Shown: one piece after another, positions 1 through 64,000 of the stretch
Position numbering within the stretch: position 1 is the stretch's first letter
Layout: every line of letters begins with the position of its first letter
Source of the DNA: Oikopleura dioica
Lineage: Eukaryota > Animalia > Chordata
NCBI GenBank assembly: GCA_907165135.1
Contig: OU015566.1
Location: 930,001 to 994,000, forward strand
Direction: 5' to 3'
Length of the DNA stretch: 64,000 nucleotides
Translations under genes and position numbers: made by a program
The notes under the pieces: generated by a model
What the model was told of the DNA's origin: nothing
Seen by the model: the letters and a program-made list of their open reading frames with translations, nothing else
Database searches by the model: none

Positions 1-379
1 GAACAAAAAATTTGGTGTTCTTAAAAATTTCCATTTTTCAAACGAAGAAGGTGGGAAGTCGATGAAATTACTCAGATAAATCTCGAATGAATCACAAATT
101 GTTTATCCTTATCATACAGCCGTATTTGTCATTTAACCAATCAGGCCTTCGGCACTCTGGCGAATAATTTCGGGTTACCTTAACATTTTAAAAAGTATTT
201 GAATGAAATATGTAATAAGTACAATTATTTTCCTCTTTGACATTTTAGGTCCCAAATTTTCATGAAAATGGCCACAAAAATGGGCAAGAGTCTTCAAAAA
301 AATATTCCGCCGTAAAGGCTTAAATTTTTTTCTTCGATAAATGTCTCTTTTGAAAATGGCAAATTTAATCATCGGGCTG

Positions 380-655
380 TTAATGTGTGGGCTGCTAGGT
401 TTTAGAAAAAAATTGTAGGGACAAATGACGAGATCGAGCGTCAAAGTCGACCTGACTAAGTGTTTTTAGCTATTTTAAGTCGACATTTTCCGATTTTTGG
501 TCATTTTTGGCATTTTTTTGAAGATGATTTGATTCCAATGTGATTTTTACGCTAGAAATAGATTGTTCGAGAAAAATATTATTTTATTTCATAGACTAAC
601 TGTAAGTTAACGCCGAAAATTAATAATCATTACTTAATTCTTGACCACCACCCCC
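380..655. mobile_element. MITE copy, same family as 5006-5395; left end uncertain
   Basis: Shares gagcgtcaaagtcgacctg, ttttccgatttttggtcatttttgg, ctagaaata.attgttcgagaaaaa and the end gaccacca.cccc-TTAA (656-659) with 5150-5399. Confidence 0.6.
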
Positions 656-682
656 TTAAGATGAAGAAAATGTCCACAAAAT

Positions 683-2714
683 TTAGGTCCACAAAAGAGG
701 AAAAACAATATCTAGTATATTATTTGTGTCAGTTACTTTTATAATCTCCGAATGTATTTTTCGTTTATCGGATTTAGTAATAGGTTTGTAAAGAAGGCTC
801 CATGCTGTTTTCCAATCGCAAAATAGGAAAACATATATGCTGCTTATATGACCGTTTGGATCAGTTTCACTTCCCAAAAGTTTCTCTGACGATCGAGAAA
901 TAATTTGAGGACTATTACAAAATCCAGGGGTTCCCGCGACTAAAAAATAATCTTGACAAATAAACGGGAAATCAAAGACCTTACATAAGTACTCCTCTGA
1001 TCTATATTTGCTTCCTCTTCTTGCGTATCCCATCTCAAAATAACTTTCCCTTATAGTTCTGATTTCAACAAGTCCGAAGTCAATCCATTTTGGTTCATTT
1101 TTGAAAAGAAGTATATTTTCTAGTTTTTCGTCATAATGAAGCAATCCAGTCCGATAAAGATAAATATGTCCATTTGCAACGCCGTTTGCAATTTCGATCC
1201 TCTCCATTATTGATAAATCTTCATTTTTTAGCCTGGACCTTAGATCAGAATCGCATTTTTCCATGATTGTTATCCATCCAACACAATCATCATTTGAGTA
1301 AATTTCGACGTTAGAAAAATTTTTTATGACATTTTTATGATAAGGAATAACTTTTTCTTTATCCTTTTTCTTAGGAATATAAAGATCAGGCAAATCGTCT
1401 TTAAAGGATTGATCATCGTAAGCGTTATTTTATACTTATAAATTCTCTAAACAATATAAGTACGTTAATAAAACTTGACTCGTTTGAGAAACATCAGGTG
1501 CTGCTTATCGATTCAATAGATAAGCTCGCGAGGTAGAAAGATTATTCCGAGTTGAAAAGCAAAGTCGCAGCATTAGAAGAAGAGAGAATGAAATAATTAT
1601 TGCAAATGATTATTCTGATAATTTTTCTAGTTTACAAGAAAGTATTTCCGATAAGATATCAAACCCACTCAAAACTTGTTGATTCAAAAGGACCATCTTT
1701 AAAAGGATAAGGCTTCTCTGCCTCTTTCGCAATTTTGTAATCTATGTAAATTTGAAGACTAAATCGCATGAATTATTTACCTTTTGATAGATATGTGCGA
1801 AAAGAAAGCGTCTTATCTTTCTTTGAGAAGAGAGTTGTATCAAAAGTTTGAATTCGAATCGCAACCTCAAAGCGGGAGTTACTGAATAGCGCCGCCTTTT
1901 CAGCAGTTATGAAAGATTTTCGGCGTTACAATGAAGATTTTCTGTTTTTTATCAAAACTCATATTTAAGTTTATACATATACAGTAGAGAGTAGTTAATT
2001 GTCAAGAGTCGTAGTCTAAATTATCTTCAGATTTTGGCATAGATGAACACTTTATAAAGCACGTGACAGGCAAGAGGCCTTATCGCGCGCATTTTTCTGG
2101 AAGAAAACTCATGAGTTTGGCGTGGCCAAACTCACACCCTTGATCCGAATAATTTGTTTTGGTATGAATGTGTTTTACGAGACCCGGTTTGTACCGGACC
2201 GGGCAGTGCAGGGCTGCGCAAGGCGGCGATATTAAGTACCCCACTCAAGACCATCGATCTCCTGTTGAATAATAAGAGCTTCCCCACCAGCCGATATGAT
2301 TTTATCTTCCAATGCGTGATCCAATTCCCAATCTCCACTTTCTTCATTCAACTGACTACGTTGAATTTTTTTCCCTTCAAGATAACGGTTTTTCATGAGT
2401 ATATTTTTTTGAAACGGTGTGGCTCTCCATTCGAAAGATCTCCTTCTATATTGCTCAGTTTCTCTCGCTGAAACTTTTCCTATTCCATCTTTGAACGTAA
2501 CCTCTTCCCATAGAGCGAGAGTGTCATCGTCAAAAGTCATTCTTTCAACTGACAAAATCAATCTGTCCATATCATTTCTGCTCGTCGACCTTTTGATTTT
2601 CTCTAGAAAAGGATGAAGCCATCTCTCAATATTCTCCTTTGTCAATTCTTTTGGATGATTTTCGATAGAATATGGGTCGTAATCTTCACCGAAGAAATTT
2701 TTGAAATAACTCAT
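683..2714 (-). CDS. Protein kinase-like gene (lineage-expanded family), interrupted; possibly a pseudogene
   Basis: SAGGEALII (Gly loop) in 2232-2714, VAIRIQTFD at ~1865-1840, and GWITIMEKC, HYDEKLENILL, IDFG, AGTPGF in 683-1393. Segments 1871-2243 and ~1440-1700 lack clean canonical splice sites. Confidence 0.75.
1871..2243. mobile_element. Insertion with imperfect terminal inverted repeats inside the kinase coding sequence
   Basis: Left gggagttactgaatagcgccgcctt resembles the reverse complement of the right end, ggggtacttaatatcgccgcctt. CTCAA is repeated at 1866-1870 and 2244-2248. Removal joins GLE to VAIR in frame. Confidence 0.6.
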
Positions 2715-4464
2715 TTTTTAAAAACTCATCTATGAATCTCTAACGAAATCTTTGATGCTTTGCGCCGCTTCCTGAATTCAAAAGTCTTGAAAGATGACAA
2801 TTCAAATATAAGCATAATGAGTTTATGGCGTTTACAAACTTAATAGTCAACATATTCTCGACATGAAAAATGATTTTAAGTGTTTGTCAAGCCGAATTGA
2901 AATTTTACAAAATAGAGCATCTGTATATATTCGCATGTTTTATATATAATTGAAAACAGCAAGTCCGAAGAAACAGCTCATCTCGCCCAGGTGTGGCTTC
3001 TTCTTTGAAAAATTTATTGTTTCCTGTGAGCCATTTTGTTGAAATCCCTTTCGGTGCAAAATTGACCTTTTTATCTCGGAATTATCGTCCTTATCCTCGC
3101 TTCCCACATTTTTTCAGCACATTTCAAGACGATTTTCAGCAAGAAAAAAAGTTGATTTATGCTTGTTTTATTGATGATTATAAGTTGTAAATTATGATGC
3201 CAGCAGAGAAATGATCAAAGAGCACGAGTGATTAAGCGATTTATTATCTTAGCTCGTTTCTTTCATTCGACTTACATATTGAGAGAGAGAGGGAAAATGA
3301 GAAGCTGCTTCCGGACCGGAAAAAGGAGAAAGTAAGTGATGTTTTTCTTAGTTTGGTAAGCTGCCTTTTTGACGATGATTTTTCGTAATATGAGGCTTTT
3401 TTGAAAAAGGAAAAAGTACATGTAAGCAGGGGTACTCCTGCGGAGAGTGACTGTTTGCTGATAAGAGTTTTTCGCTTGCCTTTTGGCATTGACCATGGCA
3501 AGATTAACAACTCAAGAGTCTTTTCCATATGGTTCTGAGTGGGTCGCTGCCAACTTGCACGAATAGCGGAATTAATAAGCCAATAGAGAATTTCAGAAAA
3601 TCAGAAATATTCAATAAGGTAGGCCCTTTCCTGGCAGACATGGACTTTTTGGTTTCGGTTTGGTTTTCAACATTGAACAGAAAAATTAAAATCGCGACTT
3701 CAAAAGTGTTAAATATATTATGGTTGCCTGTTGTCTTCTGAGGTTTACAAGCGTTTTACCCTTGAAAAATACAGTATTGCGAATTTTCGTTTTCTTATCA
3801 GTTAATATCAGTTTTCTAAGGATTTTCGAAAAAATTTTACTTCAATTATCGATAAAAAAATTATTTCATAATTTAACTTATATATTTTTCAACAAAAAAA
3901 TTTTAATCAGCTAATTGCTGGAAAAATCAATAATTCATTTAAATTGAAGATATTCTTTATTTTATTCATTCAAAATTCAATTATGATAATTGAGGTTGAT
4001 AGGCATTGATATATTTTGAAAATGGAAATCATAGAAGAGAGAAAAATCGTGCCCAAATCGACCCTCTTCTTCCTCCCCACCTATTCCAGCGGGAAGTTTG
4101 AAAAGCTTCTCAAGTGAGCGAGCAAAGTGCAAATGCATCTCTTTAAATCATCGTCGTGTCCAACGTTGATGACGCTGCTCAGCGTGAGACGATGATAGGC
4201 CACAGCCCAAAGCGTTTTTCTTAATCCCCGAAGCCAGTTCAAAAGGTGCCAAGGCCACTTTTATTTCCAATCACCTGCCTCGAGATATCATGTACTTTTA
4301 TCAGCGACAAGATTTTTGATCAGCGAAAAAGAGAGAGAATAAAAATAAAAAGAAGCAAATATGACAAGTAGACCGACTTCCGCTAAAACAGGAAAAAGGG
4401 GATAACGCTTTAATTTCAATAAGCAAGGAAAAATGCTTGTCCTTTTTTCAAAAATAATATTTTC

Positions 4465-4600
4465 AAAAATTTGTCGACAAAATTTTTTGTCGCAAAAACT
4501 TCAAGAAATTTGTCGACAAATTTGTCGCAAAGATTTTGAAAAAATGTCGACAAATTTTTTGTCGCGAAATATTTCAAAATTTGTGGGCAAATTTTGTCTT
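4465..4600. repeat. Short degenerate tandem repeat (~35 bp unit) built on aaatttgtcgacaaa..tttgtcgc
   Basis: Three to four imperfect copies are visible directly. Confidence 0.55.
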
Positions 4601-5005
4601 AAAGACCTTTAATAATTTTTTCTTTGAATTGCCAATTATTCGATTCCCTTTGATAAGGCGGCCGGCCTCGCCCAAGCAGCGGAAAACACAAGTACTCTGA
4701 TGGGCGCCGGGACTCAGCCGAGTTCAACCTCGAGCGGCAGAGCGCCTCGCCCGTCGTTCGCTTTCACCAGATTCAAGACACTCGCAGAAAGCTCTCTAAG
4801 CCACTCGGGTCTAAAAATAGCCGCTCTATCAGATTCTAGCTTTAATTTCTATTTTTGACCTGTTGAAAGGATAAGAAATCAACCACTTTCTCAAGCAACA
4901 TTTTCGACATTGTCTTGAGCAACACCAAGCAGCCTGATCAAAAGACAATTGAGTACTTTCAGAATAGACCTAGTCTTGGATTTTGAACTCCTTTTTCAAT
5001 TTTAA

Positions 5006-5395
5006 GGGTGTCCATTCGGAAATTTGGCTTGCAATTTCGCTTTCCATTATAGTTAGGGTTAAGTTTTATAAATTATGGATTGAATTTTTTCTTTGGCTAA
5101 AAGTCGATTGTTCGGGCGCCTTGTTTTTAGAAAAAATTTCAAGTGAAAATGACCAAATCGAGCGTCAAAGTCGACCTGTAATCGCGTTATAACTAATAAT
5201 AACTTATTAGGTATTTTTAGTGGTCATTTTCCGATTTTTGGTCATTTTTGGTCTTATTTTTAAGCCGATTTGCTTCGAACATGATTTTGGCTCTAGAAAT
5301 AAATTGTTCGAGAAAAAAATATGTTATTTCATCGACTCACTGTAAGTCAACGCCAAGAATTGCAAATCATTTTATAATACTCGACCACCATCCCC
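5006..5395. mobile_element. TTAA-flanked GG..CC MITE (Kolobok-like ends)
   Basis: TTAA 5002-5005 then gggtgtcc; cccc then TTAA 5396-5399. A second copy lies at ~380-655. The TIR itself is weak. Confidence 0.6.
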
Positions 5396-6010
5396 TTAAA
5401 AATCAAAATCAACAAATAATTCTAGATATTATCGTTTCACTTAAAACTCGCCGTAGAAACAAGAATTGTGATAAAATCGTTAAAAATAAATAATTTTCAA
5501 TATTTAATTATCATGATAAAAATATGTCACTCCTACCTTTATCGTATTCCGACTCATAGCATAAGTAAATATATTTTCGAGGAGATAAAACCGATAAAAT
5601 AAGGGTGACCATTTTGTTCAAAGTGTTCAAGAATTTTTAATATCAGCAAACTTCATTTACTGTCAAAAATACTCTCTCTTCTATGATTTCAAAATCCATT
5701 TCCTCAGAACCGCGGATTCCCGACCGACATCCGCCAGTCGCCACTCCTCAGTCGGATCTGATGCGAGCATTAGGAATGATTAAAAAGAAAAACTATCAAA
5801 CTCGAATATATTGTCTTCAAACAGGAGACTGTCAGTGAGGCAATAATTTCTCCCTTTTGTCGGGAGAAGAAAGAAATAACGCGCCTCGTTTACGAATTAG
5901 CACATTTTGAAACTTCAATCAGAGTCAAATCAGAACTCAAAAATTGGCAAAAAATAATCTAAAAAAGCGGGAAACCAAAATACAGCTCTTATTTTGAATG
6001 CAAACGGGCC

Positions 6011-6684
6011 ATGGTCGAGCGCTCGGTTCTGAGCCCCACTCCGCGGCCGGGCTCGTCGATGAGCATCGCCAATTTGGCGAAATCGTCCATTTCGAGCGCG
6101 GATCAATATTACCGAAATTCTATTCAGTCGAACAGCTCTGGAATCAGCTCCACCAACGCGCAAGTTTATCATCAAGGAAATAATAAGAATACGAATATGC
6201 GATGCTGGCCTTTCAATAAAGACGTCAAGGAGCGGTCAAGACTTATAATAAGGTGAAGACATAAGGTGGTAGGTATCAAGAATCACAATTTGGCTACAGC
6301 TTTTTTGAAAATTTTTCGTAGTGACACCCTTATTTTTCTTCGGCAACTATAAATTTAGACCTTTGTTATCAAGTACTGAATCTAAGAATCTAAACATAAA
6401 ACAGATCGGATGTTTTAACTGTTCTTAATCTGCTGACATTTGACATTTGGATCTTGAAATTTTGTCGTTTCCTGGCCAGCTCGTCCGCGCTGAGCACACA
6501 GCGAGGCGTCGAATGCCCCGTTATAAAATTTCAAGAGCAGCCAATTTCAATAATCTCAGACGGCGCCCGATATTGCCATTTTACAAATCGTTGGAATCGA
6601 TCTCCGTCGTATCCGGGTCAAATTTTCTCCTTTTCAGAAGAATTTAGTTCAAAAAATGATGAACGCTGGAAAAAGAGCGACTAG
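6011..6684 (+). CDS. Hypothetical low-complexity Ser-rich protein exons (may instead be 5' exons of the PKG locus)
   Basis: ORF 6011-6256 ends at a gtgaag donor. An in-frame segment at ~6481-6615 and a last segment end at TAG 6684. No recognisable domain. Confidence 0.3.
6265..6370. mobile_element. Fragment of the 22933-23213 MITE family
   Basis: ggtggtaggtatcaagaatc...gtgacacccttatttttcttcggcaacta matches the reverse complement of ~23110-23213. Confidence 0.65.
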
Positions 6685-6822
6685 AATTGAGAGAATATGA
6701 AATCTTTGAGAAGAGCTAGTGGGTCGGTTTTTGATTTACTAAGAAGAGAAAGAAGAAGGATTGGATTTGAATTTACATTCGCTATTTTGGCCCCCAGCTG
6801 GGGTCGGGTTTTGGGGGTTAGA

Positions 6823-7271
6823 GTTGGGTTGGGTTGGGTTGGGTTGGGTTGGGTTGGGTTGGGTTGGGTTGGGTTGGGTTGGGTTGGGTTGGGTTGGGTT
6901 GGGTTGGGTTGGGTTGGGTTGGGTTGGGTTGGGTTGGGTTGGGTTGGGTTGGGTTGGGTTGGGTTGGGTTGGGTTGGGTTGGGTTGGGTTGGGTTGGGTT
7001 GGGTTGGGTTGGGTTGGGTTGGGTTAGAGTTGTTGGGTTGGGTTGGATTGGGTTGGGTTGGGTTGGGTTGGGTTGGGTTGGGTTGGGTTGGGTTGGGTTG
7101 GGTTGGGTTGGATTGGGTTGGGTTGGGTTGAGTTGGGTTGGGTTGGGTTGGGTTGGGTTGGGTTGGGTTGGGTTGAGTTGGGTTGGGTTGGGTTGGGTTG
7201 GGTTGGGTTGGTTGGGTTTGGTTGGGTTGGGTCGCGTTGGGTTGGGTTGGGTTGGGCTTGGTTTGGTTGGG
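6823..7271 (+). repeat. (GGGTT)n pentanucleotide microsatellite, ~450 bp
   Basis: Perfect for ~200 bp, then more degenerate. It restarts after a second gggttagagtt at ~7021. Confidence 0.98.
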
Positions 7272-7358
7272 TAAAAGGTAAATTCATCAATAATACAAGA
7301 TAATCCGCAAAAGAGAAGGAGTTAATTTTAACCCATCGGATCTTGACCGCATCAAAAG

Positions 7359-10611
<3,253 letters not shown>

Positions 10612-10870
10612 GCGTGATACTGTCACTTGTATATTGACCACTGTACATAACGGATAAACCCGAATAAATCCAAATTGAGAGATCTTGACATTGTGAGATT
10701 ATCGTTGTTTGATGTGTCAATTTTATTCTGCGTTAATCAAAATAAAGAAGCACGGGAGAAGCGATGAACCAAAGTTTATCTGTCTCGAAAGGTACACAGA
10801 TAGTTTGAAAAAGACAAACTTTTTGAAGTCGAAAATGAAAGTTGAACAGGCCAGATCGAACTTATGGAAA

Positions 10871-13298
10871 ATGAGAGACGAAGTTAAAGTCAAAATAAAA
10901 ATTGCACTTGCTGTATTTTGTAAGTTCTTTTCTTTTTCTTTTTTTTTGATATTTTTTCTTAGTTGGGTTGAGTGCCCTGAGCAGCACAATAACATCACCA
11001 ATTCTTTATGGCAAAAAGTCGGAAAGAGCTATTCGCAATTGCCCGTAAGTCTCTTATTATTGAAAAACTAATCATTATTAAAGTGACCAAGATCTCTATA
11101 ATGAGTGTTACTCCGTCTGCGTCAATAATTTTGGACAATGTAAGATTCTTTGCGAAGCGGAATATTGCTTATCGATTTGCTCAAGAGAGTTTGACAGTAT
11201 GAGTATTTTTTGGACAAAAATCTGACTGTATTAGATTGTAAGGATAGTTGCCCCTGTGGGGAAAAATGTTTGGACGGATGTGTTGATTGCGAAAATCCGA
11301 TCTGTTTGACAATCGAGTCGACAAATGCAGAACTATCAAAGACCACAAAGTTTGAGGCAACCACGAGCCCATCAAGTCTGTTTTCAAGTCAAGTTCATCT
11401 TACTCAAACGGAACCGATCACAATTACTGTTGGAGATGGATTAACAGTTGCACATTCAACAACTAAAACAGGAACAAGAACATTAACTACTACAGTGGAA
11501 AATCCCGGAAAACCCGATTCGACAGAAGCTCCTCCATCAACAAAACAAATTTTTATCACTCAAGTTCACACAATGGTTCCAGAAATTCCAGACGTTCTTG
11601 AGACAGAACAAACGGAAATATCGACTGAAAATCCTCTCAGTCCTTTGGTGTCAACTGCTAAAATTCCTTTTACGTCTCCGGAAAAAACAACCAGTACTGT
11701 CATTCCCGAAGAAGAAAAAACTGAAAAAGCAGAGACATCATCGACAGATCAAATTGTACCTCTTTCATCTACAACAGAACAACTTCTTCCGGTGACAACA
11801 ACTGCACATCATAAAACCCCACCGATTCCTACGACAAAGAGTACTTGTGAGCCGAAGCTTTGGTTTGTCCCTCACTACGAGGAGGATCTGCATTTTTACG
11901 CGATGGAGCGAATATGCAACTTTGAGGCACTCGAATTCGAAAATACTGTCGGTTATGTTTCATTTTTCAGAAATGAGACAGAATTTGAAGATTATCGAAG
12001 AATGACTCCTCTTCGTAAAGAATATTTGGGTACTTACAATTATTTTTTTCTATTATCTATTATTAAAAAGGTTACAAACAGAGAACAGGTGATAATGCTG
12101 TTTGGTTCAATGCTGACGGATCTCCAGCGACGTTTACGTATTGGGATGACTTTCTTTCCATGGAGCAGCCAGATAATGTTAATGAGATTTGCGTTCAAGC
12201 AGGTTATATTGATGGTATTTACTTCTCAGGTAGACGTTGGCATGATGTCGACTGTGAAAACACGGGCTACTGCGGAGATGCCCTCTTTAGCTGTCGACTT
12301 GAAACGATTTGTCCAGATTCGGAAGTCACTACAACGACAAAACAACCGACAACAACTGAAAATCCTTGCGATCAAAAACTTTGTTTGAATGGCGGATCCC
12401 CGCTTATCGATGGAGACAATTGCGAATGCAGCTGTCCTGATGGATATTCTGGTCAAGTCTGCCAAGAGACTCCATGTTTACCTGATCCCTGCAATCAACA
12501 TGGACAATGCCTAACAATCGGGTCAGATTATAAATGCAACTGTTATGGCGATATAACTGGTAAAAACTGTGAGATTTTACCGTGTGATGTCGATCGATGT
12601 TTAAATGGCGGAACTTGTCTCAATTTTGGGAATTATTTTGTTTGCACTTGCGTTTACGGATACTCTGGGGAAATATGTGAAATCGATATTTGTGATCCAA
12701 ATCCTTGCGATAATTCGGGAGTTTGCTCGATCGAAAATGGAGATTTTAAATGTAATTGTCCGAATGGTTTCACTGGCAAGAGTTGTGAGATAATATCGAC
12801 AACTCCTACAACAACAACTTTAATAACAACAACACCAACAACAACAACAACGACTCAGAAAGAAGATTTCAATTTGATGTTGGAAGGAAGAGGGATTGAA
12901 GAAGTGAGCATTTGGGTCGGCGACCAATTTTGTCTTGCTGCTTTGAAGAATCATCGAGGGGAGAAAATTAAATTTGTGAACATTAATAGAAAAAACAATG
13001 GTCATTTTACGGCCAGAATTCAAACCGTCGACCGACAAAATAATAAGCAATGGGCCTGGGTCCCTGGTGGTGGAGAAATGATTGAGTTGAAAAATAGCGG
13101 TACTACATGGAGAATGGTTCCGCATCCAAATAAAGTTTGCAAAATTGTTTGATTTTTTCGATAATCATTTTGTAGCCAAAAACTTATCAAATTCATGCAA
13201 ATGACAAATGGAGTATCGGAAACGGCTATGAGCGATTTGCTTTAAAAATTGGGTACAATTTATATGATGGCTACGATCTCTTAGTAGGAATCGATTAG
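10871..13298 (+). CDS. Secreted/membrane modular protein, copy 1: Cys-rich N-domain, Thr-rich linker, C-type-lectin-like domain, 4 EGF repeats, unknown C-terminal domain
   Basis: Hydrophobic leader IALAVFFGLSAL (spliced), CKDSCPCGEKCLDGCVDCENPIC, QPDN/WHDVDC lectin motifs, four 6-Cys EGF units. Start codon approximate. Confidence 0.85.
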
Positions 13299-13709
13299 AT
13301 ATGACATATGCTTCAGAAATTTAAATATATAATCATTATTTATATCGGAGAAAGCATCATACATTTCAAAACCGGAGTCGGAGAAAATGGAAGACGATAT
13401 TTGGCTTTGGACATTTCAATAATAAGTTCAGAATTTTCTATTTAGAAGGACGCTTATCAACAACTGTATTCACAGTCTTGTCAATACTCTTCAGTGATTT
13501 AAGTCATTATTTTATTACAAAGTCATTTACTTTTCCGAAAACAACTCGAAATTTCAGTAAATTTCAAATGGAACAGTGTTTTTCGTCATCTGTACAATTT
13601 TTATTTGTTTGTCAAGCATTGATTCAACTGATTTTGTGGCGGTCTGAATTCAGCGAACACATTTTATTTTAAAAGTTTTCAAATAAGCACAAGTCGTAAT
13701 TCTTCCTTA

Positions 13710-13850
13710 TTAAAGAAGACCGACTTGTTTGAAAGAAAGAGAAACAGGCTTGAGCTTTAGATTTTTGATTTGCTTCTCGAGGTCTTCCGAGTCGATGTCT
13801 GAAAGATCGTCCAAAGATTCGAAGGACTTATATTTTTTCATTTTGTAAAC
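13710..13850 (-). pseudogene. Orphan duplicate of the last exon of the 16492-19001 gene
   Basis: Translates KSFESLDDLSDIDSEDLEKQIKNLKLKPVSLSFKQVGLL*, versus KSCESLDDLSDIDSEDLEKQIKNLKLKPVSLSKKQVGLLL* at 16492-16630. Confidence 0.8.
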
Positions 13851-14189
13851 TCAACTCAGATCATGATATCTTTATAAAGATAAAAAACGAGAAATTCAAG
13901 TTTCTGAAATCAAGGCATCCTTGTGAATGACATTATCGACAGATGAGTTAAGAATCAAATTTACTTTCTGACAGTGATATTCCGGAATAATTACCATCTG
14001 TTATCCTGACAGTATCAAAATCTTTGTCAATTTGATAAAATCTCGGTACTGGTCGTTAATATGAATCAAAATTGTCTTTTAAACACATCCAAACGGGGGA
14101 AATGATCGATTTTTTGAAACGAATTGAGAGGAATAAACGAAAAATATGTTTTATATTTGGTAAGAGATAAGGTTAAATAAGCTGAATAA

Positions 14190-15999
14190 GTGGTCAAGAT
14201 CAGAAATTCGATAGTCTTTAAAAACCGGTGTCAAAATATTTCAGTTGGTCTTTCTTCTCTCTGCCTTATGATTACAATTCCGATCGTGTACAAGAATTCA
14301 AAAACAATTACGACAACTTCAACTTACACAGAGTCTTCTCTGTCAAGTATTCAAGACTCAACTTGTTTTACGACTTCAGTTCATTCTTTATCTACACCAA
14401 ATATCAGACCAACTCTTCTTACAAAATCTTTAAAAACGACACCCGAAACGACTTACACACCAGCAGATCAAACTGTTTCTCTTTCTTCAACAACAAAACA
14501 ACTTTTTCCAGAAACATCAACTGCAGATCAGATAAACACACCGATAACAATAACACAAACCTCTTGCGAGCCAAAGCTTTGGTTTGTCCCTCGATACGAT
14601 GAGAATCTTCATTTTTCCGCGATGGAACGAGAGTGCTTTTTGGAGGCACTTCAATTCGATGATACCGTCGGTTATGTGGCATTTTTCAGAAACGAGATAG
14701 AATTTGAAGATTATCGAAGAACGACTACTCTTCGTAAAGAATATTTGGGTATTTATTATAATCTATTTCTTAAATATATTATAAAATAGGTTATAAACAA
14801 AAAAGTGGTAATAATGATGTTTGGTTCAATGCTGACGGATCTCCAGCGACGTTTTTGTATTGGGATGACACTCCTTTTATGAAGCAACCAGACAATGTTA
14901 ATGAGATTTGCGCCCAAGCAGGCTTTACTGATGGTATTTATTTCTCAGGCAGACGTTGGCATGATGTCATTTGTGATAACAAGGGCTATTGCGGAGAAGC
15001 CCTTTTAAGCTGTCGACTTGAAACGATTTGTCCAGATTCGGAAGTCACTACAACGACAAAACAGCAAACTATCACTCATAATCAATCTCCGTGTTTTCCT
15101 GATCCCTGCAATCAAAACGGACAATGCCTTGTTATTGAGGAGGAATATAAGTGTAACTGTTTTGGGGATATAAGTGGTGAAAACTGTGAGTTTTTACCGT
15201 GTGATGTTGATCGATGTCTCAATGGCGGAACTTGTCTTAATCTCGGGAATTCTTATGTTTGCAATTGCATTGAAGGATACTATGGTCAAAACTGTGAAAT
15301 CAAATATTGTGATCCAAATCCTTGTCTTAATTCTGGCGTTTGCTCTTATGAAAATGGAAATATAATATGCGATTGTCAAAATGGTTTTACTGGCAAAAAT
15401 TGTGAATTATTGACAATAACAACAACAAAAGCTGGAACAACACAAACGACAACAATTACTACTTCAACAACGACTCAAAAAGAAGAGTTTAATTTGTTGT
15501 TAGAAGGAAGAGGGATTGAAGAAGTTAGTATTTGGGAAGGCAACCAATTTTGTCTCGCTGCTTTACAGAATAATCGAGGGGAAAAAATTAAATTCGTAGA
15601 GATGAATAAACAAGACAACGGTCATTTTACAGCGAAAATTGAAACCGTCGACCGTCAAAATAACAAGCAATGGGTCTGGGTTTATGATGCTGGAGAAATG
15701 ATTGAACTAGGAAATAACGGTACCATGTGGAGAATGGTTCCGCATCCAAATAAAGTTTGTGATATCTATCGTTATTGTCGATAATGATTTTGTAGCCAGA
15801 AACTTTTCAAATTCATGTGAATGACAAATGGAGTATCAAAGACGGCAATGAGCGATCCGCTTTAAAAATAAAATATAATACATTTGATGGCTACGATCTT
15901 TTGATAGGAATCGATAACATATGTTTAAAAAAGAAATCAAAATTATTGACGATTATTTATATCGAAAAAAGCATCATATATTTCAAAACCGGAATCTGA
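14190..15999 (+). CDS. C-type-lectin/EGF modular protein, copy 2 (3 EGF repeats, no Cys-rich N-domain)
   Basis: CEPKLWFVP, lectin-like, EGF and C-terminal regions are collinear with copy 1, with the same intron positions. Hydrophobic stretch SVGLSSLCLMITIPIVY near the start. Confidence 0.8.
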
Positions 16000-16078
16000 G
16001 AAAATGGAAGACGATATTTGGCTTTGGACTTTTCAATAATATGTTATATGTGACATATAATATATATGACATATAATA

Positions 16079-16219
16079 CCGCGGTTGGCATTTCTGACTG
16101 ACTAATTTTATTTTTCTAGATAGGTTACGAGGGCCTAGTAAGCACAAACGCCCTATGTTTTAGCGTTGCGAAATGTGCTAATGAAATATGCTTTAGTCAG
16201 TCAGAAATGCCAACCGCGG
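16079..16219. mobile_element. 141-bp MITE, 27-bp perfect TIR, TA TSD (Tc1/mariner-like)
   Basis: ccgcggttggcatttctgactgactaa at 16079-16105 and its reverse complement at 16193-16219; TA on both sides. Absent from the paralogous position after copy 1. Confidence 0.9.
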
Positions 16220-16491
16220 TATGTCATATGTTAAGAATTTGTCTTTATCAACAATACAGTATTTTTATTATTCTTCACAGATTACAATAAATTTTTTCTT
16301 AAAAATTTATTTATTTTTCCGAAAACAGTTTGAAATTCAAGCAAATTTCAAATAGAGCAGTGTTTTTCGTCATCTGTACAATTTTTATTAGTTAGTCAAG
16401 CATTGATTCAATTGATTTTGTGGCGGTCAAAATCAAGCGAATACGTTATCTTTCTATAAAAAGGCTTCAAATAAACAAAAGTCGTCATTTT

Positions 16492-19001
16492 TTATAAAAG
16501 GAGACCGACTTGTTTTTTGGAAAGAGAAACAGGCTTGAGCTTTAAATTTTTGATCTGCTTCTCGAGGTCTTCTGAGTCGATGTCTGAAAGATCGTCCAGA
16601 GATTCGCAGGACTTACCTTTTTTCGTGTTGTAAACTCCGCTCAGGCCAAAAGTCGACTGAAAACAAAAATTTCTTAAATAATTTTTAGGTGTTATTCTTA
16701 CTTGATAATATTGTTTTTTCGCGAGCGTTGAAATCTCCTCGCCGATTTTCTCCTTCGCCGTGACAAGAGTTGTTCTAGCTTCCAGCTGCTGCAGCTTGGC
16801 AGTGACGGAATGTTCCCGCCGGCTGACGTTGCCCTGAAAGGTTAAAGTGTTAAATACTGGTCAATCTCCGGACCACTTCAGATCATCTTCGAGGAAATTG
16901 AATGATTGAACATGAATTTCAATTAATTTAAACTACCAACCTCTTCATGACGTAGTGCTGCTTCATGATGTCTGACAACTTTCGCCTTTGCTCGTAATTT
17001 TTCTGTTTCTGTATGAGCACTGTCCCCTTAAGACTCGCCGCTCCCCGGGGTTCTACTTTCCGCCGAGTCGGAAATACCTCGCTCCAAAGAAGGAGGCATT
17101 ACAGCTCACAAAAATATTTTCCCTTGAACCGTACTTTTCATTTTTGTACCAAAACAAACAAAATTCGGCGAGGTGTGGGGAACCGACAAAAAATTTTAAC
17201 AAATTTTGCGCGGAAATTTTAAACCAATCAGAAGCCGGGATCCGGCGAAGCATCCAATCAGCAGCCGAATAGCCCACGCAAAATTTGTCGATTATTTTTC
17301 CTGACACTCTTCAAAAATTCTACAACTGTATATCTCTCTCTTTGTCGATGGAATATTCAAGAGGAGCTCACACATTCCTTCGCGTTCGGAGATTTGTTTT
17401 TCAAAAGCTTTTAGTTTTCCTTCGCGATCTTTGAGTTTCTGCTTTCGCTCCTTTAATTTGGAATGGAGATCTTCAAGCTAAACAAAATGATTTTGAAAAT
17501 TGAAAGCAAAGAAACCATAAAAAATTAATGAGTGATCAAAAGTGGTTTTTAGGAAAAGCCATTTTTGACGACAACTTTTTTGTAAGCTTAAAACGTCTAT
17601 GCGTTAGCCAAGGATTATCTCCTTTTATTAATAACACAAGAACTGCATAAAAATTTACCTTATTTTTCCGAACAGTAAGTCTTGCAGCAAAATCAGCAAG
17701 CTTTCTTTCTGAATCTTCGACTTTTGCTTCCATCGCTCGTTGTTTTCTTTCTTTGGCCTTGATCCTCAGCATTCCCTGAAATATTGTTTCAAAAGCGGCA
17801 GAAGAGGGAAATGGAACTCACCGCAAGATCCTCGATTTCGGACTCGGAGGACGTCTTTCTCTTGGAATTAGAAGTTACCGAACTTCGCTCGCGCTTTTGT
17901 TTTCGCTAGAAATTTTAATAAGTTGTATTTAATAAAAATTTAAAAAAAAATTATTTCTTTATTCCGATAAGACGAATAACGCTTGTGAGAGTAGGTTTGT
18001 TTACCTCTGTTCAATTTTACTAGGTGCGAAAATTACTGATAAAGATTCATTTTTTCATAATTATAGTGACTAGAAAATAAAGTTCTAGAGATCTCGAGAT
18101 AAGACAAGTCATTTTACTTTCAAGTTATTCATAATCTTTAGTGAGAATAATTAATCGTTGAATCTTAAAAATCAATTTTAAAAAAGAGTTTTCGATCGTA
18201 CTAACAATTCAAATGATAGCTAAAATTTTAGTTTATTACCATTTGACTGAGATTATTTCAAATATAAACATGAAAATTAAAAAAGAAGATTACGGTTTCT
18301 TGAAGAAATAAGATAGATTATAAATAATTATCTGTTATTCATTTACTATTTATGTATGTCTTAGTAGCAAACAGATACAGAACCTGTTCGCTTACGAATA
18401 TGAAAAAAAAATATGATGACGTAGAATTTAGAAATAAACTTTTACGCTCCTTTGCGCAAAGAAAATTAATCACACGAAGTTAGATTTGGCGAAAGTATTT
18501 GGTGGGAGCAGGTGACATACCGAAACCTGCTTAGCCTTGATAGAATCAGCGTCGGAATCGGCCGATCCGCTCTGGACTCCGCTCGAACTGGTTTCGCCGA
18601 ATTCGTTGCGCTTTTTCAAACTGCTTTTTAATGGCGCAGATCGGTCGCTTTTTGGAGAGCTGATCAATTACAGTTTTCGATTTTGCAATTTAATTTTCAC
18701 AATTCTAGAGCCGAAAAAACACTTTTTACACCAAAAAATTCGCCGCTCAAAAACTGTTCCTAGAATCGGTCGCCAATTTTTTCGCAAAAGAAACGCAATT
18801 TTGCGATTTCGACTTCGATTTCGCCGATTTCGTCAATTTTTCCAGCGCCCTAGCGTCTACTTCTTCCGTTTTCCGCCTCTGTTCCCGTCTTCGTCTTCGT
18901 TTTTCAGAAGATTGCTCGACCACGAGTCCCCGATCTTTCATTTCGCTGTGCAGGGAGCGCAGTTTTTTGCGATCGTGCGAGGGTTCATCTTTTTTGCCCA
19001 T
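16492..19001 (-). CDS. Multi-exon charged coiled-coil protein, function unknown
   Basis: Lys/Glu/Arg-rich exons at ~18747-19001, 18520-18660, 17660-17775, 17360-17480, 16720-16835 and 16492-16640. Confidence 0.65.
17172..17308. mobile_element. CCAAT-bearing MITE family, copy 1 (intronic)
   Basis: ggaaccgacaaaaaatttt...aaatttgtcga..ttttcctgac inverted ends; internal ccaatcag twice. Confidence 0.75.
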
Positions 19002-19544
19002 TCAGGAAGAAATTTTCGAAGATTTTCAATGTCTAAAAAGAGGATTAAAATAACAATCAAACAGAATTTTATCAAAATAATTAATTGTAGAAAAATAAAA
19101 ATTTAAAATCGAAAAAAATTAATTTATTTTATTTAAAAAATAAAATAATTAAATTATTTAAAAAAAATTAATAAAAAAATAAAAATTTACTTTTTAAAAA
19201 CCATCCTTGAAAGAAAAAGCGTCGTTTTGGGCTGAAAACCAAAAGACAAAACCACAACGACGTCTTTGAGCAAACGTTGGGCTCCCACGTCGGTCTCGTA
19301 TCTCCTTCACCCACAGGCCGGTGGTAACGTTTTTTCCGCCAAATTCGAGCCGTTTAATAATAAACTCCTCCTTTTTCTTTTTCCAAAACGTGAGAAGAAA
19401 GGACTGAAGACATTTGTGAGATAATTCGAAACCTTGAATAACCACCGTCTGACAGCCCGGATTTTGAAGCCGCTTATTCCAGCATAAATATATGCAATTA
19501 CTTTCGAAAAGTTAGGAAACTTTCGAGCCTGCAAGAAGGGTCTC

Positions 19545-19990
19545 AGAGTTCTTCACTGAAAAGCCGCGCAGCGGCTTTTGAAAATACGAAGCCGCGAAGC
19601 GGCTTTGCCATAAAATCTAAATCCTTTTGAAACTCGATTTTGTAAAAGCCGCGAATCGGATCTTGAACATTTCAAGTAAAAAGCCGCGGAGCGGCTTTTT
19701 CAAAATCGAAGCCGCAAAGCGGCTTTGCAAGAGTTTGGAAGAGGTTCCAAGAGTTAATTTGTTAAAGCGGCTTTTCGGCTTTGTATTTGAAAAAGCCGCA
19801 AATCCGGTCCAAAAGAACTTTACTGAAAAGCCGCGCAGCGGCTCTTAGAAAATCGAAGCCGCGAAGCCAAAATATCTATTCTTAAAATTTTTAAAATTCT
19901 GGCGAAGCCGCTTCGCGGCTTTCTATTTAAGAAAAGCTGCATCGCGGCTTTTCCAGGAAACTCTAACATATCCTGACTCAGGTTCTCTAA
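19545..19990. mobile_element. Foldback MITE family with aagccgcNNNgcggctt hairpins and cctgactcagg subterminal motif (internally duplicated copy)
   Basis: At least six hairpin units; ends in cctgactcaggtt at ~19973. Confidence 0.75.
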
Positions 19991-20424
19991 ACAGGCTTAA
20001 CAAACTGGAAAATGCAAAAGGCTTCTGCCAATCGCTAAATGAAAAACCAACTTCACCACAAAAATTCAAATCCCTTTCAACCGGATTTCGCCGGGCCCGT
20101 CCGCGATATGCGCCGGAGCTCCTTACTTAGCGACGTGCAACAAACAACTCTTCCAAAACAAAAATATTCGATTCGACAAATTCTCCTTTTAGAAAGAAAT
20201 TATTGAATTTCGGAAAATGAATAATTTCAAGTGCTGGCTTATCATTACAAGGCGATATAATAATTTGCAGTTTGAAGCGATGTGATAAGCGGCAATCACG
20301 TTCCGCAGACTTTTAACTGGACGGACATGTGTTCCGCTAAGTCACTGAATTTTTCGAGATTCGAGGATGCAATTTAAGACCTCAAGCGAGAATCTTCTAA
20401 AATGACTTTTGAATATTTCCTTAA

Positions 20425-20858
20425 GGACCCCCCCGTCATGTTTGACGATTTTCGGGAATCGATTCTCTGAGTTCTGAGGATCATTCATCTCTATTGTCGA
20501 TTCTCTATTTGCCCATTTTTCGGTCGATCACCAATCTTCAAACCCTTTTTTCTTAGTGAAACCCTTAAGGTATCATCATACACTTGATGCGGTGCCCCCG
20601 ACAAGGGTCTCAGCTAAATTTTCAACATACAAAAATTTTGATCAGTTAAGGTGATCATAATGATAGCCATGTTTGAAAAATATTTTCACTTTAACATATC
20701 GTTGCGACACCCTTAAGAGACCTATGAGCTTGTTTTCCTTATGGTGCCCTAGAGCAGCTATCGAGCTACAAAATACTCAAAAAATATATCAAAAATCTTA
20801 AGGGGATCAACCCGATATCCCTGTTTGAAAAAGTCATTATCACATGACGGAGGGGTCC
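20425..20858. mobile_element. TTAA-GG..CC-TTAA MITE (Kolobok-like)
   Basis: TTAA 20421-24 and 20859-62; TIR ggacccccccgtcatgt / ggacccctccgtcatgt (17 bp, 1 mismatch). Confidence 0.88.
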
Positions 20859-20889
20859 TTAAAAATCGGTTAAATCATATCTGGCTCGG

Positions 20890-21034
20890 CTCGGCAACTT
20901 GTCAAGAAAACCTGAGTCAGGGTCTGTAAGAGCTCGAATGATAAGCCGCGCAGCGGCTTTTTTTAAGAACGAAGCCGGCTTATCATTCGAGCTCTTTAAG
21001 TTCCTGACTCAGGTTTACTACACAGGTTGCCGAA
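20890..21034. mobile_element. Short foldback MITE, same family as 35704-35943
   Basis: aacctgagtcagg..cctgactcaggtt arms and an internal perfect 20-bp IR aagagctcgaatgataagcc. Confidence 0.8.
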
Positions 21035-21981
21035 CCCGGGGTTTTGAAAGGCTTTTGATAAAAGCCTCAATAGCGGATTTTCCTTAAAAAACTAAACTTG
21101 ACCATACCTACTGTACTTAAAATGATTATTACCGCAAGAGGAAGTGGACTTTTTCAGAAAATCTGTTTACACTCACAAAAGAGAAAAAGATTTGCACACT
21201 CATTTTCTAGATAAAAGAAGAGAATGAATAATACTCGTTTCATAATTTTTATGCAAATTCAAAAAACATTAATGAATCAAAGATTTCGCAAATAAAGGAG
21301 GTTGCTGACGCGCCGCCTTCGTACGAAGTCTGCATGAAAAATAATGCCCACTGGGCTTCAGGTAAATTAAAACATGGGAAAATCAAACTCATCTTTAGGA
21401 AGCTCCGATACCCAGTCCTCCTTCTTTACATAATGTTCCAAATGAGTCGGAATCTGCTTTACCAGCAGAAACGATTTGTCCAAACAGAAGCAATTTTCAG
21501 ACAAAATTGCTTGCCTACTGTTTCTTGTTTGTTACTTTGTTAATTTTTGTATCGCTCATTATTGTTCTTGGCTTTATTTATTTAGAGTAAATTTAATGCT
21601 TCTTGACCGTTATTTTTCAATTTCTCCTTAGAATAAAAAATCACCGTCGAAAAAATGCAAACCCAATTTCAACTTCTCCCGGCCGCAGCTCACAGATTTT
21701 CTGTCCCGCTTTTTCGTGGGAACGCAAAAAATTTTATAAAAAAAAACCAAAAGGGCCCGTGATTTCAACCTTTTTAAAAAACGACAGCGCAGATGCGACA
21801 TGAGAGAAGAAAATGTCACTCGGTTAAAAGTTTAAGAGTGACGTGCCAATTATGGCGGTAATTGACCAGAAGAGGGCTTTTTTGGTGGATTAAGAAAAGA
21901 TGAACTTTTAATTCTTTTTGCGTTTGCGTTTTTGCATAATTTTGAGAAAAAAGCTTCAAAAAAGAGAGACGCCCTTATTAA

Positions 21982-22192
21982 GGGATGGCGTCTGGAACCC
22001 CCCAAAAAAAAACTCGAAAATTGGCTGCTGATTGGCCGGTTTGCCGAATCAAGGCTTCTGATTGGTAGAAAATTTTGCCTGGATTTTTCAGCCAATCAGA
22101 AGCCTAGATTCGTTAACCCTGCCAATCAACAGCCGATTAGCCGCACACGCAAAATTTGTCGAAATTTTTTGCCGGTTCCTATCGCAAGCCCC
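21982..22192. mobile_element. CCAAT-bearing MITE family, copy 2
   Basis: Starts after TTAA with gg; contains ctgattgg x2 and ccaatca x2; ends aaatttgtcgaaatttttgccggttcct..gcccc. Confidence 0.75.
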
Positions 22193-22932
22193 TTATTTTG
22201 CCTTGAATTATATTTCCGGGGAGCTATTGATTTGATGATTATCTCAAATCTTCAGACAAAAATATCAAGCGCGATTTTAGTCCCCATTTTTGGTTCCGAT
22301 TCTAAAGCGAATCAAACTCGATTTCCCGACCAAAAATATCAAGCCCTTCCCCTTACTTTCCTCTCTGAAGAAGCACTTAATTTCAAAAGAAAAAGTTCTT
22401 AGAAGAAAGAAGGCTGATAAATGTGGGAATTCGCGAGTCAATTTTGTGTCAGAAGTGATGTCAGAAATGTCAGAGACCAGCCGGTCGGTTTGATAAGGAG
22501 TTATCTGCTATCGCGCTGAATACACAGCGGGGGAGGAAGGTTACGTAAAAGTTTAAACGGTCTGGTCGACTGTCAGTGTTTCGAGATACTGTATTTTCAT
22601 TTCGGAACGCTAGAATTTCCAAAAGAACCTTTCTAGGGCTATTTTTTCAACAAGAATTATGGGACACGTCTGAATCGGAATCCGCCCATCCCGCGTAAAA
22701 TTTAAATAATCCGAGTAAAAAATGCCCCGAATATTTTTTGAAACTCAAGCTAAGAAATAAGAATTTTGTGAACTTTCTTTTCTAGAGAGACGTTGTGGTG
22801 AAGTTGTAATTTGTGATCTAATAATACCTCGTCCGGGGTTGTTTTGACGCGCTTTCCGTAGAAAAGATAGGGCGTTGGTTTGATACTTAGAGAGGTACTT
22901 AGAGAAATGAATCAAGAAAGGGGAAGTTTTAA

Positions 22933-23213
22933 GGGGGTAGATGTCAATAATCGGATTTCCTTGCAGTCTTTTTTTCCAATTTTTATCAAATTAACACCCT
23001 TATTTTTTCTGCTCAAATTCATTTTAGGCAATTAATGAAAGCCAAAAATTATGATTTCTTGTGCAAAAAAAATCAGGAAATATTTAATTTCGACTTCGAT
23101 ACGAAAAAGATAAGGGTCTGAATTTTTAGTTGCCGGAGAAAAATAAGGGTGTCACTTTGTAAAATTTTGGAGAAAAAGCTGAAGCCAAATGCCGATTCTT
23201 GATATCTACAACC
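22933..23213. mobile_element. TTAA-GG..CC-TTAA MITE (Kolobok-like)
   Basis: TTAA 22929-32 and 23214-17; TIR gggggtagatgtcaataatcgg ~ ggttgtagatatcaagaatcgg; internal IR acacccttatttt. The right TTAA is followed by gggtgtcc, the start seen at 5006. Confidence 0.8.
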
Positions 23214-23803
23214 TTAAGGGTGTCCGAAAACGATTTATAATATTATACTTTTAATATATGAATGATATACCATATGATATGCTCCATATCAATTTGATAT
23301 TGACAATATAATTTATTTCGGATTTTTGTCACAAAACATTAAATCCCTAAAACACCCTGGGATTCTTTTTAGAAACCGCAGAACATAAGTCGAAGTGTTG
23401 GGAATACTAATTGAGGGTTGTTTTAACGATAAGCCGAAAATTATTTTTCCTCAAACTCCGAATAGCCCCCTCAAAACAACTCTGACCAAGTACCGAAAAC
23501 ATCGACTTTTGATCAAATCTGGCTCATTTTGCTCAATTATCAAAAATGGCGCTTGAAATCTATACGGCTTTTCTTTAAAGTAAGACCATCCTTGATCTCC
23601 GTGGCGGATACTTTAGGCCCTTCGCTTCTTCTTAGCGAAAGAAGTATCAATCAGGTTTCAATAAAGAAGGACTGACGCGGCCGGAAACGAGGCTCTTGAG
23701 GATTTCCGCTGCGCTCTGTGTTCTACATGAGCACGGATTTAGGAAAGCTCAGTTGCTCCTTTTAAATAAGAAGGGTGATTTAAAGGGGTTCCAAACGAAT
23801 TAA

Positions 23804-23958
23804 GGGGGCGGCGTCAAGAACCGACAAAAATTTTTCGACAAATTTTGGATGGGTGGCTACTCGGCTGCTGACTGGCCGGTTAGCAGTATCCAGGTCTCTG
23901 ATTGGCTGAAATTTCCACGCGAAATTTGTCGAATTTTTGTCGGTTCTTTACACCGCCC
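23804..23958. mobile_element. CCAAT-bearing MITE family, copy 3
   Basis: TTAA-gggggcggcgtcaagaaccgacaaaaattt ... aaatttgtcgaatttttgtcggttctttacaccgccc. Confidence 0.8.
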
Positions 23959-24469
23959 TGCTTCTAGGGCCTTTCTGAACTATTTCTAGAAAAGTCAGAA
24001 GAAATCATAGATTCTCGCGGCTGAAATTAAGTCAATTATTGGTTATATCTTTTTTATAGCACTCCCTTAATTTCGATTGAGCTCCACAGCCAATGATCAA
24101 GACCTTTAGCAGCGTCAGATTGATTTTTACGAAAAAGGGTTCAAAACGTGAGGAGATGAAAAATTTAATCCGTGTCAGCTTTACGGGGAAGTTTCTTTTA
24201 TTAACAATTTATTATCGTTATCACGCATCTGTCGCTTGAGTTGTTCGCCGCGGTCTCCTGCTGTGTTGATAAATATTTGGCTGATATCCCGCTCAGAATG
24301 AATAAGACCCCATGTCTTTGTCAGAGGAGAGACAGCAAGTCATGACTGATAAGACTTGAGCGCGAGAATTCAAATGGCGGATTTTGACAGATTAAAAGAT
24401 TGAGAAGATTTTGGAGTTTTAGAAAAGATAAGATTTTTTCGCAAATGGGACGTCAAATCGACTTGGTTG

Positions 24470-24665
24470 AAGAATTTACTGAAAAGCCGCGGAGCGGCTT
24501 TTTCCAAAAACGAAGCCGCAAAGCGACTTCGCCAGAAGTCTTGATAGGTTGAGGGGGAAATATTTCGAAGACGCTTTGCGGCTTCGTTTATAAAAAAAAA
24601 CAGCTCAGCGGCTTTTCATTTTAGAGATTTCAAATCCTGACTCAGGTTTTTTGCTCAGGTTGGTG
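24470..24665. mobile_element. Foldback hairpin MITE family, degenerate copy
   Basis: aaagccgcggagcggcttt, gaagccgcaaagcg, gctttgcggcttcg, cctgactcaggtt. Confidence 0.7.
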
Positions 24666-25389
24666 ATCCATAATAATAGCACCAGAGTGTTGAATTTCGG
24701 TTGGCTTTTAGAAGTCGCGACAAATCGTAGAATGAAACGCAATACAGTGCGATTAGTTCAAATTTTCTGCGTAAAAATCGATGGCGACGGAAGTAGATAA
24801 TCTCGGGTGATCTTAAGAGAAAACGAGTGCTCCGTGGATATGTAACGATTGAGCGTGGCATGCCGAGCTCAAGTGACGTGAATCATGAACACTTGCCGAA
24901 GTCATAACTAGCGCATTCCGAATCGTTCAAAAAGACACGGCCGCTGCCCCAACTCTGCCAAACTCGCGGTCGCTTTTTGTTTAGAAAAAGACATGCCGCG
25001 AGAAATGGACATCTTACAATTAGAAAATTACTCCGCGGAAAATAGAACTCAAGCAACACATCTTTTTTTCAAAAAAAAATTTTTTTTTTCGCGAAAAAAT
25101 ATATTTTTAAATAAAATATTAAAAATTATATTTTCATTCATTAATGAAAAATATTTTAATGAATTATTAAAATAAAAAAAAACTTATTTTGATAAATAAT
25201 TTTTTACTTAATAATTTATTTCAATACTGATAAAATTTTTCATAATTAAAAAAAATTAAAATAATAAAATTAAGAAAAAATCTGACACAAAAAATTGTCT
25301 TTTTCTTTGCTTGGTTGAGCGAAATTTTTCGTGAAAAAAAAAACTGGACAAGTTAAAAATAATTATTTTTGCTTGGCGCTAAGCTCGGC

Positions 25390-26925
25390 TCCTAAGATAA
25401 TCAAAAAGGCGAGTGCGGCGGGCCACGTTCCCACCATGAAATCGGCGGACACTTTGCACAAAAGAGAAGTGTTCAAGAGAAGATCTTTAGAAGAAGCCCT
25501 CGCAGAGAAGGGCAATTTAATTATATTAAGAGTCTTTTTCTTGAGTTTTTTTTTCAATTTTTCAAGAAGAAAAATTAGAAAATAGACGAAAACGAAAAAG
25601 TAGAAAAACCTATTCACGAGCATTTTTTCTGATATCTGATTGGCCTAGGATCTTAATGCAGACATCTGATTTGTCTTAAACTTGATATTTAAATTCGTTA
25701 TTTTTTTTCGATTTTAGATTCGAGCCGGCTACCAAACTGATTTTTTTCATCAAAAACCATAATTTGAATAACTTTTAACAATTCGTTTATTGTTAATTTG
25801 ACTTTTCTATTGAGAATTTACTTACAAAAAAGTCTTCTTTGTTTTTCTTAATTTTTCGTTGTCGAAATCTCTCGTTTTGTTCGAATCTCAGGTTTGATTA
25901 TTCAGAATATTGAAAAAGTGTTTAGTTCAGCGTTTGCAAAAGGGAAGGATACTGAGGTCTTTACGGCGCAGCAGGCGGCCGCGGGGCGCGGAAAATCACG
26001 AAAACGCGCTCTCTAGCGCCGCCGCATCAAAGAAAAGTAGTAAAGCGCTTAGTCACGAGTTCTAAATTTACTTGATCCTATGAATACGATACAAACAGGG
26101 TTAGAAGCGGCGACGGAAAACAAGGATGATTATTATAAATCGGCGATTATTAATGTTCAACCCAAAATACTGCATTTTCAAACGCAATTGCTGAAGAAAC
26201 GCTGCGGAAAGAATATTTGAGAGTCATTTTATGATTCACTTGAAAGCAAATTTACTTTGATTGCTCACGCGTTTTCCCTTTTTCTAATCGTAAAAAGCGG
26301 AGCTTGCGTCAGTCGGAATATTTTCAAAACAGAAAAAAACTGCTTTTCTCGAGAGAATTTTGAGGATGCCCAACGTTCTTCGTGAATCCCACGAACGTTT
26401 TCAATTAGGTAAAAGAACCCACAATGCAATTTTTAAAAGCAAAATCGCGCATTTTTTACGAGCTCTTTACACTCAGAAGGAAAAGGGCGCTGTGTAAGAG
26501 CACATAAAGTGCGAGATTATGGATTTTAAGACGTTCGCCAAATTGATTGACCAACCTTTTTTAAAAAATTCTTAGCTCGAATATTCCACCAAAACATCAT
26601 TAACACCACCCATGCCTCCCGAATCGCCCAAAACCCAGAAGATCGAGCCCAAATAGTTGCCCTTGATGATGAATCACAAGCAAACATTGACTCACTCCCA
26701 GCCCTTTTTGTCGATTGTGAGACAACGCTGAAAGAGCAAGCTGACAACATGAAAGTCATCGGAAAAATCATCAAGGAGGACAACTTCTACAACACCGTCG
26801 AGGAAGACACTGCTCAAACAAACATTGTTCAAAATATGCTTGATGGCTTCAAGTACACTTTTGGTCTTCTCAAAAATGTCGAGTGGCTAGGAAGAACCTT
26901 ACCTGGCGTAGAAACAGAACTGTGA
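25390..26925 (+). CDS. Hypothetical multi-exon protein
   Basis: Open, GC-enriched last exon 26576-26925 (RIFHQNIINTTHASRIAQNPEDRAQ...GRTLPGVETEL*) after a ttcttag acceptor. Candidate upstream exons at ~25390-25510 and 26340-26410. Confidence 0.5.
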
Positions 26926-26989
26926 GAAAACTCTTCCTCTGTTTTGGTATTAATTTATTTATAAAAAAATAAAAAAAGGGAAAACAGCT

Positions 26990-27164
26990 CGGATCTCGCT
27001 CAAACCTCGCTCAGCTATCATATTTTTTGCCCTTGAGCGAGCGAGCGACTGAGCGGTTCTCTATGAAAATCAGTTGAGTGAGCGGAGCGTGAGCGATCGC
27101 TCGCTCGCTCATCGCTCGCTCACGCTCAGATGTCGCTTAGCGCTCAGCCAGAATTGGAACCCTG
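26990..27164. mobile_element. Truncated hAT-like remnant with (GAGC/GCTC)n subterminal repeats
   Basis: gagcgagcgagc..cgctcgctcgctc tracts ending ttggaaccctg. No left TIR or TSD found. Confidence 0.4.
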
Positions 27165-27209
27165 GTAGCGACAATTTTCAAGATTTTTGAACCAAAATCT
27201 TTGTCGCTT

Positions 27210-27413
27210 TCTAGGCCCCTTATAATGGCCGAACCCGAACCTTAACCATGATCCGAACTCGAACCAGAACCTGAGCTCAAAAATGAACCCAAACCCAAGC
27301 CCAGACTATTGCCCGAAAATGAATAAAAGTGGAAGAAACCGAAATGATGACGGAGAGAAAAATGGGTGTTGGAAAGACGTTGTACCATATATGGCACATT
27401 TGGCGGCGTAGGG
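27210..27413 (-). mobile_element. Truncated piggyBac-like MITE, inverted copy of 27636-27840
   Basis: ~200 bp match to the reverse complement of 27636-27838; terminus ...tttggcggcgtaggg-TTAA. Confidence 0.85.
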
Positions 27414-27516
27414 TTAAGGACCCCCGTCAGCTTTTTCCTTCAAAAAATGGAAATTTTTAAAAATTTTCTCGAAGATGACATCTTTTATTGAATTGATTTC
27501 GTTTATTTTTGTTTAA

Positions 27517-27631
27517 GCTTTCGGACTTGTTTGTCCATCTTCAGAAACAGTGAGTGGCAGAGATAAGAGTGTGCAAAATTGTTATCTCTGCCACTCACTG
27601 TTTCTGAAGATGGACAAACAAGTCCGAAAGC
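27517..27631. mobile_element. 115-bp perfect hairpin element flanked by TTAA
   Basis: 27513-27566 is the exact reverse complement of 27582-27635 (54 bp including TTAA); 15-bp spacer. Confidence 0.9.
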
Positions 27632-27635
27632 TTAA

Positions 27636-27914
27636 CCCTACGCCGCCAAATGTGCCATATATGGCACAAGGGCTTTCCAACACCCATTTTTCTCTCCGTC
27701 ATCATATCGGGTTCTTCCATTTTTACTCATATTCGGGCAATAGTCTGGGCTTGGGTTTGGGTTCATTTTTGAGCTCGGGTCCTGGTTCAAATTCGGATCT
27801 AGGTTGAGGTTCGGGTTCGGCCATTATATGGGGCCTAGGACGACGGAAAAGATGATGTGCCATATATGGCACATTTGGCGGCGGGGGTTGAAATTTTAGT
27901 TTGGCGGCGTAAGG
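27636..27914 (+). mobile_element. piggyBac-like MITE (TTAA-CCC ends)
   Basis: TTAA 27632-35 and 27915-18; ccctacgccgccaaa TIR; internal palindrome gtgccatatatggcac near both ends. Confidence 0.85.
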
Positions 27915-28760
27915 TTAAACAAAAATAAACGAAATCAATTTTTAAAAATACCACATTTTTGGTTTTAAATGCGTCCTTTGGTTAAACTTCCTTTAAAAAC
28001 TTGATAGGAGGAATTTTTGACTAAGAAAATCAGGGGAAATTAGGGCAAACTCGTCGATTTTCGTGAAGTCCAATTGTCAAATGCGATTTTGAGGGTGTTA
28101 GAGTCGAGATAGACCCCCAAAAAATGAAACCTCAAAATCGTTTTTTGACCTGTAGAATCCATTTCCAGGGTCGAAATTTTGAAATTCCGAAAATAAATTT
28201 ATCGAAAATTGTTGACGGGGGAGGGGGGGGGTCCTTAAACCATTTGTCAGGCTTTTTTAGAAAATCATATCTGAGCATCAAAATTATTGGTTGACAAAAT
28301 ATGTTTAATAATCCGTTCACGCGAAATGATTCACAAGCCCCTCGATTTATGTTTAGCAAACTGGCTAAACACGATAAATTGGGCGGCGGCAAAATTTCGA
28401 TTTTTTTTTCTGAAAATCTTAAAAATCCTCAAGTTGATAGTTTGAGCGCCTACTGAATTGAATCACTGGTAAAATACAAGAGCGCACGTCAGATTGAAAT
28501 AAAAAGTTAATGTAATTTACAAGCGCAATGTCTAAATTAAATTAATTAATGAGAAGCCCGCATTCCAAAAATGAAAATCAATAGACCCGATATTGAAGAT
28601 AAAGAGAGACTCCACCAGGCAGATATTTCAAATTGAAAATGTTAAATTAAAAGGAAAAAAATGAAATGAAGAGAAATTATGAAAGTTTTGCGAAAAAACA
28701 TAAAAGGAAAGATTTTTCAAAATAAAGTAAAATAATGAATTTGAGATCATTTTTTCTGAA

Positions 28761-28916
28761 ATCTGATTGGCTGACAGGCTAAAAACGGAAATCTAATTGG
28801 TCATTAGTCAAAAAGCGGAAATCTGATTGGCCAACAGCCAACAAGCGGTTATCTGATTGGCCGACAGAAAAATAGCGAAAATCTGATTGGCCAACAGGCA
28901 AATAGCCGTAATCTGA
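28761..28916 (-). repeat. Tandem array of 30-bp units, each carrying ATCTGATTGG (CCAAT box on the minus strand)
   Basis: Motif starts at 28761, 28791 (atctaattgg), 28821, 28851, 28881, and partially at 28911. Confidence 0.9.
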
Positions 28917-29417
28917 AAAAAAAGAACATTAGTTTCCGAGATTATTTTAAAATCTTTCCCAAGTTTGCATCTGCTTGACTCTTCTATGTTTTCTTTTGGT
29001 CAGCAATTATTTTTTCTTCCTCTCCGACCTTATTTTGTCCACTGGAGTGTTGTTTGAAAATGGCGAGCTGATTTATCTTTGCACGATGCTAGAAATCCTG
29101 TCTGTTTCTGCTGAAATGGTTCATCAATTGAGCGAGTTATGGTTTTATTTTTACCCGAAAAATCGGCAAAAAATGTCAATTCCGATTTTTTCGTAAATTT
29201 TTTTCAAAAAAAATGCCCGTAACTCTAAAAAAAGAACATCCCGTATTACGATAATCAACGGCGGCTGATCATACAATTTTTGACAAGCGGCTCTGGCGTT
29301 TTCTGCTCTTTATCTTCGTGCTTTCTCGTCTACACAACCCGTATCGCTAATGATGACGAATTTAGACTTTATCGGGTAAACTCAATAATCATCATTTGTT
29401 TCAATAATCATTTTCAG

Positions 29418-29786
29418 TCCTGCGATGGTGCAAATTTTTCAATAACAAATTATCTCAAAGCGTGTTATTATGGCGTCTCTTGTTTGGTCATACATTTGGC
29501 GACTTTTTGCTACCAGAGTTTCAATCTCCAAGAAATCATTTGCCAATCTCAGTGAAAGCATTGAAATCATGGAAGAGTTTTTAAAATATATTTGGTAAAT
29601 GAAAATAACAGTTCATGGAAGTTTATTTTTGACTACTTGGTGGGATTCACGAAATCAGCAGAAGCGCTATTTTCATGCAATTACGGAGAAGAATATTATT
29701 CCGAAAATAATCATTACGAAACCCGAATAAATACAAAAGTTCAGACCTATTTCTCGTTTTTCGAAAAATTAAAGATCTTGTTTTGA
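29418..29786 (+). pseudogene. Unknown-function gene, duplicate copy 1, frameshifted
   Basis: SQSVLLWRLLFGHTFGDFLLPEFQSPRNHLPISVKALKSWK, then a +1 shift before NENNSSWKF, relative to copy 2. Confidence 0.5.
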
Positions 29787-29887
29787 ACAGTGAAGAAAGT
29801 AGTTCTGAGAAAATTGTGAGGAGTCGGGTTATTTTTGAAAAAGATATTGAAATAAACATAACAAATAAATCATAACTGATTCATTAC

Positions 29888-31240
29888 TTATGAGATTAAA
29901 AAATCAGAGAAAACAGAAAAAGATGAGTCCGGACTAGAACCATAAACAGAACCAGATTGAAGATAAACATCAATTTTATCATTTGCTTTTAGATCAAGAA
30001 CCGCAGCTGCTGTTATTGAGGATTGAGAATCCTAAATACGCATGAATGATATTTAGATGTAAAAAAAAAAAGATTTTTTATTCGTGAAAACTTACCTTAG
30101 ATTAAACATGTGAAATTGATTTTGAATTATCTCGTACCATGAGATTTTTTTCTAAAGGGAGATCTGAGAATCTGAGGGTCCTAAGCCCTCTGGGACTCTC
30201 AGTTTAGCCGCGCGCGCCTAGCGCGGCTAACCAATCAAATGAAGGTATTCTTCCGCAGTGCGCCGCACTCTAAATTCTTTATTCTGAGGTACCCAACAGG
30301 AGCTGAAAGAAATTTCTAGACTTCCCCGAAAGTGAAACGGGGAAGCGAGGCCAGGGGCCTTCTCCCTCTCTAAAAAAATCTCATGGTATCTTTATCCCAG
30401 TTTGACCATTCGCCTTTTTGGATTTCAAATTACATGAACATTCTATCAAATAAAAAATACTTATACAAGGAAGACTCTATATTTTAAAATTAATGATACA
30501 TATAAATAATCAGCGAAAACCAATGCCCAAGCGGCAGCAGTGAAAGAATATAAGCCGTCGGTTGGTGCAGTGAAAATGCCAGTACCATGATCAGGATTGA
30601 TATCATTCAAATTCATAAGAACATCATTGAAAGGAATGACATTCTCTTTGGACCTGAATGTTTCTGCTCTAAAAGCAACTCGTGGTTTTGGCTCACATGC
30701 TTTGCCTGGCTCTCCTTGTTCTCCAGGTTTTCCAATTGGGCCTCGCTCGCCGATAATACCAGCATCTCCTTTCAGTCCAATAGGGCCGGGCTCTCCGATT
30801 CCGATGTCGCCTTTTTCACCGACAGGGCCCCTCGCGCCCTTTTCTCCAGTAAGCCCGTCTCGCCCGTCTCTTCCATCTCTTCCTCTTAAAAGATAACCAC
30901 CAGATAAACACTGGGTCTCATTGACTCTTGTCTCAAGAAATCCCTTTTGCGGCCTTGACATAACACCACATTCGTTGATCGCATCGGTAAAGTCCGCAGG
31001 ACATTTTCTTGTGCATTCGAAATTGACGCTTTAGCAGATTTTAATATCTCTTCTATAATTTTAGATTTGTTTAAAATCCGTGTATGGCAATTAGATAGGC
31101 ATGATTCCAGCACTTCTTCAGCTGAATTTGAGTCAACAAAGGGGTTTATAAATCAATATGTTACTTTTCTCTCTGCATCTTGCTCGAATGTCCTGACAAA
31201 GACTTGACACTACAAGTAAACTTAAAATCAACAATCTCAT
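29888..31240 (-). pseudogene. Collagen + C1q-domain protein, copy 1, probably inactivated
   Basis: Signal peptide MRLLILSLLVVSSLC, Gly-X-Y run, VAFRA..TGIFTAPTDGLYSF, last exon AVLDLKANDKIDVYL..FSDFLIS*. A MITE interrupts the IKIRDN exon and an in-frame TAA sits at 30102-30104. Confidence 0.7.
30137..30386. mobile_element. 250-bp MITE with TA TSD (Tc1/mariner-like)
   Basis: TA-ccatgagattttttt..gggaga / tctccc..aaaaaaatctcatgg-TA. Confidence 0.85.
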
Positions 31241-31439
31241 TTTTAAAACTGAGGAAGGATCAGATAAAGTACTCGTTGTAGAGCGAGAATTATTTCCTCA
31301 AATAAGATGGAATCAAAACATTATGAAGCCAAAAATACCAGAGGCTCTGGTCAGTTACTGTAATGTCAAGCTTTAGAACGAAAGAACTTATTCTGAATAA
31401 GTTATTCATCGGAATCAATTTTTGCTTCCTGCTTCATTA

Positions 31440-31788
31440 CCAAAAATCATCACCAACTTTTTCGATAACAAAATATCTCAAAGCATGTTATTATGGCGTT
31501 TTTTGTTTGGTCATTCATTTGGCCACATTTGGCCTACCAGAGCTCCAATCTGCAAGAAATCATTTGCCAACAACAGTGAAAGCATTGAAATCATGGAAGT
31601 GTATTTTAAGAATTTTGCAAAATGAAAATAACAGTTCATGGAAGTTTATTTATTATTTATTATTCGCGAAGCCAGCAGAAGCGCTATTTTCATACACTTA
31701 CGGAGAAAAATATTATTCCGAAAACAATCATAACGAAACCCGAATGAATATCAAACTTCAACATTTTTTTGTTCAACTTAAAAAGTAA
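31440..31788 (+). pseudogene. Unknown-function gene, duplicate copy 2, frameshifted at a different site
   Basis: SQSMLLWRFLFGHSFGH, then a +1 shift before LPELQSARNHLPTTVKALKSWK. Confidence 0.5.
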
Positions 31789-32195
31789 GCCTCGAGTGAG
31801 AATCTATTACAGGATGTGAGCTGAAGGCAAAGAATAAAGGAAATCGAATAACCAGAAAAATATGCCATGTAACATCGGCTGTTACTATCAGGGCTTGCAA
31901 TAACACGGTTTATGGCGAAAACCCGGAAAATAATTTGTACTATTAAGTGAATTTAAGGAATTTCAATCACACGGTTTTAAGGGATCCCCCCCCCGATTTG
32001 TTGTTGCGGAACAAAAATATGTGATTTTCTGAATCTGGGTTTTGATTGGCTGGTAGGTCAAGGACAGCAATCTTATTGGCTATCCAAAATCACTTCCATT
32101 TCTTGGTTTGTGCAGTTTTAAGGGAAAATCTCAGAAAAAATCAGTAAAATTGCAAACTCTGACTGAACATGGGCCATGTTTATAGGCAACAGCTA

Positions 32196-33772
32196 TTATG
32201 AATGAAGAAATCCAGAAAACATTGAATATGTTTCAAATTCTGATGAATGAGAGTTAGAGGCGTAAACACTGCCTGAATTCAGAATGACATCAACTTTATC
32301 ATTCTCTTCAAGTACAAGGAACAAAGAAGCTGTAAACGTTTCAGATTTAGTCTAAACAATCCTGAGTTATTCAGATTTTTTTATCCTTTATTCAACCTCT
32401 GCACGGGCAAATGCAGCATTTTTTCCATTGTAGCGAATTCTGAACATAGAAGACGAGCTTTGACTCTTTTTTTTTGTTCATTTTATAATTTCGTTTAATG
32501 CAAACTGATTTACAGTCGACTGCCACAATTAGGACTGCCGCAATAAGGCTCTTTTTGGCAAAACACCAAAACTTGACTGGGTGTTTTTAGAAATTAAGAA
32601 AGTTTTTCTATAGAGGACTTAATTCTGCCAGTCGACTCTAAACAAATTAATAATTTTACAACTGTTTTAGAATGGATTCCTTTAACCCCTGCCCGCATAT
32701 CGACCTACGCGTAGGTAAATTGACTTTTAAACGAAATTATGCTTTCGAAAAAACGACATTTGTTGACATTTGATATTTGATATATGAAAATTGATTATGT
32801 CCAAAAGATAGCTCAGACTTTGATCTTTCCCTCTATGTCCTTTAAAAAATTTTATCACGGCCGAAACACCCTAAAAAGGCCCGACCTACGCGTAGGTCGA
32901 TATGCGGGCAGGGGTCACAAATTTTCCATGCGGGCAGGGGTTAAAAAACAGTCCCTGAAGACTAGCAGTAAAAAAATAGATACCGTCTACGGGGGCAGTG
33001 AATATGCCAGTTGAAGCATCATACGCACCATTATCAGGATTGATTTCATTCAGATTCATAAATACTTTTTTGAACGGAATGACTTTGTTGGTAGTGGTGA
33101 ATGTGCTCGTAAGTCCAGCCCTGAAAGCAACACGAGGTTTTGGCTCACATGCTTTGCCTGACTCTCCTTTTTCTCCAGGTTTTCCAATTAAACCTTGCTT
33201 GCCAATTATACCAGCATCTCCTTTTGGTCCGTTAGGGCCGGGCTCTCCGATTCCGATGTCTCCTTTCGCGCCAACTGGTCCTCTTTCTCCTTTTTCTCCC
33301 GGCTGACCGATAGGACCAGGCTTTCCGATTCCAATATCCCCCTTTTCGCCAATTGGGCCCCTTGCCCCTTTTTCTCCAGTAAGTCCATCTCGGCCATCCC
33401 TTCCATCTCTTCCTCTTAGATAATGTCCAGCAGAAATGCATTGTGTTTCATTATAACTCTGCTCCAGAAAAGGGAGAGTCGACCTTGACAAACCGTCACA
33501 TTCATGAATTTCATCCGTGAAATCTGCGCGGCATTTTCTTGTGCAGTCGATATTTCGGCTTTATTGATTTTAATAAATTTAATAAAATTATTCATCTTTA
33601 TTTTAAATCCGCTTATGACAATAAGTTAGGCATTTCTCCAGCTTTTTCTCCGCTAAATTAATTTGAAAGTATTCGTATTTTTAAACTTTCTCTTACTTAT
33701 TTCTTTGCATCGGGATAGAATGTCCTGACAAAAAGATGACCAGGCGAGCAAAATGCAAAGAAGAAATCTCAT
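32196..33772 (-). CDS. Collagen + C1q-domain secreted protein, copy 2
   Basis: Signal peptide MRFLLCILLAWSSFC, longer Gly-X-Y run, YDASTGIFTAPVDGIYFF, FRIRYNG exon, last exon LVLEENDKVDV..FSGFLHS*. Confidence 0.85.
32686..32940. mobile_element. piggyBac-like MITE (TTAA-CCCC ends), probably intronic in C1q copy 2
   Basis: TTAA 32682-85 and 32941-44; outer 13-bp TIR cccctgcccgcat; a 31-bp perfect inverted copy of the left end at 32884-32914. Confidence 0.92.
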
Positions 33773-34131
33773 TTTTAAAACTGAGGAAAGACCAGAAAAA
33801 CTTCTCATTTTTATGTGAGCAAAATTTCCTCCAAGAAAGATGGAATCAAAATATTCAGAAGCCGAAAATAATAAACTTTTTGGCCAGCTACTGTAAGTCC
33901 AAGGAAAGAATTCATCATCAAAATCAGTATTTCCGCGAAAAAAATCAGGATGACCTTGTGACTCTGTCGGTCCATAACAAAGCGATCAGCATTTACATCT
34001 GATCGGATATGTTTTTTCCTTCAACTCGCCGCGGGGCGATAAGGATCCCCCCTCCACTGACTGCACCTGAACAGCTGTTTCCGACCTTGGGCGCTATTAC
34101 GATTTTATTGGACTTGTCCGCGATTTCACGC

Positions 34132-34146
34132 ATATATAACCCGCCC
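34132..34146 (+). promoter_or_regulatory. TATA-containing 15-mer atatataacccgccc, 80 bp upstream of the T-box ATG
   Basis: Identical 15-mer at 52304-52318. Confidence 0.5.
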
Positions 34147-34211
34147 AAGAATTTTTGTTTATCACAATTAGTTCCGGTTCAAAACAAGAAAACAAGAGAT
34201 AAGACGAGAAC

Positions 34212-35529
34212 ATGGAAAATTTTCTCACCTATGATTTTTCAAGCGACGCCTTGGGGCAAATCGAAATCGGCCAGAGGCAAAATGACCCGAAATTGAACGT
34301 CAAATTGGCTGAAAGAGACCTTTGGGATGCATTTGACAACGTAAAAAATCAAGAAAAATAACTCAAAACGAGAAAATTGAACCGCCTTTATTAACCCCCC
34401 TTTTCAGGTTGGAACAGAAATGATCATCACAAAAACCGGTCGCCGAATGTTTCCTGGAATCAAAGTCAACATCTCCGGCATGGAGCCACACGAAAAATAC
34501 GTCGTCATTTTGGACTTCGCCAATGTCGATGAAAAACGGTACAAATTCTCAGATGGCGAATGGAAACTCGGGGGAAGATGCGAGCCAAATCATCCAAAAA
34601 GATTTTTCATCCACCCGGATTCGCCGAATACTGGAGATCATTGGCAACAAAAAACGGTAAGGAGCATTAATTTATTAAAGTTGAAATAATTATTAATTGT
34701 CTTTTGGGTACTCAGATATTGTGTATGATAAATGATGATAAATTATCAATGATTATGAAGTAGAAAAATTGGTTATCTTAAAAAAATCTTCAAATTTATG
34801 GTTTTTCAAATCGTATTCTTCCTTGATTCCAAGCCTCGAATTTCAATTCAGATCTCCTTCCGCGGCGCAAAACTGACCAACAACTTGATCAACGACCCCA
34901 ACATGATCGTCCTCAATTCCATGCACAAGTACCGCCCCCGCGTCCACGTGATCAAATGCTCCTCCCTCTCCGCCATCTCCTCTTCGCCCTTCTCCACCTT
35001 CGACTTCCCAAAAACATCGTTTATCGCCGTCACAGCTTACCAAAACACCGCAGTCACGAAGCTCAAAATCGCTCACAACCCCTTTGCCAAAGGTTTCCGC
35101 GAGCGAGCGCCTGCCAAAAAGCGCTCAGCGAATCAAAACGCTTCTGCTCCAAAACGACCGCGATCGCTCAGCCCAAGCAGCACCAATCAGATTCCGATCA
35201 TCGCTCATGAAAACTCCTGGTCCAGCGACTCCTACACCATCCCAGTCGAATATCCCCAGCAACCGTATTCCGTCTCGCCGACGCCAGACAGTCTACCAGA
35301 CAGCACGAATCAAGCAAATCCGCCGCAAATCTTCGCCGAAACCGCGATCTACCCACTGGACCATCTGGGGTATCAAAACCAATTCGAGCCGATTTCTCAA
35401 TTTCAACCTTTCTACACCCCGCCAAATATGAACCAGTATCAAAACTTCTACCCAGAAACTCATGGTTTCACCGCTGAACCAATTTTGAACCAAAATTTGG
35501 ACCAAAATCTCGTCTCTTTTCTCGAATAA
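34212..35529 (+). CDS. T-box transcription factor (3 exons; subfamily unresolved, not Brachyury)
   Basis: LWDAF / GTEMIITKTGRRMFP / HPDSPNTGDHW / KLTNN / LNSMHKYRPRVH / FIAVTAYQN..KIAHNPFAKGFR; introns ~34340-34408 and ~34657-34850. Confidence 0.95.
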
Positions 35530-35649
35530 GAACTTCTTCTTTTCCGCATGCATTTTTGTAAATAAAGAATCTTATATGAAAGTGTTTGTTTTTTTATTTG
35601 ATTATACATGATTAAAATTATTATCAAATATAATAAGGAGTATCATGAG

Positions 35650-36165
35650 TTTCTCATTACTCGGTGAGGACAGCAAGCTCATTTTCAGGAGCATCGGCAT
35701 CTTGGCTCAACAACCTGTGTAGAAAGCCTGAGTCAGGGTCTGAAAAAACTGAGATGAAAAGCCGCGAAGCGGCTTTTTTAAAAACGAAGCCGCTACGCGG
35801 CTTCGCCAGAATTTTTGACAGATTGTTTTGGTAATATTGGCGAAGCCGCTTTGCGGCTTCGTTTTTAAAAAAGCCGCTTCGCGGCTTTTCATCTCAGTTT
35901 TTTTCAGACCCTGACTTAGGCTTTCTACAGAGGTTGCTGAGCCCAAATCGGCATAGTCGATAAATGCTCTCATTCGTCGAAGTTCAGGGAGAGCTAGGAG
36001 CAATTCTAGACCGTGGAAAAAGAGAGGAAAACTCACCGGTGGCTGAGGACTTTTTCGCGGCGTCGGATCCATCGGCGAAGATTTGAGATTTTGTTCTTCC
36101 TTCTGAGCCTGTAGCGGTTCTGGTCTTTTTTGGAGATTTTGTGTGTTTTGCGCCTTCAGCGGTCA
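35650..36165 (-). CDS. Small hypothetical gene interrupted by a foldback MITE
   Basis: Spliced reading KSPKKTRTATG..SSAT|ELLLALPELRRMRAFIDYADL runs into the MITE. The frame beyond the MITE is ambiguous. Confidence 0.35.
35704..35943. mobile_element. Foldback MITE with ~105-bp near-perfect inverted arms
   Basis: 35704-35808 versus the reverse complement of 35838-35943 differ at only a few positions; ~30-bp loop. Confidence 0.9.
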
Positions 36166-36826
36166 GGATAAAGTTCTCATGATTGTTTTCAAAAAGAGAA
36201 TTTACTGTTAGAAAATTGACAAGATAGTATCGACGTTTTCTTGATTCTATCGATATTTTAGTAGAAAAAAGTCTTCATTGAAAAATGAAAACAATTCCCT
36301 CAACTCCCATTTTCTCCCAGAAAAAAGCAAAAGAAGCGCGAATGAGTTAACTTCACAACTGAACTTTTTTCCAAAAAACGAAGCTCATCAATAAACTCGT
36401 TCTAGAGAAAATTGACAATTGACAATTGTTGAATTTATTCTTTGATCAATGCGACGCGGAGAAATTAAGTATTTAGTACAAGAAATTGCCGTCGAGGTAG
36501 TCGACGAGGTCGAAATCGTTGAGAGGAGAGCGCTTTTGGGTGCGAAAGCGGAGATCGTCCTGCATTGCTTGTTCGAAGAAGTTTTTGAAGCAGCCAAGGC
36601 CGGATGATGAATCGCAATTTACTGAAATTTGAAGAATGAAGCGACGTGAATGAAAAATATGGTATTTTTAATTCAATCAAAATCGACAAAAACGAAAATT
36701 TTGGCCGAAAAATCTTAGTGAAATAGAAAACCAATCAAATTCCCTCATTATGCCGCTCGGCCAATCAGATTTTAAAAATCATTTGTCGTCGTTTTTTGTC
36801 GATTTGAGCGTCATTCCCTTTTTTTT

Positions 36827-36956
36827 GGGAGATGTCAGGAACCCACAAAAAATCTTGACCAATCAAAAGCATAGATTCGGCTAACCGGCCTATCATAACC
36901 CAAATAGCCGCCCACGCAAAATTTGTGGAAATTTTTGTCGGTTCCTGATTTTCTCC
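36827..36956. mobile_element. CCAAT-bearing MITE family, copy 4
   Basis: gggagatgtcaggaaccc..ccaatca..aaatttgtggaaatttttgtcggttcctgattttctcc. Confidence 0.75.
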
Positions 36957-37373
36957 GAAAAAAGCAATTTTCATACCTTCAGGCATTGGTGAGCCAGAAG
37001 TTAAGCTAATTATCGCCATCAATAAACCTTAAAAAATTGTAAGTTCTCGATTTTTTCTAGTTTGAAAATCTTACTTTTCATGGTGTTATTTTTCTAACTT
37101 CTTTTTGTTTGAGCGAAGTCGGAAGCTTCGTCGATTTATATGCGACAAAATGATGAATTATTTAGTTTGTCCTCAGAAGATTGCTTCGATTCAAATTTAA
37201 ATCCGTGCTCCATAAAGCCGCAGAATAATCGTTTGTGGCGTGATTTCGGGTTGGATTTAAAGAACGCCTGAATAAATTTAAAACAGACAATGGCTTTGTG
37301 TGACTTAATGAGAACCATACTGAAGTGTAAAGGATAATTTACAGTATACATGTAGCGAATATTCTCAACAAAC

Positions 37374-38791
37374 CAGAGTTGCAAATTTTTTGAGCAGGTG
37401 ATCAGCTCAGCTCAGAGTTGCAAATTTTCGAAATTTTTTCTGAGCTGAGCTTGCTGAGCTGAGGTCGAAATTGAGCTGAGTTGTCCACTTTGTGTTGGAG
37501 TCAAAACTTTGCACCCGGGAAGTCCGGGCAAAATCTCCAGCTGTACAAATAAGATGCAACGAGCCCACCGACAGGTGATAACTCCCGCAGAGGCTGCTCT
37601 CAGGCCAAACTCAGAGCAACTCTCGGCGTGAGATGTGTGAGGGCACTCTGAGCCCAAGATCAGGAATAAGCTGAGCCCCGGATGAGCCACAAAAGTAAAG
37701 ATTTGGAAGAGTAAAAAATAGAATTTGATGAAATTAGGGTTATCGAGAGCGTAGATTCCGAACCTAAGATCGAAAAAGTCTTTTAATGTACAAAATTTTT
37801 ATAAAATTTGCGGTCCCACACGATTTTTTCGAAATTGGCCATTTTTGACCGGCGCTCACGCCGACATTTTGAAAAATAATTTCATCTACAGGTAGATCAA
37901 ACCTTGATGAAGAGATGATGTAATCTAAAGAAGCGTATCTCAGCTTTTTCAAATTCAAAAATTTCATATTGAAATCAACGCGATCCAAATCAGATGTCAA
38001 AACAACGAATTTTTTTTTGACTTTTTCGCTCATTCAATCCTTATAATATAAAGATAGGGGCGTAGTTTATGAAGCAAAACTTTTTCGAATTCCGACTTTC
38101 GCAAAATCGTGTGGGACCCCCTTAAATTGATCAGGTATTGGTTTATTGGTTAGGTGTACATTAAAAGTCTTTTTAGACTTCAGATTCGGAATCCACGCCC
38201 TCGATTACCCTATTGGGCAAATTTTCATCAAATTCTATTTTATACTCTTCCATATTTTCACTTTTGTGGCTCATCCGTGGCTGAGCTTGATCCTGATCTT
38301 GGGCTCAGAGTGCCCTTAGATCGTATTTGATGAAGGGTTCACACATCTCACACCGAGAGTTGCTCTGAGTCGGGGCTTTGAGCAGCCTCCACGGGTGTTA
38401 GCACTTGTCGGTGGGAGCCTTGCATCCTGTTTGCTCAGTTGGAGACCTTGCCCGTATTTCCTAGGTGCCAAGTTTTGACCCCAACACAAAGTGGAGTGAG
38501 CTGTGGTTCCATCTTTGTGAGCTCAATAGACTGAGCTGAGCTAGCTGAGCTGAAGTCTAAATTGAGCTGAGCTGAGCTGACCCTCACCTCAAAATTGCAG
38601 ATAATTTCTGTAACAGCTAGCTCACAAAATTTGCAATTCTGGCTCAGCTCAATGATTTTCGAAAATGATCTGTTCTGGTCAGCTCAGCTCAAACAATTAT
38701 CACGCAGCTCAGCTCAGCTCAACTCAGAGAAATTTTCACTCAGATCATGTCAGCTCGGCTCAGCAGAAGTTAATCAAAATTTGCAACTCTA
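37374..38791. mobile_element. hAT-like element (outer copy) with (GCTGA)n subterminal repeats
   Basis: cagagttgcaaattt ... aaatttgcaactcta; flanks caacaaac / ctccaaac (6 of 8 match). Confidence 0.7.
37413..38641. mobile_element. hAT-like element (inner copy) nested in the same family, with long internal inverted arms
   Basis: TIR cagagttgcaaatttt / cagaattgcaaatttt; perfect 8-bp TSD gctcagct at 37405-37412 and 38642-38649. Confidence 0.9.
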
Positions 38792-39294
38792 CTCCAAACA
38801 AAATGTTATTTTTGAGATTTTATTTTTATAGATTTATGTACAGAATTTACCAAATTTATTTACAAAAGAAAAAAATTTACGCCACCTTGAACTTTCAGAA
38901 CAATTTAAATCTCTTAATCTTCTTCTCAGAAGTTTAGTTTCTTCGTCGATAATTTCTTGTTCTATGGCGAGTATAGCGACCGCGGTTTTGCTTGAACTCG
39001 TTGTAGAGCTTGAGACGATTGTCGGAGAGAACGAAGTTGCATCGGCGACGTCTGTAAATATTCCCTGAAAGAGAAATTGAGCATTTTCGAGTGAGAAAAA
39101 CAGGCTTACATCGCTTATTGACTTTTAATTTGTGGCAGAAGTTCCATCTCTTCTTGAATTGGTTAAAATTCGCTTCGGTTTTGAACAGATGAGTGAGCTA
39201 AAAAAAGAGTGAAGAAGGAACAGGTTATCTCAAACTTACATAACGAAGATTTGCAGTGCTCAAATCAATCGAAATATCAAAATATTTACTTCCA

Positions 39295-39485
39295 AGCTGA
39301 AGTTCTTCCAAGAAATCTTGCTCCATTTTTTCCTTTTCCTCTGAAGTAACTGTTTATACTGTGATTTTGATAAGCTATTTACCTTCAATTTCTTTATGAG
39401 CAGCTCCAACATAGCTGCCATGTCTGGCGATAGCGGCGAATTCATCAATCGTAGTACAACAAGGGCTCGTTGTTGTTGGTAAGAC

Positions 39486-39516
<31 letters not shown>

Positions 39517-39823
39517 AAAGCTGTTGTTGTTGGAGGAGGAGTTGTTGTTGGTTTTGTTGTCGTTGTTGGTGAGACAGTCGTTGTTGGAGTTGTCGTTGAG
39601 GGAAGTGTCGCCATTGTTGATGTTGATGTTGTGGTCATTGTTGTTGTTGATGTGGTGGTAGTGGTGGTGGTTGTAGTTGTCGTCGTTGTCGTTGTTGTTG
39701 TAGTAGTGGTTGTTGTTGTTGATGCCGGAGTTGTTGTAGCTGGAAGAACTGGTTCAGTTGTCCATCCAATTTCTTCCGCCTCGTACAACTCGCTCTCGAA
39801 ATTTCTTGTCGCTCGGGCAAGAC
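39295..39823 (-). CDS. Thr-rich mucin-like exon(s) of an unknown gene that extends on both sides
   Basis: Long ACA/ACC-type poly-Thr tract between GLARATRNFESELYE and PCCTTIDEFAAIARHGS; splice signals at both ends. Confidence 0.7.
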
Positions 39824-40894
39824 CTAGAAGAAGGATATTGAGATGGCTTTTCTGGAATAAAAAGGTACAGTAAGAAACTGCAGCTTGCGCAAGTTTATCA
39901 CGTGGTGCCCGTTCTCAACCCGCACGTTAGCATAAAACTTGATTTGCTCAAAATAGCGTCAATAAGCCAGCAACGTGCATTGAGCCCGTTAACACGATCA
40001 AAAATATACTTTCTAGCACTTACCAGTTCGCGCGGTCGTTGTTTGACGAAAGTCCTAAAAGGAAGAGTTAGCCACAATAAGCGATTTGATGTCGGCCTGT
40101 CAGCACCCTCTGCAGAAGGATAAAAATAGCAAAAAAGAGCTGTCAACAGGAAAAATGGGTGATTTAGGGGGGCTTGGTTTCGCGCCAATTCGGAGCAATA
40201 TGTTTTGACGTCAAAACGAAAAACAAGGTCTGAAACCTGGTTTTGAGCGATTGAGAAACTAGATTCTCGATTTCTCAATGAAATTTTATGATTTGTGAGT
40301 TAAAAATTAATCAAAATTAAATATTTTTTTTTTATTTTTTAATTCTTTATTAAATTTTAAATTTATGAAATAATTTAATTGAACTCTAAAGAACAATTTT
40401 TTTTTAATTTGCTGCTTAAATATAAGATTAAATAACTATATAAATTTTAAAAGACAAGAAAAAAATGACTGTACTTACAAAGAAATTAATCGTCTCTGCC
40501 AGCAAACTGCTTAAAAAAAGAACTACTAGTTTCATTGTTTTTGATCGGTGTTTTAATTTGAGTTGACTCTTGAATAGATAATTTTTCGTTTTGAAAAAAA
40601 GTTGCACGTATGGGTTGAACCCTGGGGCTAAGTAAGGCATAGCGCCCCATGCGGACTGTTGAAATCCGCGAATCACTGTCATGATCAGACGACTGTGCTT
40701 CCTGCGCTGAAAACTGAAGTTCAAGGGAAGCGGAAACTTTTCAACCATCTCAAGTGATAAGGAAAAACATCTTCCTCTCTGATAACAATGAAGATTTCCG
40801 CGTTTTGTCGCTAGGCCAATCAAATAAAAGAGAAATTAATTAAATAAAGGAAGTATTAAGCTTTTTTCCTGGATTTTTCAGGGGTGTGCTTCAA

Positions 40895-40976
40895 GGGTGT
40901 CAGCAGCCCAACGGCCAGTCAAACCCCGTCGAACTGAGTCCTGTGGTTTTATTTGGCCGGTAGATTGTTGACACCC
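40895..40976. mobile_element. Possible 82-bp mini element, gggtgtca..tgacaccc-TTAA
   Basis: 8-bp TIR; left flank TCAA, right flank TTAA. Confidence 0.35.
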
Positions 40977-41591
40977 TTAAGACAAAACCACTAAAAATCC
41001 TGGAAAAATTCAAGAACTTCTTATTTCTTATTATTTTAAAAATGTTTACCGGAAAAAGAAAAAAAAATGAAAAAAAAATCATTGATTTTTTAAATCGATA
41101 ATTCTTCAAAACAAACTTTTCCAAGACTTCTTGCCAAGATCGAAAAAAAGCAGAAGGTTGAGAGAAAGTTTTATTGCTTTCTTGTTAACACTTCTATTTT
41201 TTCTCGAGGTCATCGCCGCTCGGGTTAAACCTTTGCGGCCATTTTTTCCGCGAAAGAACTTTTTTATCAATTCTCTCACAATTTAGTTTGTATCGTAACA
41301 TGTTTCCCAAAAATGGAATGGACTCGTGGAAAGCGCTAGTTCATTTGTTATGACTAGCCATGTTTTACTGATGCAGACTCAACCAAAAAATGCAAGAAAC
41401 TAGATGTTGTTACAAGATTATTCCACGACATGGATTACCGAACCTGAACCTTGGCCTTGGAAAATGACGAAAGGTCTCCAATTTCTACAAACAGAGAAAC
41501 AAACCTTTTTACCTCGAGACGCATATCGACCCATTTTTGGTAACGCGGTTCAATACTCATTTGTTCTTTCGAGTTTGGAAAAAAAATTCTC

Positions 41592-41741
41592 GGTTTAGGA
41601 TTAGGAATAGGGGCTTGAAGATCACTTTCGGGGTCCCGGGGGGGCGAAGTCCCTGAGTTAGGCGTTAGGGGGGGGGGCTGGGTTAGGACTCTCGCCAAAT
41701 AATACAATTGTTGATCTTGTCTAAATCTAGGTTAGGGTTAG
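41592..41741 (+). repeat. Degenerate TTAGGG-like tract
   Basis: ttaggattagg, ttaggcgttaggg, gggttagg, taggttagggttag. Confidence 0.4.
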
Positions 41742-42235
41742 TATCATCAAGAAAATTTTTAAGAAAAACTTTTATTGGATTAAGGGATTAGCCCCCGGAT
41801 TTCCCGAACTTTGAACCGTATCTTCTTTTTTCTGGCCTTCCATACGGGGCTGATGAAGAGCTCATCTGAAATCTCGTTTCTTATGGAACAAATTTGGTAG
41901 AATCAGCTTCCTATGTTAACATTCACTACTGCATTAGAGGCCGTCAAAGTGATGATGGTTGGCGAAAATGGCCATTTTTGGCCATATTCAAATTGCATCT
42001 CCGTTTTTTTTTTTGGTCTTTTCAAGCGAAAAATTTCTCAGAGAGTTTCATTATTCTAAACATTGGTCGTGACAACTAGATGGTAACTAGACAAAAAATG
42101 CATTGGCGCCGCCTAGTGAGCGCGTGTTGTACGTCGCCATAAATACCGAATTCGAAGCGTCGAGAAACCAAGAAATCATCGAATTTCCTCAGCTTTTTAG
42201 ATAATAAAAAGCTAAAAAAAACCAACTGACTAAAA

Positions 42236-42857
42236 ATGAAACTTTTCCTTGGAATCGTCGCTGCTGTTTCAGTAAGTCAAATTTTAACGAAAAAATTTTC
42301 CAAAATTGAAAAGAGAAAGATTTCGATTTCGAAAATTAATTTTTCATTTTCAGGCTCAAGGAGGATCGACCGGAGGAAGCGGATACTACCAACCGGTTTT
42401 CCGACCCTACTACGTCAACGAGTGCTGGACCTGCAACTCTACCAGCTGGGAGGACTGCCAGAACGACGGATACTACGACTCCTGCATGGAAAACGAGCAA
42501 GTCTGCGAGATCGGAGTCCGAAAGCGAAAAGACGGGCCCGAGCAGATCATCACCGGCTGCAAGTGGTACCGAGCATGCAGAGACAACCACGACCAAAACG
42601 CTGACTACCTCGAAAAAGGCCTTCCGCTGAAGGAGTGGCAGTGCCAGCCCCACTGGCAAGGCGGCCTCAACGGATCCGTCTGCCGACAATGCTGCAACAC
42701 CGGAAAAGACTGCGGCATCGACTTCCTCCAAAGAGAAGATGACGGCCTTGGACCAAAAACATACTCGGCATGGAACAGCTACAACTTGATCAACTGGCAT
42801 GAAGTCACCGGAGAAGGACCAAACTACCCATTCGGCGTCCAGCGAGATGAAAACTAA
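42236..42857 (+). CDS. Secreted Cys-rich protein, three-finger/Ly6-like spacing, oikosin-like
   Basis: Signal exon MKLFLGIVAAVS, GT-AG intron 42272-42353, then CWTC..C..C..C..GC..AC..C..CRQCC..C. Confidence 0.8.
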
Positions 42858-43112
42858 ATTCTCTGTTTCTTTCGCTTTTCGTTAACTTTCGAGAATAAAG
42901 ATGAAAATTCGAAAAAATTCTGATAATAATTTAAAAAATAATAATATAAACTATATTATTATTATCTTTTATTCATTTTAGATAATCAGATGCAAAAAGA
43001 CAATGTCAATAAATTTCATTCTCCATCATTCTTTGAATTATCAGCTTGAGTTGAATGAGAAATCATTTATTGGAAAGATAAGAGTATCATGAAGGCTTTC
43101 TTATTGCAATTT

Positions 43113-44040
43113 TTAACCAATGGCAATTTGCGCTTGGTACATGTCAGATGACGGTTCCAGCGGCTGCTCGACCGTTTCAAGCATGAATTTCGCGACGTCT
43201 GCTCGACTCACTCTTTGAACCCCTGAATTTCTTTTTCAGGCAGAATGCCGGTTTTGAGTTTTTTACCTTTGTCTTTTCTGGAATCCATTCTATCACCCAC
43301 TTCATACTCCATTTTCCTGTCCGTGAGCGGTCCATTTGTTAGGCCAGGTGGATTGACCATCGTCCAGGCGAGGTCGGACGCGTCTTTTCTGAGACTTTCG
43401 CGCATTCGTTTCATGTCTTCGAGAACTCGACCGATGATGCTTGAAAGGAAAAATCGCTAAAAAAAGGCGTCAGAATCGAAATATAGAAAGTGCTCACCAA
43501 AAAATAGCCGCCAAGACCCGATCCAGCATCAGAACCGTTGTTGTTATTGTACCAGCTTCCCATGACAAGAATTCTTGTAATATTCTGCGTCCTCATCGCT
43601 CCTGTAATTGGCCCGATTGACCTGGAATACCCGTCGGTCATTTTTGTTTCAGGATTTTTCGGAAAACCGCCGAGACAGGAAACGACAGCGTCCGAATTTG
43701 CGAGATGCTGGGCAAGATCTGTTTGATCGAAGATGTTGCATTTGACGATTTTGAGCTTTGGATCTAAAAAAAAAATAAATAAAAGCAGATTTTTTTGATG
43801 AAAATTTTGATAATTTTGCTTAAAGTTTTTCAAAATTAACAAATTTTGGTTATTTTATTTAAGACATCAATCAATTTTTACAACTAAAAAATCCATTTTT
43901 TTCCTGAGAATATTCTTACTTTCGATTTTGATCTTCTCCGGCGATCTGACGAGCGCGACAACTTCATGATCTTTCTCTAGCGCGAGTCTTAAAAAATGAG
44001 CTCCTGTAGCACCAGTTGCGCCAAACAATGCAATTCTCAT
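43113..44040 (-). CDS. BLVRB: Flavin reductase (NADPH)/biliverdin reductase B-like NAD(P)-binding protein
   Basis: MRIALFGATGATG Rossmann motif, VVALVRSPEK, DAVVSCLG, WTMVNPPGL, RVSRADVAKFML; three GT-AG introns. Confidence 0.88.
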
Positions 44041-44252
44041 TTTTCGCGAGTTTTTACCGCTTTTTCTCGCCTCGTTTTTGAAATTAAAAAAGGAGGACGA
44101 GCTTGTGCCTGGAGCGACGTTATGTGTGATTTGCTCAATGAACTGTTGCGTCAACTGAGCTCACACACAAACTCACGTGACGTAAGACCTTTTTTTATTG
44201 TTTGCTAAAAAGGGGGTAAATATCATTGCTGCACGATACGAAAACCCCTTTA

Positions 44253-44877
44253 CGGGGCGCTCTATGAAAATCGCTGAATTTCGTTGAATGTCGCCACTTT
44301 TTAATACAGGCTTTAAGGACCCCCCCGTCAACAATTTTCCTCGAAAAATTGAAAATTTCAAAATAGCCATATTTTGGCTTCTTAGTGTAACTGGAAGTTC
44401 AATACACCGTAAAAACTTGTTCGGAACACTTTTTGACCAATTAAAATCTGAAATTATAGCAAAATTTGGACTTTTTCGTCATTTTGGTCAAAAAGTCCGA
44501 TTTTCAAACGCGATTTTGAGGGTGTTAGAGTCAAGATAGACCCCCAAAAAATGAAGCCTCAAAATCGTTTTTTGATCTGTAGAATCCATTTCCGGGGTCA
44601 AAATTCTGAATTTCCGAAAATAAATTTTTCGAAAATTGTTGACGGGGGGGTCCTTAAAAAAACAAATTTTCTTCTGAAAAACTCTCTTTCAAAAATGAGT
44701 GCCGAGATTTAGCGACATTTGGCGAAATTCGGCGACATTGAGCGACATTCGATGAATTACTATAAGAATATTTTCGATAGAAAAAAAATTTTTTCCCCGA
44801 AAATTCTTATGGTAATTCATCTTCGGCGATATTCGGCGACATTCAGCTACATTCGGCGATTCACCAGTGTCGCCCTG
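44253..44877. mobile_element. Possible older element with (cgacattcgg)-like 10-bp repeats, interrupted by the 44317 MITE
   Basis: Repeats at 44710-44860, an inverted copy gaatgtcgcc at ~44286, end cagtgtcgccctg. No TSD match. Confidence 0.4.
44317..44653. mobile_element. TTAA-GG..CC-TTAA MITE (Kolobok-like), 337 bp
   Basis: Perfect 23-bp TIR ggacccccccgtcaacaattttc; TTAA 44313-16 and 44654-57. Confidence 0.93.
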
Positions 44878-45349
44878 TTTTTTCTTGATGATAAATCTTT
44901 ATGGAGTTCTTTTATAGCTAAAATATCTTATTAAGCGACTCTTTGGGCCATAGTCTATGGCCCTTCATTTTTAGAAAAAAACGAGTCATAGCAATTTATC
45001 CAATTTACAAATCCCCTTGAGACCTGTTTTCCCGCTCGATAGATCTGCAACGAAATGTCTTTTCGTAAGCTTCTTTTCAGAGAAAGCCGTTTTGATGCTT
45101 CTCCAAAATGGTAAGCTAAGAAAAAGAAAATCAAAAGATAAAACTCTTATCGATGACGGCAGGTTGCTGGGAAAAGATGCCTTTGCTCACAGAGTAAATA
45201 GCCAGACGTCTCAATTTCTCATGCATTTCAAATGTTTGCCTCGACCAGAGTTTTACTGAGAAAAACTGACTTTTGATTATTGACATTTAAAAATGAAGAA
45301 CGACCGGCGATTTTCGTATTATACCTTCAGAAAGGTTTGCTGGAATTAA

Positions 45350-45694
45350 TGACCACCCCCTCCCCCCGTCAACAATTTTCCTAAAAAATCGAAAATTTCA
45401 AAAAAGCCATATTTTGGCTTCTGAGTGTGCCTGGAAGTTTCATACATCGTTAAAACTTGTTCGGAGCAATTCTTGACCGATAAACTCTAAAATTTTAGCA
45501 AATTTGGTATTTTTTCGTCATTTTCCGTCAAAAAGTCCAATTTTGAAACGCCATTTTGAGGGTGAAGAAGTCGAGATAGACCCCCAAAAATGACGCCTCG
45601 AAATCGTTTTTGACCTAAAGAATCCATTTCCGGGGTCAAAATTTTGAAATTCCAAGAATAAATTTTTCGAAAAGTGTTGACGGGGGGGGGGTCC
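45350..45694. mobile_element. Second full copy of the 44317 MITE family
   Basis: Collinear throughout with 44317-44653; TTAA 45346-49 and 45695-98. Confidence 0.9.
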
Positions 45695-46457
45695 TTAATG
45701 ACCCCTCCCTCGTCACCTTTTTCATTCGAAAAATGATATAATTGGCTGATCCTGAGAAAAAGGCCCCTGAATTGAAAGTTATTTTCATTCTTTTTGGTAA
45801 TGCGCCAAATTTTAAACCCGAACTAACGAGTTTTCCCACTTCCCAAATTTCACGTGGTATTTTCAAGTATCAAAATACGTCATGTCTCCGTCTTTTAAAA
45901 CCCATGCGCATATTATATTGTCGGAGAGGAGAATATTATACAGATTTTCAATATGCTCGTCAATTAAACAAAAGAGAGATAAAATCAGAAAAAAAAAAAT
46001 GAAGAGAGCCGCCCTTCTTCGAGTTTAACTGCCCGTAGAAACCAAACAAAAAAAAAGAAGACGAAGAGAAGGGATAATGAGCTCTGGGCGAAATTGAAAG
46101 GGCCATAATGATGGTATCAAAGGACAGGAGACAACAAAGAGAACTTGAGCAGAACAGAGTCAACTTTGCGACTTGTCAAAATGAAATGACGCAAAATAAG
46201 GTGACCCGGAACTTCAATACAATTTCTTTTGATGAACACAGAATCCTTATGGCCAATAAGTTATGGGGACTACCTACGATTTCCTATTTTAAACAACCTG
46301 AAATTTGGGGGGCTTGATCGAAAAGAATCGATTTTGAACAAAATTTTTTCGGAGCTTTGATGGTCTAGCGACCGAATACAGACATCCGATTGGTCAAAAA
46401 ATCGGAAAAAAAATTGTTGAAATTTCCGAAGTTTTTTCGCCCGACTTTAATTTTTAG

Positions 46458-46535
46458 CCTAACCCTCACCCTAATTCGATCCCTAACCCTAATCTTAGCT
46501 CAACCCAAAGTTGAACCCTAACCCTTACCCTAACC
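46458..46535 (-). repeat. Degenerate CCCTAA (telomere-like) tract
   Basis: cctaaccctcaccctaa..ccctaaccctaa..accctaacccttaccctaacc. Confidence 0.5.
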
Positions 46536-46847
46536 AATGTCAAAGTGAAATGCTGATGTCGCTTTTTTGCCAAAAAAGAGACAAATTTTCTCATATTTGA
46601 AGACATTTTTTCAACATCCATGAGGAGGGCCTTTCCTCTTTGAGTAAAATTTCCCAGCCTTGTGAAAACAAGTGTTCAAAGCCAAAATCATCATGATAAC
46701 TTTCATGATAATTTCTTTTATTTCTGGCCCGGATCCGCTCGGAGCGTGTTGAAATCTTATTTTTTCGATAATTTTACTTTTCGTTTCGTTCTCGCGGGGA
46801 TAATTGTCAGATCAATTTTTGAATTATTTTTGGACGACGCCAGTTTC

Positions 46848-48243
46848 ATGAGATTTTATAAATGCGTAAAAGAGAGATTTGGCGAAGAAAAGGACTGACT
46901 AAATGATAATTTTCAGGACGAGGGCAGCTTGAAAGACAAAGTTTTGGAAGATCGATTCAGAACGGTGCGGCTCATAGGTGAGAAAATATTATGTAACATA
47001 CAGGGAGACAAATTTTTCCTCAGATTTTTATTTTGCGCTTGAAAAATAAATTTTTCTTTAATAATTTTGGAAGCCCAAAGTTTTAGTGAAAATTATTGAA
47101 TTTTTTTCGATTGAGCACCTTTATCCTAACCCTAACCCCGACCATAACCGTTATTTCTAAGGAACAGGATCCTTCGGCGAAATATACCTCGGAGCAGACT
47201 TGTCACGTGACAGCAACTCGGTCGACGTAGCAATAAAGGTACTCCTCCTTGATTTTTCTTCCTTATTTTCCAATCAATCTAATAGGTCGAGCCGAAGCGA
47301 CTCCGCGGTCAATTAAAATTCGAAAGCCACGTCTACGAAATCCTCCGATCGGAAAATGGCTTTCCTCATTTGCGCAAATTCGGCGAGGACAATATTTTGA
47401 GCGTCAACTACTTGGCGATGGATTTGCTCGGACCGACGGTCGAGGATCTCTTTAACTTTTGCGACAAGTCGTTTTCGCTAAAGACGATTTTGATGCTCAT
47501 TGAACAACTTTTGTGCAGATTGGAGTGTATTCATTCCAAAGGGCTGGTTCACCGGTAATTTATGAAAAGAAGAAGGACTTTCACTCTCCCCCTTTTAGTG
47601 ACATCAAACCAGACAATCTGGTCATGGGACTCAACCACATGTCTAAAACCGTGATGATGATCGACTTCGGCATCGCGAAATTCTTCCGAAAGCGAAATCA
47701 ACCTTTCGACCACATTCTCGAAGACGATTCTAGAGGCAGTCGAGGGATCATCGGCACTCCTAGATATTGCTCTGTCAATGCTCATAGAGGTAGGGAAATG
47801 AAAATGGAGAAAAAAGACTATTTGAATGAGGAACTCGTCTTTCAAGAAGAGATGATATGGAATCCCTAGCATATGTGATCGTCTATTTTTTGAAAGGAAA
47901 GCTTCCTTGGCAAAATATTCAAGGTAGGGCTTCTTCATCGGGGGAAATTATAAAGCGTTATTTTTTAGTTCAAGGAAAGTTCAAAAAGCTGGAAGCAATT
48001 CACGACAAAAAGAAAAACACCAACTTCAGCGACTACCTCTCCGGATTCCCGAAGGAATTCGTCATCTTCGTCGACTACTGCCGCAATTTACCCTTCAAAG
48101 CAACGCCTGATTATATGTTCCTAAGGTTTTCCCCTCCCTAAAGCAGCCTTCTTACCGTTTTCTTCAGAAATCTATTCCGTTGCCTTGGCCAAAAATGGAA
48201 CATCCAATACGATCTCAAATTCGACTGGAGCAAGCAAAAATAA
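46848..48243 (+). CDS. Casein kinase 1 family kinase, divergent; start uncertain
   Basis: IGTGSFGEIY, VAIK, MDLLGPTVEDLF, FSLKTILML, HRDIKPDN, IDFGIAK, GTPRYCSVNAH, SRRDDMES, LPWQ, PDY..LR, FDW; canonical introns. Confidence 0.92.
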
Positions 48244-50248
48244 GTTCAATTTTCCAACCCATCGACAAGTTCAAATCAACAGAATTACAAAGATTTTTAT
48301 TCGTTTTTTTTCAGCCAAGAAAATTTCTTGCTTGTTTTTGATGAGCTTTGAAAGCCATCATTTGTCGGCAGCGAGGGTTTGAGATACAGTAGCGCATCCG
48401 GTAGTCTAAAGATCATTGATCTAACCCTTATGAACTCCCTTAACTTACTTGTAACTGGATTCGTCGATTTTTTGATAGGAAACCAGGTGCCAGAAACAGT
48501 AGTAAAAATAGCAAAAATAACTGAGAATCTCATTTTTAATCAAATCTTCTGCCTGTGTCTTCGATTATATTATATTAACTTGTGAATAATGAAGGCGAAA
48601 CTGTCGATCATTATCTGGGTAATGGATGGGAGCCGGACAGTCACCTCAGAAAATATGGAACAGTCTGAGAATTCCAAACTGAATGATGATCTGATTAATT
48701 ATGAAAGACCTCTTCCAACTTCTTTTCTAGTTTTGAAACATGTTACATGTCCGAAAATCTTGCTTCCGAACAAATTTGTCCTTCACTTGAACTTCAACGA
48801 GGATGGGAAAAGAGCTTTGTTTACGACAATCAAAATATGTCACTTCAAATTTTGATGAGCGCATCCTAAATCGAAAATTATACTTGGGATAATTCGCCCG
48901 ATTTTAACTGCAATCTCGTGCTGTGCGTAATTGGGGGCTCAAATACCGGCATTATCCCACTGATCGCACTGGCGACTATGTCATTATTTTGACATGGATT
49001 TTGAAGGTTTAGCGGAGCCCCGATCGAGAAGATTAGCTTATTACTCTATTTGAAGGTTTGATTAAACTCGGTCCTGAAGCCAAAAATTGATTTTAATATA
49101 AAGATTCTTCAGTCGAAATGAATTTCGCTCTTCACTTTCGCGATCCTCAAAATGTCAACAGTGTCAGTCAAAAGTGAAAATGCCATGGCCAGCCATTCTA
49201 TTTCTACTATTTTTAAGGGCTGTCGGAAATCAAGAGGCAAACATCGTAAACCCACTTTTTCCAGCTGATTTTTGAATAAGTGATTGTATTTGGAATCCTT
49301 CATTTTTTGACAATTATTGCCAATTTATGACTGTTCTCAGAAAAGTGGGCACGGCACTCTGTCCAGAAAATCTGAGTCAGGGTTTGCCAACCTCAGAATT
49401 TTGGAAAAAGGAGCACCTGGAAAATGGCGAACTTTGATCATGAAAATTATTCATAGATGCTGTTTGAAAAAGCATCATTTTTTTGACGGATTTGATGTCA
49501 TAAAACTGTCATTTTTTCTCCTAAAAATAATTTTTCCGCAATTCGAAAAGATCAAAGGCCTAATTTTGCAAATGATGGACAGGTGAGACTGACCGGAACA
49601 AAGCGTTCTTTCTTTTAGCGCAGGTGGAAAATTCTACCGCGCGTGCGCCTTTGACGCTTTCCAGCTGACTAATGATGTTGATAAATAATCTAAGCCGCGG
49701 TGTTATATCACGGCTCACGACAGGAAGTTCGCTTGTTTGGATGGTCAAACTTTTTTTTTTCATCATGGAAAGGAATGGAGTTGTTTTTCTGCCTGAAGAC
49801 GATTTCTTTCTTTCCTTTTCTCGCCAAATTAAAAATAAAGCTCCCCGGCGAGAGGGTGTAAATTAAACAGATTTTGATGAATTAACGGAATCAATCAAGT
49901 TTGCTGGGAGCGAAAGTCATCGTCATTCATTTTCGCGGCGAAAATTTCATCGTCGAAAAATCGTTAAAAATGGCTGCATTCCTTCTTTTTTTGGAGATGA
50001 TCTGCTGTATGAGAGACGGACCTCCCTGAGAGCTCAATTTAAGTTTATCGGTAAAACGCGTCATTCAAGCCCCTCCTGGTTTCTTTATGCGTGGGAAAAA
50101 GAAATGCAAAACTTTTAAAAAATATATTGGCAATAAAACATCAAAAGCAATGGTTAAAACGAGCAATGTAAAGAATCTTGACATCCTTCCCTTGAAAAAG
50201 ATGAAAAGAAAAAGGCAACCGCAATCAACAGATTTCAGACTGGCAGTC

Positions 50249-51015
50249 CAGGGGTCTAAATATCAGCCAAAAACCCAGTGCGAAAGCGAAGCGAAAGCGA
50301 AACTTTTTTTCAAATTTTTTGCGTAGAGAAAGCGAGGCGAATTTGAACTTCCAGTGCGAAGCGAAAGCGAAGCGAAAATTTCTTTAAAATTGCGAAAAAA
50401 AGCGAAAATTTTTCGAGGTTAAATTTCATTTCCATGGGTTGAGAGAAATTCAATAATTATAAAATCGACGATATTAAAGGCTAAATTCACAAAAGTTTTT
50501 GATACAAAAGGCGACGATCTCTTAGGAAAGCCCGAAAACTTATTGTTTTGCCGAATTATAAGGCCCAAACTAAGGTTCCGAAGCTTCTAAGAGAGCGCAA
50601 GCTCTTATCTTTCAAATAAGATGCGCAGGCCCTAAGCCTCAGGCTACTGTGACATTAACTTGCTTATAAGAATTAAACCTTAAAGTCAACCATCTCAAGT
50701 TAGGTACCTTTCGGCACTTTAAAAGGTTGAAAAATTCAAAGTGACGAATGGTTGCCAAGAGTTCTGTTGACAACATCACAAGTGTTTGAGATTCTTATTG
50801 ACGCCATAATAAAGAGTGAAAAGCAACTGCCTTCTCATAAATAATGTCACTTTTTCGCTTTTTTCGCTTTTTTCGCTTTTGAGAGTTTGATATTTTGTGC
50901 GAAGCGAAAGCGAAGCGAATTCTTTTCTCCAGTGCGAAGCGAAGCGAAAGCGAATTCGCTTCGCTTCGCATCGCTTCGCAATAAAGCGAATTCGCACTGC
51001 GAATTTAGACCCCTG
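50249..51015. mobile_element. hAT-like non-autonomous element with (GCGAA)n subterminal repeats
   Basis: Perfect 13-bp TIR caggggtctaaat; gcgaagcgaaagcgaa tracts near both ends. No matching TSD. Confidence 0.75.
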
Positions 51016-52303
51016 AGACTACAATTTACGAGAGCTCTTCGGTGCAAATTTGAAAATCTTTTTGATCTTCAAGACGAAAATTTGCAAGATTTGAAAGATT
51101 GATGGTTCCCCGATTTTTGGATCGAAACTGAGCTGAACTTTATTTTTAACTGGCCGAATCGACGAGGAAGATCACGATAAGTACTGCCAAATTAATTTGA
51201 AGAGACTTGGACTTTAAAAAAATCGCTTTTTTGCCAAGTAAAATCTTATAAAAACTGTCTCCCTGGCAACGAAAGTACGAAGATCTTTCTTTCTGTCTGC
51301 CGGTCAAACTCGCCAAGGTCAGACAATTGTATTTTGCAAATTAATCGTCTTCTTGAAAGTCACGTCTTAAAGATTATTTGCTGTCTTTCAATAGCCGGTA
51401 TAGCGTATAAAAGCGAGCCAGTTTCTTCGAAACTCGAAATACCGTTTCTTCTCACAAAAAAAACGGAACTTCTTTTTTCACTTTTTTAACATTTGTTCAT
51501 ATTATCCAGAAAGACGAGAAATTCGAGAAAGAATAGAGTAACCAAAACTCAAAGCCGGAAATTCTTCGCGATTCAGGTCCTCACTTCCAGTCAACAAACG
51601 GACAATTTCGGGAGGTTCTTCTTTTTGGAAAGTCCCAAGATTTTGACAGGTGCTTGAGAGATATCTGTTTCTGGACATTTCGAAAAATTAGAGATTTCTA
51701 AGCTTATTTGCTACTTCAAAAGTAAGACTGCTTGTAACTTCACTTAGTTATAAGCAATTTCTGAAGGCTGTAGTTATTTTATGATGTTTTTGACTGGAAT
51801 TATGTCGAAATTAACAAAGTAGCATAGGACGATTTTGGGTGCGAACGGCCGCGCCACGCGCCGTTTTTCCGATAGAATCCCTACGGATATATATTAAAAA
51901 TATTAAAAATATCAAAAAATTTTAATAAAATTGATTTATGATACTAATCTATCAATTGTTTCTTCAAGTGTTTGTTATCAGGTCGCGCAAATATACCCCT
52001 TGGCCATCGAGAAAATAAAGCGCGCTAATGCTTTTTGGGCTTCCCGCGCAGAGCGTAAAGGCGCTTTCCCCCTCGTCACTTTTCCTGCTCCAGCGCCCGG
52101 AGCAGCCGTTTTCCTGCCCCAAGCGCGTGGAGTTTTTGGCGCCCGAGAGCAAACCGTGCTCCAAAAAAACGCCACGGATTCGAGACCCAGATTCAGGATC
52201 CATCCACAGAGTTGACTAAGCGCGACACTCATCTCTCCTCTCGAGCGCCGGTCGGCTCGCGGCCAAGTCAATTAGTAAGTGCGCGCTAGCGAGCTCCCAG
52301 GGG

Positions 52304-52318
52304 ATATATAACCCGCCC
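52304..52318 (+). promoter_or_regulatory. TATA-containing 15-mer identical to the T-box promoter motif
   Basis: atatataacccgccc, 84 bp upstream of ATG 52388. Confidence 0.5.
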
Positions 52319-52387
52319 GCGGTGATCGTCTTCATCACAACAAAAAAGCACTTCAAAAGTATTTTTCCTTTTCGAAACGAGCTACAG

Positions 52388-52957
52388 ATGTCAATCAACA
52401 CAAAACGACCTCGATCGAAATCGCCCGCCGCTAAAGTCCCGCTTCGTAAAATTTCACCAAATTTGCCTTCGTTGAAAAACCACCTAAAGCCGCGTGGTCG
52501 ACCGAATGACTCAGTAAAGAGAGCCGAATCCCTCAAGCGACCTTCAAGCCCGACTCCAGTGCAGAAAAAGAGCGAAAAGAGACGAGCAATCGACAGCCAG
52601 GGAGCCCGGCCAAAACCATCAAGCTATCTTCGGCTTGATAGGTGTTCAAAGCACTCCTGGAGCCATTCCTTTTGCCGCGAATGGGGGCTCAACTGGCAGG
52701 GGATGTCGCGTAACAACCCCTTACCACGCACCGAAATCGAAGGGTTTCCGGATTTAACCCTGTTCCCCCTTGGCCCGCCAAAAACAACCCAACCTGAATG
52801 GTATCTCCGAATCATGACAGCTCCCGATGAAGATGACCCTGCTTTTATTGGTCCTCGAAGAGAGGAAAAGCCACAGACCAGTTTGTGCTTCCGCGAACAT
52901 AAAATCTTCATGGATGGACTCAAGTTCTGGCGAAATATGGAAAACGATGATTTTTAA
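52388..52957 (+). CDS. Intronless basic Pro/Ser/Lys-rich orphan ORF (189 aa from this ATG)
   Basis: Long, GC-enriched open frame with an upstream TATA motif; no recognised domain. Confidence 0.55.
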   Translation: MSINTKRPRSKSPAAKVPLRKISPNLPSLKNHLKPRGRPNDSVKRAESLKRPSSPTPVQKKSEKRRAIDSQGARPKPSSYLRLDRCSKHSWSHSFCREWGLNWQGMSRNNPLPRTEIEGFPDLTLFPLGPPKTTQPEWYLRIMTAPDEDDPAFIGPRREEKPQTSLCFREHKIFMDGLKFWRNMENDDF

Positions 52958-53805
52958 TTCTGCTTTTTCCTACTGTAAATATTGATTTTTCTGTACTTAG
53001 TTCAACGGCTTCTGATAGAAGCTCCATCTGCCATATCTATTTCTGCTCATTCTATAACGGATACAATACAATTGATTATTCGAATCTCTTCTTGATTTCC
53101 TCGCTCAGCAGGTTTCCAACCAAAGATGAACTTTAAAAAATCAAGAAGCTAAAGAAATTCCTCTCAAATGAAATTCCTTAATTTATCAGCAAAAACCAGA
53201 GTGACAGAAAAACAGAACTCGACTCTGCCGATAAGAACTTCGAGGAGCGCAAAAGTGTGAACAGATAATCTTATCAAGCTATCCTCTTTGTTTTTCTTTG
53301 AGAAAGTGTGCGCGCTAGAATACCAAAACTAATCATGCATTTAGGCGGAAATATTCGACTTTTCCGGGTGAAAATTTCACCTTCTTCCCACCAAAAATGA
53401 ATATTGCTAATCCTTTCCGCTAGAAAAAAAATCTTCTTCTTCTTGTGAATTGAAAGAGCTGTGTTTTCAGGCGATTCAAAAAGGTCTCAAAGCCGGTTAC
53501 CTGTGCAGAAAACCTGACTCAGGTTTTATTCACAATAAAAACAGAATCATAAAAATTTAGGATCATTTATTTATACATGGCAGAAACGCATAAAAAAAAC
53601 ACGGGAAAAATAATTTCTTCCTTGATTTTCTTCTTGTCTCTTTTCCTCATCTTCATTTTATCGCAACAAGAAGGAGAAAAATAGCAAAAGAGAATCGCGG
53701 AATCGAAAAATTGGAAAAGAAAGAAAAAATAAAATTTAAGTTTTTCAAGCGATCAGATTTTTTTTTTGAAAGAAGAAAGAAAATTTCGGGAAAAGGGTTG
53801 AGCTA

Positions 53806-56150
53806 CTACACGAGACCGTCGTAGAGTGAAAGAGCTTGGACGATGGATTTGTCTTGTTTCGCGCCTTCGAGGAATTCTTCTTTTGAGAGCTCGCCGTTTC
53901 CATCCTGAAGGGGAGAGGTTAGGGTTTTACAAGCGTTGGGGTCCGCATAATTGGGGTCCCCTTACTTGGGGTACACCTAGCTGGGGTCTCCTTAGTTGGG
54001 GTCCCCATAGTAGGGGCCCCCTTAGTTGGGGTCCTCTTAGTTGGGGTCCCCTTACTTGAGGTCTGCTTAGCTGGGGTCCCCTTAATTGGGGTCCCCATAG
54101 AAGGGGCCCCTTAGCTGGGGTTCTCTTAGTTGGGGTCCCCTTATTTTGGGTCCCCATAGACTATGGGCCATAGTTGAGGTCTACTAAGTTGGCGTCCTCT
54201 TAAGGATATAGCCTATGAAATTGAACTTTCATAGCGCCTAAATGCGACGACGGATCATTTTATTTCAAGAACCATCCTATCTAAAAATGTATGCAGAACT
54301 CGATTCTGGTACTCGTTTAAAAATTTTCATTAGAATTTTTCTCTGTAGAGCGTTTTGAAATCTTACGATCGCGATTTCTCGAAATTTTTACACTAAATCG
54401 CTAAAACAAAACCAATGACTGCATTAGCAAAATGCTAAACTAAAATATTGTGGCTAAAAAATCCTCAAACTCGGCCAAATTTTCATTCTAGTGTTTTCCT
54501 CTTTCTTGCTCTTGTTTTTCTTCCATGCGCGCTTTTTTGGGTCCAACCAATCAGAGCGATCTTTCAAACGCGCAGACTCTCTCGGGAAAGAGGAGTCGAG
54601 AGATTGAGCACCCAGCGCAGCGCTTTTTACACTATTCACGCGCCGAGGAAGCCTCATGGAAATGGCTCTAAAATCGGTTTTTGTCGGGATAAGAGAAAAC
54701 CAAAGCCACAATATTGTAGATAAGGGTCTAGATTACTTTTCTATCAAAAAAACTCGACCGATTTAATGTAAATATTTCGAGAAATCGCGATCGTAAGATT
54801 TCAAAACGCTCTACAGAGAAAAATTCTAATGAAAATTTTTAAACGAGTACCAGAATCGAGTTCTGCATACATTTTTAGATAGGATGGTTCTTGAAATAAA
54901 ATGATCCGTCGTCGCATTTAGGCGCTATGAAAGTTCAATTTCATAGGCTATATCCTTAATTCGGATCCCCTTCAATGGGCTCCCCTTAGTTGGGGTCAAC
55001 TTAGTTTGGGTTTTAAGGGGGATGTTGTGATAAACTTACGGTATCCATGAGATTGAAGATTCTATCGACTCGTTTCTCAGGAGTGTTATCATCGTCCTTG
55101 AAGTTGGCATGATTTCCTACCATAGAAAAGATAGCTGTTTGTTGAGGTCAATAAATATTCAAGAATTATACAAGTCGTGGTCCTCGTCATTTGACGTTAT
55201 GAAATTTATCGACCGTGGCTTTGACAATCTGAAGCATTTCGTCTCGCGTGATGGTTCCGTTGTTGTCCAAATCGTACAGTCGGAAAGCCCCTAAATCATA
55301 GTTTTGCGCAATGAAAAGATTAAGAATGACGTACATTCGAGCTTGTCCTCAAGTCGGCCGCGGGAAGTGATGGAAAGAGCTTGAAGAAACTCTTCGAATT
55401 CGATCGATCCGTCGCCGTTTTCGTCGAAGACATTGAAGACGAATCTGAAAAAGAGCCATTTAGAGCGTTAATTTTTTAAGAAAGCTTACGCAGCAAAAGC
55501 GCTTGGGTCGCCATGAGGAAAGAATTGGTTGTAAATCTTGGCAAATTCATTCTTTGTCAATTTTCCGGTCGGGCAATCCTTCAGAAAACCATCGTGCCAG
55601 TGGCGGATCTCTTCCGGAGTGACTAAAATGGAATGTTTTTATTGCTCGATTCGTAAATTGGGTGACCCAAATTGGGACGCTTTATTTGCTTGTTTTGTTA
55701 ATAAAAATATGCTCAACAACAACTATTGTTTTGATTTTTCGCTGTTCGGCAGACAGAATATACAAAATGACTGTATTATATCCTGTTTGCTTGCAAAAAA
55801 ACGGAGTAAATATGCGAAAAAACAGAAGTTTTTGATCTTCTAGTTCTTCGTTTTTCGGCAAATAAAGCTTCAAATTTTGTATTTCGAGTCGAAAGTAGCT
55901 CATTTGTACTCGAAATCCGAAACTTAGGGTGAAAATAGAGGTAAAAAAATTCAAATTCACCGAAAATTCCCTGGTTTTTGCCAAAAATTTGGCTTTTTCG
56001 ATCATTTTTTTGTTGAATATTATATCAAAAATTTTTGGGAATATTTCAAAAAACCAATATAACCATGAAAAACTATCCGAACTTACACTTGGTCTTCTCA
56101 CTGAGCTCATTGATAGCCTGTGGGTTGAGCTTTGACTTGTGCGCACCCAT
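53806..56150 (-). CDS. NCS1: Neuronal calcium sensor 1 / frequenin
   Basis: MGAHKSKL myristoylation start, [53 protein letters not shown]-terminus [13 protein letters not shown]. Confidence 0.95.
53937..54200. repeat. 15-bp minisatellite (ttggggtccccttag)n in the last NCS-1 intron; continues at ~54962-55010
   Basis: About 17 degenerate units are visible. Confidence 0.9.
54204..54955. mobile_element. 752-bp TTAA-GG..CC-TTAA element with 182-bp perfect TIRs
   Basis: 54204-54385 is the exact reverse complement of 54774-54955 (checked base by base); TTAA 54200-03 and 54956-59. Confidence 0.95.
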
Positions 56151-57351
56151 CTCTTCTCGCGATTCTTCTTCAGAAATTTTCGATAAATCGAGCTTCAAGG
56201 GTACCTGCTTTGGGTAGCCTTAAAAGCGAATGTCACTTTTTACTCGCTCAAAATATCGCTCAAAAAGTACCTTTATCCTCCGCTCAACGAAGATTTTTGA
56301 TGCTCTCTCTTTTTGGTCTCTGAAGAAAGTGAACAGAAACGGGGCCGGATCGGACTCGTAAAATCGTAAAAATTGCGAGTTGTTGATGCTCAGCTATATC
56401 TTCGTAAAAACGGGTTCTGCTCGGCTGTAGCTGGAGCTCGTAAAAACCAAACGAGACAGACTATGCTTCCGCGCTTCCACGCAGCTCAACTCTCAACTCT
56501 CGGCACCTAAAGCGATAAAAATTAGAAAAAAAATGGCCGCCTTCTATTCTGGGTATTTTAGGAGATCGCCGGCGAAAATCAGCTGGCTAGAATTCAAGTT
56601 GTTTGCGGATAATCTTCGCTTCGGGGCGAAACTAGAAATTTCTACAAAATTTTTAGTAAAGATTTAAATTTTTAACTGAAACAAATTTTCAAATAAAAAA
56701 ATTTTTAATAAAGAATATTCTTACCTGGCCTAATTTTTTCTCTGTATAATTTTACGTGTCAGTAATCCAAGCGTAAAATACTCTCGAATCGAATTTGAAT
56801 CACTGTTCGCCAATAATGGCAATGGAAGATGATGGAAAGCGAGATTGGCACATTTGCGCGTCTGTATTATTATTGACAGGCATTGGGAAAAGCGGGACTT
56901 TCATGATTCGATAAGTCCATCGATTAATGCTCAATGCAGAATTGACAGAAGCCTCAGTAACGTTCCCGAAATCAGATTTTTGCGGATTTTTTCTCTGCTT
57001 TGTCGGAAATAAAGAGCTTTCGCTCATCGCAAGTTTTTTATCAATTTATTTTTTTTTCTATTCTATTTGGAAGAAATCAAAGTTTCAGAAGACAGATTGA
57101 CTAAGACAGCTTAGCTTACTACTTCGCTCAAAAAGCTAAGCTTAGCCAATCAGCCAGCAAAGCGAAATTTCTTCCTTGACAAAGATCGCTTGGTTGAACA
57201 ATTTTGAAAAGTTGCTTCTCAAAATTCAGCTAAGCATATCTAAGGCAAAAGATATTTAGCTCAGCATTGCTTATTTACGAAAGATCGGCCATTTTCCCTG
57301 TAGCCAACTTTGTTCCCATCTTAGTTTAATTTCTATCCCCCTTGCTATCCC

Positions 57352-57442
57352 CCTGCTGAGCTCAGCTGACCCTCACCTCAAAATTGCTGAGCTGAGCTTA
57401 GCTGGAGCTCACCTAGCTCAGCTCAGAAAATTTGCAATTCTG
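57352..57442. mobile_element. Right-end remnant of the (GCTGA)n hAT-like family
   Basis: gctgaccctcacctcaaaattgc..gctcagctcagaaaatttgcaattctg, as at 38575-38641. Confidence 0.75.
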
Positions 57443-58409
57443 ACCCTTATCCTAACTCTAGCTACAAGCCCCCTAACCCTAACCATAATTTTTCCTCATA
57501 AAATTATGAAAAATTTTGTACTTCTGAATCTTACCTTAATTTTGAGCAGGGTTCCAAGAGAGAACTCGAATATCTATCTCACAAAAGCTTGGGAAAGAAC
57601 GAGAAAGAGCGAGGTCAATTATATTAAAAATCCTTCTCAATTGACAAAGCTCTTTAGATTTGATAGCCGACGCGTTTTTATGCCGCCATTTCTCTTTCTT
57701 TTTGACTCTATTTGCCCTTCTGAAGAAGCTGTAATTATCATTTCCTGGCGCTCTTTTTTACCTTTTTTTTTTGGAAAAGTTCAAAACATCGTTTTTTTTT
57801 CTTTTCTAGCGTGAACCCTCTGCTCCTTTTTATAGAGCTCAAAAGCGCGAAAAGAGGCTTTTGAAAAGATGACCTTTTGGGAAATGCGAAGGGATGAAAA
57901 GGTTTGATTGTTTACCCACAATGGAATATTCATCAGCACATCTTAGCGGTTAGCGGCCCAAAAAAGAAGACGAAAATGCGAAAATAAAGAGCCCGCGCAA
58001 TTATCGAATCTGGACATATGTTACTGTAGTTGACAAAAAGAGCAGTAAGAATCCAGTTTTATATATTTATGCATAGAATATTTTTGAAAAAGACCATTAT
58101 TGAAAAGTTTTCCTATTCAACGAAAAAAATTGAAGGAATCTAGGGTCACCTTTTTTCCTTGATTGTCAAAAATCTCATGATTTATTCAAAATGGCCCATT
58201 TCCGCATGATAGATAACACTGATAGATTCCGATCTCTTTCGAATACGACGAAAGAGCTACTTCGTGTTAGCTGTCCTGTCAGAAATAATTCCGGTACTTT
58301 CAAATTTATGCGTGTTTTTATTTGCGCATATTCTTCAAATAGCTTTTCTATTTCTCATAAATGCGGACAATTTTTTTTATTTTCCAAGAGAAGATTTTTA
58401 TCAATCGAG

Positions 58410-59973
58410 ATGAGAAGAAAAACGATTGGAATTATTCTTCTGCTTTTTGGTTGAAAACAATGTAATTATTCTTTCAAGGCTTAAAATTTTTAAGGGATAT
58501 GTTCTTTGATCGTCGGCATCGTGATTCCAGCGGTCTACAGTAGTTCAGGAAAAACGACACCTTCTTCGACACAAACGATGACGTCTTCATCTCTTCCAAT
58601 GTCTTCGACTTCAACGATGAATTCAACAATAATAATTTCAACGTTATCTGAACAATTGACAGCTTCATCAACTACAGCTTTCTCATCAAATAACACACCG
58701 TCGAACATATCAACTACGGCAGGAACGCCAGTAACTGAACCATCAACAAAAACATTAGCTCCTTCTTCAACCTCAATTTCAAAACTTACAACTGTAACAA
58801 CAAGGACTACAACAACAACAGCGCCACTTATGACATCAGCTGAATCAGAACTAACAATAACCTCGACAGCAACAACATCTTCAATAGCAACTACAACATT
58901 GACACCCACAACAACAGTAACAACTACGACGACTTACACTACAACAAGCAAAGGTTTTGTTCGACCAGGACAGAGTTGCAAATTTGGCTTTATTTTTGCT
59001 GAGCTGAGCTGAGCTGCCCTGAGTGAGAAATTCTCTGAGCTGAGCTGGCCTATTTCGGAGCTCACTCAGCTGAGCTGAGCTGAGTTGGCCATTTTCAGAG
59101 GTCATTGAGCTGAGCTGAGCTGAGCAGACCTTTTTTTAGGTAGTTGAGCTGAGCTGAGCAGACCCTAATTAGAGCTGAGCTGAGCTGAGTGAGCTGGGTT
59201 GAGCTGTTTTTTACCGTTTTTAGTAGTAAAATTGTGTAAAAATCATTGAGTTGAGCTGAGCTGAGCAGAACAGATCATGTTCGAGAATAATTGAGCTGAG
59301 CTGAGTGATTATTGTCTGAGCTGAGCTGAGCTGAGCAGATAAATTCATTTTCGAAAATCAGTGAGCTGAGCTGAGCTCTCAGCCAGCTCAGCTCAGCAAA
59401 TTTGCAACTCTGGACCAGAAGGCCAGTATGATTTTGATCTTTGGCCGAATGGAGCCACTGTTGTTGACATGGACTGGAAGGTAGTGGGACTAAGCAGAAT
59501 CCTATTATTATTCATCAATTTAGTTGTTTGTCTCCTATGATACAGATCCAAGAACAGAGCCTGAAGCAATAAGTGTACGACCGGAGAGGGACTGTCTTTT
59601 CTTTGAATCCACGGAAGAGCTCTATAAATTCAAAATTAAAGATCCCGAAACAAACTCTTATCTTCGAGAGAACATGGATACGAAACTTGTTTATAAAGAC
59701 GGCGAAGATGAAGGCACCGTTTTTTTCTTTGAAAAACATGGAAAGGTGCGTACTTGCTGATTGCCTTTTAAATAAGAAAAGCAATTTTAAAAATTATTAA
59801 CGCTTATTCTGAAGGGAAACGCCGAATGGTTTTACATTAAATCAGAATCCGATTACTACTGGAGGTCAAGAAGTTCCACTGATAACGACGCTGCCTCTGT
59901 AAAACTGAAAGAAGAAGTAACTGAAGACAAAAATAAACCAAGATTTCAATATATGATACAAGAATGTATTTAA
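58410..59973 (+). CDS. Type II membrane mucin-like protein with an uncharacterised C-terminal globular domain
   Basis: Signal anchor IGIILLLFGICSLIVGIVIPAVY (spliced), Thr/Ser-rich stalk, then RPEGQYDFDLWPNG..WK|LFVSYD..HGK|GNAEWFY..QECI*. The frame is continuous only if 58969-59418 is removed. Confidence 0.8.
58971..59412. mobile_element. hAT-like MITE inside coding sequence; candidate GA-AG intron 58969-59418
   Basis: Perfect 16-bp TIR cagagttgcaaatttg; 8-bp TSD gaccagga / gaccagaa; (gctga)n repeats. Confidence 0.92.
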
Positions 59974-60100
59974 CTGTTATCTTATTGGATATTTTCCTAT
60001 TTATTGATTTGAATAAATATACTTAAAAACGTCACAACTTGTCACATGTGCACCCGAGACTGGTGAATAAATCTGCAATTCTAGCGCTGTAAAGCCACGA

Positions 60101-60950
60101 TTATATCGCCGAATATTGTATAAGCCAGTTTTGCGAGCGCTTCGATCTGACGTCATTGATTTTATTTCGAACTAGATTTTTTATACAGTTGTTTGTCGAT
60201 AATTGCATGTAAAGAATGTTTGATTTCCATATTCCGCAAAAGTCGTCTTTTTTAATCATCATCAGAAATCTGTTTTTGTTTACTTGTTCGGAGTTGATCA
60301 TTTCCTGAGCGTAAGAAAAGCCGGTCAAGCAATGCTGCTCTACTTGGTCATCTCCTCCGACATTGGTAAAAGACGTGCCGCATAAGTTCATTGAAAAACA
60401 AGGTCTAGGCTGACCGGGCCCGATCGTAAAGTACCAAATTATTACTAAAATGAGCAAATCTCAACTGTCTACTTTTTTCAATTCCTACTTCCATAAGCAA
60501 GGCCAAAGAGCGAGGTGCTAATGGCAAAGCATAAAGGAATGAAAAAGCTTTTTTGGTGGAATTTTGAGGAGTCTGTTTTTTGACCATTTTTTTTTAAAAG
60601 AAAAATTTCGATCCCTTTATCGAGGTCTTTCCTGAAGGATAAATTTTATTTCTCCTCGAAAAATTATTCTTCATATGTTTCTCTCTTTTCGTAAGCGTCA
60701 TTTTCAAGCTATGAAAATTTCAAAATGCTTTTCTGTCAAAAATCACAAGTCCAAAATGTTTTTCCAAAAAGACAAAAGGCAGATTATCTCAGAAGGTGCG
60801 CTTTATTCAGAATCTTTAGATGTGCGTGCTTCTCAATGAAGTCGCAGTCAGATTTCTTTTCAGTCCAGGTGTTGTTGGAAGGGAACGACGCTCGGTTCTC
60901 GGCGTGAAGTCGCTGATTGTACTCGCGCGTGGCAGATTTTTCTCAGAACT
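60101..60950 (-). CDS. Hypothetical single-pass membrane protein
   Basis: A spliced hydrophobic run FFIPLCFAISTSLFGLAYG|IIIWYF is followed by a Cys-containing segment. Exon limits uncertain. Confidence 0.35.
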
Positions 60951-61037
60951 ACAAGCATTTTTGAGTGTTTTCTTTTAATAAAAATGAGTCTCGATTAAAG
61001 ACAGTGAGATTGTTTAACTTTCAAAGTGGCAATTATT

Positions 61038-61308
61038 GGGGGAGATGTCAGGAACCGACAAAAAATTCGACAAATTATGCGTAAAAATTTTCAACCAATC
61101 AGAAGCCTAGATTCGGCTGGCCGGCCAATAAGCAGCCGAGTTGCCGGGGTGGCGTCAGGAAGCGACAAAAAATTTTTGACAAATTTTTCGTAGGACAATA
61201 TTCTACTCGGCTGCTCATTGGCCGGTGAGCCGAATTCTTGCTTCTGATTGGTAGAAAAGATTCAAACAAAATTTGACGAGATATTTTGTCGGTTTCTGAC
61301 GCCCTCCC
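61038..61308. mobile_element. CCAAT-bearing MITE family, copy 5 (internally duplicated)
   Basis: gtcaggaaccgacaaaaaattcgacaaatt ... ttttgtcggtttctgac; internal ccaatcag, ccaat, attgg, ctgattgg. Confidence 0.75.
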
Positions 61309-62275
61309 TAAATTGCCTCCTAAAATTTTAAAAGATGCTGTTTCTTGACTCAAAAAATTGACTAAAAACTAACCAAAATGAAAATCCTGTATTTAAGAAA
61401 AGACTAACCTGTCGCTAAGTTGTTTCCTCAAAACTGAAGGCGTCTTTCGCATGCAAACTGATGGACTAAATGTAGAAGCTCAAAATGAAAATGGTCTTTT
61501 TTATCCCAAAAACCTACCTTGGGCAGCTTGAATTACTTTTCCTACTCAATCTGTTTGCTTGAATCAAATTTTGGTAGTCTTCATCATTTTCGTTTGATTT
61601 TTCTCTCTTTTGCTCTGCGTTTTTCGATTTTTCCTCGACTCCGATTAGTTTCGATATTTTTTCTGAACAGAATTGAGTTCTTGAAAAGAGAATTTTTTCT
61701 TACTAAGAAGGTTCATTTTCTCTGTTTCAGGGAAAAAGCTAGTGACACTTCGCTCAGAAACGGCTAGCATTGAGCTTTTAGTGGCGATAATGATCCCGAA
61801 TAAAACAGGACGTTAATCACAGACAGTAAGGTGACTGAATAAGATTGGGTGCTGAAAGTCATCTGGCCCACCTCGAAGTTTTATCACGTGACAATTTCAA
61901 GGGATCTTAAATGACCCGATGGGTGAATTAGAACCTTTCAAATTCTTTCAAAAATGTATCCGCTGTTCTTTTGACTGAGGTATAATTATCCAATTCGCGG
62001 ACATATTTTGCTAAGCAGCCTTGAAGATAACTCAAAGGGCCCTCAAGATAATCCGTTGTCGACAAAAAACGTGCTCGGTATGTATTTCCTGTATGATCCC
62101 AGTTTTTAAGAAGACAAGATCTTTTTTTTCGACCGGTCAGCGATTTTGAATCAATTGATCTTTGCCTCGACTTGAAAATCGAGTTCTCGCTAAATTTTAA
62201 GAGCATGCAAATAGCAAGAATAGTAAATAGTAAGAATTTTCAGCGCTCGTAGTTTTGAGTTTTTTTTTCCAAGAG

Positions 62276-63250
62276 ATGGAAATTGAAAACGAAAATGATT
62301 TTTATAATTTCACCGCTGCGCCAGCCCGGTTTCGGCCCGGTGAAGATGGTTCTTCAGTTTCAGAGGCGTGTAAAGATGCTTATGCGAGAATTTCTATTGA
62401 CAATTGGACGCTTGTTTGGATTATTTTTGGAGTAATCGTTGTCATGATGCTGATGCCTTGTGAGACAAAAAGACGACGGTGCCAAGATGATAGACAAACT
62501 TGCAATTTCAAGAAATTATGGTTTTTAAGTAAATCTGTCATGAACATGCTTTGGCTTTTATCAGAACTGCTAAGCATTACTTGCGCATTTTATGTGATGT
62601 TCCCTCCAAGTAGCGAGGAGGAATGGCTGAAGCATTTACGAGAAAAAGGATCCAAAAATAAGGATAATTTATTAATAATAAATTTGAGCCCCATTATTGA
62701 TCCTTAATTAGTTGGTCTTGGATGGTTTTGCTTAAGTTTATCAAATAAATTAAATATTAATAAAATTATCTTTAGTAATTGCCACTTCATCTGTTTTTAT
62801 TATACATGCTCTCATGAAATACCGATTTTCGTCAACAAATGAGACTGAGGGAGTAGAAAACTCATCTTTTGTAAATCAAGCTGTCGTAACTTCATTTGAT
62901 GAGGATGAACCATCCACAACTAGAGTCAATATTCAAGATGCAGAAAGCAATGATAAGCCTCCTGGAATGAGCATCTTTAGAATGCATTTTATAAAAAATG
63001 GACCTTAGCTTATGATGACATAATCGACTCAAAAGAAGAAAGTCCAGAAAATAATCGGGAAAATACTTCAACCGATGCCATCGAAGAACCAAGAATAAAA
63101 GAAAACACTCAAGCCAGACCAAAAAGAAAGAAAATTTACGGGGTCAAAGGTGCCCTTATTTTCGTTTCGGTTTTGAATCTGATTAGTGCATTTGTCTATC
63201 TTGGTCTGTACTCGAAAGCACTAGTTCAATGCAAAGACTCATTAAATATA
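62276..63250 (+). CDS. Hypothetical multi-pass membrane protein
   Basis: Hydrophobic segments WTLVWIIFGVIVVMMLMPC, MLWLLSELLSITCAFYVMF, GALIFVSVLNLISAFVYLGLY, separated by an acidic loop. Confidence 0.5.
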
Positions 63251-63415
63251 TAGTCGTGTACGGGTCAAAAAGGATGTTTGCAATTTTTCCTGAATTCAAG
63301 CCTATTTTTATCAGCTGCAAGTTTTCATGCAGCTCAGTTGGCGCCCTAGAGCGCTCTTTTTAAAGGTGAAGACCAGCGAATATTTTCGAAACAAAATTTT
63401 TAGAAACAAAAAGGA

Positions 63416-64000
63416 ATGGTAAGTTTTTCAGATCTTTGAGAATGAACATTATGATTTTTCTTATAGAAAATTGCCCTCTTCGGAATTGCGACAGCAAATC
63501 ATGTGTTGAATTCAAGCCAAATTTCGAGAAAACTCCTCGGCTCCTGGAGCGAATTTCTTTTTCAAAACGTTGCAAATGTTCGACAAAAACGCGAGGGAGA
63601 CGAATCAAGCCGTGGATTTCGAGAGCTAGCGGGTATGATGCTTTTTCTTCAGGGAGCGGCATCGAATGATGAAGAAGGGCTTCAAGAGCTAGAGGATTTG
63701 TATACGAATTATGGATGCTATTGCTGGATAAACGGGCCAGATGAGGGTGTTATTGGGGGTGGAAAGGTTTGATGAGGCAATTAAGGGTTGAACCACAGTT
63801 TAAAAATCATTTTCTAGCCAAAAGACATGGTCGATCATCACTGCAAGGAGCTCTACCGATGCTACAAATGCGTCCTCAACGACTACGAAGCCAACTACAC
63901 AGATGTGCACTACAATGTCGAGCTCAACGAGGAAGACGGAATCCGCTCACTAGATTGCAAAGTCAACTCGAAACAAGATGCAGAAAACCTGTGCGAATGT
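63416..64000 (+). CDS. Secreted phospholipase A2-like protein (partial; runs off the window)
   Basis: M|KIALFGIATA signal, RQKR site, NYGCYCW..GGGK|PKDMVDHHCKELYRCYKC. Confidence 0.8.

Follow-up and report, generated by a model that had tools for sequence, protein, structure and literature searches.

Introners are transposon-derived introns of algae and other protists, in which the target duplication supplies a splice site (PMC11282704). Those of Micromonas and Aureococcus (Huff et al. 2016; Gozashti et al. 2022; PMC11282704) are short, non-autonomous inverted-repeat DNA transposons located in coding sequence, and the homologous site is unbroken in relatives. One splice site is carried in the element and the other comes from a 3-nt duplication (PMC11282704), with donors that are GT or GC. 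The survey of Gozashti et al. (2022) mentions neither hAT elements nor tunicates in its main text. The non-canonical introns of the larvacean tunicate Fritillaria borealis have been proposed to be MITE-derived as well (Henriet et al. 2019, via PMC11282704 and PMC13326754). These introns have inverted repeats, target duplications and lineage-specific positions, and the duplicated target adds to the splice site. They are mostly of the AG-AC or AG-AT types and are dominant in that genome. A few transposon-derived introns are also credited to Oikopleura in a review table.

The GA-AG intron class of O. dioica was reportedly described by Denoeud et al. in 2010. Introns with GA, GC and GG donors and an AG acceptor are abundant in this species (PMC7072748, PMC8008620), and about 11% of the introns of Okinawa O. 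dioica are non-GT/AG (PMC8008620). The GA-AG introns are common, have an AG before the donor and have a consensus A at position +3 (PMC7072748). In the literature searched, no hAT family is linked to the non-canonical introns of O. dioica and no such origin is reported for them. The origin of new spliceosomal introns is a long-standing question, and pairs of filled and empty sites are rare in animals.

The window analysed here is 64,000 bp of chr1 of O. dioica OKI2018_I69, with the locus under study at OU015566.1:985469-993973 and the window itself spanning about 930001-994000 of the record. Within the window there is a recent hAT-type insertion into a coding exon of the Okinawa lineage of O. 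dioica, through which the 8-bp target GACCAGAA has been duplicated. The original prediction was of a 442-bp element with a perfect 16-bp inverted repeat, lying between 8-bp repeats at 58963-70 and 59413-20, and its coordinates and sequences are found as claimed (Table 1). As in introners, a short, non-autonomous inverted-repeat DNA transposon is located in coding sequence, the homologous site is unbroken in relatives and the target duplication could offer a splice site. The differences are that both boundaries would here come from the two 8-bp copies, in one case by way of a point mutation, and that the donor of this predicted intron would be GA. As in F. borealis, the host is a larvacean tunicate whose U2 spliceosome is permissive, and the inverted repeats, target duplication and lineage-specific position are shared as well, whereas the intron predicted here would be GA-AG and is a candidate at a single locus. 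Compared to the GA-AG class of O. dioica itself, the exonic AG before the donor and the acceptor AG are alike, and the length is not, since O. dioica introns typically measure about 49 nt and the candidate intron would be 450 nt. New here are the natural empty site and the polarity of the mutation at 58969.

Table 1. Features of the host gene, the inserted element, other copies of its family and the candidate splice forms, in window coordinates. A slash marks the exon-intron boundary.
Feature	Position	Strand	Remarks
hAT-like element, non-autonomous, 442 bp	58971..59412	+	internal (GAGCT)n blocks, without long ORF
5' terminal inverted repeat CAGAGTTGCAAATTTG	58971..58986	+	16 bp
3' terminal inverted repeat	59397..59412	+	exact reverse complement of the 5' repeat, 0 mismatches
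5' target-site duplication copy GACCAGGA	58963..58970	+	derived G at 58969
3' target-site duplication copy GACCAGAA	59413..59420	+	ancestral state
Family copy with nested second copy (37413-38641)	37374..38791	+	nested copy with perfect 8-bp duplication GCTCAGCT
Related family copy, truncated right end	57340..57442	-	~1 kb upstream of gene start; repeat with 2 mismatches
Exon 1 (MRRKTIGIILLLF..)	58410..58449	+	hydrophobic N-terminus, signal or anchor; same peptide in ortholog L003
Intron 1	58450..58494	+	45 nt, GT-AG, weak donor TTTG/GTTGAA
Exon 2, 5' part	58495..58968	+	Thr/Ser-rich, mucin-like, ends ..SKGFVRP; absent from public record
Exon 2, 3' part (..EGQYDFDLWPNGATVVDMDWK)	59419..59480	+	start ATG of public model g170 at 59469
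Intron	59481..59523	+	GT-AG
Exon 3	59524..59745	+	conserved core DC.FF.STEE.YKF
Intron	59746..59814	+	GT-AG
Exon 4	59815..59973	+	stop TAA 59971-59973
Proposed GA-AG intron, 450 nt	58969..59418	+	CCAG/GACAGAGT ... GGACCAG/AAGG; scarless; inferred from sequence
Rival GT-AG intron	58954..59418	+	AAAG/GTTTTG; in frame, -15 nt, GFVRP lost
Rival GT-AG intron, donor in inverted repeat	58975..59418	+	CAGA/GTTGCA; in frame, +6 nt, RPGQKGQY

The element fits a hAT-like non-autonomous transposon (MITE) in its 8-bp duplication, CAGAG start, multiple copies, small size and non-coding nature, the ORFs within its 442 bp being short and at chance level only. The terminal inverted repeats of hAT elements start by the YARNG rule, with which CAGAG agrees, and the length of the duplication and this start are together in agreement with the hAT superfamily. 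A second paired stretch of 17 bp adjoins the inverted repeats and is perfectly complementary. The interior is made up of (GAGCT)n blocks with short spacers between them. This differs from hAT MITEs generally, the interior here being dominated by a repeat into which the family also inserts. The repeat motif has 9 occurrences in the window, against 1.5 expected, and none of 100 shuffles reaches 9. Insertion of the element family into its own repeats seems to occur, as the nested copy sits in the GAGCT repeats of a copy of that family. The perfect duplication of the nested copy, GCTCAGCT, and the empty sites described below bear out the hAT-like 8-bp target duplication that had been proposed.

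In the contigs of two DNA runs the depth is 25,000-73,000 on the element and about 67 on the flanks, so that the family must have hundreds of copies. A hAT transposase partner was not seen within the 64-kb window. The hairpin of the truncated copy at 57340-57442 has a sub-threshold Rfam match to mir-24, which is taken as chance, and the Rfam search as a whole returned sub-threshold hairpin matches and nothing stronger. RNA reads from two runs (X4 and X6) match the GAGCT blocks of the element. The loose ends of these reads differ from this locus, indicating that other family copies are transcribed somewhere in the genome.

A search of other haplotypes or populations for the empty site gaccagaa had been suggested as a check of the insertion. 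The exact empty site, TTCGACCAGAAGGCC, is present in L007 and in L009, which are marine-metagenome contigs independent of each other, L009 being from Tara Oceans. Both are continuous across the site (...GGTTTTGTTCGACCAGAAGGCCAGTAT...), and the window with 58969-59418 taken out is identical to them across it. The gene on these contigs is a close relative of the window gene, with 93% protein identity in exon 3 (P0007), for which comparison with L007 and L009 gives a pS of 0.13-0.16 and a pN of 0.03-0.05, a pN/pS of about 0.2-0.3. Four more distant homologues keep GFVRPEGQY or a close variant unbroken, this being GFDRPEGQY in L001, GFARPDGQD in L003, GFVRPEGQY in L004 and TTTTTRGFVRPEGQY in P0010. 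L003 is the syntenic ortholog, with the same exon 1 peptide and the same downstream flank, L004 is an intronless copy and P0010 is from a marine transcript catalogue. The codon at the site is gaa, gag or gat in these four. From the empty sites in L007 and L009 and the unbroken motif in the four homologues, the insertion is lineage-specific and 8-bp-duplicating. All six relatives have an A at the position of 58969, therefore the G in the window is derived and the target was GACCAGAA. The same six sequences uphold two parts of the original prediction, namely that the insertion is into a coding exon, since the sequence is continuous in each of them (L001, L003, L004, L007, L009 and P0010), and that the ancestral target contained an AG, with the lone mismatch between its copies being a derived G that follows this AG.

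The continuity of the homologues across the site also means that, in this family, a single gene comprises both the Thr-rich part and the domain. They are in a single reading frame in L003, L004, L007 and the transcript-derived P0010, which was the sole full-length transcript-derived protein recovered with the intronless L004 protein as query. The exons on the two sides of the element, which would have been a refutation had they belonged to separate genes, are thus parts of one gene in L003, L004 and P0010. To the gene as originally described can be added an exon 1 at its 5' end, followed by a short GT-AG intron. The gene is a member of a small family with paralogues, and its predicted product is a Thr-rich protein, secreted or anchored, with a conserved domain in the C-terminal 150 residues. 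The downstream exons are all intact, none of the exons carries a frameshift or a stop, and exon 3 retains every family-invariant residue. The C-terminal domain may be a beta-trefoil, on the basis of atlas features and a sub-threshold Pfam IL1 match; the structure prediction of this domain had a mean pLDDT of 43 and was too poor to use. Protein searches with the exon 2 ORF gave no matches, and the protein search matches P0004 and P0006 were rejected as spurious.

The public model at this locus, g170 (CAG5102161.1), was reached by protein search with exon 3, in a cluster, and the same search led to contigs used in the comparison. It is 130 aa in length and is identical to the window from the ATG at 59469 to the stop. 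From 57486 to 59469 of the window the public annotation is empty, which leaves out exons 1 and 2, and the upstream and downstream exons are not joined in it. The OKI2018_I69 annotation was generated by AUGUSTUS, guided by hints taken from a small set of RNA data. As the relatives show one continuous gene, g170 appears to be truncated, with exons 1 and 2 missing.

Transcript data were sought for the same region. In the 2026 oligo-dT RNA runs X4 and X6, of about 1.5-1.8 billion letters each, there was zero depth on all exons when reads were placed on 58300-60100. Those reads that did fall at the locus were repeat-derived and on the element only. The locus was found in none of the indexed RNA runs, and protein searches did not find a full-length transcript-derived protein of the window gene. 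The gene may be silent in the X4 and X6 samples, stage-specific or dead.

The element entered the middle of the conserved motif, GFVRP/EGQY, and the 5' duplicate afterwards mutated from A to G at 58969. The proposal built on this history is that the permissive spliceosome of O. dioica would excise 58969-59418 as a 450-nt GA-AG intron. The first base of this intron would be the mutated base of the 5' duplicate and its terminal AG would be positions 5-6 of the 3' duplicate, by which the mRNA would be back to the exact ancestral sequence. By pairing in the pre-mRNA, the inverted repeats would set the two splice sites side by side. The predicted RNA fold of the region is very stable, at -207 kcal/mol and z = -8 against shuffles, and has the two repeats paired in a stem whose base holds both 58968/9 and 59418/9.

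Without splicing, reading into the element leads to a TGA at 59010-12, which is where a stop in this frame had been predicted. With 58969-59418 removed the sequence reads ..GFVRPEGQY.., and the frame is open via two GT-AG introns to the TAA. The earlier statement that a cut at both ccag sequences gives RPEG, with an open frame to TAA 59973, is therefore correct. The splice-site dinucleotides can be derived from the target duplication, with exact restoration of the ancestral sequence, as a potential of the sequence. The prediction of a scarless intron arising from an AG-containing target and one point mutation is accordingly divided in its outcome, as the target and the mutation are both found, while the scarless removal is at present a property that the sequence would allow. 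In-frame removability is in itself unremarkable, since many in-frame deletions with a G at +1 and an AG end are possible.

The original prediction overlooked canonical GT donors at 58954 and 58975, both of them in frame. Among the three donors that could be used with the acceptor at 59418, only the GA at 58969 retains the conserved motif. Weight matrices, derived from this window by ORF-joining heuristics, were too noisy to rank the three donors by score. The proposed donor has an exonic AG directly before the GA (CCAG/GA), as in the O. dioica GA-AG consensus. It continues as GAC, with a C at +3 where the consensus has an A. No T-rich tract accompanies the acceptor at 59418, in contrast to the gene's three other acceptors.

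The GA-AG reading has its best support in the derived G at 58969. This A-to-G change, yielding AG/G, is the single difference between the duplicates, and nothing else has changed among the 16 duplicated bases and the roughly 66 paired bases of the repeats. If a single random change fell within the duplication, it would turn 58969 into a G with an estimated probability of roughly 2%. The perfect repeats suggest a young insertion, and with such an age the chance of the change at 58969 would be lower still. Also in favour of this reading are the exact empty site, the conserved motif that the scarless product alone keeps, the intact downstream exons, the frequency of GA-AG introns in O. dioica and the very stable fold closed by the inverted repeats. 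Counting against the GA-AG reading are the zero exon depth in X4 and X6, the start of g170 at 59469, the C at +3, the weak acceptor context and the competing GT donors at 58954 and 58975. Furthermore, in a very young insertion the exons would stay intact even in a dead gene. On balance, the scarless GA-AG splicing of the element as a candidate intron is given about an even chance, and an intron is a plausible reading of the element that makes sharp predictions.

The alternative that survives best is that the insertion is unspliced and is a null allele in the sequenced laboratory individual, in which translation would stop at the TGA at 59010-12 and the C-terminal domain would be lost. The downstream exons would in that case be intact merely through the youth of the insertion, which the perfect inverted repeats indicate to be a recent event. 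The family seems to be active and abundant, there being a nested copy with a perfect duplication and a depth hundreds of times that of single copy, therefore some disruptive alleles are expected in any individual genome. The two RNA runs without reads on any exon are consistent with a null allele, as are the wild samples, which contain the empty allele. The gene may also be dispensable, as it belongs to a small family with paralogues. A null allele does not account for the sole change in the duplicated and paired bases being one that creates a G after an AG, at a chance of roughly 2%, and no exon has acquired a frameshift or a stop. It is a possible explanation, although on the unlikely side.

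Splicing from a canonical GT donor at 58954 or 58975 to the acceptor at 59418 would make the A-to-G change incidental. Both products are in frame and stop-free, and the gene's own intron 1 has a similarly weak donor (TTTG/GTTGAA). Use of 58954 would drop the five residues GFVRP, however, and use of 58975 would swap E for GQK, so that either product disrupts a motif conserved in six relatives. The derived G at 58969 is left unexplained by either donor, and splicing of this kind is considered distinctly unlikely. It is highly improbable that the downstream exons are a separate short gene (g170, 130 aa, ATG at 59469), with the Thr-rich part separate or dead and the AG at 59418 perhaps acting as a trans-splice acceptor, as the exact match of CAG5102161.1 and the lack of annotation between 57486 and 59469 are set against a model made by an automatic predictor, a 130-aa product without the N-terminal hydrophobic segment and the start of the conserved domain, and the sharing of one frame by the Thr-rich part and the domain in L003, L004, L007 and P0010.

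If the proposed GA-AG intron is spliced, the locus would be an introner-like intron gain of the kind known from algae and the larvacean Fritillaria, here with a hAT element as the source, a GA donor and both splice sites derived from the duplicated target. The GA, GC and GG donors of O. dioica would then be tied to transposon activity, as has been proposed for Fritillaria, and the truncated public gene model would be corrected. If the element is unspliced, the locus is an ordinary disruptive transposon allele. In either case the insertion is exact, the ancestral sequence is available from wild relatives, the donor would depend on a single derived base and the three competing splice predictions are distinguishable.

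A broader suggestion is that hAT MITE insertions are a general source of the roughly 11-12% of O. dioica introns that are G(A/C/G)-AG. Any 8-bp target with an AG followed by a G, or one mutation away from this, would on such a model become a scarless intron, formed wholly out of the two duplicate copies. Larvacean splicing would be permissive enough to accept the donor, and the present locus, with one fixing mutation and an empty site that persists in the wild, would be the process caught midway. This extension is regarded as unlikely.

The DNA runs and the metagenome contigs contain some further variation around this gene. A contig from DNA run X29, which has the same species label, has about 3.7% divergence in exon 2. 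At window positions 58930-58937 a few bases of the Thr-rich region are swapped in this contig for 39 other letters. The X29 contig stops near the start of the element, and the DNA contigs of both X29 and X30 break at the repeat. In L004, which comes from a marine metagenome of the JGI, the start of the Thr-rich coding stretch is abutted by a foldback element (L004:154-583), the 96-nt arms of which are 92% complementary. A second transposon may thus border this gene family in another larvacean.
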